Shown here piece by piece: positions 1 to 64,000 of a DNA stretch of 64,000 nucleotides. Each line of letters starts with the position of its first letter. Within the stretch, counting starts at the first letter, position 1. Under the pieces are notes generated by a model. The model searched no databases. It saw only the letters and a program-made list of their open reading frames with translations, and had not been told where the DNA came from. Made by a program: the position numbers and the translations under genes. The DNA lies in the NCBI GenBank assembly GCA_043228905.1, contig JBHGNT010000009.1:4650001-4714000 (forward strand), read 5' to 3'. This DNA comes from Azolla caroliniana (Eukaryota > Plantae > Polypodiophyta).

Positions 1-583
1 AAAGGAGTGTTGAATGATTTACATGGAAGGAAAACTTCCTTCCCAATAAATAATCCCGAAACTTTGTCACACTGTAGATCATCCCTAGAGCTTCTCGTTC
101 CGTGGTAGAGTAGTTCCGTTCTGCTTGGGATAGCTTTCGGCTGGCATAGTACACTGGCCGGTACCACTTTGGCTCCGTAAGCTGCATCAGTACGCTTCCG
201 ATTGCGATGTCGGAGGCATCCACGAACACATGAAATTCTTTACTCCAATCCGGAGGCTGCACTACCGGTGCTTGCGACAATAGTACCTTGAGGGCCCTAT
301 ACGCCCTATCCTCGGTGTCAGTCCACTGGAATGATGTCCGATGTACGGCAACATGCAACGGTGTAGCCAGGTCGGCCAAGTATCGGAGCATCTGGCTGTG
401 CCACCGGATTTGGCCTAAGAACTGGCTTAATGCCTTTGCCGTTGCCAGCGCCGGTGCTTCTAATATGGCTTTCACTTTGTCCGGGTCGACTGCAATACCT
501 TCCTGGCTCACAATATGTCCTAATAGAGTTCCACTGGACACGCCAAATACACACTTTGCCGGATTCAAGCTTAGCCGGTACGC
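1..583 (-). pseudogene. Ty3/gypsy (Athila/Tat-type) pol fragment, RT C-terminus to RNase H (element A), cut by the window edge and by insertion of element B
   Basis: Minus-strand translation gives RLSLNPAKCVFGVSSGTLLGHIVSQEGIAVDPDKVKAI...ERNYSTTEREALGMIYSVTKFRDYLLGRKFSFHV. This parallels the pol at 10413-13913. The sequence stops abruptly at the TG of the LTR at 584. Confidence 0.9.
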
Positions 584-1235
584 TGTCGCGTTGCTACGCG
601 TGTGTGTGGAGAAACGAGGCGGGACCACCGGGGTCTTGAACCGAAGAGCAGGTGATAAGAGGGGAAAGAGAAAGAGAGAGACGACCGGTTACGTATGAGC
701 AAAGAAACACAGGGGCACGGCCCGTCAATGCAGAAAACACGAAGGGACACAGAGACAGAGAGACACGAATGTTTGTATATTAACAAATGACACAAAACAG
801 CAGAGCACACGAGCGGTTACAACCGAACAGGCCGGCGAACAGATGCCGATGCCTGTTCGTCTGCGCACGAAAGGGGATAGGATGGAGGTGCTGCCGGAAG
901 CACACGGGCGTTCCTCGAAGCAGCGCGAGCCTCCCGAAATCTTGTAGAGAAGAGCGGTGGAGAATGAACAGAGGAGAAGCGTTCGGTTACGGTTCGACAG
1001 CACTTCGTCCTCCTCAATGCGCCGATCCCCTTCTCCCTCACGTCTCCCTCCCCTTTATAGCTTCAGGAAGGGAGCCGTCTCCCTCATTTACTTCCTACCT
1101 ACCGAATCTAACTACCCTCGGATATGCCTATGTACCTAATTCCCTATTATATACATTAAAGGGCGTGCACGCGTGAAGAGCCGGTTCACGCGCGCTATGC
1201 ACCGATTGCGCTAAGGGACGGTTTTCTTCACGACA
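584..1235 (-). repeat. 3' LTR of element B (652 bp)
   Basis: Termini TGTCGCG...CTTCACGACA. Adjacent to the PPT. Minus-strand TATA-like CTATAAAG near 1053-1060. Shares terminal motifs with the LTRs of D, E, F and I. Confidence 0.85.
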
Positions 1236-3075
1236 TCCGCCCCCACCTAACCGCACATCCACCGGTATGCGCCAAAATTGTGCTCTGGTTGGAGAAAACC
1301 GGTCCGAGTTCCGGTTCTTCGTCCACCGGTTCGTCCTCCGTTTCGGATTGTTCGTCGTCGCTTTCCAGGCCTCTTAGATCCGGTTCGCCGTCGTGGCGCT
1401 TCTTGAACGCTTTGATCCGCTTCCTTGCCACCGTTATCGCCATCCTCGTACCGTCGAGTTCCGCCAGGTGATACGTCTTGTTGTCGTTGGCGCTCGTTAC
1501 CACGTAAGGCCTGAACCACCGCTTTGCAAACTTCCGTGTTGCCCGGTGCTGGTTGTCGAGGCTGTTGTCGTAGACTAGCACCCAGTCGCCTTCCTCGATT
1601 TTCTTTGGTCGGAGCCAGTGCGTTTGGTCGAACTGGGCTTTGTTCCTCATCCTCGCCGTCCGAAGTCTTTCCGCCGCTCGGTCCACGTCCTCTGGCCTTC
1701 ACTCGAGCTGCCGTATACGCGCCGCTAGCAGTTCTTCCCGGCTCATCTCGTCTCTCCAGTCCACTGTCGCCCAAGAGGAGATCGTCCGTTCCATCGGCAT
1801 GATCGGCTTCTGTCTGAACATGAGCTCTAACGGCATGAACCCGGTTACTGAACTGTGTGTTGTCCTGTCCACCCACAAGGCATAAGGTAACAGTCGTGGC
1901 CAGTTCCTGACCTGGCCTCCGCATGCCCGGACTAACGCTTTGATGATCGGTCCGTGTCCGCGCTCCACCTTCCCGTTCGCCTCCGGATTGTATGTTGTGG
2001 TGAGCGAGAGCTTGATCCCTAACCAGTCGAACAGCTCCTCGGCCTCTTCGACGTCCAACTCCCCGCGGTTAGCCACGATCTTCCTGACGCACCCGTACCG
2101 GCATATCACATCCTCGATCAGGAACCGACACACGGCCGCGGTCGTTTTGTTCTGCAGGGCTCGGCCTTCCACCTGGTTCGTCAGGTCCTCCCAGGCCAGC
2201 ACCAGATATCACATTTGCCCTACGCCCATCGACATTGTCACCAAATCTACCATCCATTTGAAGTGGACGGCCGGAGGGTATGTAGGGTGAAGCTCGTCCC
2301 GATGTCGGACTATGGAGTGTATCTGACAGCTCTCACAAGTTGCCACGAACCGATGCACGTCCCGGTACAGTCCCGGACACCAGTACTTCCCCTTTAGTTT
2401 CTCGAACGTGGCCCACGTTCCACGGTGTCCAGCCCAGGGGCTGTCGTGGTAGGCCTTCAGTAACTCCTCTTGTTCCTCCTTCATCGCCACTACTCGGAGC
2501 GGGATGTCGTTTCTCTTCTTCGGGTGCTTCCACAAGTATTCGTCCCGGAGAAAGAATCGGTACGCTTTCTTCCGGATCCGGTTGGCCTCGTCCTTTGTCC
2601 ATGACGCGTCCGGCGTCATCGTCCTTAAGAATCCTCCAATCTGCAGCCACTCCCCATCGTACTTGCTCTCGTTAAAATCGTTAAGCGCTGGAGTGCTCCC
2701 CCCCTTGGTTGTTACGTAAGCCGCCTCGAAGAAGTCCACGCCGACTTCCTCGTCCTCCGAAACCATGCCGCCCTCGTCGTCGAATCGCGCCCTCGAAAGC
2801 ATGTCGGCCATGGCATTGTCTTTCCCGGAAATGTGTCGTATTTCCGGATCCAGGGACTTGATGTACGCTATCCACCTGAGCATTGCCAGGTCCGGGGTTG
2901 CGCATCCGGAAACCATGCCGAGAATCGGCAGGCAGTCCGTCTCGATAATCACCTCTGTCCCGATCAGATAGCCTTTATCGGCCTTCACCGCCGGAACGAT
3001 ACCCCAGAGTTCGCGTTTAACCTGGGCGTATCCTCGCTGTCGCTCGCTGAGGACCTTCGCACCGAACCGGATTGG
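1228..3075 (-). pseudogene. RNase H-integrase part of element B pol, disrupted
   Basis: HHCC zinc finger (HDSPWAGH...CESCQ) and core motifs WMVDLV / ANGKVERGH. In-frame TGA stops at 2209-2211 and 1699-1701. Interrupted by a solo LTR at 3076. Confidence 0.9.
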
Positions 3076-3499
3076 TGTCATGAACAGTACTGAGACAGAG
3101 AAGGAATTAGTACTAAATGAAGGATTAGTACTATGAGAGGTGTGGAACTTCTTCGAGAGAAGGAAGAAGTGAGCGAGAGAGAGAGAGAGAGAGAGAGAGA
3201 GTGATGATAAGAAAGATATTTATTATATGAAGAGAATATATAATGGTGGCTAAAAGGCTTAAGACTGGCGTTGAACCAATTTGGTTCAACATAATGCCTA
3301 GTGCCCTCTTTTATAGTGTTTTCATGAGTAATCCTGAAGCTTCTAGAATGTTCCAGAGAAATCTGGAATATACACTAATTTCCTATAATAAAATGTAAAT
3401 GAAAATAATATCCTACGTATTACAATAGATGGTCTAATGATCAAGAGCTCGACCCATATAAGCTAAGGTCATGGGTTCGAGTCTTGCCATATCATGACA
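3076..3499 (-). mobile_element. Solo LTR (424 bp) of a separate family inserted in B RNase H
   Basis: 8-bp terminal inverted repeats TGTCATGA...TCATGACA and a perfect 5-bp TSD ATTGG (3071-3075 / 3500-3504). Minus-strand CTATAAAAGAGGG TATA motif at ~3304-3316. Contains a (GA)n tract. Confidence 0.9.
3430..3484 (+). promoter_or_regulatory. Degenerate tRNA-like Pol III A-box/B-box cassette inside the solo LTR
   Basis: A-box-like TGGTCTAATGA (3430-3440) and B-box-like GGTTCGAGTCT (3474-3484), 44 nt start to start as in tRNA genes. Cloverleaf stems are only partly formed. Confidence 0.55.
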
Positions 3500-4053
3500 A
3501 TTGGGAACCGAATGCCGTCCTCATTTTCTTGGTTGACAACCCATCCGATCCCGGTCGGACTTGTATCTACCGTTATGTAGACGGGAGTGCCTTTCTCGTA
3601 GACAGCCTTCCGGAGTGCCGAAGCTGCAGCAAGAGCCTCCTTCATCTTTCGGACCGACTCCGTATGCTCGTCTCGCCACTCGAATTTTCGCCCCTTTTTC
3701 AGCAACCCGTATAGCGGCTCGGCAACGTGGGCGTAATGCGGGATCCATATGTGGTAGAACGCGCATGCTCCCAAGAACCTCCGTACGTCGCCGATCTATC
3801 TCGACGTCGCCGATCTTGACTCGCACGTTTGGGCAGGCCCCGTGTAGTTCCTCGGTGGCGCGCGTCGCCGCCCGTATCTTCCACCCGTGCTTGGTGTTGA
3901 TCGGCCATTTCCCCTTCTTGTAGAAGTCCATGGACATCAGGTTTATTTCCGAACCGTGGTCCACCAGCGCCACCACCGGTTCCTGAACATCTCCGATCTT
4001 CACCGGGGTTTCCGTGGTCGCTCGGGCCCAGTGTGGCCTCGAATAGTGGCTCT
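3500..4053 (-). pseudogene. Protease fused by deletion to the RT end / RNase H start of element B
   Basis: ALVDHGSEINLM protease motif. At ~3790 VKIGDVEIDR joins DVRRFLGACAFYHIWIPHY, skipping the whole RT core that element I retains. Confidence 0.85.
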
Positions 4054-4443
4054 TGTTGTCTGTCTGGCCGGACTAGCCTCAACACAGGTGTCTATCCGAC
4101 ACTTCTCCAAAGGGGTGGTAAGGATTGGATGCTAGGTTACACGCATAAGATGATTACAATTAAGCACAGACGGTAAACAATACGAGATACAGATAAATAC
4201 GCAATAATTACTATTGTATTACTTCCGTCAAAACACTTTACAAATCATCGGATCCTTTTATAGGCATCCGGCAAGGTTACAATCGGTGCGCTTAGGCAAC
4301 CGACATCCGAATCGGTTCGGATCCGGATCGGTACAACTGTACCGAATCCGTCCCTCTGAATAATAATTCTACTATTATTTGCTTCCTATTATCCGATCCG
4401 ATTCCGCCTTCCCACTTGTCCTTGCTCTTCTGACCGGCCAACA
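4054..4443 (-). repeat. Solo LTR of the element C family (390 bp) without a matching TSD
   Basis: Near-identical to 6604-6993 and 16399-16788. Flanks GCTCT and GTGAC do not match. Confidence 0.92.
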
Positions 4444-6603
4444 GTGACGAACGGCAAGGAGGTATCAGGCCGGCGAGGCGGCCACGAACCAAATCGGACC
4501 TTCCGGCAAGGTCAGTGGGCGTAAGGAAGTCCAGTCCTACGGGATCCCCACACTTAACCAGAGACTCCGGCAGTTCGGCCAACGTGGCAATGTGAGACTG
4601 AGAGAGAATGTTGGTGGTGGCGGGAAACGGGACCCGACTACGCGGAAGACACGAGGAGAGTCAGGGAGGGACTCAAACAAAAGACACCCGAATTTCGGCA
4701 AGCATAGAAATGGAGTCCGGTCCTATGGGACCCTCACACCGATCCGGAGACTCCGGCAGTTCGGCCAACGTGGCAACGTGAGACCGAGAGAGAAGGTTGG
4801 TGGCGGCGGGAAACGGGACCCGACTATGCGTAAGACACGAGGAGAGTCAGGGAGGGACTCAAACAAAAGACACCCGAATTTTGGCAAGCATAAAAACGGA
4901 GTCCAGTCCTATGGGACCCTCACACCGATCCGGAGACTCCGGCAGTTCGGCCAACGTGGCAACGTGAGACCTAGGGAGAAGGACGGTGGCGGTAGGGAAC
5001 GGGACCCGATGACACGAGGTAGCGGATAGGGAGCTGGTAAGACGGGCGGACGAAGTGTGAAACCCTCACCGGCCGGTTACGGTTTCGGAAGGAGCCGGTA
5101 AGGGCAAACACAGGGAGGTGTGTCAGGCCGGAAAGGCACACCTGGGACGGAACAAGAGTCTCGCAAGTGGCCATCGCGGGCCGGATCGAAGCGTGACTGC
5201 GGGACGGTGTTCGGCGCGGGCGGAAGACGGCACAAGGGAGGTGTCGGGAACGAGGTGACGTCGTGGACTGCACAGGGTCAGAGTCAAGGGATGACAAGAG
5301 AGGCCGGAGGAGGATCCTCCACACTCACTTCATAGATCTCGGGAGCTTCGTCGAAGTAGCGAAGGCTGACACGGCAAGCCCGGGGTGACAAGCTGGTGGG
5401 GGCGAGGGGACAACGGCAAGCGGAAGACTCGGGACCAGTTGCAGCAGCACGAAGACGGGAAGGGCCATGCGGGCTACTACGGGGTGTTCCTCGGGTGCGG
5501 AGGACACCAGTGTGCGGGTGAGTGGCGATGCGCGATCTGGCCGGGAAACGGGCCGACAAGGCGTGCAACGAACCGGAGTACGGCACAGCCAGTGCCAAAC
5601 AACGGACGAGTGAATGTGGCACACGGAGGTGCCGGAGCGGAAGTACGCGTACTACGGAGATCGCGGTGGAGGACCCATCGACGGGTCGAACGAGCCTACG
5701 GGGAGCTAAGCGCGAAGGAAGAACCGAAACCGACGGATCAAACCGGCAACGAGCCGGGATGCGGATTACGGAAGACCGGTTTCTCACTGGCCGAAATCTC
5801 TCACCCTTCACCGGAATTGGCACGTACCGGTGGACGTGCGGTTAGGTGGGGACGGATGTTGTGAAGAATTTCGTCCAGAGGTGGAAACCGGGAAACATCG
5901 GCTACATCGGCGGGGTGCAGCATGTGTCCTCACCCTTGTACATTTAGTGTGAATAACGAGGGCGCCTTTATGGCGCCGAAGAGTAGTTAAGGCGGGATTT
6001 ATACCACATTGTAACGCATCCCTCTCCTTGTTCTATAAAAGGAAAGGAGCGCCCTTTGTGAAGGGGTTGCCCATTTTGGCGTTAGAGGGTATACCGTTAG
6101 ATTTAGGGTTAGTTACGTTTCTTCTTCTTCTTCTTCTTCTTCTTCTTCTTCTTCTTCCCCCTTCGTGTTTTGCTTAGGGTTTGCTTTGGCTCGGCCTCCT
6201 GTGCAAGACCCCGCTCGGCGCGAGGAGCCGAGAGCTCCCCGACGGCGGCTTGACAGCAGACGATTGTTGTAACCTACCTTGGCCCGGCTCGAAGCCGGGA
6301 ATGTATTCTTCCTTTGTATATGTATACATTTGCGTCTGTCTGTGTATATTTGCGTCTCTGTTGGTGTCGGGTGCTTCCCCTTTCTTGTGTTTCCTGTACA
6401 TAAGGGCGTGAGTCGGGTCGGCATGTGCGTGTGTGTGCGTGTGTGTGTGTGAGTCGGTGTTAAGCGCGCACTCCCTCTCTTTCTCTCTCTCCCTTCGGTC
6501 GCTTCTGGTGTTCTTCAGGGATCCCCGGAAACGGTGAAGCACGACTTCCTACGCTCCATCACTCCCTAGTCCGAGACCCCCATGGTCCCGCCTTTCTCCA
6601 CGC
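4444..6603 (+). mobile_element. Element F: non-coding internal region plus 3' LTR (5857-6603, resuming 16789-16813) of the Ylt1-like family; probably non-autonomous, 5' part lost
   Basis: PPT GGTTAGGTGGGGACGGA precedes TGTTGTGAAG at 5857. TATA CTATAAAAGG at ~6033. The LTR is split by element C and ends CACGACA at 16813. No pol homology in the 1.4 kb before the PPT. Confidence 0.75.
4527..5015 (+). repeat. 186-bp tandem repeat, about 2.6 copies, inside element F
   Basis: CCGGCAGTTCGGCCAACGTGGC recurs at 4567, 4753 and 4939. Confidence 0.9.
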
Positions 6604-6993
6604 TGTTGTCTGTCTGGCCGGACTAGCCTCAACACAGGTGTCTATCCGACACTTCTCCAAAGGGGTGGTAAGGATTGGATGCTAGGTTACACGCATAAGA
6701 TGATTACAATTAAGCACAGACGGTAAACAATACGAGATACAGATAAACACGCAATAATTACTATTGTATTACTTCCGTCCCATTCCTTTACAATTCATCG
6801 GATCCTTTTATAGGCATCCGGCAAGGTTACAATCGGTGCGCTTAGGCAACCGACATCCGAATCGGTCCGGATCCGGATCGGTACAACTGTACCGAATCCG
6901 TCCCTCCGAATAATAATTCTACTATTATTTACTTCCTATTATCCGATCCGATTCCGCCTTCCCACTTGTCCTTGCTCTTCTGACCGGCCAACA
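6604..6993 (-). repeat. 3' LTR of element C
   Basis: Direct repeat of 16399-16788. Minus-strand CCTATAAAAGG TATA at ~6804-6814. Confidence 0.95.
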
Positions 6994-6995
6994 CA

Positions 6996-7011
6996 TGGCA
7001 CGCCCGTGGGA
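6996..7011 (+). other. Inverted PBS-like site (tRNA-Arg type) at the position normally held by the PPT
   Basis: TGGCACGCCCGTGGGA lies 2 nt from the LTR end. It matches the recalled Arg PBS TGGCACGCCC(A/G)GTGGGA with a 1-nt gap. No purine tract at this position on the coding strand. Confidence 0.65.
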
Positions 7012-7043
7012 AAGTGCCTTGCACTTCGAATCCACTCCCGGCC

Positions 7044-10000
7044 TCAGTCTTCCTCCAAAATATCGAGCACACTCTGCTCGATGGTGTCAAGTGGTGCTTC
7101 TTGCTCCTGTTCCTGTTCCTTGCCTGCCTGGTCTCCGACCTCCGGTTGGGTGGGCTGTTCCGTAAAAATTTGCTGCTCCGGCTCTGCTTGATTCTGTGGT
7201 GCCGGTGCTTCCTCACCGCTTCGTCCGGGTTCTTCCTGTTCTCCCTCCGTTCCTGGCTCTGTTCTGTTACCAGTGTCGCTTTTTCCGGTCTCGACTGGTC
7301 GACTCGATATGCCTCCTTCCTCTGCTCTGGTGTCTTCCGGTCTCAGCTCTTCTTCTTCTCCGGCATCGGTCCGCTCCTGCTCTTCTTCAAGTTCGTCTTC
7401 GGGTATTCCTCGTCGGGGTTGTTCGGTGTCGGTTGGTTCATCTTCAGCCGGTCGCGTTCCCTCACCAATAGTGGTTGGCGTCGTTCTTCCCTTAGCTTCC
7501 TGTCGTAACCGGTCCTGCTCGTATCTCTCCAACTCCAACTGAGTTGCGAGCTGCCCGTCATCCAACCTCTCTACCAACCCTCGGATTTCTTTGAGGTGTT
7601 CTTCTGCTAAAGTGTAGAAATCCTCCGACAATTCTTCCCGAATGGCGACGATACTTTCTTCATCCATCTTGTAGAACTGGTCACTGGTCTTCCTCCGATT
7701 CTCGGCATCCGCTCGGAGTGTCTGTAGCTCGGCTGCCTGTTGTGACCACTCCTTCCATAGCTTTTCCGTACTTTCATTGATGCTTGCCTGAGCTCGGGTA
7801 CTCCATCCTGACATGATGAGCTTGATCCGGTCAACCCCTGCCTTAGCATGCGCATAAGCTTCCTGTTTTTCCTTCCTTGCCCGTTTTATAATGTCGGCCA
7901 TTATCTGAGCCTGGGCCTCGTAATCCGCTTTCTGCTTTTCATAGGTACTCTGCAGTTTGCTGATCGTGAAGGTCGATTTTTCCTTTTCTTCATTCCTGAG
8001 CTTGGTCAGGTCCAGCTTTTCCCGCCTTAGCGCCTCTAATTCCTTCCTTCTCTCCGTTGCTTGGGCTATTTCCGCCGACAATGCTTCTTTGTTGGCACTG
8101 ACCTCATCCATCGCTTTAGCCAGGTCTAATCGGGTCTCTTTGAGCTGCTCTTTCAGCTTCTCTATTTGCCGGTCGTAGTCTGCTGCCCGTTTTTTGTTGT
8201 CCGACTCGGCCTGCTTGTGATCTCGGTAGAGACGGTCGAAGTCCTCCGTCTTCTGCTTCAGGCATCGGGTTGCCTGAGCTCTTAACTGATCGTCCCGGTC
8301 CTTCTGTTGTCGGAGTTCTTCCTGCAGTCGTTCTATCTCTTGCTCGGCATGTGGACGTAGTCGGTCCTTCTCCTTTTGCAGCTTCTCTTTTTCTTCTTGC
8401 AGTCGGTCATTAGCGGCTCGACCTTTCCGGAGGCCTTCTTCCATTTTTCGTCTGTCGTCCTCCACCGCTTTCCGCTGCTCCCTTTCTCTTTCCCTTAATG
8501 CCTCCTGAGCTTTTAACTCCTCTTGTAAGGTTTCTATTATTTTTTCGGTCTCAGGGCCGGTTTGCAAGGCTACCGGTTCCGGTTCCGGTTCTGGTTGCTT
8601 CCTTGTTGTCTCGACCGGCTCGGTGACAACTTGTGCTTGTTGAATTCCTTCCCTTGCCTGCAACAGCTCCCCTTGCATTTCCTCGATCTGTGTTCGGAGC
8701 GCGACCAACTCCTGAGTTGTTGTATGCGTCAGCTGTTGCCTACACGTTTCTTCTTTCTCTAACTGGTCCGCTACTCCCGATAACTGCTCCGAAAGCCATC
8801 TCAGCCATTGTGGCTTTGTTCTTCCGGTGTCGGGGTGGCCTTGCTCACTTAAGTCAGGCTGATTTTCCGGCCTCTTCTCTGGCTCCGGCTCCGGCGCTTG
8901 TTCCTTCTTCTTCTCTGGGATGACCGGTTTTCTGAAGTCCGGCCCAACCGGTGTCAGTGCTGCTTCCCTGGGTACGGGTTCCGGTGCTGTTTCCACCTCG
9001 GCTACTGGAGATGGTCCTTGCGCCCTCTGCTGAGTTCTGTCCACTGGTGGAGCCGGTCCTTTCGCCCGTTTCTCCCGACCTTGTCTTGTTGGGAGTCTTA
9101 CCAGTGGTTCGGATGAGTCTTCTGTTTCAGCTTCCTCCTCCGGTGCGGTTACCAGACGGACCTTTTGTATAAAGACCTCTGGTTCCGGTTCCGGTCGTCG
9201 CAGCGTTATATGGATTGGTTTGCGCACTACCGGTTCCTCCTCGGCCGATTTCCCTTTGCCTTTACCTGCCGGTTTTGCCTTTGTTGCCGGTTCCTGTTGC
9301 TGTCGGGATGGTCCTTCCCCCTGCTGTTCTGCTTCTTGCTGGGTCCATCCGGGGGTGTGTTTCTCCAAGATCTGTCAGCGCTTTGTGACCTTTTTCGGCG
9401 TCGTCTCCTGCCGACCTCTTTTCTTTTGTGTGATGGGGAGCACCGGTGGGACTAACACCGTTAGCCATTGTGCTATCCCGGCCCATGGCTTTTTTCCTTC
9501 CACAAGATTTTTGATGGCCTCCTTCAATCCTTCGGTTATGAAATGGAGCCAGTCTATTTGTAAGCCCTCGTACGCTGCTATTAAGAACACTGCCCAGTAC
9601 TTGGCTATGGCTGGGGGACGGGGATTCACGAATCCGTATTCCATCATAGCGCGGGCCACTTCTCCGAACAGCAGGTTCTCTCCGCCCTGCGTTCGGTACG
9701 CCTTGCTGCTGATAGAGTATTCCCCGAAATATTCGAACAGGATTTCACTGGAAGGGTTTTCGATTGTTTGAAGTCCTCCTGCTTTGATCCCCGTGAGCGC
9801 CTGCACCGCTCCTTCTGTGACTTCTGATATATCGATCGATGATGCCGCCTGCTCTGGTTCTGCGTGTGGTGGAGCGTCGGCGATCCGCAACAATCCTTTT
9901 AACCCGTTCTCCTTCATCCATTGGCGTGCCTCTTCCGACAGTACCATTGTTTCGAATTCTTCGTCTGCTGCCTGTTGTTCGGGATCGCGTTGTGTGTGCT

Positions 10001-10148
10001 CTGTGCGTCGGGTCGCTCTTCTGTGCTTCTGCGCCTGTATGTAGGAAAATTCGTAAAAAGTGAGCCCTTCGCAGGCCTGTGTCTTATATAGTGGGTTCTG
10101 CCTCGAGCCGCCCTTTTTCGTTTCCCGCGCATGTTCCTCTCCCGCCAT
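7044..10148 (-). pseudogene. Extra ORF3 of element C (~1030 codons, one in-frame TGA at 9375-9377): globular N-terminus, Pro/Glu-rich linker, long coiled coil, acidic tail
   Basis: ORFs 9375-10148 (257 aa) and 7044-9368 (774 aa) are in the same frame, separated by TGA-CAG-ATC (K-R-*-Q-I-L). The E/K/Q/R-rich helical region spans roughly 400 aa. Confidence 0.8.
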
Positions 10149-10320
10149 AATTAGTATGTCCTTTCTTGTTTACCGCGTGTGAGTGCCCACGTTCCATGCT
10201 TTAAATAGCAAGTACGCGCACGTCCTTTTTTAATGCATGGCGCCTCTTCATTGCATGGTGGCGCTCCCACCTCTTGTGATCTCCCCATCATTACTATGAT
10301 TCGCGTCGATTTTGCCCACG

Positions 10321-10400
10321 TCTTCTTTTTTTTTTTTCTTCTTCTTTTTTTCTTTTTTTTTCTTTTTTTTTTCTTTCTTTCTTTTTTTTTTTTTTTCTTT
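10321..10400 (-). other. ~80-nt A-rich polypurine run just after the pol stop of element C
   Basis: T/C-only tract on the + strand between pol and ORF3. Confidence 0.8.
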
Positions 10401-10412
10401 GTTTGGACCACG

Positions 10413-13400
10413 TCATTTGCTTGTCCCCCCCGATTTGTTCGGGTCGGTTTGTGTGGATACCGGATCCTTTTGTCGGTTTTCCGGGATAGTCTTTGTCATT
10501 ATCGGTGTCGGTTCTTCCTCGGTCCGAATATCTTCAGCAGCGTCCGTCGGTGTCGGTTCCTCATCTTGCCGGATTTCCGGGTTTTGGTTGAACGGGTTGG
10601 CTGGCATATTTCCCTTATACGGCTTTAGTCGAAATCCATTTGCCCACTTGCCGATGACATCTCCAGACAACGTGCCGAGCTGATACGACCCATTGTACTC
10701 CTTGGTGATCCAGAACGGTCCGGTCCATCGAAACCGCAACTTTCCCAGCATGTTCCCCATCCGTGTCTGGAATAGTAGTACCGGTTTCCCGACCTCGAAC
10801 TCCTTTTCATTGCCATGCCGGTGTCGGTCCACGAAGGCTTTTCTCCTCCTTTGCTCCAGTTCGAGTTGTAGTAAGCTGGCTATTCGGTTTTCCTCTAATT
10901 CCAACCACGTCGCCAGCCGGATTCGTTCGGACTCGTTCTCACTTAAGCGCTCCTTCACCTGAATCCGTAAGCTGGGGATCTGGAACTCTACCGGCATGAC
11001 CGCTTCTAACCCGAATGCTAGTCGGAACGAGGTTGTCCGGATGCTGGTTTTGTACGTTGTTCGGTACGCCCATAGCGCGCTTTGCAATTTCGTATCCCAG
11101 TCGGTCCGGTTCTCGTTGACGATTTTTCGTAGGATGTTCTGCATAGTTTTGTTCGTTGATTCCGCTAGTCCATTGGCTTGAGGGTAGTAGGGTGTACTCT
11201 TTTTATGTACCACCGCGTAAAATGACGTCAGGCTTTCTACTACCTGCCCGAGAAAATGTCCTCCTTGGTCACTTATAAGCTCGATCGGGCAACCATACCG
11301 GCACCATATGCACTCGTACAGGAACTTTGCCATGGACGCGGCCGTGTTGTCCCGTAAGGCCTTTGCTTCTACCCATTTGGTGCAATAGTCGGTCGCCACT
11401 ATGACATACCGATTTCCGGTTCGCATTGTCGGTGGTTTGAAGGGACCGACAAAGTCCAACCCCCACTTTTGAAACGGTTCTAAGGGCAAGACCGGGTGGT
11501 GTGGCATCCGGGCCTGCTCTGTGGGTTGGCCCAGTCGTTGACACAAATCGCATTCTCTGCTATACTTCAAGGCATCTTTTAGGGTGGTCGGCCACCACAG
11601 TCCGCTCTGCCATATTTTCCGAGCGGTTGCGTCGCCGGCATAATGCCCGCCGGCAATTCCACAGTGGGCTTCCCTGAGGATTAGATCCTTCTCATCGCTC
11701 CGCACTGCTCGTCTCCAGATGCCATCTGCCCCCTTGTGATAGAGGGTGTCTCCAACCAAGCAGAAATGTCTACTTCTTACTGCTACCCTTTTCCTTTCAT
11801 CGCGGTCCATGTTCTCCGGGGGAACTCCGGTGCTCAGGAACTGATGCATCTCAGTTAGCCATGTGTCTTCATCGGCTACCGTTGTATCCGTTGCCGGTTT
11901 CGTCGTGATCCGGAACAATTCGGCGTCGGGAAACTCATCCTGGACGCCGTCCCCTGCTTCTCCGGATTCGAGTCTGATTAGATAGTCCGCTACCGCATGC
12001 TGCGCCCCGGCTCGGTGGAAAATGTCGAATTCAAATTCCTGTAGTAGCAGTGTCCACCGTGCAATTTTTCCCGTCAGGGATGCCTTCGAGACCAGGTAGA
12101 GTAGTGCCGAATGGTCGACATGGAAGGAAAACTTCCTTCCGAGCAGATAGTGCCTGTACTTTGTGACACTATACACCATTCCCAATGCCTCGCGTTCCGT
12201 CGTAGAGTAATTCCGTTCGGCTTTTGAGAGTTTCCGGCTTGCGTAGTACACCGGTCGGTACCATTTCGGCTCTGTGAGTTGCATCAGAACGCTGCCGATT
12301 GCTACGTCCGACACGTCGACGAAGACGTGAAAGCTTTTACTCCAATCCGGCGGTTGCACCATCGGGGCTTGCGACAGCATAACCTTCAACGCTTTGTAGG
12401 ATTCCTCCTCCGTCTCCGCCCATAGGAAGGGTACCCTATGTACGGCGATATGTAACGGTGTAACGAAGTCCGCGAGGTGCCGTATCATCCGGCTATGCCA
12501 CCTTATTTGGCCCAGGAACCGGCTTAAAGCCTTTGCGTTACTTGGTGCTGGTGCATCGAGAATCGCCTTGACTTTATCCGGATCTACCGCGATTCCTTCC
12601 TTACTCACCACGTGCCCTAGCAACTTGCCGCTTGCCACTCCAAAGACGCACTTGGCCGGATTCAGGCTCAATCGGTACTCGCGGCACTTCTCCAAGCACA
12701 GCCGGAGGTGATCGAGATGCTCTCCGTGCCGGCTGTAGACCGCGAAATCGTCAAGGAAGACCTGCATAAAACCGGGGATATATTCCCCGAAAATTTCCAT
12801 TATTATCCTTTGAAAGGTCGCTAGAGCCGTCTTTAGTCCGAACATCATCACGACCGCGACGAACACCCCCCATTCCGTCACGAACGCTGTCTTCTCTTGG
12901 TCGGCCAGGTTCATTCGTATTTGGTTGTAGCCGCTAAATCCATCCAGGAAGCTGTAAACTTCGTGCCCGGCTACCGCATCTAACACCCCGTCCGTAAATG
13001 GTAGTGGAAACGCATCGGTCACTGTTGCGGCATTTAGTTTCCGGTAGTCCACGCATACCCGGATTTTTCCGTTCTTTTTCGGGACCACCACTATCGGACT
13101 CAGCCAGGTTGCCTGCTTGACCGGTCGGATAAATTCGACCCGGAGGAGCTTATCAATTTCCTCCTTCACCTTTGCCGCATAATTTGGATTCATCCGGTAC
13201 CTGCGTTGAGCAATCGGTTTCGCGTCCGTACTTAGGTGAATTTGGTGCTGATAGAGTTGGGGGTCCAGCCCTCGCATGTCTTCGTACGACCACGCGAACA
13301 CATCCTTGAAGTCTATTAATAATGCTACCATTGCCTTCTTTTCTTCCTTCGGCAATTCCTTTGCAATATTTACCGGTCGGGGCTTGTCTGCTGTGCCGAG

Positions 13401-16346
13401 GTCCACCTCCTCGAGTTGGGATGCTTTTACCCTCTGGGATATCGTCATTTCCCTCTCTAGGGATTCCTGTGCTTGTCGCAGTTCCCGGATCGCCGCTTGG
13501 TCCGGTTCTTCCGGCGTCGTAATGTACGGTTCTACTGCCGCCGTGATATCCACCTCAAATAGTGGGACGATTTGTGGGTGTTCCTCGAGGTACCGCTCGA
13601 CTTCCTCGTCTGGTAATCCCTCCAACATGTTAATGCTTTCCGCATACAATGGAGTTGCTTCCTTACTGGTGATCACCCGTGGTTGCGTCGTTACTCGTAC
13701 CTTTGTTTTCCCTCGCCGGAATGTGATCATGTTCTTTTGCCAGTTCTGCTTGATATGCGCCGTTCGCAGCCATGGTCGTCCTAGCAGTAGGGGGTACGCG
13801 CCTTGTACATTCAGCTGCAGCACCATGGCCGATATCTGGAATACGTGGCCTCCGATCGTTATTTCCAAATCCCGGATAAGCCCGGTCGGTCGGACTGAGC
13901 TAGTATCCGCCATGCGTAACTAGAAGGGGCATGGTTCCCATTCCCGGATGCCCAGGTCGCTGCATGTCTGTTGGCTGATGACATTTACCCCGGAGCCTCC
14001 GTCAATAATCGTTCCAGCAATTTCCTTTCCTTTCACGATTGCCGTGATCGCCGGGCTACTTGTATCGACCACCGCTGGTCCTTCCTCCGGGTTGGAGAAG
14101 AATGCCGGTGCTGGCGTCGGCTTCGGTTTGCTGACGGATGCCTGTAGGTCTGCCGTAAATCCTGGCACTAACTGTAGTAGTCGTGCTAACGGCAGCACGA
14201 TTTGACAGTCCTGTAGCGCTTGCCACGTCGGGTTTTCTCCTAGCTGTATGATTTCTTCGTCTTTTGGCATATTTTGGTCTCTTACTTCTGCCGCATTCTA
14301 TTCATTGGCCTCCTTGATCCATTGTGTCGCTTGTTTTCTGATTGCCTCCTGGGCTTCCCACTCGGCGGTCTTTCCCTTTGACCGGGTTGTGACCTGCTGT
14401 ACTTCTGTTATTTCGGCTGTAACCATGTTGACTTCCGGCTGCTTGTCATAGCGTTTGCTTGGGCATTGGTTACTATAGTGGCCTTCCTTGCGGCAGTAAT
14501 AACAGTACACCTTGTGACTGTTGCTCGTTTCTCCTTTGTCCCCGGTTTGGAGGGTGGGTATGCTCCGGCGGTCGTCTTCGGTTTTTCGGTTATCCGGTAC
14601 CGATACTGGGTTGTCATTCCTTGCTGCCCCCCTACGTTCCTCTCTTCGGAAAAATCCACGCTTCTGATTCCGTCGGAAATTTCGGTTCCCTTGTCGCCTC
14701 TCTTCTCTGCGTCGGTCGTATTCCGGGGATTCGTCTCGGTCGTGCCGGTCCCGGGGGTAGCTATCTTTGCGTCTCTCCTCTCGGTCATAGTTGTCGCGTC
14801 TTCTATCAGCGTATCCTTGTCGCCGCTCTTCTCTGCGTCGGTCGTCTTCCGGGGATTCGTCTCTGTCGTACCGGTCCCGGGGGTAGCTATCTCTGCGTCT
14901 CTCCTCTCTGTCATAGTTGTCGCGTCTTCTATCAGCGTATCTGTTACCGCGTTCGCGTTGGTAGCGGTCGTCTCTCCGGAATCGATCCTCGTCCGGGTTC
15001 TGATTGCGCGGTTCTATGTGTCGAACCGGTGCTGCCTGCCGATTTAACAGGTTATATTCGCATCGGTCCGTTGTATGGGCTCGAGAGTTGCAAATCACAC
15101 ATTGTGTCCGCAGGGTGCAGTCCACTGTTGAGTGCCCCGAATTTAGGCATGTTGTACATTGTAAGGCCTGTCGGAACCTCAGGTCTTCCTCCTTTGGGAG
15201 TGCCCGGTGTAACATCCCCATCGACAAGAAGGGGCTAGTCTTGTCCATTTCTAAAACCCGATCAATAACTTGGTCCATTGTGCTGGTTTGGAAATCAAGG
15301 ACTCCGCACATTGTTCGAAGTGGCTCTTTCAGTGCGGCCAGAAAGACTGCTTTGGCTTCGTCTTCGGGTGGTGCTCTTGTCAGTTGGCTGTGCAGGGTCT
15401 GGAACCGAATGATGAATTGTGGCATAGTCTCGTTCTCTTCCTGCCGGGTGGTGTAGAACTGCCCGACCAATTCCCTTTGCTCAAATTGTCTGTGAAAAAA
15501 CCTGAGGAATCTGGCCTTCAAGGCATCGAATGTGGCAAAGCTGCCCGGTAAGTGCTTTGCGTGCCATTGGGCCGCCGGTCCTTCTAAGGTTATGCCGAAT
15601 TCGGCGATTTTGGATCGTTCGGCTTCGGGCTCCGTCAGTCTTTGGGAGATATGGTTGGCTTCCCATGTTTGGAGGAATGCGTACACGTGTGCCTCCGCAT
15701 CGGCCTCATCCCGGTACTTTGGGTATGGGTACGGCATCGTGTCGTCCAACTGACTCTCCTGTTTCCTCCTCTCTCTGTCCGCTGTTGGCGTTGGTGTGAG
15801 AACCTTTGGTTCCTCCGCGGGTGTTCCCGGTGTCCGGTCCGTTGGTTCCTCCGCGGGTGTTGTCGGTATCCGCTCCCTCGGTTCCCTCGCGGTTGTTGTC
15901 AGTATCCGGTCAGCCTTCCTCGGCGGTTGCCGGTCACCGAATTCCAGGGTTCTTTCTTCCTCTGGCGCCGGTGTTACTGAGTCTTCCGACCCCTCGTCCT
16001 CCCGGTCGTTTGGTGTGTCGTGGCTGCTTTTATACCGGGATGCAACGCTTCCGTCGCTTTCCGACTCCGCCTCAAGTGTTGCGAATGCTTCCGAGTCCCC
16101 GTCGCCCGCGGCGAGCGTCTGCAGTATCGTTTCCACCTCTTGCAGGCTTGTTATGCTACTGCCTTCGTCGGGGATTTGCAGAACCCGGAACTGCAGTGCT
16201 TCTTCTGCGACTCTCCGAAGAGTTTTGGAGAATGACCGATCCCGCCGGATCTCGTCGACGGTTTGCTGCAGGGCTTCCCGTCGTTGCTCGCGTTCGGTGT
16301 ATCGTCTCCCTCGTTCGGTGATGTGGTCGTCGTTTGGTCTAGACAT
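10413..16346 (-). pseudogene. Single-frame gag-pol of element C (~1978 codons) with two in-frame TAG stops
   Basis: ORFs 14298-16430, 13920-14270 and 10413-13913 share one frame, with stops at 14298-14300 and 13920-13922. Motifs: three CCHC knuckles, protease IIDGGSGVN, RT FLDGFSGYNQI and FLDD, RNase H, INT HHCC and WGLDF/ISDQG/NGLAE, WTGPF. Confidence 0.92.
14691..14941 (-). repeat. 126-bp (42-codon) tandem duplication in gag encoding an Arg/Asp-rich tract
   Basis: TTGTCGCC recurs at 14691 and 14817. The protein repeat YADRRRDNYDREERR...EERRQG occurs twice. Confidence 0.9.
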
Positions 16347-16398
16347 CCATCCCCCGGTTGTCCTCTGCTTTTTGCAGGAATCGTAATCGCCAAAATAG

Positions 16399-16788
16399 TG
16401 TTGTCTGTCTGGCCGGACTAGCCTCAACACAGGTGTCTATCCGACACTTCTCCAAAGGGGTGGTAAGGATTGGATGCTAGGTTACACGCATAAGATGATT
16501 ACAATTAAGCACAGACGGTAAACAATACGAGATACAGATAAACACGCAATAATTACTATTGTATTACTTCCGTCCCATTCCTTTACAATTCATCGGATCC
16601 TTTTATAGGCATCCGGCAAGGTTACAATTGGTGCACTTAGGCAACCGACATCCGAATCGGTCTGGATCCGGATCGGTACAATTGTACCGAATCCGTCCCT
16701 CCGAATAATAATTCTACTATTATTTACTTCCTATTATCCGATCCGATTCCGCCTTCCCACTTGTCCTTGCTCTTCTGACCGGCCAACA
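16399..16788 (-). repeat. 5' LTR of element C
   Basis: Direct repeat of 6604-6993. Followed on the minus strand by CTATTTTGGCGATTACG, a weak PBS candidate. Confidence 0.95.
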
Positions 16789-16813
16789 CACGCAGGCGCG
16801 TAACAACACGACA

Positions 16814-18037
16814 CTGTTTTCTCTTCGACCGGATCGTCCGATCCGGTGACCTCTTGGACCCGCTGTTCCGCGCGATCCGCCTCTTCCTTCTTCAGCCGAA
16901 CTCCGGAGAGGCCTTCTAGCACTAGCGGCCAGAATCTGGAGTCCTTCGCCTTCCGGGTCTCATCACCCCCGACCCGAATTCCCGCCAACACTGAGTAGTT
17001 AACGGCTTCTACATGTCGTGTCGCGGCCTCTTCCATCAACCTCTTCATTCCACCGCGCCCCGTATTCAGTTCTAGGGCTCTCCGGGTCTCGCTCGCGTGC
17101 ACCCGCCCATTCCAGAGGTACACCACGTTGGTCCTGAGTGCGTCAGCGAAATCCGCGCAATCCTTCTGAATGTGACCGATCACGTCACACCACATGCACC
17201 ACTGCCCAACCGGCGGCCTCCGGTCGCGAGGTTGTTCGCCGCTGTCTCTCCGGGCCTGTGTGATCTGCAGGTCGCGCACCATCTATGTCAGCTCCTCTAG
17301 AGCCGCTCCTCCGGATGGGCCTTTGACCACGTCGTTCGATGCCGACCCCGACTCCAGACAAATTCGGGTCTCTTCCTTCCTATTGGCTCCTCGAGCCTCC
17401 TAGTCGGGACCGGTCCTGACTCCGACGAGCTTTCGTCGCTCCACTCGCGCCGTTTGTCGAATCGGCTACAGACCCGTTTAACCACGGCCCAGTCTGTCGT
17501 GAGCCCTTCATCCGTCTCCAATAGGGGACCCACCTTTTCCCTGTCAAGCGCGTCCACCGACTTGACAAACAGTAGTACTCGACTCGTTTCGAGCACGGTC
17601 CGGTCCAGCGTCGACAGCCGCGCAAATTGTTTTTCGAACTCCTGGAGGAGCGCCGACGTGTTCCTCCCTTTTCCGGGGCTTTCCACCCACGCCATGAAGT
17701 CCCGCCTCGACAGCCGAAGCGAGTCATCAAACCCATACTTCTCGAGGAGCTGCAGCTCGAACTCCTCCCAAGTCTGGCATCCGGCCAACATCTCTGCGTG
17801 GATGCTCGGCGTCACCACCCGAGGGAATCCGGACAGCCGCCTGTCCACCGGGATATCCCTCATGATCATTTTGGCCCGGTAAGCCTCCAAATAACTTGTG
17901 GGATTCTTCCCACCGAATCGGCCTATGCTACCGACGATCAATTCAATGGCTCTGTCAAGGGTACCTGTCCCCTCGTGAGCGCTCACTAGCCGGTCGACGG
18001 CTGCCGCCATTGCCTCTGCTAGCTCCGATCCCCTCAT
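16814..18037 (-). pseudogene. gag remnant of element D
   Basis: ORFs 17297-18037 and 16734-17282 match element I Gag (GRFGGKNPTSYLEAY; CMWCDVIGHIQKDC knuckle; GRGGMKRLMEEA). Truncated at the end of the F LTR. Confidence 0.85.
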
Positions 18038-18060
18038 CTTCCGACTCCTTTGCCGCCTGT

Positions 18061-18078
18061 TTCACGTCGGGTTCACCA
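18061..18078 (-). other. Primer-binding site complementary to tRNA-Trp
   Basis: Minus strand reads TGGTGAACCCGACGTGAA, identical to 31400-31417. It is the complement of the recalled plant tRNA-Trp 3' end ...UUCACGUCGGGUUCACCA. Confidence 0.85.
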
Positions 18079-19095
18079 ATTATGTCGCGAAGTTTCGCGT
18101 TCGCGTGTAGGAAGAGGCGGGACCACGGGGGTCTTGGACCAAGGAGAGAGAGAGAGAGAGAGAGATGCAGATACACAGAAAGAAAATAAGAGCAAGAAAA
18201 AGGAATCCAATTACTATTATCAATAGCTTACAACTCGAACAGTTACAACCGGCAACCCAGTAATGGACCTGACACGGGGTCCTACTCACGCACACAGATG
18301 ACAGCCACACGACTCGAAGAAACAAGAAAAAAGGGGCGGGGGGGGGGGGTGGGAAGAGAGCCTCTACTGGAAGCACATGGGTTGTCCACGAAGCAGAGGC
18401 AGCGAACGATGATCGAAAGAGAGAGAGCTCTGCCCTCAGTTCTTGTTAGGAAATAGGTCTCTCCGGATGGGAAGTGAGAAGAACAATACTGATGAGCAAA
18501 CTCAACCGAGGCCGAATCCGGATGTGGAGTACCGGGCTATGGAAGACCCGGTGAGAACCGGATGACGAGTACCCCGCAAGAGCTGGATGGTGAAGGCCCG
18601 GTGAGAAGTGCTCACCGGATGAAGGGACATATTCGTAAATATGTTTTCTGAGAGTCCATCGGGGCTATATTTGTAAATAGTCGAAAAGTCATATTAGTAT
18701 AAATATGACTTAGGGCAAACTTAAAGTTGTTGTTGTCATTCTTGTTGGCGCAAGATTAGAGCGCAACAGTGTACAGAGAGAGAGAGAGAGACGAAGAGTT
18801 CGTATCTCTGTTGTAACCGCCGCCTGTGGCGAAGAGAGTGAACAAGAGTTCGTTGCCTCTGTGTTCATCTATTGTATATTGTTACATAGTGATAGTTAGC
18901 AGTCAGTGGACTGCCGTGGTTTTTCCCGTGTTTGGGTTTTCCACGTAAACATCCTGTGTACTCTTCTCTCCATTGTGTCGTGCATTCATTCCCGTTTTTC
19001 TGTGTTTGATTCTAAGCTTGGTTGTGGCCGAGCGTTGTTCATCGGGAGCGTGTAGTTCCTTGACAAAGTGGTATCAGAGCGAAACGACACAGAAA

Positions 19096-22000
19096 ATGGA
19101 CGAATCGTTGGGAGGCATGTTCAAGCTCACCGGCTCCAACTATTCGGTGTGGAAGTCGAAGATGAGGGACATGCTCGTGGTTAAAGATCTTTGGTTGCTG
19201 GTTCAATTTGGGGACAAGAGACCGGACAAAATCGACGCCACGATATGGGAGGTGATGCACATGAAGACAACGGCGTACATACGGTGCTTCATGGACATGA
19301 GTCTATACAACAACTTGAATGAAGAGAGCAAGGCTCATGAGCTCTGGGAGAAGATCGGCATTATGTTTCAAAACAAAAATGTTGTTAATCAAGTTTCGGT
19401 ATTTCGGAAGCTAGTAAGACTCTGGTACCAAGATGGCTCCAGCATGGCGGAGCACATGAATGCCTTCCAGGGGCTGATCCACCAGGCAACATCATTGGAA
19501 GTACCTCTCGCCGATGAGGTACTAGCACTACTCCTGCTCGGTTCCCTCCCAGATAGCTGGGGGATGTTGGTTGTCACTTTGGGTAACGTCGGGCCGGAAG
19601 GGAAACGGTTATCCCTAGCAAGAGTGAAGTCGAGCTTGCTAGATGAGGAGGCGCGTCGGAAAGATAAGGATATGAGCTCCGACTCCAAAGCGCTCCTTAC
19701 CGAATCGAAACGCGGAAGACAAAGGAACCGTAGTCCCCAGAACCGGGAGAAGTCGGGGACACGGTCAAAGTCAAGGGGGAAGCCTACCTGCTTCTATTGC
19801 GGCAAGCCGGGACACTTCAAGAAAAACTGTCGACACTTCCGAAAGGACAAGGAAACCGACGGCACCGATTCAAAGCGGACACCGGACCGGAACGGTAAAG
19901 ACCGGAGGGGCCCGGACCGGAAGGGAACGACGGCAATCGCAGCAAGTGAAGAAGAGTTGATGCTCATCACCGAGGAGAGTGAGCTAAACCTTGTCAGCGA
20001 CGAGATGACTTGGGTGGTCAACTCCGGAGCGTCGTTCCACCTTATCCTGGACTGGAAATACTTCTCATCCTACTCAGCCGGTGATCACGGCTGTGTATGG
20101 ATGGGGAATGAAGGTACATGCCGAATTCTCGGCATAGGAGACATGTGGTTGACAACGCCAACCGGATGCAAGCTGCTGCTAAAGGATGTTTGACACGTTC
20201 TGGAGGTTCGTTTGAACCTGATATCAGCCGGTCGGCTAGATGATGAAGGCTACATGGAACGGTGTTATGAAGTTCAGCAAAGGGAGCCTGATTGTGGGTC
20301 GGGCCCGGAAGGTCAACACGTTGTACCTGATGAATGCTCGGTTATGCCCGGAAGAAGTGAACGTGGCATCCGGCACTGCCGGTGAGCTGTGGCACAAGAG
20401 GTTGTGTCACATGAGCGAGAAGGGGATGAAGAGGCTTGCAGACGACAACCTCATTCCAGTGAAGAACGTGCACTTAGATAAGTGCACTGATTGTCTGGCC
20501 GGTAAACAAACCGGACCTCCTTCCGATCGAGGCCACCGATGAGACGTAATGTACCACTGGAGTTGGTGCATACTGATGTATGTCAAGTGGACACGAAGTC
20601 ACATGCCGGATCATAGTACTTCGTGACGTTCATAGATGACCACAACCGGAAGTTGTGGGCCACACCGTTGAAGACAAAGGATCAGGTGTTATCCGTCTTC
20701 AAAGAGCTCCATGCGAGAGTGGAAAGAGAAACCGACCGGAAGCTGAAGGCGGTTCAAGCAGATAACGGAGGTGAATACCGGGGGCAGTTCGAGGAGTATT
20801 GTCGCTCGAAGGGAATCCGGCTCGAATTTACCGTGCCGAAGATGCCAGAACTAAACGGGCTAGCCGAGAGGATGAACCGGACCATAATGGAGAGGGTCCG
20901 GAGTATGCTGGCACATGCAAAACTACCCAAGAAGTTTTGGGCTGAGGCACTATCGACGACGACATATGTGATAAACAGATCACCCTTAGTACCCTTGGAC
21001 GGAGACACGCCACAGAGAGTAAGGACCAGTAAGGAAGTGTCCTACCGGCATCTGAAGGTATTCGGGTGTCTTGCATATGTGCATGTAGCTAAGGACCGGA
21101 GAGGAAAACTAGATCCGCAGACTCGGCCATGCATATTCCTCGGTTACGGCGACAATGAGTTCGGCTACCGAATGTGGGACCTGGTCGACAAGAAGGTATT
21201 CCGGAGTCGAGATATTATCTTCATGGAGGACAAGACGCTCGCCGACTGGGAGTCGGAGAAGAAGATAATGAACTCCGAGTCGATTGGTAAGGATCGATTC
21301 TACGATGAGCAGACCCAACCGGCAAGAGACCGGTTAGCACTCGAGGAATCAGCCGGTTACGGTGAGGATACCGAACCGGCAGAACAAGAAGTAGAGGAAG
21401 CTGAAACAGGAACCGACCAAGACCCCGAATCGGATTCGGATGAAGAGCAAATGGAGGAGCCGGTTATCAAAGCCCAAAGACAGAGATATCCTCTCAAAGA
21501 GAGAAGGGCCCCCCGGAGATTTCCGGATGCAAAGCATGTGCTGCTAACCTATGAGGGGGAGCCAGAAAGCTTCGAAGAAGCGAAGGATGACACCCACAGC
21601 CGCAAATGGTTAAGTGTCATGCAGGATGAGATGGATTCCCTGCACGAGAACCATACGTACAAATTGGTGGAGTTGCCGAAAGGAAAGCGGGCACTCCGAA
21701 ACAAGTGGTTGTACAAGTTGAAACCGGGAGATGCCGGAAACCCCCCGAGATACAAAGCCAGGATCGTGGTGAAGGGATTCCAGCAGAAGAAGGGTGTGGA
21801 CTTCGACGAGATATTTTCCCCGGTAGTAAAGATGACCTCCATCCGGACGGTGCTGAGTATAGCGGCAAGCATGGACCTCGAGGTAGAGCAGCTGGACGTG
21901 AAGACGGCATTCCTTCACGGGACCTCGAAGAGGAGATCTACATGTAGCAACCGGAAGGATTCATGGAGAAAGGGAAGGAGCACCTGGTTTGTCGGTTGAA

Positions 22001-23129
22001 GAAGAGCCTGTACGGACTGAAGTAGGCTCCCCGACAATGGTACCGGAAGTTCGACTCCTTCATGGCCGATCAAGGGTACCAGAAGACGCAGGCCGATCAC
22101 TGCGTGTTTGTGAAGAAGTTCGAAGGAGGCGACTTCCTGATACTCCTTCTGTACGTGGACGACATGTTGATCGTCGGACGGAACCAAGCCAGAATACGGA
22201 TGCTGAAGAAGGCTCTCAACCAAACTTTCGCGATGAAAGACTTGGGTCCGGCAAGACAGATGTTGGGGATGCATATCATCCGGAACCGGCCAACGAAGCA
22301 ACTGTGGCTGTCACAGGAGAAATACGTGACAAAGGTGCTTCAGCGGTTCAACATGTTAGAAGCGAAACCGGTCGGATTGACACTCCCGGCAAACTGCAGA
22401 TTATCCGGTAAGCAAAGCCCGAAGACAAAAGCAGAGAAGGCTGATATGATGAAGGTTCCATATGCCTCTGCCGTCGGGAGCTTAATGTATGCAATGGTGT
22501 GTACCCGACCAGATATAGGATACGCAATCGGAGTGGTGAGCCGGTTTATGAGCAATCCCGGCAAGGAGCACTGGAACGCGGTCAAATGGATACTCCGGTA
22601 CTTGAAGGGCAATTCAAATATGTGTCTCCGATTCGGCTCCGGAAAACCTCAACTTGACAGTTTTACCGATTCGGACATGTCGGCTGATGTGGATACTAGC
22701 TGGTCTACATCCGGGTATGTAATGACTTATGCAGGGGGAGCTGTTTCGTGGCAGTCGAGGCTGCAGAAGACGGTTGCATTGTCAACCACGGAGGCGGAGT
22801 ACATGGCGGTTGTGGAAGCCGTCAAGGAAATATTATGGATGAAGGACTTCATCGGAGAGCTCGATATCCGGCAAGATGAATACCGGCTCTATTGCGACAG
22901 TCAAAGTGCCATCCACCTTGCTAAGAATGCGGCCTACCATTCCCGGACGAAGCATATCCAGCGAAGGTATCACTGGATCTGGGAAAGAGTAGATGACCAG
23001 GAGTTCGCGCTGACGAAGATCCACACAGCCGAGAATGGGTCAGATATGCTGACCAAAGTACTGATACCCGACAAGCTGGATGCATGCCAGAAGCGGATCG
23101 GACTAGTAAGACATCCCATGCCGGAGTGA
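19096..23129 (+). pseudogene. Copia gag-pol of G (gag-PR-INT-RT-RH) with stops and frameshifts
   Basis: Motifs CFYCGKPGHFKKNC, LWHKRLCH, DNGGEY, NGLAERMNRT, LYVDDM and ALSTTEAEY. Broken into ORFs 18973-20193, 20240-20542, 20623-21999 and 22062-23129. Confidence 0.93.
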
Positions 23130-23222
23130 AGGGGGAGTTTGTTAGGAAACAAGTCCCCCCGGATGGGAAGTGAGAAGAATAGTACTGATGAGCAAACTCG
23201 GCCGAGGCCGAATCCGGATGTG

Positions 23223-23342
23223 GAGTACCCGGCTACGGAAGACCCGGTGAGAACCGGATGACGAGTACCCGGCTACGGAAGACCCGGTGAGAACCGGATG
23301 ACGAGTACCCGGCAACGGAAGACCCGGTGAGAACCGGACGAC
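23223..23342 (+). repeat. 40-bp tandem repeat, three copies, in the U3 of the G 3' LTR (one copy in the 5' LTR)
   Basis: Unit GAGTACCCGGCTACGGAAGACCCGGTGAGAACCGGATGAC. Confidence 0.9.
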
Positions 23343-23547
23343 TTGTACCCCGCAAGAGCTGGATGGTGAAGGCCCGGTGAGAAGTGCTCACCGGATGAAG
23401 GGACATATTCGTAAATATGTTTTCTGAGAGTCCATCGGGGCTATATTTGTAAATAGCTGAAAAGTCATATTAGTATAAATATGACTTAGGGCAAACTTAA
23501 AGTTGTTGTTGTCATTCTTGTTGGCGCAAGATTAATGCGCAACAGTG

Positions 23548-23585
<38 letters not shown>

Positions 23586-24117
23586 CGAAGAGTTCGTATC
23601 TGTATTGTAACCACCGCCTGTGGCGAAGACAGTGAACAAGAGGTCGTTGCCTCTGTGTTCATCTATTGTATATTGTTACATAGTGATAGTTAGTAGTTAG
23701 TGGACTGTCGTGGTTTTTCCCGTGTTTGGGTTTTCCACGTAAACATCATGTGTACTCTTCTCTCCATTGTGTCGTGCATTCATTCCCGTTTTTCTGTGTT
23801 TGATTCTAAGCTTGGTTGTGGCCGAGCATTGTTCATCGAGAGCGTGTAGTTCCTTGACAATTCTGCAGCAGCACTTCGTCCTTGCCAACGCGCGATACCT
23901 TTTTCTTCCTTCTCTCCCTCCTTAAATAGTTTATTCCCTGCCCCTCTCGACAGAGATACGCACAAATCCCCTAATAAATGTGTACTACCTAGTATTTACA
24001 TCAGCCAACCTAGTTATGAATCATGTACAAAATATCAATTCTCGCGTCCACCCATGTAAGAGCCGGTTCATGCGCCTTTTTCTCCAATTCCGCCTATGGC
24101 CGGTTTTCTTCACGACA

Positions 24118-24220
24118 ACGGCCGTTGTCTTTCTTGCTCCTACTCCTGACCGATTATTCCTCGGTCCAAGACCCCCGTGGTTCCGCCTCGTTCTATACGC
24201 ACGCGCGTAACAACGCGACA
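24118..24220 (+). repeat. Terminal (U5) 103 bp of another Ylt1-like family LTR (E), the target of element D
   Basis: CCAAGACCCCCGTGGTTCCGCCTC...CGCGTAACAACGCGACA matches the LTR ends of B, D, F and I. Confidence 0.8.
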
Positions 24221-25792
24221 TATACGTGTGGGACATTAAAGTACTTATCTAAATCACACAACCTAGTATTCATCAACACATAAATATTACATATGTTTGT
24301 ACATAAAGACAATTTTGTGTGCATCCGTGCACACCCCCATTCACGCGCATTTGGCGAGTTTTCTCCTACTAGTCGGAATCCTCCACGACAATGTGAACGT
24401 TACTTTAGGATGTACATTACTTTAAGTCTAAGGATGATTTTTTTCACTTATGTGAATAATATATTGCTACATTTTAGAGAATTTAATTACCGAAGATTGG
24501 TATACACTGATCCCACAAGCGTGTGTGGAATCCTCACTTACACAAGAAAGTTTTTCCACATGAATTTTACCCAAAGGTTTATCACACACACATTGAAGAA
24601 CATGTAAAGGTGAACTTGTGGAACTGACCACAACTTCAATCTAGGGACTCTAAACTCGTGCATATAATCACCATGGATTACATCCTACAACAGAAAATCA
24701 AACAACTAAAATCAATTCAAATGCTTGCACCTAAAACTCATCAAGATTCTTGAACCTGGATATCAAATGCGTATACCATGTTAATATGTCGGGTTTTGAC
24801 TACATTTTATATCTAGACATCATTGACATCCATCCTTTTTCAAAAAAGTTTCCTAATTTAATAGTCAATCGAAGAAATTTTAACATGTCTCAAATGCCCA
24901 AACCTTTACCACGTTATTATATTAATTACATTTGGTCTCTTAAATTCAGCAACTTTAAAAATGTTCTAGAAACTACATGTTTAATAGATTTCTACCCACT
25001 TCTTAAATTAACAACTCATTTGTGATATTGAAAGATTTAAATACATTTCGTTTCGAGAAACATCAATCTTATAAATAAACATTCCACACAAAGTTTGATT
25101 TCTGTAACTTGTTGAATGTTATTAAATATCGAAGATTTTATCTAGTTTGAAGAACATGTGATACTAGTGTATCAAGCTCTTGTATATAGCCTAAAATTAC
25201 ATAATTATAGAGGGAATCTAAAAGTGGAATACGCGATCCTTCCACTTGTGAACACAAATATGTTAGTACTTGAATGCTCATAAATGAGCGTCTAACAATA
25301 TCTGAACATAACATTCCTAATACTATGTTCATCCATAACGGCTTTGATGCTCAATCAGTTTCTTCAGTCGTCGTGGCATTCGGCTTCTCAAGCCGATCCT
25401 CCTCAGCCAACTCAGATGTCGGCTTCTTTAGCCGATCCAGCTCATGTTGAGCTTGTCTCTCAACAACCTTTATTTTCCTAATCTCCTCAAGCTTGTTGCA
25501 TTTGTGCGCAATAATTGGAGGTGGGTATTCCATGTTGAATGACAACACAAAATCATCAAAATATGATTTAATGTCATTGCGTAGATTTGAGGCCAAAATG
25601 TGGCTAACCCCCCATTAGTAGATGCTCAAGGCACTAGTGAGGCTGAATGGCATTTGTTTGTAGGCAAATCCACCAAATTCCATGGGGAACATCATTTTAT
25701 GTTGGTTTCTAACACTATGGAGATTTGGCTCCTTTCCCAACTACCCTTTCTAGTAGGTGTTCAATGTAGTGGACAAGATAGTTGTCATGGAT

Positions 25793-26360
25793 TGTTGGTT
25801 CGTTGATTTGATACTAATCGACACAAATTTAGATATCGTCGTTCTTTTTTGGGACGACTGTTGCCTTCCTCTCCGGAGGCGACAACTTCGATTCCTAACC
25901 GGAATCGAACCAAAGGACTGTGGTACATGGTGGTCAGATCGCTTTTACGAAACGGGATGCCACCCTACAGATTACATAAGAGGAAACCTCGGCTATGCAT
26001 ACACGATTGGGAGAGATAGGTTACTTAACAATTATTAAAAGTGAACAATGAAACAAAATAGACCCAACATTGTTTAGATTACGGAATGAGTAGTGATTAC
26101 AGTTACACGGCTATCTGCCGAAATGTATCAGATACACTGTAGTAGGATTAATTACGTAGTAACCTCTGACTTCTCTCCTATATGTCTCTCCCTTCTTCCT
26201 TCGATCTGTTGTTCCTTATATAGATGTTCCTTGGTGCGCTCCTTCCTCGTTTTCGGTTGTGTCTATTTTGGCTGCTTCTAATTGCTTTCGGTTGTTTACC
26301 TACTGCTACCTAATTCCTATTGCGATTCTCATATGTTACTATTTTGGCCCACGGACAACA
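25793..26360 (-). repeat. Possible old solo LTR
   Basis: TGTTG...CAACA termini and minus-strand CTATATAAGG at ~26214-26223. Layout resembles the C LTR. No TSD found and the ends are uncertain. Confidence 0.35.
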
Positions 26361-27859
26361 ACGACAACAATTAGTGAGACTTAGGTACTTCATTCAAATG
26401 GGTTTATTCATACTATCCAATAACATTTTATTGACTTTAGTTTTAACTTGTTGCTCGTAGTGCGGGTTCATTAGTCGAAGTCGTTATCTTACGGGGTTCA
26501 TCAATTGGGGTATGCCTTTCAGGTGAGTTGTTCAGTGTGGCCTACATCATACGAATGAGCGAGTTCCTTACATAATTTAGGCTAGGGCATTAGGTGGTTT
26601 GAGGGGAGGCATAACTATGGTTGCTTGACATTTGACAAGGCGTTTGGGTGTGTTTTCCCTTGTACCTTGGCGAGCCATTTGGCCTTGGTAAGATCTAGAT
26701 TTAAGGGGCATACAAGGATATTGAGTGCGTCCTCTTGTTCAATCTTTGGCGCATCAATTATACGAATGAGGTTGAAAAACAACACGGTGTGGCCATCTTC
26801 ATCGGAGCATCAAGTACCGATTTAGTATATGGCATTGGTGGTTGTTAAGGCACCCCAATTCATTCATGTTTGAGGATGTGGATGGTGTGGACTTAGCATC
26901 TCCTTTAGCTTCCGGCCAATGTTCGAGGTAGTGGTTGAATGTTTGGCCTCTTGGAACGAGAATTGTTATTTTTCTTTCCTTCATGCATTGGTATGTGAGG
27001 AGGTTAGTTTCAAAGACCTAGAGGGGGCACTTTAAAACATAAACCAAGAGGTGAAAGGCCACCTACAAAGTAACTATTGGCTATGGCTGCATTGCGAAGC
27101 CTCCATAGGCCCACAATTGGTTCACTCAAATTGCCTACTATTATGGACGGATTGAACACTATCTTATAGAATTTCACTCAGACAAAAAATCAGAAATCGA
27201 ACTTAGACCCAAACAGAAAATGAAGAACACACGATTTACGTGGAAAACCCTGATTTCAGGGAAAAACCACGGGAATAGGAAATTTCACTATGAGCAATTA
27301 CGGAATACAATCAGAACAATAAAACCTGATTTGGTATGGGAGTGTGCTGAAACCACGATTTTAGCCGACCGCATCCAAACCCTAGCACATAGACGTTTAT
27401 TCCTTTTGAAGCTTCCCAAGCTTCTCTGTCTTTCACTCTCTGTTTCTCTTTTGATTCTCTCTTCTTTTCTTCTCTCTTAGCTTCTGAGTACGTATACTCT
27501 TACACAGCCACTACTGTGTAGAAAACTCAGTCGTTCTCAGAGTTACGCATACATACAACTCGTTTTTCCCTCATACATATATACTGCCAGGCCTGTTGGC
27601 ATATATATATACTAGGTCGTTTTTACTTTATATGTAAGAAGGCATATGCATATGTATATGTGTCCATTTGATTGAGTACAAATTCGGCTTTCTCACCGAA
27701 TTTGGTCAATTGACCCCCGATTCAGTTCTTCGGCAAACCGACCATTCTTTTGCTCTCTGACCGACTTCGGCCAAATTCGGTAATCCGACTATTTTCAGCT
27801 TCTCAGCCGATTTCGACCAGCCGACTCTTAAGTCGACTTCCCCGCAAGGAGGGACACCT

Positions 27860-30372
27860 TTACACAACAAACTCCCCCTTCACTCCTATAGGGGGAGGAC
27901 CAACCAAGCCAATCTTATTCCGGCATGCAACGAGTTTTTCCATAGACAGAATTTTTGTGAGCATGTCCGATCCATTTTCTTCAGTGGGGATCTTAGCTAG
28001 AACAAACTCATTTTCTTCCACTCTTTCTCTTAACCAATGGTACCTTCTTTGAATGTGCTTTGTATGAGAGTGGTAGGTAGCATTCTTAGCCAGATGGATA
28101 ACACTTTGATTGTCACAATGAAGTAAGTACAAGGTCTTGCTTCAATCCTAGTTCGCTCAAGAACTCTCTCATCCAAATCAATTCTTTTCCGGCTTCCACT
28201 GCAGCCATATACTCAGCCTCGGTGGTTGACAAAGCCACAACCTTTTGCAATCTTGATTGCCATGACACAGCTCCCCCTGAATACATCATCACATACCCTG
28301 ATGTGGATCGGCTAGAATCTACATCACCCGACATATCAGAATTTGTAAAGCCTTCTAGCACAAGTTTCCCAGAGCCATATCTAAGACATACATTCGAAGT
28401 TCCTTTGAGGTATCTGAGAATATATTTTACGGTTGTCCAATGCTCCTTCCCAGGATTACTCATGTAACGATTAACGGTTCCAACAGCGAATGCAATGTCC
28501 GGCCTTGTGCAAACCATAGCATACATAAGGCTGCCAACAGTAGAAGCATACGGCACTCTCCTCATCTCTGCCTTATCTTTCTCAGTTTTCGGACATTGTC
28601 CTGAATTTAACTTACAGTCCATTGGCAATGGCGATCCGACCAATTTTGCATTGTACATATTAAACCTTTGCAAAACTTTTGTCACATATTTCTCTTGTGA
28701 CAGCCATAACATGTTTTCAGTCCTGTCCCGGACTATATGCATTCCCAAAATCTGTTTTGCCGGTCCTAAGTCTTTCATGGCAAACGATTTGCTCAATGCT
28801 TTCTTCAAGCTTGTAATCTTTTTGACATCCTGTCCAACAACCAACATATCATCTACATACAACAACAGAATAAGAAAATCACCCTCATCATATCTTTTCA
28901 CAAATACACAATGATCAGCTTGTGTTTTGTGGAATCCATCTACCAACATAAAGGACTCAAATTTCTTATACCATTGTCGTGGAGCTTGCTTTAGACCATA
29001 CAAGCTTTTCTTCAACCTACACACAAGATTTTCTTTTCCTTTTACCTCAAAGCCCTCCGACTGTTTCATATAGATTTCTTCTTCCAACTCACCATGCAAG
29101 AAAGTTGTTTTAACATCCAGTTGTTCGATTTCAAGATTCATACTGGTGGCCATACTCAAAACAGTCCGAATAGAGGTCATCTTCACAACTGGGGCAAAAA
29201 TCTCATCAAAGTCAACACCCTTTTTCTATTGAAAACCCTTTACGACAATCTGGGCCTTATACCTGGGTGTACTGTCGTCTTCACCAGTCTTTAATTTGTA
29301 GACCCATTTGTTTCTAAGTGCCTTCTTACCATCATGCAGCTCCATCAGCTCATAAGTTAAATTCTCATGCAAGGAATCCATTTCTTCTTGCATGGCATTA
29401 TACCATTTCTCCTTGTGTATATCAGTCATGGCCTCTTCATAGCATTCTGGTTCCCCTTCATCAGTCAAGAGGACATATTGACTGGCTGGATATCTAGAGG
29501 AGACCTTCCTTTGTCTTCATGGATATCTTCTTCCTTCAATAATTGGCTCATGGCCGTTTTCTTCCAACAACTCATCTTCCGACTCCGATTCGTGTGTATC
29601 AGTCTGATGTTGGGTGTCGACCGACTCAAATTCAACTTCGTTAGCCGATTGTTGTGTGGGAGTGGGATCGACTAGTATTGACTCCATAACAGTAGTCGAT
29701 TTGGGAGACGACTCTGGTCTTTGTTGCTTCCAATCCTCGATTGTCTTGTCTTCCATGAATATGACATCTCGACTTCTTATCACTTTCTTATCAAGGAGAT
29801 CCCACATTCTGTACCCGAAATCGTCTTCCGAGTACCCCAAGAATATACAAGGTTTGGACTTACTGTCCAGCTTTGACCTCTGATCTTTAGCAACATGTAC
29901 ATAGGTCAAGCATCCAAACACCTTTAAGTGTTGATACACACTTCTTCCTGTCCACACTCTTTGTGGTACATCCCCTTTTAGAGGCACTGATGGAGACTTG
30001 TTAATACGGTAAACAGTTGTCAACATTGCTTCAGCCCAATATGACTTTGGCAATTTTGCATGTGCCAACATGCTTCTTACCCTTTCCATTATGGTTCGAT
30101 TCATTCTTTCTGCTAGACCATTTAGCTCAGGTGTCTTCGGCACCATATACTCAAGTTTGATGCCTTGAGTCTTGCAATACATCTCAAATTGGCCTCTATA
30201 TTCGCCACCGTTATCTGTCCGGACAGCCTTCAGCTTCTGTCCGAATTCTCTTTCTGCCCTAGCATGAAACTCTTTAAAGACCGACAACACTTGTTCTTTA
30301 GACACCAACACATAAGCCCACACCTTTCTACTAAAGTCATCAATAAATGTGACAAAGTATTGTCCTCCACGA
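27860..30372 (-). pseudogene. INT-RT-RNase H of Copia H, disrupted
   Basis: ORFs 29517-30410, 29226-29468, 28113-29186 and 27860-28132 carry RTDNGGEY, LYVDDM and ALSTTEAEY. Stops and a frameshift are present. Confidence 0.92.
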
Positions 30373-31391
30373 TGTCGTGAAGATTTTCGGCAATAGTGTG
30401 AAAATCCCATAAAACGTACAAAATCGAGTATGAATCATGTAATACAATAATTGTGAAGATAACATTTTTAATATCTAAGTACAAAATGATGGAGGTTTCG
30501 AATGCACTTTATTACACGAGAAATGGACAACTAAATGTCAAGATATGAGGGTATAAAGTTTGTGAAAAGAAAAGAGAAAATTGTGAGATATCCCACATAG
30601 GCACGACAAATACGGCTCTCATCATATATAAGGAGGAGCAAAAGATAATATCTTTGTGTCTATGTGTGGAGCATAGAGAGTTCAAGGTAACTTGAACTTA
30701 GACTGGAGGTGGCTAGCTACTCGTAAAGGGTTTTGGCCAACCAAAACCGGACCGGCGATGGAGCCGGTGATCCGACGGCATCCGACCGCAATCCGATGGC
30801 GGCATGCGGCGTCGGTATCCGGCGTCGGCATCCGGCGGCGGCACCAGTACCCGGCGTCGGTATCCGGCGGCGGCATCCGGCGAACCGGCGACTAGATAAA
30901 ATAAATATATAAAAATATATACATATACAAGGAGGGCAAGTATGGATTCGAACCTTGCACCTCCAAGTTAGGAGTCAAATGGCTTACCATTAAGCCATAA
31001 TATTTAGTTGAAATTATATTTCTATCATTGTACTTTTACATGTAAATTCTCATCCATGAGTGCTAAAATGAGTGACATGGTTAGCATGCACCACATGTAA
31101 TACTTAAGTGCCAAATGGCAAACATGCAATTTATGCATGTCTTGTACCCTCACATGCATCATATGCATGAGAGCATCTATAAAAGAGGGAAGGGGGAGGA
31201 GAAAAACACGGTTTTTTTTTTATGAAAATTAAGAAGAAGAAATTCGTTATCAAAGCAATCGTGTAATCTCATCTTCTCTCTTTCCCAATCTTTCTTAAGT
31301 ACTTTCTCGCCAAACGACTCTAAATCCTTCTGGTCCAGAACCCCGGCGGTTCCGCCTCACGATCCGCGCGTAGTGACGGATCTTCACGACA
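30373..31391 (+). repeat. 5' LTR of element I (1019 bp)
   Basis: TGTCGTGAAG...CTTCACGACA, a 10-bp terminal inverted repeat. TATA CTATAAAAGAGGG at ~31176. Confidence 0.95.
30911..31004 (-). ncRNA. Putative tRNA-derived Pol III transcription unit in U3 of the I 5' LTR (not a canonical tRNA)
   Basis: A-box TGGCTTAATGG (30997-30987), B-box GGTTCGAATCC (30954-30944) and T5 run (30915-30911). D-stem GCTT/AAGC is intact, with anticodon-loop-like CTCCTAA. Anticodon, T and acceptor stems are degenerate. Confidence 0.6.
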
Positions 31392-31399
31392 TAATTAAG

Positions 31400-31417
31400 T
31401 GGTGAACCCGACGTGAA
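31400..31417 (+). other. tRNA-Trp primer-binding site of element I
   Basis: TGGTGAACCCGACGTGAA, 8 nt downstream of the LTR end. Confidence 0.88.
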
Positions 31418-31458
31418 AGAGGCGGTAGGAAGGATCAAGTCGAGATTAATACTTGGAG

Positions 31459-33657
31459 ATGGCGTCCTCAAGCAACCAAGCGGGAGAGCTCGAAAGGATG
31501 ATGCTAATCGTCGAGCAAATGATGAGATCTCGGGACAACGACGCGAGCGTGGAGAAGGCTGTCGATCGTGTCGTAGAGCTCGAGGGCCAATTCGATGGAA
31601 GGAACGTTACGAAGTTCCTTGATGCATATAAGAGGGAGATGAATCAAAGGGACGTGTCCGAGGCACGTCAAATCGCAAGCTTCAAGAGAGTTGTCGCCAA
31701 CAACATCCAAAGACGCGTCATCGAGCTTCAAGAAGGAAAGACAACATGGTCCGAGTTCGAGAAAACGATACTAGCGGAGTTCGTGACTGAAGACTCAACG
31801 AGGATGACTCGACATGCCCTGATGAAGTGGATAGAGAAGAAGAATAAGAAGATGAGCGTCTCGAGGGTGTACGACGAATTCGACCAGATGTTTAGTCGTC
31901 TCCCCAATACGGACCAAGTATTGCTTGAAGAGGACAAGACTTTGTACTTCTTGAAGGCCGTAGACATAAAGGATAGACAGGAGTTGGGGACTCTTCTCGA
32001 AGATGATACCCAAGCAAATGGGCTCGTAGCGGACTGGATCGCGGTGAAGCGGGCATGCAATAGGCTCGACAAGCGTCGCCAATGGGTTGATGACACCGAC
32101 ATGACGGGACCGACTACCACGGAGAAAGCAAGACCGCCGAAAGTAGTTGAGCCGCTGAGACAAAGTAACGTGGAAGAAAAGAAGATTGATGACGACATCA
32201 TCGAAGAACTAGCGAAGAAGTTCGAGAAGGTCACGCTAGCCAACATGAATCGTCGGGGCCCTAAAGGAAAAGAACCCTTTAGATGTGTGTGGTGCGATAG
32301 CATGGACCACATGAGAAGGGATTGTGCGAGCCTTCGAGAGGCGATTCGACAAAATATCGTATACATAGAGGACAACATGATCTGCTCAAGCGAGACGAGA
32401 AGACCCCTACGGGTGAATTTCGGAAGAGGAGGAATGAAGAGATCTATGGAGGATGCCGATGCGACTCATGTGGAAGCGATGCACTATGCTGCGTCGGCCG
32501 GAATAAGAGTCGGGAAAGACAAGACTGAAGCTGCTAGAGCGGGAGCAAAGTTTTGGACTTCCGTTCTCGAATATGAGAAGAAGGGAAAAATCACATCGAA
32601 TGAGGTAGAGCTTGCGGACCGAAGTGTGCAAAGCATAACCGGGTGGTCGGATCCGGTGGACGACAACACCATACTCGCAAAGGTGATGTGCGACAACCAC
32701 GAGGTGTTCGTCGAAGAAAAGAGAAAGAGAATAGAAGAGCAAGGGCCATCAAAAAGACATGAAACAAGGAACGCGAAAAAGAAGGACGATGCGGAGACGA
32801 GTCGACCTTTACAAACGGAGGAACGAGAATCAAGCCGAAAAGGGGAGCCGAGCATACGAGTTGAAGAAACGGTTCGGCCCGTGAAGGTTGGTGTCGAAGA
32901 CCCCGCTCGGAGGACAAGGACCATACCTACCTATAAGCTAAGGTCGGACATAGAGCAGACGATGGACCTAAAGAAGATTCTCGAAGAACGAGTTCTTGAT
33001 AGCCATGTAACTTTGTCCTTGAGGGAATTGCTTGGCATTACGAAGAAGGAGTTCCATGACACGATCGTGGACCTTGTAAAGAGAAAGAGACAACAATCGG
33101 ACGAGGAAGATGAGAAGCCGCAGAAAGCAAAAACGAATGCCATAACGATGGCAAGAGACGAAATCGATGAAGATATGGTGGACAGCCACTACACTCGACC
33201 TCATTGGGCACGAGCGACAACGGAGACGCCGGTGAAGATCGGGGAGAAGAAAGAGACTATCGTAGCCTTGATCGACCACGGCTCAGAGATCAACCTCATG
33301 TCAACCGACTTCTATAAAAAGGGAAGATGGCCAATTAATACAAACCACGGATGGAAGATTCGCGCGGCAACAAAGTCTACGGAGGACTTGTACGGAGCTT
33401 GTCCCAATGTCAAAGTCACGATCGGGGATGTGGAGATGGATCAACACTTCTTCGTACAAGAATCGGCATCGCATCCTGTCATCCTAGGGCAACCTTATAT
33501 CACATCATCTCGGATGGAGACCAAAGTGTTCGATAATGGAGCAGCCTTCGCACGAATAAAGAAACTTGACAACCAAAGATCGGTCCAATTCCTAACAGTG
33601 CGAGCCAATCATGAAAGGAATCGAGATAGTGTCGGAGGCGAATCCTCGGATTTTTAG
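31459..33657 (+). CDS. Gag-protease polyprotein of element I (732 aa)
   Basis: Uninterrupted ORF. CVWCDSMDHMRRDC knuckle and aspartic protease ALIDHGSEINLM...VILGQPY. Ends SSDF-stop. Confidence 0.92.
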   Translation: MASSSNQAGELERMMLIVEQMMRSRDNDASVEKAVDRVVELEGQFDGRNVTKFLDAYKREMNQRDVSEARQIASFKRVVANNIQRRVIELQEGKTTWSEFEKTILAEFVTEDSTRMTRHALMKWIEKKNKKMSVSRVYDEFDQMFSRLPNTDQVLLEEDKTLYFLKAVDIKDRQELGTLLEDDTQANGLVADWIAVKRACNRLDKRRQWVDDTDMTGPTTTEKARPPKVVEPLRQSNVEEKKIDDDIIEELAKKFEKVTLANMNRRGPKGKEPFRCVWCDSMDHMRRDCASLREAIRQNIVYIEDNMICSSETRRPLRVNFGRGGMKRSMEDADATHVEAMHYAASAGIRVGKDKTEAARAGAKFWTSVLEYEKKGKITSNEVELADRSVQSITGWSDPVDDNTILAKVMCDNHEVFVEEKRKRIEEQGPSKRHETRNAKKKDDAETSRPLQTEERESSRKGEPSIRVEETVRPVKVGVEDPARRTRTIPTYKLRSDIEQTMDLKKILEERVLDSHVTLSLRELLGITKKEFHDTIVDLVKRKRQQSDEEDEKPQKAKTNAITMARDEIDEDMVDSHYTRPHWARATTETPVKIGEKKETIVALIDHGSEINLMSTDFYKKGRWPINTNHGWKIRAATKSTEDLYGACPNVKVTIGDVEMDQHFFVQESASHPVILGQPYITSSRMETKVFDNGAAFARIKKLDNQRSVQFLTVRANHERNRDSVGGESSDF

Positions 33658-33710
33658 AGCGGACTATTGAAGCATGGGGCACAAATAGTCCGAGCAATCA
33701 CAAGACCCCA
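33648..33710 (+). other. Putative programmed -1 ribosomal frameshift signal
   Basis: G_GAT_TTT heptamer (33648-33654) in gag phase, then a 5-nt spacer. 9-bp stem CGGACTATT/AATAGTCCG. Loop TGGGG can pair with CCCCA (33706-33710). The -1 frame is open from here into pol. Confidence 0.75.
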
Positions 33711-36700
33711 CAAGAAAGAAGAGCGCGTGGATTGCAAGGAGAAGCAACATGTGTCACACCTAGTGGCGCATGTAAACTAGTACTACCCGACAAGAAGCAC
33801 AAGCGCCGGATACAAGAATTCGAGAAGATGCTGAAACAAGAGAACATAATAGAAGAAGGAGAGTTCATGACTCATATTATGGAAGAAGCCTCATTTAACG
33901 ACACCATCGGCAAAATCGAGGACGTCGTGGACTTGAGCTATCTTCACAACCAACGTGTGATTTCGGTTAACTCTGTCAACATGTACGCTATCATCGATGA
34001 ATACCGTCGTGGCATCTCGATGAATGAAGCTGACATCAACACGAAATATAAAACAGTGGATAAGAAGATCAAGCCAGTTGCGGTTCCGCTACCGGAAGAT
34101 AGCTGGCAAAAGATGAAGGAAGTCACTAACGATCCAAGCTTAAGAGATCCGAAGAAGATAGGTCATGACTTCACCAAAGAGACGAAGGGGAAGCTACGAG
34201 TTGGAAAGGAGGATTTCCTTTTCCCTGAAGAGGAGCGAATGTTTCGCGATATGCTTGAGAGACATGGGAAGGCTTTCGCATTCTTCCCACGAGAAATCGG
34301 ATGCGCCGACCCAAAGGTTATAGAGCCAATGGTGATCTTCACGGTGCCTCATGTGCCTTGGAACTTGAAACCGATACCGGTTCCGAGAGCACACCTTCCG
34401 AAGCTGATCGAGCTCTTAAAGGAGAAGGTGAGTATGGGAATTCTAGAACCGTCGAATGCTCCTTATTCCAATAGGTGGTTCACGGTGCCGAAGAAGAATG
34501 GATCATTGCGATTCATCCAAGATCTTCAACCCGTCAACAAGGTGACAATTCGAAATGCCGGAATCGGTCCGAGCGTGGACGAATTTGCCGAAGCATTTGC
34601 GGGCCGGTCCATCTACTCCATTGGCGATCTCTACTCCGGATATGACCAATTCCAATTGGCGATCGACAGACGGGACTTTACAACCATGAGGACTCCGATC
34701 GGGCTTGTGCGGATGTGTACCTTACCCCAAGGCGCAACGAACTCGGTGGCTCATATGGTGAATGCCATGAATAAAGTCTTGAAGGATTGCATTCCGGACA
34801 TCACAATGCCATTCTTGGATGATATTCCGATAAAAGGATGTTCGGATGAGGAGAAAGATGAATCGAAAGATAAGGAAGGTTGTAGAAAGTTCGTTGCGGA
34901 TCATATGAAAGATTGCGAGAAGGTGCTTCAAAGGCTCGAAGATGCGAATTTGACATTTTCGGGAGAAAAATCCGCATTCGGGCAACCGGAGATCTTGTTG
35001 GTAGGTCACTTGTGTGGAGCATACGGCCGGAAGCCCTCGCCATCCAAAGTGAACGCAATCCAAGACATGAAAGAAGAATGCAAAAACCAAACGGAGGTTC
35101 GAAGGTTCCTTGGAGCGTGCGCGTTTTATCATATATGGATTCCTCACTACGCTCATGTCGCCGAACCGTTATATGGACTACTAAAGAAAAGAATAAAGTT
35201 CGAATGGCGAGACGAGCACACAGAGGCGATGCGAAGATTAAAGAAACTGCTTCTTGAAGCTCCGGCACTAAGGAAGGCCGACTATGCCGAAGGGAAACCA
35301 ATTTATGTGACCGTAGATACGAGCCCAACCGGAATCGGGTGGGTCATCAATCAAGAAGGTGAAGATAATGCGCGATATGCCATCCGGTTTGGAGCAAAGG
35401 TTCTCAGCGAACGGCAACAAAGATATGCCCAAGTCAAGCGGGAACTTTGGGGTATTGTGTCGGCAGTGAAGACGGACAAAGATTACCTGATCGGATCAGA
35501 AGTGATAATAGAGACAGATTGTCTCCCAATTCTCGGAATGGTCTCGGGATGTGCGACCCCAGATCTTGCTATGCTAAGGTGGATCGCCTACATCAAGTCT
35601 TTAAACCCAGAGATCCGTCACATCGCAGGGAAGAAGAACGCCATGGCTGACATGCTGTCGAGGGCAAGATTTTCAAATGGAAGTAACATGGTTTCGGAAG
35701 ATGAAGATGTCGCCCTCGACTTCTTCAAGATGGCTCGATTGTCGGCGGAAGACCAGGACACGCAAACCCTCCACGCCTTCAACGAGAACGAGTACGAAGG
35801 AGAATGGTTACTCATCGGTAGATTCCTAAGAACATTGACGACAGATGCTTCGTTGACAAAGGAGGAGGCCCTACGAATCCGAAAGAAAGCTTACCGATAC
35901 TTCTTGAAGGGAGGATTCCTTTGGCGACATCCAAAAAGGACAGGAATACCACGTCGAGTGGTGGTAAAGAAAGAAGAGCAAGAGACGCTGATGACCGAAT
36001 TCCACGAGAGTGCTTGGGCAGGTCATAGAGGAACATGGGCGACGTTCGAAAAGTTGAAGGAGAAGTACTGGTGGCCAAGCATGTACAAAGATGTACTCCA
36101 TTTCGTGTCCACATGCGAAACTTGCCAAGTATATTCAAATATACGTCATCGTGATGAGTTAAAGCCGACATACCCACTCACCATACACTTCAAATGGATG
36201 GTGGATCTGGTCTCGATGCCAATGGGAGTGGGACAAATGAAGTACTTAGCGCTGGCAAGGGAAGACTTGACAAATCAAGTGGAAGGACGAGCCTTGACAA
36301 ATAAGACGACTTCAGCCGTTTGCAAATTTCTACTTGAAGATGTTGTTTGCCGATATGGATGTGTAGGGAAGATAGTGGCCGACCGAGGGGAGTTGGACGC
36401 GCACGAAGCGACGGAGCTCTTCGAAAGACTAGGCGTGAAGCTCTCCCTCACGACTGCCTACAATCCGGAAGCAAATGGGAAGATCGAGCGAGGGCATGGA
36501 CCTATCGTTAAAGCCATCGTACGGGCATGCAACGGTCGAGTCGGGAATTGGCCACGACTATTACCCTATGCCTTGTGGGCCGATAGAACGACACATAGCT
36601 CGGTGACAGGGTATATGCCGACGGAGCTTATGTATGGACAAAAGCCGATTATGCCCATCGAAAGAACGATCACCTCATGGGTAGCGATACCGTGGGAGAA

Positions 36701-37139
36701 CGAGATGAGCCGAGAAGAGTTATTAGCGGCGCGGATAAGGCAACTTGAAAGAAGACCTGAAGATTTAGGAAAAGCGCGAAAGATGATGAAGGCAGCCCGA
36801 GTAAAGAACAAAGTTCGGTTCGACAACACACATCGACTTCGTCCCAAGAAGATTGAAGAAGGGGATTGGGTTTTGGTTTACGACAGCACCCTTGACAATC
36901 AACACAGTACAACAAGGAAGTTCGCAAGAAGATGGTTCAGGCCGTATGTGGTGACAAGTGCCAACGATAATGCCACATACCACCTTGCGGAACTAGACGA
37001 ATCAAGGTTGGCCGTACCCATTGCGGGAAAAAGAGTAAAGCTTTTCAAGAAAAGACAAGACAAGGATCCTGACCTCGATTACCTCAACGATGAACATAAT
37101 AGGCCGGATGAAAATGAAGACATGGACAAATCTAATTGA
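33648..37139 (+). CDS. RT-RNase H-integrase of element I, in the -1 frame relative to gag
   Basis: Open from 33648 to TAA at 37139. Motifs DLYSGYDQF, LPQGATNS, FLDD, VDTS, HHCC finger, WMVDL/VADRGE/NGKIER. No chromodomain. Confidence 0.92.
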   Translation, partial: GFLERTIEAWGTNSPSNHKTPQERRARGLQGEATCVTPSGACKLVLPDKKHKRRIQEFEKMLKQENIIEEGEFMTHIMEEASFNDTIGKIEDVVDLSYLHNQRVISVNSVNMYAIIDEYRRGISMNEADINTKYKTVDKKIKPVAVPLPEDSWQKMKEVTNDPSLRDPKKIGHDFTKETKGKLRVGKEDFLFPEEERMFRDMLERHGKAFAFFPREIGCADPKVIEPMVIFTVPHVPWNLKPIPVPRAHLPKLIELLKEKVSMGILEPSNAPYSNRWFTVPKKNGSLRFIQDLQPVNKVTIRNAGIGPSVDEFAEAFAGRSIYSIGDLYSGYDQFQLAIDRRDFTTMRTPIGLVRMCTLPQGATNSVAHMVNAMNKVLKDCIPDITMPFLDDIPIKGCSDEEKDESKDKEGCRKFVADHMKDCEKVLQRLEDANLTFSGEKSAFGQPEILLVGHLCGAYGRKPSPSKVNAIQDMKEECKNQTEVRRFLGACAFYHIWIPHYAHVAEPLYGLLKKRIKFEWRDEHTEAMRRLKKLLLEAPALRKADYAEGKPIYVTVDTSPTGIGWVINQEGEDNARYAIRFGAKVLSERQQRYAQVKRELWGIVSAVKTDKDYLIGSEVIIETDCLPILGMVSGCATPDLAMLRWIAYIKSLNPEIRHIAGKKNAMADMLSRARFSNGSNMVSEDEDVALDFFKMARLSAEDQDTQTLHAFNENEYEGEWLLIGRFLRTLTTDASLTKEEALRIRKKAYRYFLKGGFLWRHPKRTGIPRRVVVKKEEQETLMTEFHESAWAGHRGTWATFEKLKEKYWWPSMYKDVLHFVSTCETCQVYSNIRHRDELKPTYPLTIHFKWMVDLVSMPMGVGQMKYLALAREDLTNQVEGRALTNKTTSAVCKFLLEDVVCRYGCVGKIVADRGELDAHEATELFERLGVKLSLTTAYNPEANGKIERGHGPIVKAIVRACNGRVGNWPRLLPYALWADRTTHSSVTGYMPTELMYGQKPIMPIERTITSWVAIPWENEMSREELLAARIRQLERRPEDLGKARKMMKAARVKNKVRFDNTHRLRPKKIEEGDWVLVYDSTLDNQHSTTRKFARRWFRPYVVTSANDNATYHLAELDESRLAVPIAGKRVKLFKKRQDKDPDLDYLNDEHNRPDENEDMDKSN

Positions 37140-37211
37140 TCATCGTAGCCGAAATCTCACTTCTTCTCTTCTTGGCACGTACCGGAGGACGTGCGGTTTG
37201 GTGGGGGTGGA

Positions 37212-38245
37212 TGTCGTGAAGATTTTCGGCAATAGTGTGAAAATCCCATAAAACGTACAAAATCGAGTATGAATCATGTAATACAATAATTGTGAAGATA
37301 ACATTTTTAATATCTAAGTACAAAATGATGGAGGTTTCGAATGCACTTTATTACACGAGAAATGGACAACTAAATGTCAAGATATGAGGGTATAAAGTTT
37401 GTGAAAAGAAAAGAGAAAATTGTGAGATATCCCACATAGGCACGACAAATACGTCTCTCATCATATATAAGGAGGAGCAAAAGATAATATCTTTGTGTCT
37501 ATGTGTGGAGCATAGAGAGTTCAAGGTAACTTGAACTTAGACTGGAGGTGGCTAGCTACTCGTAAAGGGTTTTGGCCAACCAAAACCGGACCGGCGATGG
37601 AGCCAGTGATCCGATGGCATCCGACCGCAATCCGATGGCGGCATGCGGCACCGGTACCCGGCGTTGGCATCCGGCGGCGGCACCGGTATCCGGCGGCGGC
37701 ATCCGGCATCCGGCAACGGTATCCGGCGAACCGGCGACTAGATAAAATAAATATATAAAAATATATACATATTTACATATACAAGGAGGGCAAGTATGGA
37801 TTCGAACCTTGCACCTCCAAGTTAAGAGTCAAATGGCTTACCATTAAGCCATAATATTTAGTTGAAATTATATTTCTATCATTGTACTTTTACATGTAAA
37901 TTCTCATCCATGAGTGCTAAAATGAGTGACATGGTTAGCATGCACCACATGTAATACTTAAGCGCCAAATGGCAAACATGCAATTTATGCATGTCTTGTA
38001 CCCTCACATGCATCATATGCATGAGAGCATCTATAAAAGAGGGAAGGGGGAGGAGAAAAACACGGTTTTTTTTTTATGAAAATTAAGAAGAAGAAATTCG
38101 TTATCAAAGCAATCGTGTAATCTCATCTTCTCTCTTTCCCAATCTTTCTTAAGTACTTTCTCGCCAAACGACTCTAAATCCTTCTGGTTCAGAACCCCGG
38201 CGGTTCCGCCTCACGATCCGCGCGTAGTGACGGATCTTCACAACA
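37212..38245 (+). repeat. 3' LTR of element I (1034 bp)
   Basis: Direct repeat of 30373-31391 with a few substitutions and indels, concentrated in the GC-rich repeat block. Confidence 0.95.
37757..37858 (-). ncRNA. Second copy of the tRNA-derived Pol III cassette (I 3' LTR)
   Basis: A-box at 37851-37841, B-box at 37808-37798 and T5 at 37761-37757. The anticodon-like loop here reads CTCTTAA. Confidence 0.6.
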
Positions 38246-39620
38246 ACGATGAGATGGGGCATCAACATAACATACATCGGTGTGAACCAACTCTAAGGCA
38301 TGCTCTCTCCTCATTAGAGGCCTAGAGTGAAAAGTTGTTCTATTTTGCTTTCCAGCCAGGCAATCCACACACTTTTCCAAATGTATTCCTTTCACCTCTG
38401 GTAGGAAATCCTTTTCCACAAGGATATGCATTCCCCTTTCACTCATGTGTCCAAGCCTTTTATGCCATAACTCACCATCTGAGCCAGCCACTACATTTGC
38501 TTCCTCTCGACACAACTTCGCATACATTACATACAATGTGTTCTATTTTTGGGCTCAAGCCACAATCAGGTTCCCCTTACAGAACTTCCATGTACCATTT
38601 CGGAAGCCACCACTGTACCCGTCATCATCTAGCCGTCCAGCCGATATCAGATTCAATCTGACATCCGGAACATGGCGTACATCCTTCAATATCATCCTGC
38701 AACCAGTAGATGTTAGCAAACACATAGTTCCTATGCCCACAATCTTGCATTCACCGTCATTTCCCATCCTTACATGGCCGTAGTCACCGGTTGTGTAAGA
38801 TGAAAAACATTCTCTTTTGGGAGTTAGGTGAAAAGATGCACCGGAATCCACTACCCATGAGCACTCATCATTTACAAGATTCACGCTATCTTGTTCACAG
38901 ATGAATAACATCTCTTCCTCACTAGTTGCAATGGTTGAGGTATTTTTATCATCAGAAAATTTTTTGGGTTCGACCTCGTTAGCCATGCCTTTGTCCTTTC
39001 TAAGATGTCGACAATTCTTTTGGAAGTGACCGGGCTTCCCACAATAAAAGCATGTAGGTCTTCCTCTAGACTTTGACCTTCCATAAAACCTATCTTCATT
39101 TTCTGGGCTTCTATGCTCTCTTCTACCTCGACTAAATTCTTGGGTCACATTAGCTTCCGACTGAGACAGGACATTTTTGTCTTTTCTTCTTGTCTCTTCA
39201 TTTAAAATACTCGTCTTTACTACTTGTAAAGATAAGTTGTCTTCTTTACATGAAGTGTTGAGTGTTACTATTAAGTTTTCCCAACTATCTGGGAGAGTAC
39301 ATATCAATAGTGTGGCCTGCATACAGTCATCTAATGGGAACTTTGATGAGGCTAACTGATTCACTAGTCCCATAAACGCATTGATATGCTCTACAATGCT
39401 CTCCCCATCTATGTACTTCAGTCTCACTATCTTCCTTATCAAGAAGGTATTATTTAAGGCATTTTTCCTTTCATAGAGGGCAGAAAGTTTATGCCATAGT
39501 TCGAAGGCATTGGTGTCACTCGCTACATGTTGTAGAACACTAATGTCTACACATTGTCTCATAGTCGCCACTGCCTTCCTATTTAGAATTCTCCACTCCG
39601 ACTCTATTACCCCCATCCAT
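38246..39620 (-). pseudogene. gag-PR-pre-integrase of Copia H
   Basis: ORFs 38555-39616 and 38189-38536 carry CFYCGKPGHFQKNC, WVVDSGASFH and LWHKRLGHMSE. One in-frame stop. The gag N-terminus is shortened. Confidence 0.92.
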
Positions 39621-41675
39621 CTAGAACCTAGGCTCTGATACCAGTTTGATAGAATTTCACTCAGACAAAAAATCAGAAATCAAACTTAGACCCAAACAGA
39701 AAATGAAGAACACACGATTTACGTGGAAAACCCTGATTTCAGGGAAAAACCACGGGAATAGGAAATTTCACTATGAGCAATTACGGAATACAATCAGAAC
39801 AATAAAACCTGATTTGGTATGGGAGTGTGCTGAAACCACGATTTTAGCCGACCGCATCCAAACCCTAGCACATAGACGTCTATTCCTTTTGAAGCTTCCC
39901 AAGCTTCTCTGTCTTTCACTCTCTGTTTCTCTTTTGATTCTCTCTTCTTTTCTTCTCTCTTAGCTTCTGAGTACGTATACTCTTACACAGCCACTACTGT
40001 GTAGAAAAATCAGTCGTTCTCAGAGTTACGCATACATACAACTCGTTTTTCCCTCATACATATATACTGCCAGGCCTGGTAGCATATATATATACTAGGT
40101 CGTTTTTACTTTATATGTAAGAAGGCATATGTATATGTATATGTGTCCATTTGATTGAGTACGAATTCGGCTTTCTCACCGAATTCGGTCAATTGACCCC
40201 CGATTCGGTTCTTCGGCAAACCGACCATTCTTTTGCTCTCTGACCGACTTCGGCCAAATTCGGTAATCCGACTATTTTCGGCTTCTCAACCGATTTTGAC
40301 CAGCCGACTCTTAAGTCGACTTTTCAGTCGACTCCCCCGCAAGGAGGGACACCTTTACACAACACTATCTTTGCTCCATTCAGCCCAAAAGCAAGCCAAT
40401 TCTAATGGCCATAGCAAATTATTTACTGCAAAAATATTTCCATAGGCAGTGTCAGATACCGGATGCTCTTGTATTTCCTTTCATGCAACCAAGCACTCTC
40501 TCACCACCGCTGTATTCCATAAAACATCTTCGTGATGTTTATCTTACAGTTCTAGAATAGGACTTATAATCACCATGTCATGTTTCTGAGCGAGAGAACT
40601 TGCAAAAACTTTATGGATTCTCAATAGGTTAACACAAGATTAACTTCAACACATTAAAATTTAAACCTTTATTAGGTCCAAAATCCCCTAAGTGTTTACA
40701 ATCGATAATCCTTTTATAAAATAGGGTTTGCAATGTCATTGTGAATAATCGCAATAGTGACTATAAGAAATATTTGAAATCGTAGCTATGAAGGTATAGT
40801 TCGGTTGAGCTAACGATGAGGATTTGAGCTTTGTGGTATTGACAAAGCTTCTTCACCCACAACCAATGGCAAACACCACCTCTTGTTTATGTGTTTTCGT
40901 GAAATTTTGAGCTCTCTTCCACGACTACTAGCCAAATATCGTTCCTTCCCTACAACACGGCAACATGTTATGATGGCTCAATGGGGGTCTAGATAAAACA
41001 AGATGAGAAGAAGATAACGAGGAGATCAAACGAGAGGTGATCCAACTCCACTCTCTCATTCACATTCCCCACTCTAAACTCCAAGTAGGAAATAATCTGA
41101 AGAAACCCTTTTAAAAAAAGGATCTCCAAAATGCCAAAAATCAAACACCAAAATAAGCACCTCCTCTCCCCTTGTTAAAGTGAGAGAGGCACCACCAGGC
41201 ACATTTAATGCTCACCCAGTCCTCTTCCATAATATATGAAAAGGGATAGGTTCCTTTCTGCGCCAAATTGGACTTGAACTCTACACCTTCGTTTATATCA
41301 TTATTAACTTTTCAAGAGCTCAGGAAGTGATTTTGTGTCTCTCAACACCTGATAGGATTATTCCTTAAGTTTGTGAATGTTTGACGGACTCACAATGGAT
41401 TGGGCCACCATAAAAAAAGCATGGAGTTGCTTTGAACAGCCACGACAATCATATTATTGTGCTTCGTCAAGTGTCTAAGCTCCAATAGGAAGAGACACCT
41501 ACAATAACACCAAGAACACCATTGCAATGGAAAGGAGGGATCAAGTAAACAAGGGGCAAGGGTCAACAATGAACGTTCTATAAGGACTAGCTGGGAGTTC
41601 AACCGTAGATAAGCTTACAAAGATGGTGAGGGATCTCCAAATGGCCCAAGCAAGGGGGGATGGTGTGCATCCTCT

Positions 41676-42167
41676 TAGCAATGGGCATGGTTCAGTTCAG
41701 TTTCAATGCAAAGAAACCGAACTTAACCGAAACCAAACCGTTTATATCAAACAAAAATCAAACCAAACCATTTATAAACTCTGAAGTATTGAAACCAAAC
41801 CATTTAAGAAAAAGTAAAACCAAACCATTTAGGAAAAAGGTGAAACCGAACTGAACCATTTAATAAAAAATTTAAACCTAACCATTTAAGTCAAACTAAT
41901 TAAATTGTTAAATAAATAAAAATACATTAAATTAAATAAGCATTTAAGTTAAATTTATTAAATCAATAAAAAACCATTAAATTAATAAACTATTAAGGTA
42001 AAAAAATGTTAACCAAAAACCTATAAACCCGAGTTTTAGAACTGAACCGAACCGTTTATTCTAAAATCCAAACCAAACCAAACCGTTAATTTTTTGGGAA
42101 CCAATAAATTGTTAAACCATGGCCTATGGATTCAGTTCAGTTTGAGCCAAAATCGTGCCCATTGCTC
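41676..42167. mobile_element. hAT-type MITE (492 bp)
   Basis: TIRs AGCAATGGGCATG / CGTGCCCATTGCT (one mismatch). 8-bp TSD CATCCTCT/CATCCTCC. Many AAACCG/AAACCA subterminal motifs and an AT-rich core. Confidence 0.8.
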
Positions 42168-45100
42168 CATCCTCCTCAAGATCGACGACCCACATTCGTG
42201 ACATATGTTCTAAGAAGCCTCATCATGATCACCAAGTGTCGTCGACCTTTTTTCTCGATGTAGTGAGTGTTGGATAAGTATGTCATTCTACCTTGCCAAG
42301 GAATATTTGATCTCCAAGTCCCGAAAAAGTTGGCACTCTTAGATGTCCAAATGCTTTTCTACTCCACAAGTAAGATGAGGATCATGTAAGTATCATTCTA
42401 CCTTGAACACCTTCACTTAGTCCTTTTATCCCATACCTCTCTATGCACATCTTGCATTTAACCAAAACCTGATTGTAAGGAAGAAAGCTACCTAAGGACA
42501 ACATCTTAATGTTACATGCACCAAATAGAACCCTTACACCAAGTAATTTGAACACTTACAAACACAAATATAAGATGAAAACAAGACGAGATATATTACA
42601 CACCATATACAATTTGAGATTGAGATGATAACCGCTTTCTATTATTGGATGTTGTTATTCTTGTTGTCACTATTGTTTTTATAATTGTGCAACCTTCATG
42701 CAACTTTTCTTTAGTCGTTGGTAGGTCATTATCCCACCTTTCAACTTTAATTATGTATTCATTGGTCAACTAACCAACACCATCATAATAATTAATTAGT
42801 TCAATGGCTTCTTGAAGTGCATGTATATTTCCCTATTTTTACACAATTTTATACACCATTTGACCTTCTCACCATTTCACACTTGCCGAAATGTTAAGTA
42901 ATTCATTGTCCCTTTGTGGTGTTAACTCTTAAATCTTGATCAATAATGATTGTCGTACCTTAAATAGGGCTAATAGATTTTACATGTTGTTAAAAATTCA
43001 AAATTGAAGTGATCTATTCACTAGGACAAACAAGTAAATCAAATATCAAGGGCAACTATCCCAAGATGAGCAGAGGATGCATTTGAATTTGTCCAATAAT
43101 TGAGAGATTGTTGGTTGAAGCAAATATTTTTCTATCCTAGATTTAGGAAAGTTTCCATACACATATGCATACAATGGACTTAAATTGAAGAGGTTAATGC
43201 CCTCAATTGAAGGGGTGTGTTACAAGGAACACTAGAGACACATTAAACTTGAAAGTTGATATATCAAAACTAGATGGTGCAATATTATGCTTCAACTGTG
43301 TGTAGATTGATGACACAAACATTGTCAAGTGAAATTACTTCAAGCATGTAGATCTAGTCAAGACTCGAGCTCAGATACGGCGATTAAACTAGTATCAGTA
43401 AATTAATAATACATGTCAAGTGAGATTTGGTTCCAACGAATATTCGGTAAGTAGAACATCAAATAGTTTTGTTCGTTGTATTGTAATCTTAATGCAAGTA
43501 CTTTTTAAAGAGAACATTTTTTAGTAATATTAGTCATCAAATTAGGTATACATAATACAAATTATTATGGCTTAAAAAATCAGTGATAGATAATACCTAA
43601 TTATTTATACAAAATCCATGACATGAATGTGATCATTTTCCTAATCATAAGAATCAAATTGAGGTGCTCAAAAGACAAAACTATTGAAATTTAACATCCA
43701 AATAAGATTCTTCTTGTTAATGTTTACACCTCACCTTGTGGCTAAAAACATTATCTTGATAAAAAGGCATTACTTCGACGTTAGTATTTGTAATGCCCTC
43801 GCTTGTAATATACCATAAACAATTGATTTATGTGGACAATATTTTAAGCACAACTTTCAAAAGATTATAAGATGTTTTTCCATTAATTATAATTTATCGA
43901 TATCTTCTCGAAACACAATTCTATATTCATGTAAAAGTGTATGGATGTAAGATAGATGAAGACTTTTTCATGCTTTATATGATCTCTTCACTACTTTTTA
44001 CGACATGTTTGTCCTTTTACTTGACATCTCTTTTGACTAATGAGCCACACAAGAAAATTCCACTGGCATTTTCAGGATTCTAATAAGGAGGCTTTGTAAG
44101 TCGTATATTGACATTCATCGTTTTCAAGAGCGTGCATTTCATTCTGACACTTAGGCATAGAGATCAACTATTAACAAAAGTGTTCTCTATAGAGTGAGGA
44201 TGAAAAGGCATTGATTATTTTGGAAGGATGACGACAACGATCATTCATGGATGAACAAGAAAGTGACTTGAACCATACTCCCTTCATCACATTATCTATA
44301 AATAATCGAAACAAGTTGCATAATGATGATTTGAGCCCATTCATGGGAAATTGATCAATCTTTTACTCAATGGCATTTGTACATAGTAAAGAAAGACAGG
44401 TTAATAAAGAGCCATAACCTCAAGAGTTTTCCGAATTTGAGTTACATCAAAAGTTTGAAGGTAGTAGGAGAGAAAGTGATAAGCTTTTATGCTTTTGTGG
44501 ATGTGTGAAGAAAATAATAGAGTTGGTATGGTGTTGACTCATATCATTAACCCATGGGAATCGAAAAATAGAACCAGGGGAATATAGGATAAAATGCAAG
44601 AGGCCTTCGGGAATATTTGTTATTGTAATCATATCACATTCATTTTCCTAGGCTAAAATTACACCAATGCACCATTTGTATTGTGTTGTGATGATGAAAT
44701 GTTCATGATATTATATATTATATATCTTTAAAATTAATTTATGTCTATCCATTTTGAGCTCTACCAAATAGGACGTGACAGTTGACATTAGGCAATGTTC
44801 TTACTTATCTTGGTAGAAGTTTGTGGCTTCATGTTTTTCTTATATCTCCAAGCAATGATTCCATAAACCAATTGTATTGTATTGCCCACATAGATGCCCT
44901 TAAGAGCATTAAAATGATTGTTTAGAGAAAACCCTAAATACTTACGCCTTCATTTTTCTTTGGAATGATTTCAAAATATCCTTATATTAGCATTAAACAA
45001 GCCCTTGAAATCCTTTTATCCGAAGGTAGCAAGCCATATATGTAGTTTTACATCACTAGCAAGTTGAGAAGGATGGCCATCAATTGCACTGTTTCCAATG

Positions 45101-46269
45101 TACAAAAAAACATACAAAGTTCCCCATCTATAGCATTTGTGAGAGGTGAGTGAGGTCATCGCGTCAAGGTTAAAAATGCTTATGGCGTAGAAAAATATTT
45201 CATTCTAGATATAAATGCATCAAGTTGTTTCTTTGGTGACTAGAACTACACACTATTGTAAGCACGATACAAAAAACAATGGTCAATTACTTGACTAAAA
45301 GGGTTAGCACTGTATCTAGTTTGTAGGCTTTTGCACCAACCAAACGTGCTATTTGTCAACATTACACATTATATTCCGTCCAACAATGTTATTTCTTGAC
45401 ATTATAAACACGTGAATGTCATCCAAACATGCTATTTGTTGGCATTACACACATGTGACTCCGCCCATTCAAGAGCGTGCGATTAGGAAACCCAAGTACA
45501 CGACATCCCTAGAAAAAACGTCAAATCGAAAACAAACAAAAATAAATGTAGCTAAAAAATGGAGAACCAAATCAACTTGTATAAACCTATACATACCGTA
45601 GCATAAGCAAACACACCCATAAACATCACAAAGATGGTCAAAAACACGAATCGGTAGATTTGCAAGATTGAATTTTTTTTGACATCATAGACACTGGGGT
45701 CCCATCCAATCATGTTGTTTGCCGACATCACACGCATGTGGCTCTATCAATTCAAGAGCATGCGATGAGGAAACTCGAATCGAAGATGAATGGTTGTCCC
45801 CAGAGAAAAGCTTCAATCCGACGAGTAGACTAAATAACTCGGCTGGAAAAAACACTGACATGGATGATCATATCGCCTCGCACAGGTGCACATATATAGC
45901 AACACACACATGTAGATGGATACGTACGCATGAATGTATATATATATATGTATGTATATTTGTATTTATATGTGTGTATACATGTATGTATGTATGTATG
46001 TATATATGCATAGTACATAATATACTCAAATGCATAGGCAAACATTCGTTTTCATACGAATGAAAAAGAATGCGTGTGTTATCAAAACATTCTTATGTTT
46101 TTTTTATACATTTTTTACCTTAACTTTCTTACCTTTAAAAAAATTTACCTTGTAATAAATAATGAATACAGAAGTATGGTATTTACCATACTTATTAAAT
46201 ACCATACTTATTGGGTGTTTACCATACTCGAATGCGAATTCACGTATGGTGCATACTATGTATAATACA

Positions 46270-46745
46270 GTATGTATGTATTGCTATGCCTGAATGTATG
46301 TATCATGTATGTATTGCTGTGTGTGTATGTATGTATGTATGTATTGCTATGTCTGAATGTATGTATCATGTATGTATTGCTATGTGTGTATGTATGTATG
46401 TATTGCTATGTGTGTATGTATGTATGTATCATGTATGTATTGCTATGTGTGTATGTATGTATGTATGTATTGCTATGTCTGAATGTATGTATCATGTATG
46501 TATTGCTATGTGTGTATGTATGTATGTATGTATTGCTATGTGTGTATGTATGTATGTATCATGTATGTATTGCTATGTGTGTATGTATGTATGTATGTAT
46601 TGCTATGTGTGTATGTATGTTTGTATTGCTATGTGTGTATGTATGTATGTATTGCTATGTGTGTGTGTATGTATGTATGTATGTATGTATTGCTATGTGT
46701 GTATGTATGTATGATAAGTATATGTATGTATGTATGTATGGATGG
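46270..46745. repeat. Compound (TATG)n array punctuated by TATTGCTATGTG units
   Basis: Directly visible. It produces spurious C/M/V/Y-rich ORFs. Confidence 0.95.
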
Positions 46746-48564
46746 ATGGGGACCAAAACATGAGAAGGACAAAGCAGCCTGTTTTTTTTCAATGTTTTGT
46801 GTGCTGCTACTGATGATGATGAGGATGCTGCTGCTGATGATGAAGATGGTGACGATGAATGGTGTGTTGCTTTGTGTCTTCTAGAAAGAAGAAGAAGAAG
46901 TAAAGAAGGCATATGCTCTCATGTCAACATCAAAATAAGCAGCATATGTCGCTTAGCTATGGCATTTCATCCAATAGAAACTCTAACCCTAAAAAGAAGA
47001 AAGACGAACAATAAAGAGGAGGGAAGAAGAAGAAGAAGAAGAAGAAGAAGAAGAACGGGTGGTGTGTGTATGTGTGACCCACCTCTTCCTTTTAAAGAAG
47101 AGAGAGAGAGAGAGAAGGACAAAAAAGAAGAAGGATGGAAGGTGGAAAAGAACAGTATATGTGTTTGTTTTCTGATCTTCTCACCTCTTGCAAGCTCTCC
47201 CATTTATTCTTTTATCATCCAGGTATGCCATCTCTGTCTTTGACCCTGTTCTTCTTCTTCTTCTTCTTCTTCTTCTTCTTCTTCTATGTGTTTGCCTCTG
47301 TTTTATTGTGTTTTGGCTCCATTCTATTCTCTGTCTCCGCTCTGCTTATATAGTATGTTTCCTCTGTTTTTGCTGTTTATCTAGTATCTTTCCTCTGTTT
47401 AGTGACATAAAATGAAGGAGGATTAGGCTTATATAATTAAGAATTTTCTGCTTGAACGGGATTCATTGAGGGGATTAGTTGATTGTTTAGCATTTATATA
47501 AGAATAATGAATACTTAAATTGTTTAAAGCAGTCTAATTTGTAGTTATCTTTTTTATTCTTAATACAGTGTAATTAATCAAGAAGGATTAGGATTTTGTC
47601 TAACATGCATACAGTGTGCCTAACAGTCTTTTTTATAGCCTTAATGCTGTGTAATTAATAGTTAACTTTCTAGGCTTAATACAGTATTTTTAAACTTTCT
47701 CTATTTTCTTCCCTTGGCGCAGAGTAGAGATCAATCAAAGAGGCTTAAGTTAAGTCAACACTCATATGTGGTTAGTCTTAACATTTATGTTACTATCGTT
47801 ATCAATTTGTTCAGCTATTTTGATGATGATAATAATTTAATTGAATTTCTAATTCTGATATATCAGCTTGTCTCAGAGAGAGACCGCGTCCAAAGATCAA
47901 CAAGAGTGGTTATGTGAAACCTGAGAGAAAACCTAAGAAAGTATAAAAAGGCAATCTGTAAGTATGTATCTTATGAGTAGATTTCCCTTTTTAGAGTAAT
48001 TTTCATTATTATTGAGGATTCTTAATCTGAAGAACCACTTTCTAAGTGTAAATTATCTATTCATTTAGGGATCTTAGAAATATTAATATGATATGACCTT
48101 TTCTATCAATTCTATCAAAACAAGCACTTTCTTCATCGTGGACTCTTTAATAATAGCATATTGATCTTCTTGTTCGAGAGACAGTGTTTTGTTTGAAGTT
48201 TATATCAGTTTTCCTAATCAGAGAAGAGATTGGAATGGATTTGTTCACTAATTTCTCGATGTCAAGCTCATTAATGGAAACAATCCTACAAAGTTCTAAG
48301 AAGAAAACTTATTTGTATTGCTTTCAAATTCGTTAGAAAAAGAGAGGTAGCTGTATTATAGTCCTCAGGAAGCCAAGATAAGAAGAAGAAGAATCTCTTA
48401 GATGAAGAAGAAAATCTTTCGAGCCATAATTTTGGGATTTCAATAGAATGAACAATCTATGCATATAAATCACCCATCCTCAATCTATGCATACGCTACT
48501 CTCCTCTGGACACCAAACTGAACTACTTCTTTGTTATTGCTTTTATTTCAAAAGAGATCTTTCA

Positions 48565-51135
48565 ATGGAGAATTACGAAGAGGTTAAAGAGATAGGTTCA
48601 GGCAACTTCGGTGTTGCTCATTTGATGCGAAATAAGAGAACACATGAACTTGTTGCGGTTAAATATCTTTGCCGTGGCCCCAAGGTGATACATTGATGCA
48701 ATCTATGTAGTCAATATATACTTGGATATAGATGCATTGCAAAGTTGGAACTTTTCTTGTTTTTCTTTTATAAGATTGATAAGGTAAAGTGGATATCATT
48801 TTTTCTTTTGTTTTTGTTAAGATTGATGAGAATGTTCACAGAGAGATTATCAATCATCGGTCCTTGCGACATGCAAATATAATCCGCTTTAAAGAGGTGA
48901 ATTTTTCTTTTGAGAGATGCAGTTACCATTGATTAATTTTTTGATCTAGCAAATCCCTTAAAAAACATTCCTTAAAATGGAAAGTTCAGGTATTTCTTAC
49001 ACCAACACATTTAGCAATTGTCATGGAGTATGCAGCTGGTGGAGAGTTATTTCAGAAAATTTGTAATTCTGGCCGGTTCACAGAAGATGAGGTTTGTCAT
49101 TATATAAAACTTCTTCAAAACAAATTAATGCTAACACATTTGATCTATTGTTAAATGTTAATCTCGTTTGTTGCATGTATAGGCAAGATACTATTTTCAG
49201 CAGCTAATTATGGGAGTCAATTATTGCCATGATATGGTATTGTATTTTGGTGCTTGTTATCATAGCTAGTAATGGTTTTGCATATTACATGTGCTCTAAT
49301 TGTTTTTTTATATATTTGGTAGTTTGGTTAATAAAGCTAATTGATGTTCTTTTGAGCATTAATTAAATACTCAAATTTCATTTTTTTATGTGACCAGAGA
49401 ATCTGTCATCGAGACTTAAAGCTAGAAAACATATTACTCGATGGAAGCCAAGCACCACGGATCAAAATTTGTGACTTTGGTTACTCCAAGGTGATTTTTT
49501 TTGTTCCAAGTCCAAAAAAATCTAAAATTAATATATACTTAGTGGTTTTCCTTAGTAGTTTATCCAATATATATACATGTGTGTGTGTGTGTGTGTGTGT
49601 ATGGTTAACGGTCTATACATACATACATATATATATAATATATATAACTGATGCTCATTGGACTTCTCTTTTGCAGTCATCAATGCGACATTCACAACCA
49701 AATTCAGCAGTGGGAACACCTGCTTATATTGCCCCTGAAGTCCTATTGCGAAAAGGGTATAATGGAAAGGTAAGCTCTAATATATATACATGAGAAAATT
49801 TACCAAGAAGCATATAACCAAATGTTGCCAACAAAGCATTAATTAAGAACCCAAAGAAGCATTTGACTGTATTGTGAACAAAGAATATTAATGGCACATA
49901 AGCATTATATGTGAAGAGTTGCCCATCGGAAAATTCAAGTGTGCTCTATGAGTTATGAGTTGGTCTTGGCTTCTTTCTTTTTTGTTCTTTGTAGTGATGA
50001 TGTGACCCTAGTATCTGCACTTCTATAAGTCTTTTTTTGCTATACATCAATATAATACAATGCCATTTATGAAAAGAAAGAAGGCTGAAAACATTATTCT
50101 GAAAGTGAAATAAAGACTGTTAAGAAGTTTTGAATTTAATGTGGCCAAAAATTATTGCAGATTGCTGATGTTTGGTCATGCGGCGTGACACTTTATGTTA
50201 TGTTGGTTGGATCCTATCCATTTGAAGACCCTCTAGATCCTAATAATTTCAGAAAAAGCATTACTGTAAGTAGTCAAATACATTTATGAGATTATTAACC
50301 TTTATTTTCTTTTTCTTTTTTTATTTCTTTTCATTAATTGTAACTTAAGTGTACCACATTTAATACAAAACTAGCGGATTATGAAAGCACAATATACAAT
50401 CCCGGAGTATGTTCGAATATCATCTGAATGTCGCAATATACTTGCAAGGATTTTAGTGGTTAATCCGGTGAAGGTAAGAGACTTTCTCTATACTTATTTT
50501 GGGCCCAAAGAAATAGACAAATGAGAATTTTCACAAGGTAAAATTTTTATTAACAGGATTTTGTTCCACATCTAGAGATTTGATTCTAAAACAGCCTCAG
50601 AAACATGCTGAATGTGCATAGACTTTTTTGGTCCATCTAGAAGCTCAAAAAAACATGATATAAATTGTTTAATTTGATTTTCTCCTTCAGCTAAATACTT
50701 TTTAAATATACCAACCACAATATGAACTGTATTAAAAAAGTGGGTAAAGTCATATTTTAACATTTCGCATTCTATAAAACTCATTGATATTCACATGCAT
50801 TTGCAAAAAGCAATACATACTAGTTAGGACTACAAATGACATGGCTTCTTAACATGCAGAGGATAACAATCCCGGAGATTAAGAACCATCCTTGGTTTCG
50901 GAAAAATTTGCCAAGGGACCTTGGGTTTGCATCAACCAATACTTATGATGATATTTTGCAAAGTGAGGAAGATATCATGAAAATAGTAAATGAGGCAAAG
51001 GTTCCATCATTACCAAAACTGTCTGATCCTTATGAACTTGAAGACGTTGAATTCGATATTGGCGAAGGTAGTGGAGGATTTATAATGCAAGAGTATGGTA
51101 TAGAAGATTATGCAGATGATCGATTAAATTTCTAG
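48565..51135 (+). CDS. SnRK2: SNF1-related protein kinase 2 (SnRK2/SAPK family), 9 coding exons, 338 aa
   Basis: GT-AG exons 48565-48684, 48822-48896, 48990-49091, 49183-49236, 49398-49490, 49677-49769, 50161-50265, 50375-50473, 50860-51135. Sizes 120/75/102/54/93/93/105/99/276 fit the typical SnRK2 pattern. Motifs [33 protein letters not shown], SnRK2 box [13 protein letters not shown] and an acidic tail. Confidence 0.95.
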
Positions 51136-51939
51136 ATTTTGCTAGAATGTAAATCACTCCATTTGCATGTATATTTTGTCTATGAAAATCCAGAACATTT
51201 ATAGTGGTTGCAAATTTCAAATTGGTTTTCTTGTATTAGTGAGTGGTTCTGTCATTGCTTGCATTTTAATCTTTGATTACTAGATATTTAGAATATATGA
51301 AAACCAAGTTGTATTCTCCAACCTTTTGAAGTGGTAGTTCCCCCTAACTCGTATTCATTGATGAGAAATGTATTATATGGTAAATTTATATATGCAGAAA
51401 CCCAATTTCCAATACTACCTAGTTATACATTACGGTACACTTCATAAAAATATGTTAGAACCCATATTCTGATAAAGTGAGTTGAAACCATGCACATGTG
51501 ATGTGAATAACCCTTATGCAAAATGCAAAACAACATTTCAAAGAAATTCGATTTCATAGTGAGAATGCCTTTTATGTTGCTGTTGTAATAATATAAGCAA
51601 AGAATAAATTATTATTCATCCAAAGGCTCTTATGGTTCATTGTTTTGATTATATGACCCTCCATCCACATTTACGTCTTTACAAACTAAACATAGTGTAT
51701 GATGGAGAATACAAGTCTTTTGTTGTCTTTTTATCTGAAAAATAATCCATTATTCTTGAACCTCAAGCATAACGCACTTGATGCACTGGTCTCTTGTCTT
51801 TGGGATGCAACTCTTTTATTTTCTTTTGTATATATCCTCACCGCAAAAGAACAAAATAGAGAACTCCAACTGAACTGAATCCCACTCCCAAAGTCTACCT
51901 TTACTGCGTTAAGGATATCTCGTGCTACATGGAAGAAGA

Positions 51940-57865
<5,926 letters not shown>

Positions 57866-58098
57866 TGTCTCTCTGACGACGTCTCCGAGATCTCAGCTAA
57901 AAAAACAAACAATGGGGGATAGATAATACGCCCAGAAAATTGAGAACCTGGCACCCGGTCTATGCAGTCAAGAGCTTCTTCCTTTCTCGCTGTCTCTGTG
58001 CAGGGTCCGTCGCTTTATCTGAGGGCGATAAAGCACACATCCTTCTGAATCCTTGTCCAGTAGCTAGCTAGCGAGCTACCTCTAAATCTGTCTGTCAG

Positions 58099-58103
58099 AT
58101 ACA

Positions 58104-58134
<31 letters not shown>

Positions 58135-58363
58135 GTAGATAGATAGGCAGCTTCTCTGCTACCCAATTCTGTAAGACTGTATATGTATACGTATATGTAT
58201 ATGTATACGTATATGTATACGTATATGTATATGTATACGTATATGTATACGTATATGTATACGTATATGTATATGTATATGTATAATGTATATGTACATG
58301 CACATGTATATGTATATGCACATGTATATGTATATGCACATGTATATGTATATGTACATGTAG

Positions 58364-58442
<79 letters not shown>
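58099..58442. repeat. (ATAC)n and (TATATG/TATACG)n microsatellite block upstream of AlaAT
   Basis: Directly visible. Source of spurious YT/YI/HI ORFs. Confidence 0.95.
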
Positions 58443-58846
58443 CAGACATACATAAATGGCATACCATGGATTTTGAAGCCAACTAAAACCTTCTAGCCTT
58501 TGTTTGTTATTCTGAATCCTTACCTTATCCAATATGTATGTATGTATGTGCCTCTGAGCTTTGTCTGTCATATAGATGGGCAGTTTTGTGTGCACATGTA
58601 TATGTACAGACATACATAAATGGCATACCATGGATTTTGAAGCCAACTAAAACCTTCTAGCCTTTGTTTGTCATCCTGAATCCTTACCTTATCCGGTATG
58701 TATGTATGTATGTGGCTCTGAGTTTTATCTCTCAGATAGATGGGCAATTTTGTGTGCGCTTGCCCAATTCTGTATATACGGATATGTATATGTAATATGT
58801 ATGAATGGGATACCATGGATTTTGAAGCTAACTAAAGCCTTCTAGT
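58441..58846. repeat. ~164-200-bp tandem repeat, two full copies plus a partial third
   Basis: TACAGACATACATAAATGGCATACCATGGATTTTGAAGC at 58441 and 58605. The core ATACCATGGATTTTGAAGC recurs at ~58810. Confidence 0.85.
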
Positions 58847-59499
58847 TTTTGTTCCCCAGTTCAAGTCTCGTGCGATGCAGATGGAGATGCAGGTGCCTTT
58901 CATTTTGTTTGTTTGTTTGTGTGTGTGTGTGTCATGCTTATGCGAACACATTACGATCACATCCCGTATACATATCTTTCATTTTGTTTGTTGTGTGTGT
59001 GTGTGTGTGTGTCTGTGATGCTTATGAGAACACATTACGACCACATATTGTAGACTCTACCCTGCATGCCAGTCCCGCATGGACTCTAGCATCCTCAGAT
59101 CCCAAGTCCCAAGTCTCATGCAATCTGCATTTCTTCTTCTTCTTCTTTTTCTTCTCATGCTTTGTTCCTACTACTATTGGAGTGCATTGTAAGCACATCC
59201 TCGTCAACTTTGTATGTGGTCTCGCGCCCCATGTCTTGTTGCATACGTGAAGTGAGTTGAGCATCTCGAGGCATGTGTCATGCACATGCATTGTAAGTGT
59301 GTTATGTCCGAATTATTGTGTTTTAGTGAGGTTTGCATTCTCGAGGTCGTTGACGTACATCTACATAGTTGAGTGTATTTTGGTAAGTGAAGTTTCGGCC
59401 TCTGCATTCTCCACATTGCTTGAACAAATCACAACTTACCACTAATTATGAGACTAATTACACAATATATATTATTCAATGAGCAATGTTGACACAATT

Positions 59500-60800
59500 T
59501 CACAAGAACCCATCTGTTGATGATGAGCATGCTTCAACATCATAGCATTTATTGTGTTGGTGGTGGGGAATGTGCCATGACTTGCGGCCGTGTACATCAT
59601 CCCCCTTCAAATGATGCATAAAGAAGTCTACCTCGGATGAGAATTTTATTCTAACAACCTTGTCCATAATGCTAGTTGAGAGGGATTTTTGAATGGTGAC
59701 AAGGCATTTCAAGTATCTTATATGAGTGAACCAACATGGATAATTTGAAATGTGTCAATGATTGATTTCAGGGTTCTTGGTTTTGCATCACATATGCATT
59801 CCCCATGTACATTGTTTTGATAAATAATGGGTTCGTGGTGCTAATGTTATGTTTGGAGCAAGAGATGACAATCTAGTACAATGTTGTATTTATTAAGATA
59901 TGCATTACAATAAGTTGATGACAAACTTTGTGCTCAAATCTATATTGATGTTCTAACAATAGCGGGGTCAAGTTCAAGTGGTCTATTGAGGTTCCCATGT
60001 CATCCCTCATCTCTAGATACATCGTTATGGACATATACACTCCCATGTGATAAAGATCAATGCAATTGATGTACATGAGGCATGGCCCACGTACAAATTC
60101 CTAATCCCTCCTTTGCCAACCTCACTACCATGAACCGATTATTACAACAAGGAATGATTGTCACCCCATTTGTACTGTAGATTGCCCCCATCAATCTTGT
60201 GATTCCTCATTCTATACCAATCTACCTCATTTGTAACCTTGGTCAAATTTGGAATTGGATATTTCAAAGTTGGCATTTCAAGCAACAGAGACCATATAGC
60301 AAGGTAATTTCTAGGGATTTGAAACCTTGTCCTACTTGTTCAAAAAGCCACTATTTTTCTTTGGGTTCCCAACGTGGAATCGTGTACATTAACCAAGCCC
60401 AAGTGTGCCATATGGCTAAAGTAGGGTATAAGAGAATGCTTATGTTCCCATCCCAAAAGATGAGATATCACTAGCAAAAATGATACCTTTTTTCTCAATA
60501 ACGTAAGTGAAATTTTCTGTCTATGGTTATTCTCTCTCAAACATAACCTTAAGAAAAGAGAATATTTGAGCCACCACATGTTCATATAGATTTAAATTTG
60601 TTGTGCCACCAAATATTGGTAGAGTACAAATAAGTGATCATGCTACCCATGTATGGCATGATCTTTCTTTCCCCTTCCATTATATGGACCACTTTTAGAC
60701 TAACATAATCCTTGCACAAATTTCACTCAAAGTCACAACATGCATTCTTAATTGCAACAATCATGTAAAGTTCGTGAACATTGAGAGTGGCAAAATCAGC
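59500..60800 (-). mobile_element. Possible highly degenerate L1-type LINE ORF2 remnant
   Basis: Only weak motif traces (KW...AKEGLGI near 60095-60175, resembling W...GGLG). No long ORF. Boundaries are approximate. Confidence 0.25.
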
Positions 60801-61236
60801 AAAATTAGTAAAGCTCCCACAAATGTAAACCACTTTATCCCTAATAAACGTGTGCGATCCACACTCCACAATTGATAACCAAGACAATACAATTTAATAA
60901 AATGTTTATAAAATGGATAGTTAGGACGTCCACACCTATCTAGCATGTGTTATTGGGTGGGTTTCCCTATTTATAGAAGAAGATGGTTTTGTAGGTTGGT
61001 GTAACGTATGTTATATAATGTGTGAAAATTGAGTCTTCACATCTTTCCCAAATCACAATACATTAGCATTGTGGAAAAAACCTCATTCATTGAGGAATCT
61101 ATTGACGCATTGTGAAGATATCTCACATACATGCATAAACTAAGATTTTTCTTTTATGTTGTCGTGAAGCTAAGGTGCAATTGTGACACACGATAGTGAT
61201 CTTTATGACAACGTGTTTCACATGCAATCTGAGTTA

Positions 61237-61510
61237 TAGATAGATAGAATTTATTATCATCCTTAAAGGTTAAAGATGACCTATGAGACCAAAATTATAA
61301 ATTTTTCATGTAATACATGTGAGAGTGAGTAGCAACTCTTGTTGTTCAATAAGTTTACCAATGAATGCCGTAATACATGAAAGGATTGGGTTGGGTTGAA
61401 GGTGTGTGGGAAGCATAGTCGAATATGATGAAAGGTGGAGCATTGTATCAATGTATGATACTCCGACTCCTGAACTTGTTTGGGGGAAAGCATGCATAGT
61501 CATATAGTCT
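61237..61510 (-). mobile_element. 5'-truncated LINE 3' end (RTE/RTE-X-like)
   Basis: ESEYHTLIQCSTFHHIR resembles the C-terminal zinc finger of non-LTR ORF2. It is followed by AATAAA (61255-61250) and a (TCTA)3 tail (61248-61237). Confidence 0.55.
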
Positions 61511-64000
61511 CATCATCTATGATCTAACATTGCTAACAACCATTTTTTCCCTAAAAGAATATCCTTCCATTAGTTAGGAAAAGCCAAATCGGCTACAACA
61601 TTTAAATTATAGATGGAAGGAAACCAAAAGACTTCCAAAAACATTGTTAACCACCTCTTTCTGAACAAAAAACCAAATTGAAGTAAAGGTAAAGTTATTG
61701 GATAGAGGAACTCGTTCCTCTCGACTACCCTCAAGCTAGTCTTCTGACATAATTGGTCTATGAAGGTAAAGTTATTGAAAGCCTCACGTGCTCAACTGGT
61801 ATTTCACGACTTTAGTCTTCTGACATAATTTGTCTATGAAGGTAGCTAGGCTTCATATTTATACATTTTCCCAGTCCCCTTGAATAGGTGTACCTTTTTA
61901 TTAAGAGACTCTCCATCCATTTGTTGTCAAGTTCATTATAGTGCATGCACCTATCATCCCATAATACTAAAAAAAAGGCACATATTTTATCTAAGCTTGA
62001 ACCCACCCTTTCCAACACAGTTCTCCAAGATTCCAAGTTGATCGGGTACTGGTCTCCTTTCCATAATCCAAATCCTCCAAAATATTGGTATGTGATATGA
62101 GCTTCTACTTCTTGTTTCCAAGAAAAGATACTACATTAGTATTAAGAAACGTCGTAAGGTTATACACGAAATATGTACATATAAGTAATTACCCCCGTTT
62201 TTTTTTACCAAGGTTAAGTTATAATTATTGACTTTAATAAATTATTTTCCATAGAGTAAAACCACTCCCCCTTGTCAAAAAATCACCTCTAAAATATACA
62301 TTTGTCCTGTTTAGCATGAAACTCCAAACATTGTTGTAATTCTGCCCATTTAGTGTTATCCAAATAACCTCTTAGGTTATGCACAAACTCTATCCAAATC
62401 TTGATAATTGTATGAGCAAACCTTTCTGTCACATTTTGAAATACCTTCAAGCACACGCCCTTCCAAATATATCAAATCATATTACTACTTAAAAATTTTC
62501 ATATAATATATCTCAGTTTTACTAGTCGGCGTTTGTGGATTCAGGGGTATAGTTGTTTTTTGCATTAGACCATGTCGAGAGAAAGAGCATCTGCAACATC
62601 CTCTTGCTCGATATGACCTTCTTTTTTAGTGTCTTGATATGCTATGATGTGTACTTTGAATGGGATTATATGAGCTTATGTGGTATTTGAATGTTTTTAT
62701 ATGTCATATGGTTATTTGACAAGGTTTCCATGCTATGCTGTTTCCTTTTTATGGTTTTACATGGTACCGAGGTTTGAAATATCTTTATATTGTATGAGGA
62801 TTTTGAGTAGTTATAGGTTTAAAGAGTTTGTTTAAATGAATTTATGTGATGTGTACATATATCGGTGGATGAATGTGTTATGAGGTTGTCTATGGAATGT
62901 TTTTTAATGTGTTCTTGGTGGACTCTATGTGTTATGATTCTCATGTATTTGAATAAATTGGCATTGTCTGCTATTTAAAATTGTTCTACCCTTGAACTTG
63001 CAACTCAAAGTGACTTTTTAAAGCTTAAGCTTAAGCTTATTGTGGAGTGGCTCCTCAACCTTTTTAGTCTTTTGTTTACATGGAGGGGTGAGTGTGATAT
63101 ATAGTGTTTATCATTGTGAGTGTGAAGTAAAATGCTTTCATCCTTAGTGCAACAATTTTTTACACTTTGATGTTATTCTTACTCCATCTTGATTATTTTC
63201 TCTAAGAAATCAAGGAGATTCATATGGATTAGTAATATTTGAGGACGATATTTCAAGGGCGGCTTCTCCCGGAAACCTCCATTGAACAAAATGGTGAGGT
63301 CCTTATCTAAATGCAAACAATTAATCATCGGCGAAATTGAGTTAATTCTTTACTTAGTAAGAATGAATACAAGCCCACGCACAAACAACATAAATTAGGT
63401 CAGTCAAATTCTTTTGGCTCTAGTTTAAGAATATAGGGATAAGTTATAACAATGCATCGCAACATTCTAACGTGCTAACAAAACCTTATATTCCAACAAT
63501 CTTATGTGTTTCGCATTCCAAATAAGAAGAAAAACAACTACATCTCGAGCCCTGTGTTTTAAAGAAATTATGGAGACAAACTTTTCTAGTTTTCTTGAAT
63601 ATCAAAGTGTTGTAAATGTCCATCGTACACGTTTTTCTTATCATTAAATGAAATCAGTTTTGAATTTCCCGAGGTCACATGCTACTTCGTTGTTATCTTG
63701 TTCCTAACAGTAAAATATTTGATAATATGGTATGTCTTTCAGAGGGTTTGTTCCACAAAAGTTTTTGCCCACAGAAGACTTTTTGAAATATACGAGTTAG
63801 TGCTCTTGTAAGGGAATCTTGGTTGAAATGCATAAAAATTACACCTTGGAACATGTATTTGTTCTTGTAATGTGATACCTCGCACCAAGTCCAAAAATGG
63901 AAGAATATCAAAGATGCCCCACCCTCCCCCTCTTGGGGATACTCAAGGGATGTTCTACCATAGTTTTGCTTGACCATTGATAATTGGCGTATACACCCAC

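Follow-up and report, generated by a model that had tools for sequence, protein, structure and literature searches.

The window, by which we mean the whole stretch of 64,000 nucleotides of Azolla caroliniana DNA that was analysed, contains a Ty3/gypsy retrotransposon copy on the minus strand (element C, 6604-16788). The element is bounded by two LTRs of 390 nt (6604-6993 and 16399-16788, both on the minus strand, TG...CA), identical at 386 of 390 positions, and by a 5-bp target site duplication (TSD), CACGC, with matching copies at 6599-6603 and 16789-16793. A preliminary description of this locus had reported both the near-identical LTRs and the perfect TSD, and was correct on these points. 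It was also correct on the orientation of the element: gag, RT, RNase H, integrase and a TATA-like box in the LTR (CCTATAAAAG) are all located on the minus strand, and therefore 6604-6993 is the 3′ LTR. A third LTR copy at 4054-4443 has the same end base as the 3′ LTR, which places the LTR edge at 6993 and makes 6994-6995 a 2-nt spacer.

The genes of element C are also all encoded on the minus strand. A primer binding site (PBS) for the minus strand lies 6 nt from the 5′ LTR (TGGCGATTACG, 16382-16392), and its tRNA end differs from that of the 3′ site described below. The gag frame, measured from stop to stop (14298-16436), displayed Pfam matches to Retrotrans_gag and a zinc knuckle. It is followed by a protease region (13920-14297), with a DGGSG motif read from the sequence and stops on both sides in this copy, and by a pol region (10413-13919) with RT, RNase H and integrase domains (Pfam). 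No second, archaeal-type RNase H (aRH) was detected by Pfam in pol. A related protein, P0001, is 91% identical over pol and carries gag and pol domains in 1901 aa, indicating a continuous frame in the family. The best named protein relatives came from Marchantia and Riccia (about 38-44% identity), which points to a land plant as host.

An extra 3′ ORF follows in sense orientation (7044-10169), its frame interrupted by a stop at 9375-9377. It had no Pfam match. Its N-terminal part displayed a likeness to Transposase_32/ATHILA ORF1 clusters that serves as a lead only (atlas likeness 0.88, where the line is 0.9; BLASTP to the extra ORF of locus L036, E-value 0.11), while its C-terminal part is charged and repetitive.

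A tRNA-like site in the position of the polypurine tract

Element C has gag upstream, the order RT-RNase H-integrase, direct LTRs, a TSD and a PBS, as Ty3/gypsy elements do; the feature of the group that it lacks is the polypurine tract (PPT) before the 3′ LTR. This absence had been claimed in the preliminary description and is borne out. There is no purine tract in the 45 nt upstream of the 3′ LTR, purines make up 47% of positions -17 to -3, and the last 40 nt contain no purine run longer than 4. The nearest purine-rich 13-mers are located about 250 nt upstream of the LTR, within coding sequence.

The PPT position is occupied by a sense copy of tRNA positions 49-76, with the CCA end 2 nt from the LTR. 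Read from the LTR outwards on the minus strand, the spacer (6994-6995, NG in all five families compared) is followed by a copy of tRNA positions 67-76, comprising the acceptor 3′ strand, the discriminator and CCA (6996-7005). Next comes a copy of positions 59-65 (7006-7012), joined directly to 67, so that position 66 is absent; position 59 is altered in this copy. An inserted hairpin between positions 58 and 59 (7012-7026) separates this stretch from a copy of positions 49-58, the T-stem 5′ strand and TTCGA (7026-7035), in which position 53 is an A. The hairpin has 6 bp here, and a core of 3-4 bp with a loop of 3-4 nt and compensatory changes in the relatives. In this copy, 8 nt separate the stop of the extra ORF from the start of the site. 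The earlier proposal of a tRNA 3′-half mimic with a 6-bp hairpin in its T-loop thus stands as to the split match to positions 49-76, and has to be amended in that position 66 is missing and that only the 3-4-bp core of the hairpin is conserved, the 6 bp being particular to this copy.

A search pattern for the split tRNA-like sequence gave a single match in the window and none in 100 dinucleotide shuffles; as the pattern was written from the element C site itself, this shows only that it is uncommon. We also considered whether the site is a tRNA gene, and rejected this: Rfam gave no matches on 6500-7300 and ARAGORN found no tRNA in the window or in 74 metagenome loci, so that no full cloverleaf is present. 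The fold of the site on its own is unremarkable (z -1.46).

Conservation of the site in related families

Relatives were collected by an integrase-alignment scan of metagenome contigs that covered 8 of the 64 parts of the collection and yielded 74 loci, of which 34 were at least 51% identical. A loose motif scan was run on 40 of the 74 loci, including 19 of the 34 close ones (the other 15 are contigs of at most 2.8 kb, too short for the junction), and a strict scan on all 74. The loose scan matched in 4 of 40 loci and the strict scan in 1 of 74. Five close loci reach at least 2.9 kb past the integrase or hold the junction elsewhere, and four of these carry the site (L016, L027, L053 and L024, the last a permuted contig with the site upstream of the LTR). 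The contig of the fifth, L028, breaks off within the extra ORF, before any family LTR.

The integrases of the four site-bearing relatives are 68-87% identical. In all four, the site lies on the gag-pol strand, measures 40-41 nt and is followed by NG and TGTTG. The site is thus present, and a PPT absent, in all five clade members with a 3′ junction (the window, L016, L024, L027 and L053), with a longest purine run of 3-4. All five families place the CCA (CTA in L024) at 2 nt from the LTR, and all of them lack tRNA position 66. Mean pairwise identity reaches 0.81 across the site, compared to 0.52 for the 100 nt that precede it and 0.54 for the 100 nt at the start of the LTR. The motif is therefore conserved, at the same 2-nt distance, between flanks that are unrelated. 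The sample comprises five families, whose hosts probably all belong to a single group of plants.

The stem of the inner hairpin differs from family to family and yet remains paired: 18 of 20 cells are paired, with five double changes, and 1 of 500 shuffles was as good. The two unpaired cells both come from L053, where the stem is shifted by one base. With five related rows, to which no probability value is attached, this covariation is suggestive. Outside the insert there are eight departures from the tRNA sequence. Five of them keep a wobble pair on minus-strand DNA (G53A twice, G68A twice and U55C), while U55A in L027, an extra base and C75T in L024, and G59T in the element C copy break the pairing with the tRNA. 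G-to-A is also a common decay mutation in methylated repeats, which makes the wobble count weak evidence for tRNA pairing. No conserved 5′ acceptor strand was found upstream of the site in the families compared, meaning that a cloverleaf is not formed in cis.

Some matches were left out of these counts. Reverse-strand PBS-like matches occurred in L059, L062/L064, L068 and L075; on viewing L062, L064 and L075, we found no such site beside a recognisable family LTR. Viral contigs yielded no pol relative (with a single query) and no exact junction matches; they did yield 11 loose-pattern matches, as well as one distant locus, L158. Five bacterial pattern matches in GTDB were taken as chance.

The site in population sequencing data

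Twenty runs from 13 studies contain part of the region, and six of the 24 listed runs were examined. None of the runs listed as containing the region was an RNA run. Among the 40 best-supported differences listed for 6800-7300, none falls between 6953 and 7030. A change in the hairpin loop is the only one among the changes listed for 6976-7060, a list that does not include 7031. At this last position (tRNA position 53), the tRNA-matching base, G, makes up nearly all depth of organism C and about one third of that in A and B.

Depth over 6976-7060 peaks on the site, at no less than ten times that of the upstream flank, and contigs leave into unrelated sequence on both sides. Organisms D and E yielded no contigs here, from which absence of the site does not follow. 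In two runs, depth was about 130-165k and 220-420k over 6997-7020, and 3-6k and 5-20k over 7039-7060; these values are summed over contigs, do not represent copy number and may include ordinary PBS matches in 6996-7005. Such a peak with loose ends on both sides is expected if many families share the site.

Phylogenetic placement

In an integrase tree of 58 rows, the five site-bearing elements fell into a single clade of 18 rows (support 100/100, stem 0.46), in which element ends were read for five rows, and in which L024 and L053 fill less than half of the columns. Thirty loci were scanned for junctions, and both LTR junctions were readable in two outgroups, L036 (41% identity) and L039 (44%). 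Self-comparison of long loci gave no LTR pair around an integrase, and so the outgroup LTR ends were read from the junctions by eye. In both outgroups a G-rich PPT abuts the LTR, and the PBS is TGGCGCCGCTGCC, which differs by a single base from the Asp/Asn PBS described for ATHILA. Another locus, L045, has candidate PPTs that are unconfirmed. The simplest history would be that the tRNA-like site took over from the PPT once, along the branch that separates L039 from the clade. A hairpin immediately upstream of the PPT is seen in PPT-bearing elements too (L039; window positions 37177-37196), and given these hairpins, the one in the tRNA-like site may be an older signal.

Element C is a Ty3/gypsy element, probably of the OTA side, and is closest to Athila in its features; the trees hold no labelled Athila reference. 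According to PMC6317226 and the ATHILAfinder paper (10.64898/2026.03.20.713144), it shares with OTA|Athila the order Gag-PROT-RT-RH-INT, the lack of aRH, the 5-bp TSD and a length of about 10 kb. It also shares a short T-rich spacer between 5′ LTR and PBS, and carries an extra 3′ ORF whose weak likeness to ATHILA/Transposase_32 is a lead only; its nearest mapped relatives, L036 and L039, add to this likeness with their PPT and near-Asp/Asn PBS. Unlike OTA|Athila, element C has a PBS that is not of the Asp/Asn/Ala type, and its extra ORF is in sense orientation, whereas that of Athila (ORF-1) is listed as 3′ reverse. Among the ATHILA elements of Brassicaceae, 97% have a conserved PPT junction (10.64898/2026.03.20.713144), while element C has no PPT. 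OTA|Tat elements (TatIII, Ogre, Retand) resemble element C in their extra 3′ ORFs and 5-bp TSD, and a tRNA-Arg PBS is common among them, but they are defined by aRH, which element C lacks; the aRH-bearing matches (PF13456) fell on another branch. Phygy and Selgy, with a 4-bp TSD, a Trp or Ala PBS and no extra ORF, were rejected as assignments, since element C has a 5-bp TSD and an extra ORF.

A putative tRNA partner and the normal PBS

The site was compared with the 3′ ends of 61 tRNA genes, retrieved from 67 loci on phage contigs. The tRNA-Arg(TCT) of phage locus L118 has the same last 10 nt and the same T arm as the site; a host tRNA matching the site would probably be Arg(UCU). When the minus strand was co-folded with the unchanged 3′ 28 nt of the L118 tRNA, the same three-way junction was obtained in all five families, at -24 to -33 kcal/mol with RNA parameters and -18 to -23 with DNA parameters, which only bracket the energies of an RNA:DNA hybrid. 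Shuffles reached -6 to -8 (0 of 100 as good), and the sense strand only -4 to -13. The L118 tRNA is a phage stand-in for the host tRNA and was found by a site-like pattern, and the pairing strength is therefore partly circular. In the co-fold, the hairpin protrudes where positions 58 and 59 meet, and base 66 forms a bulge at a distance of 10 bp from the CCA end. The A58 of tRNAs is normally methylated and cannot pair.

In L016, L024 and L027, a single contig runs in the gag-pol direction from the site through the LTR to a normal PBS 4-7 nt past it. No such PBS was identified in L053. With a normal PBS after the LTR in three of the four relatives, the site is not a PBS read backwards, nor the ordinary PBS of an element that packages the opposite-strand RNA. 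The 5′ PBS of L016 and L027 matches the same tRNA end as the 3′ site and includes the extra base (position 66) that the 3′ site lacks. That of L024 is TGGCGACCACG, and the PBSs of L024 and the window match a different tRNA end (TGGCGA..), whose plant counterpart is presumably Arg(UCG). The two differ by two C-to-T changes, which still allow G.U pairing in RNA. The preliminary description had called the match in the window weak, and this judgement does not hold: it occupies a real PBS position, at which L024 has TGGCGACCACG. Such C-to-T drift is expected if the PBS is inherited and not recopied from the tRNA, as described for Ty3 in section 2.2 of PMC5371799 and in PMC7472051. An animal PBS with the same first 11 nt as that of L024 is labelled R or W in PMC4724089. 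A split 5′ PBS received no support from a co-folding test.

Priming of the plus strand

From the comparison of sequences, this clade is without a PPT and carries in its place a conserved, putative docking site for tRNA positions 49-76. We consider it probable that the plus strand is started by a host tRNA, probably Arg(UCU), which pairs with newly made minus-strand DNA in the form of a three-way junction. The PBS seen after the 5′ LTR would prime the minus strand, whose synthesis would copy the site; as RNase H cleared the RNA, single-stranded DNA complementary to the tRNA would be exposed. The tRNA is predicted to pair with it in three stretches (67-76, 59/60-65 and 49-58), leaving position 66 as a bulge and the DNA hairpin extruded. 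RT would then extend the CCA end across the 2 nt and the LTR, RNase H would cut the tRNA off at the junction, perhaps at a place set by the bulge 10 bp upstream (compare Ty3 RT), and integrase would trim the 2 nt, leaving the TG start that is seen in the genome. The preliminary description had offered two options, a tRNA that primes the plus strand or a structured mimic that takes the place of the PPT. The site does replace the PPT, its conservation is clade-wide and its geometry suits tRNA priming; of the two options, we favour the tRNA acting in trans over the mimic acting in cis.

We lean slightly towards a broader form of this reading, in which the whole clade primes both strands with host tRNAs, two different ones in some families, the hairpin is placed at the modified A58 and the single bulge 10 bp from the CCA directs the RNase H cut that releases the primer. 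A plus-strand primer must end just before the LTR, and a CCA end followed by 2 nt fits the removal of a dinucleotide by integrase, as described for HIV-1 in PMC5893875. The 2-nt spacer is thus predicted to be the dinucleotide that integrase removes. For Ty3 RT, section 4 of PMC5371799 describes how a local distortion redirects the RNase H cut 10-12 bp downstream. The missing position 66 creates a distortion only if the partner is a tRNA, and steering of RNase H would explain why a deletion that weakens pairing has been retained, although Ty3 is a distant enzyme. The polymerase and RNase H sites of Ty3 are about 13 bp apart (PMC5371799), and with this spacing a docked tRNA could be cut within the 59-65 helix, which counts against tRNA priming. 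In view of the same spacing, a rationale for the hairpin based on an RNase H spacing of 18 nt was dropped.

The foremost alternative is that the element's own RNA at the site survives RNase H, is cut after the CCA and primes the plus strand, making the site an atypical, non-purine PPT that arose from a captured piece of tRNA. No new step in trans would be needed, and the position and 2-nt spacing are as for a PPT. In each of the five families, the sense RNA can adopt an irregular hairpin that leaves its 3′ tail free, G59T in the element C copy is accompanied by a change that extends the hairpin, and the PPT-bearing relatives have a hairpin upstream of their primer. Variation in the site also clusters at positions 53-55, the bulge of its own hairpin, indicating that self-structure accounts for part of the conservation. 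We nevertheless regard this origin of the primer as unlikely. An RNA remnant would always be fully paired to its DNA copy, and so nothing would hold 27 positions to the tRNA sequence or favour wobble changes; the structure could not form within the hybrid, and the conserved loss of position 66 would be without effect. The site moreover offers no 5′ acceptor strand to a tRNA-processing enzyme, and its fold, as noted, is not unusually stable.

The site could also act on the genomic RNA, in packaging, in binding a tRNA-handling protein, in recruiting tRNA or RT, or in ending translation of the extra ORF, with a short neighbouring remnant of little sequence need priming the plus strand. The covarying hairpin must act single-stranded, its pairs are all Watson-Crick and so fit either strand, and the site starts only 8 nt past the extra-ORF stop in the element C copy. 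This role appears improbable, as each of the five families has its CCA precisely 2 nt short of the LTR, where the 3′ end of a primer must lie, while the sense RNA repeats the sequence of the tRNA and is unable to pair with it. A neighbouring primer also sits poorly with L016, whose 100 nt upstream of the site are AT-rich, unlike those of the other four families.

Pairing between the 3′ site and the element's own 5′ PBS, which would circularise the RNA or self-prime the minus strand, is very improbable. The two are complementary over 10 nt in L016, and self-priming is known for Tf1/Tcn1-type elements (PMC6317226), but the PBSs of the window and L024 differ (TGGCGA..) while the 3′ site is unchanged, L027 has a mismatch at position 9, and the plus strand would be left without a primer. 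Least probable of all is that the site is a relic, either an inverted PBS/tRNA copy from one template-switch accident or the ordinary PBS of an element packaging opposite-strand RNA: the element C copy does have stops in its coding region, but the site is kept, with compensatory changes, in five families with flanks that are now about 50% identical, three relatives show site, LTR and normal PBS in the gag-pol direction, the opposite strand has no PPT ahead of the other LTR, and an accident in a single copy is refuted by the same site in four related families.

Comparison with known systems and significance

A tRNA-like CCA end is used in replication by the 3′ tRNA-like structures of plant RNA viruses and by Mauriceville-type retroplasmids. 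Those structures are complete folds in cis, located at the 3′ end of an RNA and acting on the first strand, whereas the site of element C is internal, has no 5′ acceptor strand and would serve the start of the second strand. Ty3 of Saccharomyces cerevisiae is closer, having Ty3/gypsy enzymes, an inherited PBS and a split (bipartite) tRNA-binding site that engages the acceptor stem and the T arm (PMC5371799). However, the split site of Ty3 is on RNA and serves minus-strand priming, with the plus strand started from a 12-nt PPT (same source), while that of element C is on minus-strand DNA at the PPT position. Among titles and abstract openings, in a search that lay outside subscription journals, we found no precedent for a tRNA-primed plus strand or for such a clade without a PPT. 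The site motif had no matches in the readable supplements of PMC6317226.

Plus-strand priming from a PPT is treated as common to LTR retrotransposons and retroviruses in PMC5371799. A successful clade without a PPT shows that this rule can be dropped. On the opposite strand the site looks like an ordinary PBS, and pipelines in which a PPT is required or scored would therefore overlook such elements or assign them the wrong orientation. If a tRNA does prime the plus strand, a tRNA:DNA hybrid can serve RT as a starting point, and the site would offer a natural system for testing how RNase H selects the place of its cut.

Organization of the element C clade

The 5' PBS regions of element C, the minus-strand Ty3/gypsy copy (window 16340-16398), and of its metagenome-contig relatives L016 (~5508-5575), L027 (~4195-4249) and L024 (after the LTR) displayed the same architecture. 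In all four, the PBS is short (10-14 nt), lies 4-7 nt from the LTR behind a spacer made of C-N and a T run, and is followed by a small hairpin; CA|CN occurs at both element ends. The members of this clade also have in common an extra 3' ORF, a sense frame downstream of pol (window 7044-10169), the first part of which displayed 33-66% identity. This ORF had no Pfam match, and its feature likeness to the Transposase_32 and ATHILA ORF1 clusters was weak.

Rearrangements in and around element C

A third copy of the element C LTR (window 4054-4443; 380 of 390 positions identical to the 3' LTR) lacks a TSD and sits at the junction between the protease region of one element and the internal region of another. 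It is probably a recombination scar between two insertions. Tandem duplications were found within gag (126 nt; window 14689-14940) and in the neighbouring element (186 nt; window 4523-5080).

Features of other loci

The T-arm pattern yielded 61 phage tRNAs (L091-L157), nine of which carried a CUA anticodon and were labelled Pyl by ARAGORN; these nine are likely amber-reading tRNAs. The metagenome locus L038 encoded a gag-pol frame of 2458 codons (2-7375) running on beyond integrase, where a second aspartic-protease-like segment (DTG motif) was detected. In the outgroup L036, a second PPT-like tract just past integrase (~3750-3770) is a candidate internal PPT; the 3' PPT of this element lies about 2.8 kb further downstream. 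In the PPT-bearing gypsy elements of this set, too (outgroup L039, ~412-456; window 37177-37211 and 5817-5860), the PPT is preceded at a distance of a few bases by a short hairpin, which may represent a wider, older cis signal.
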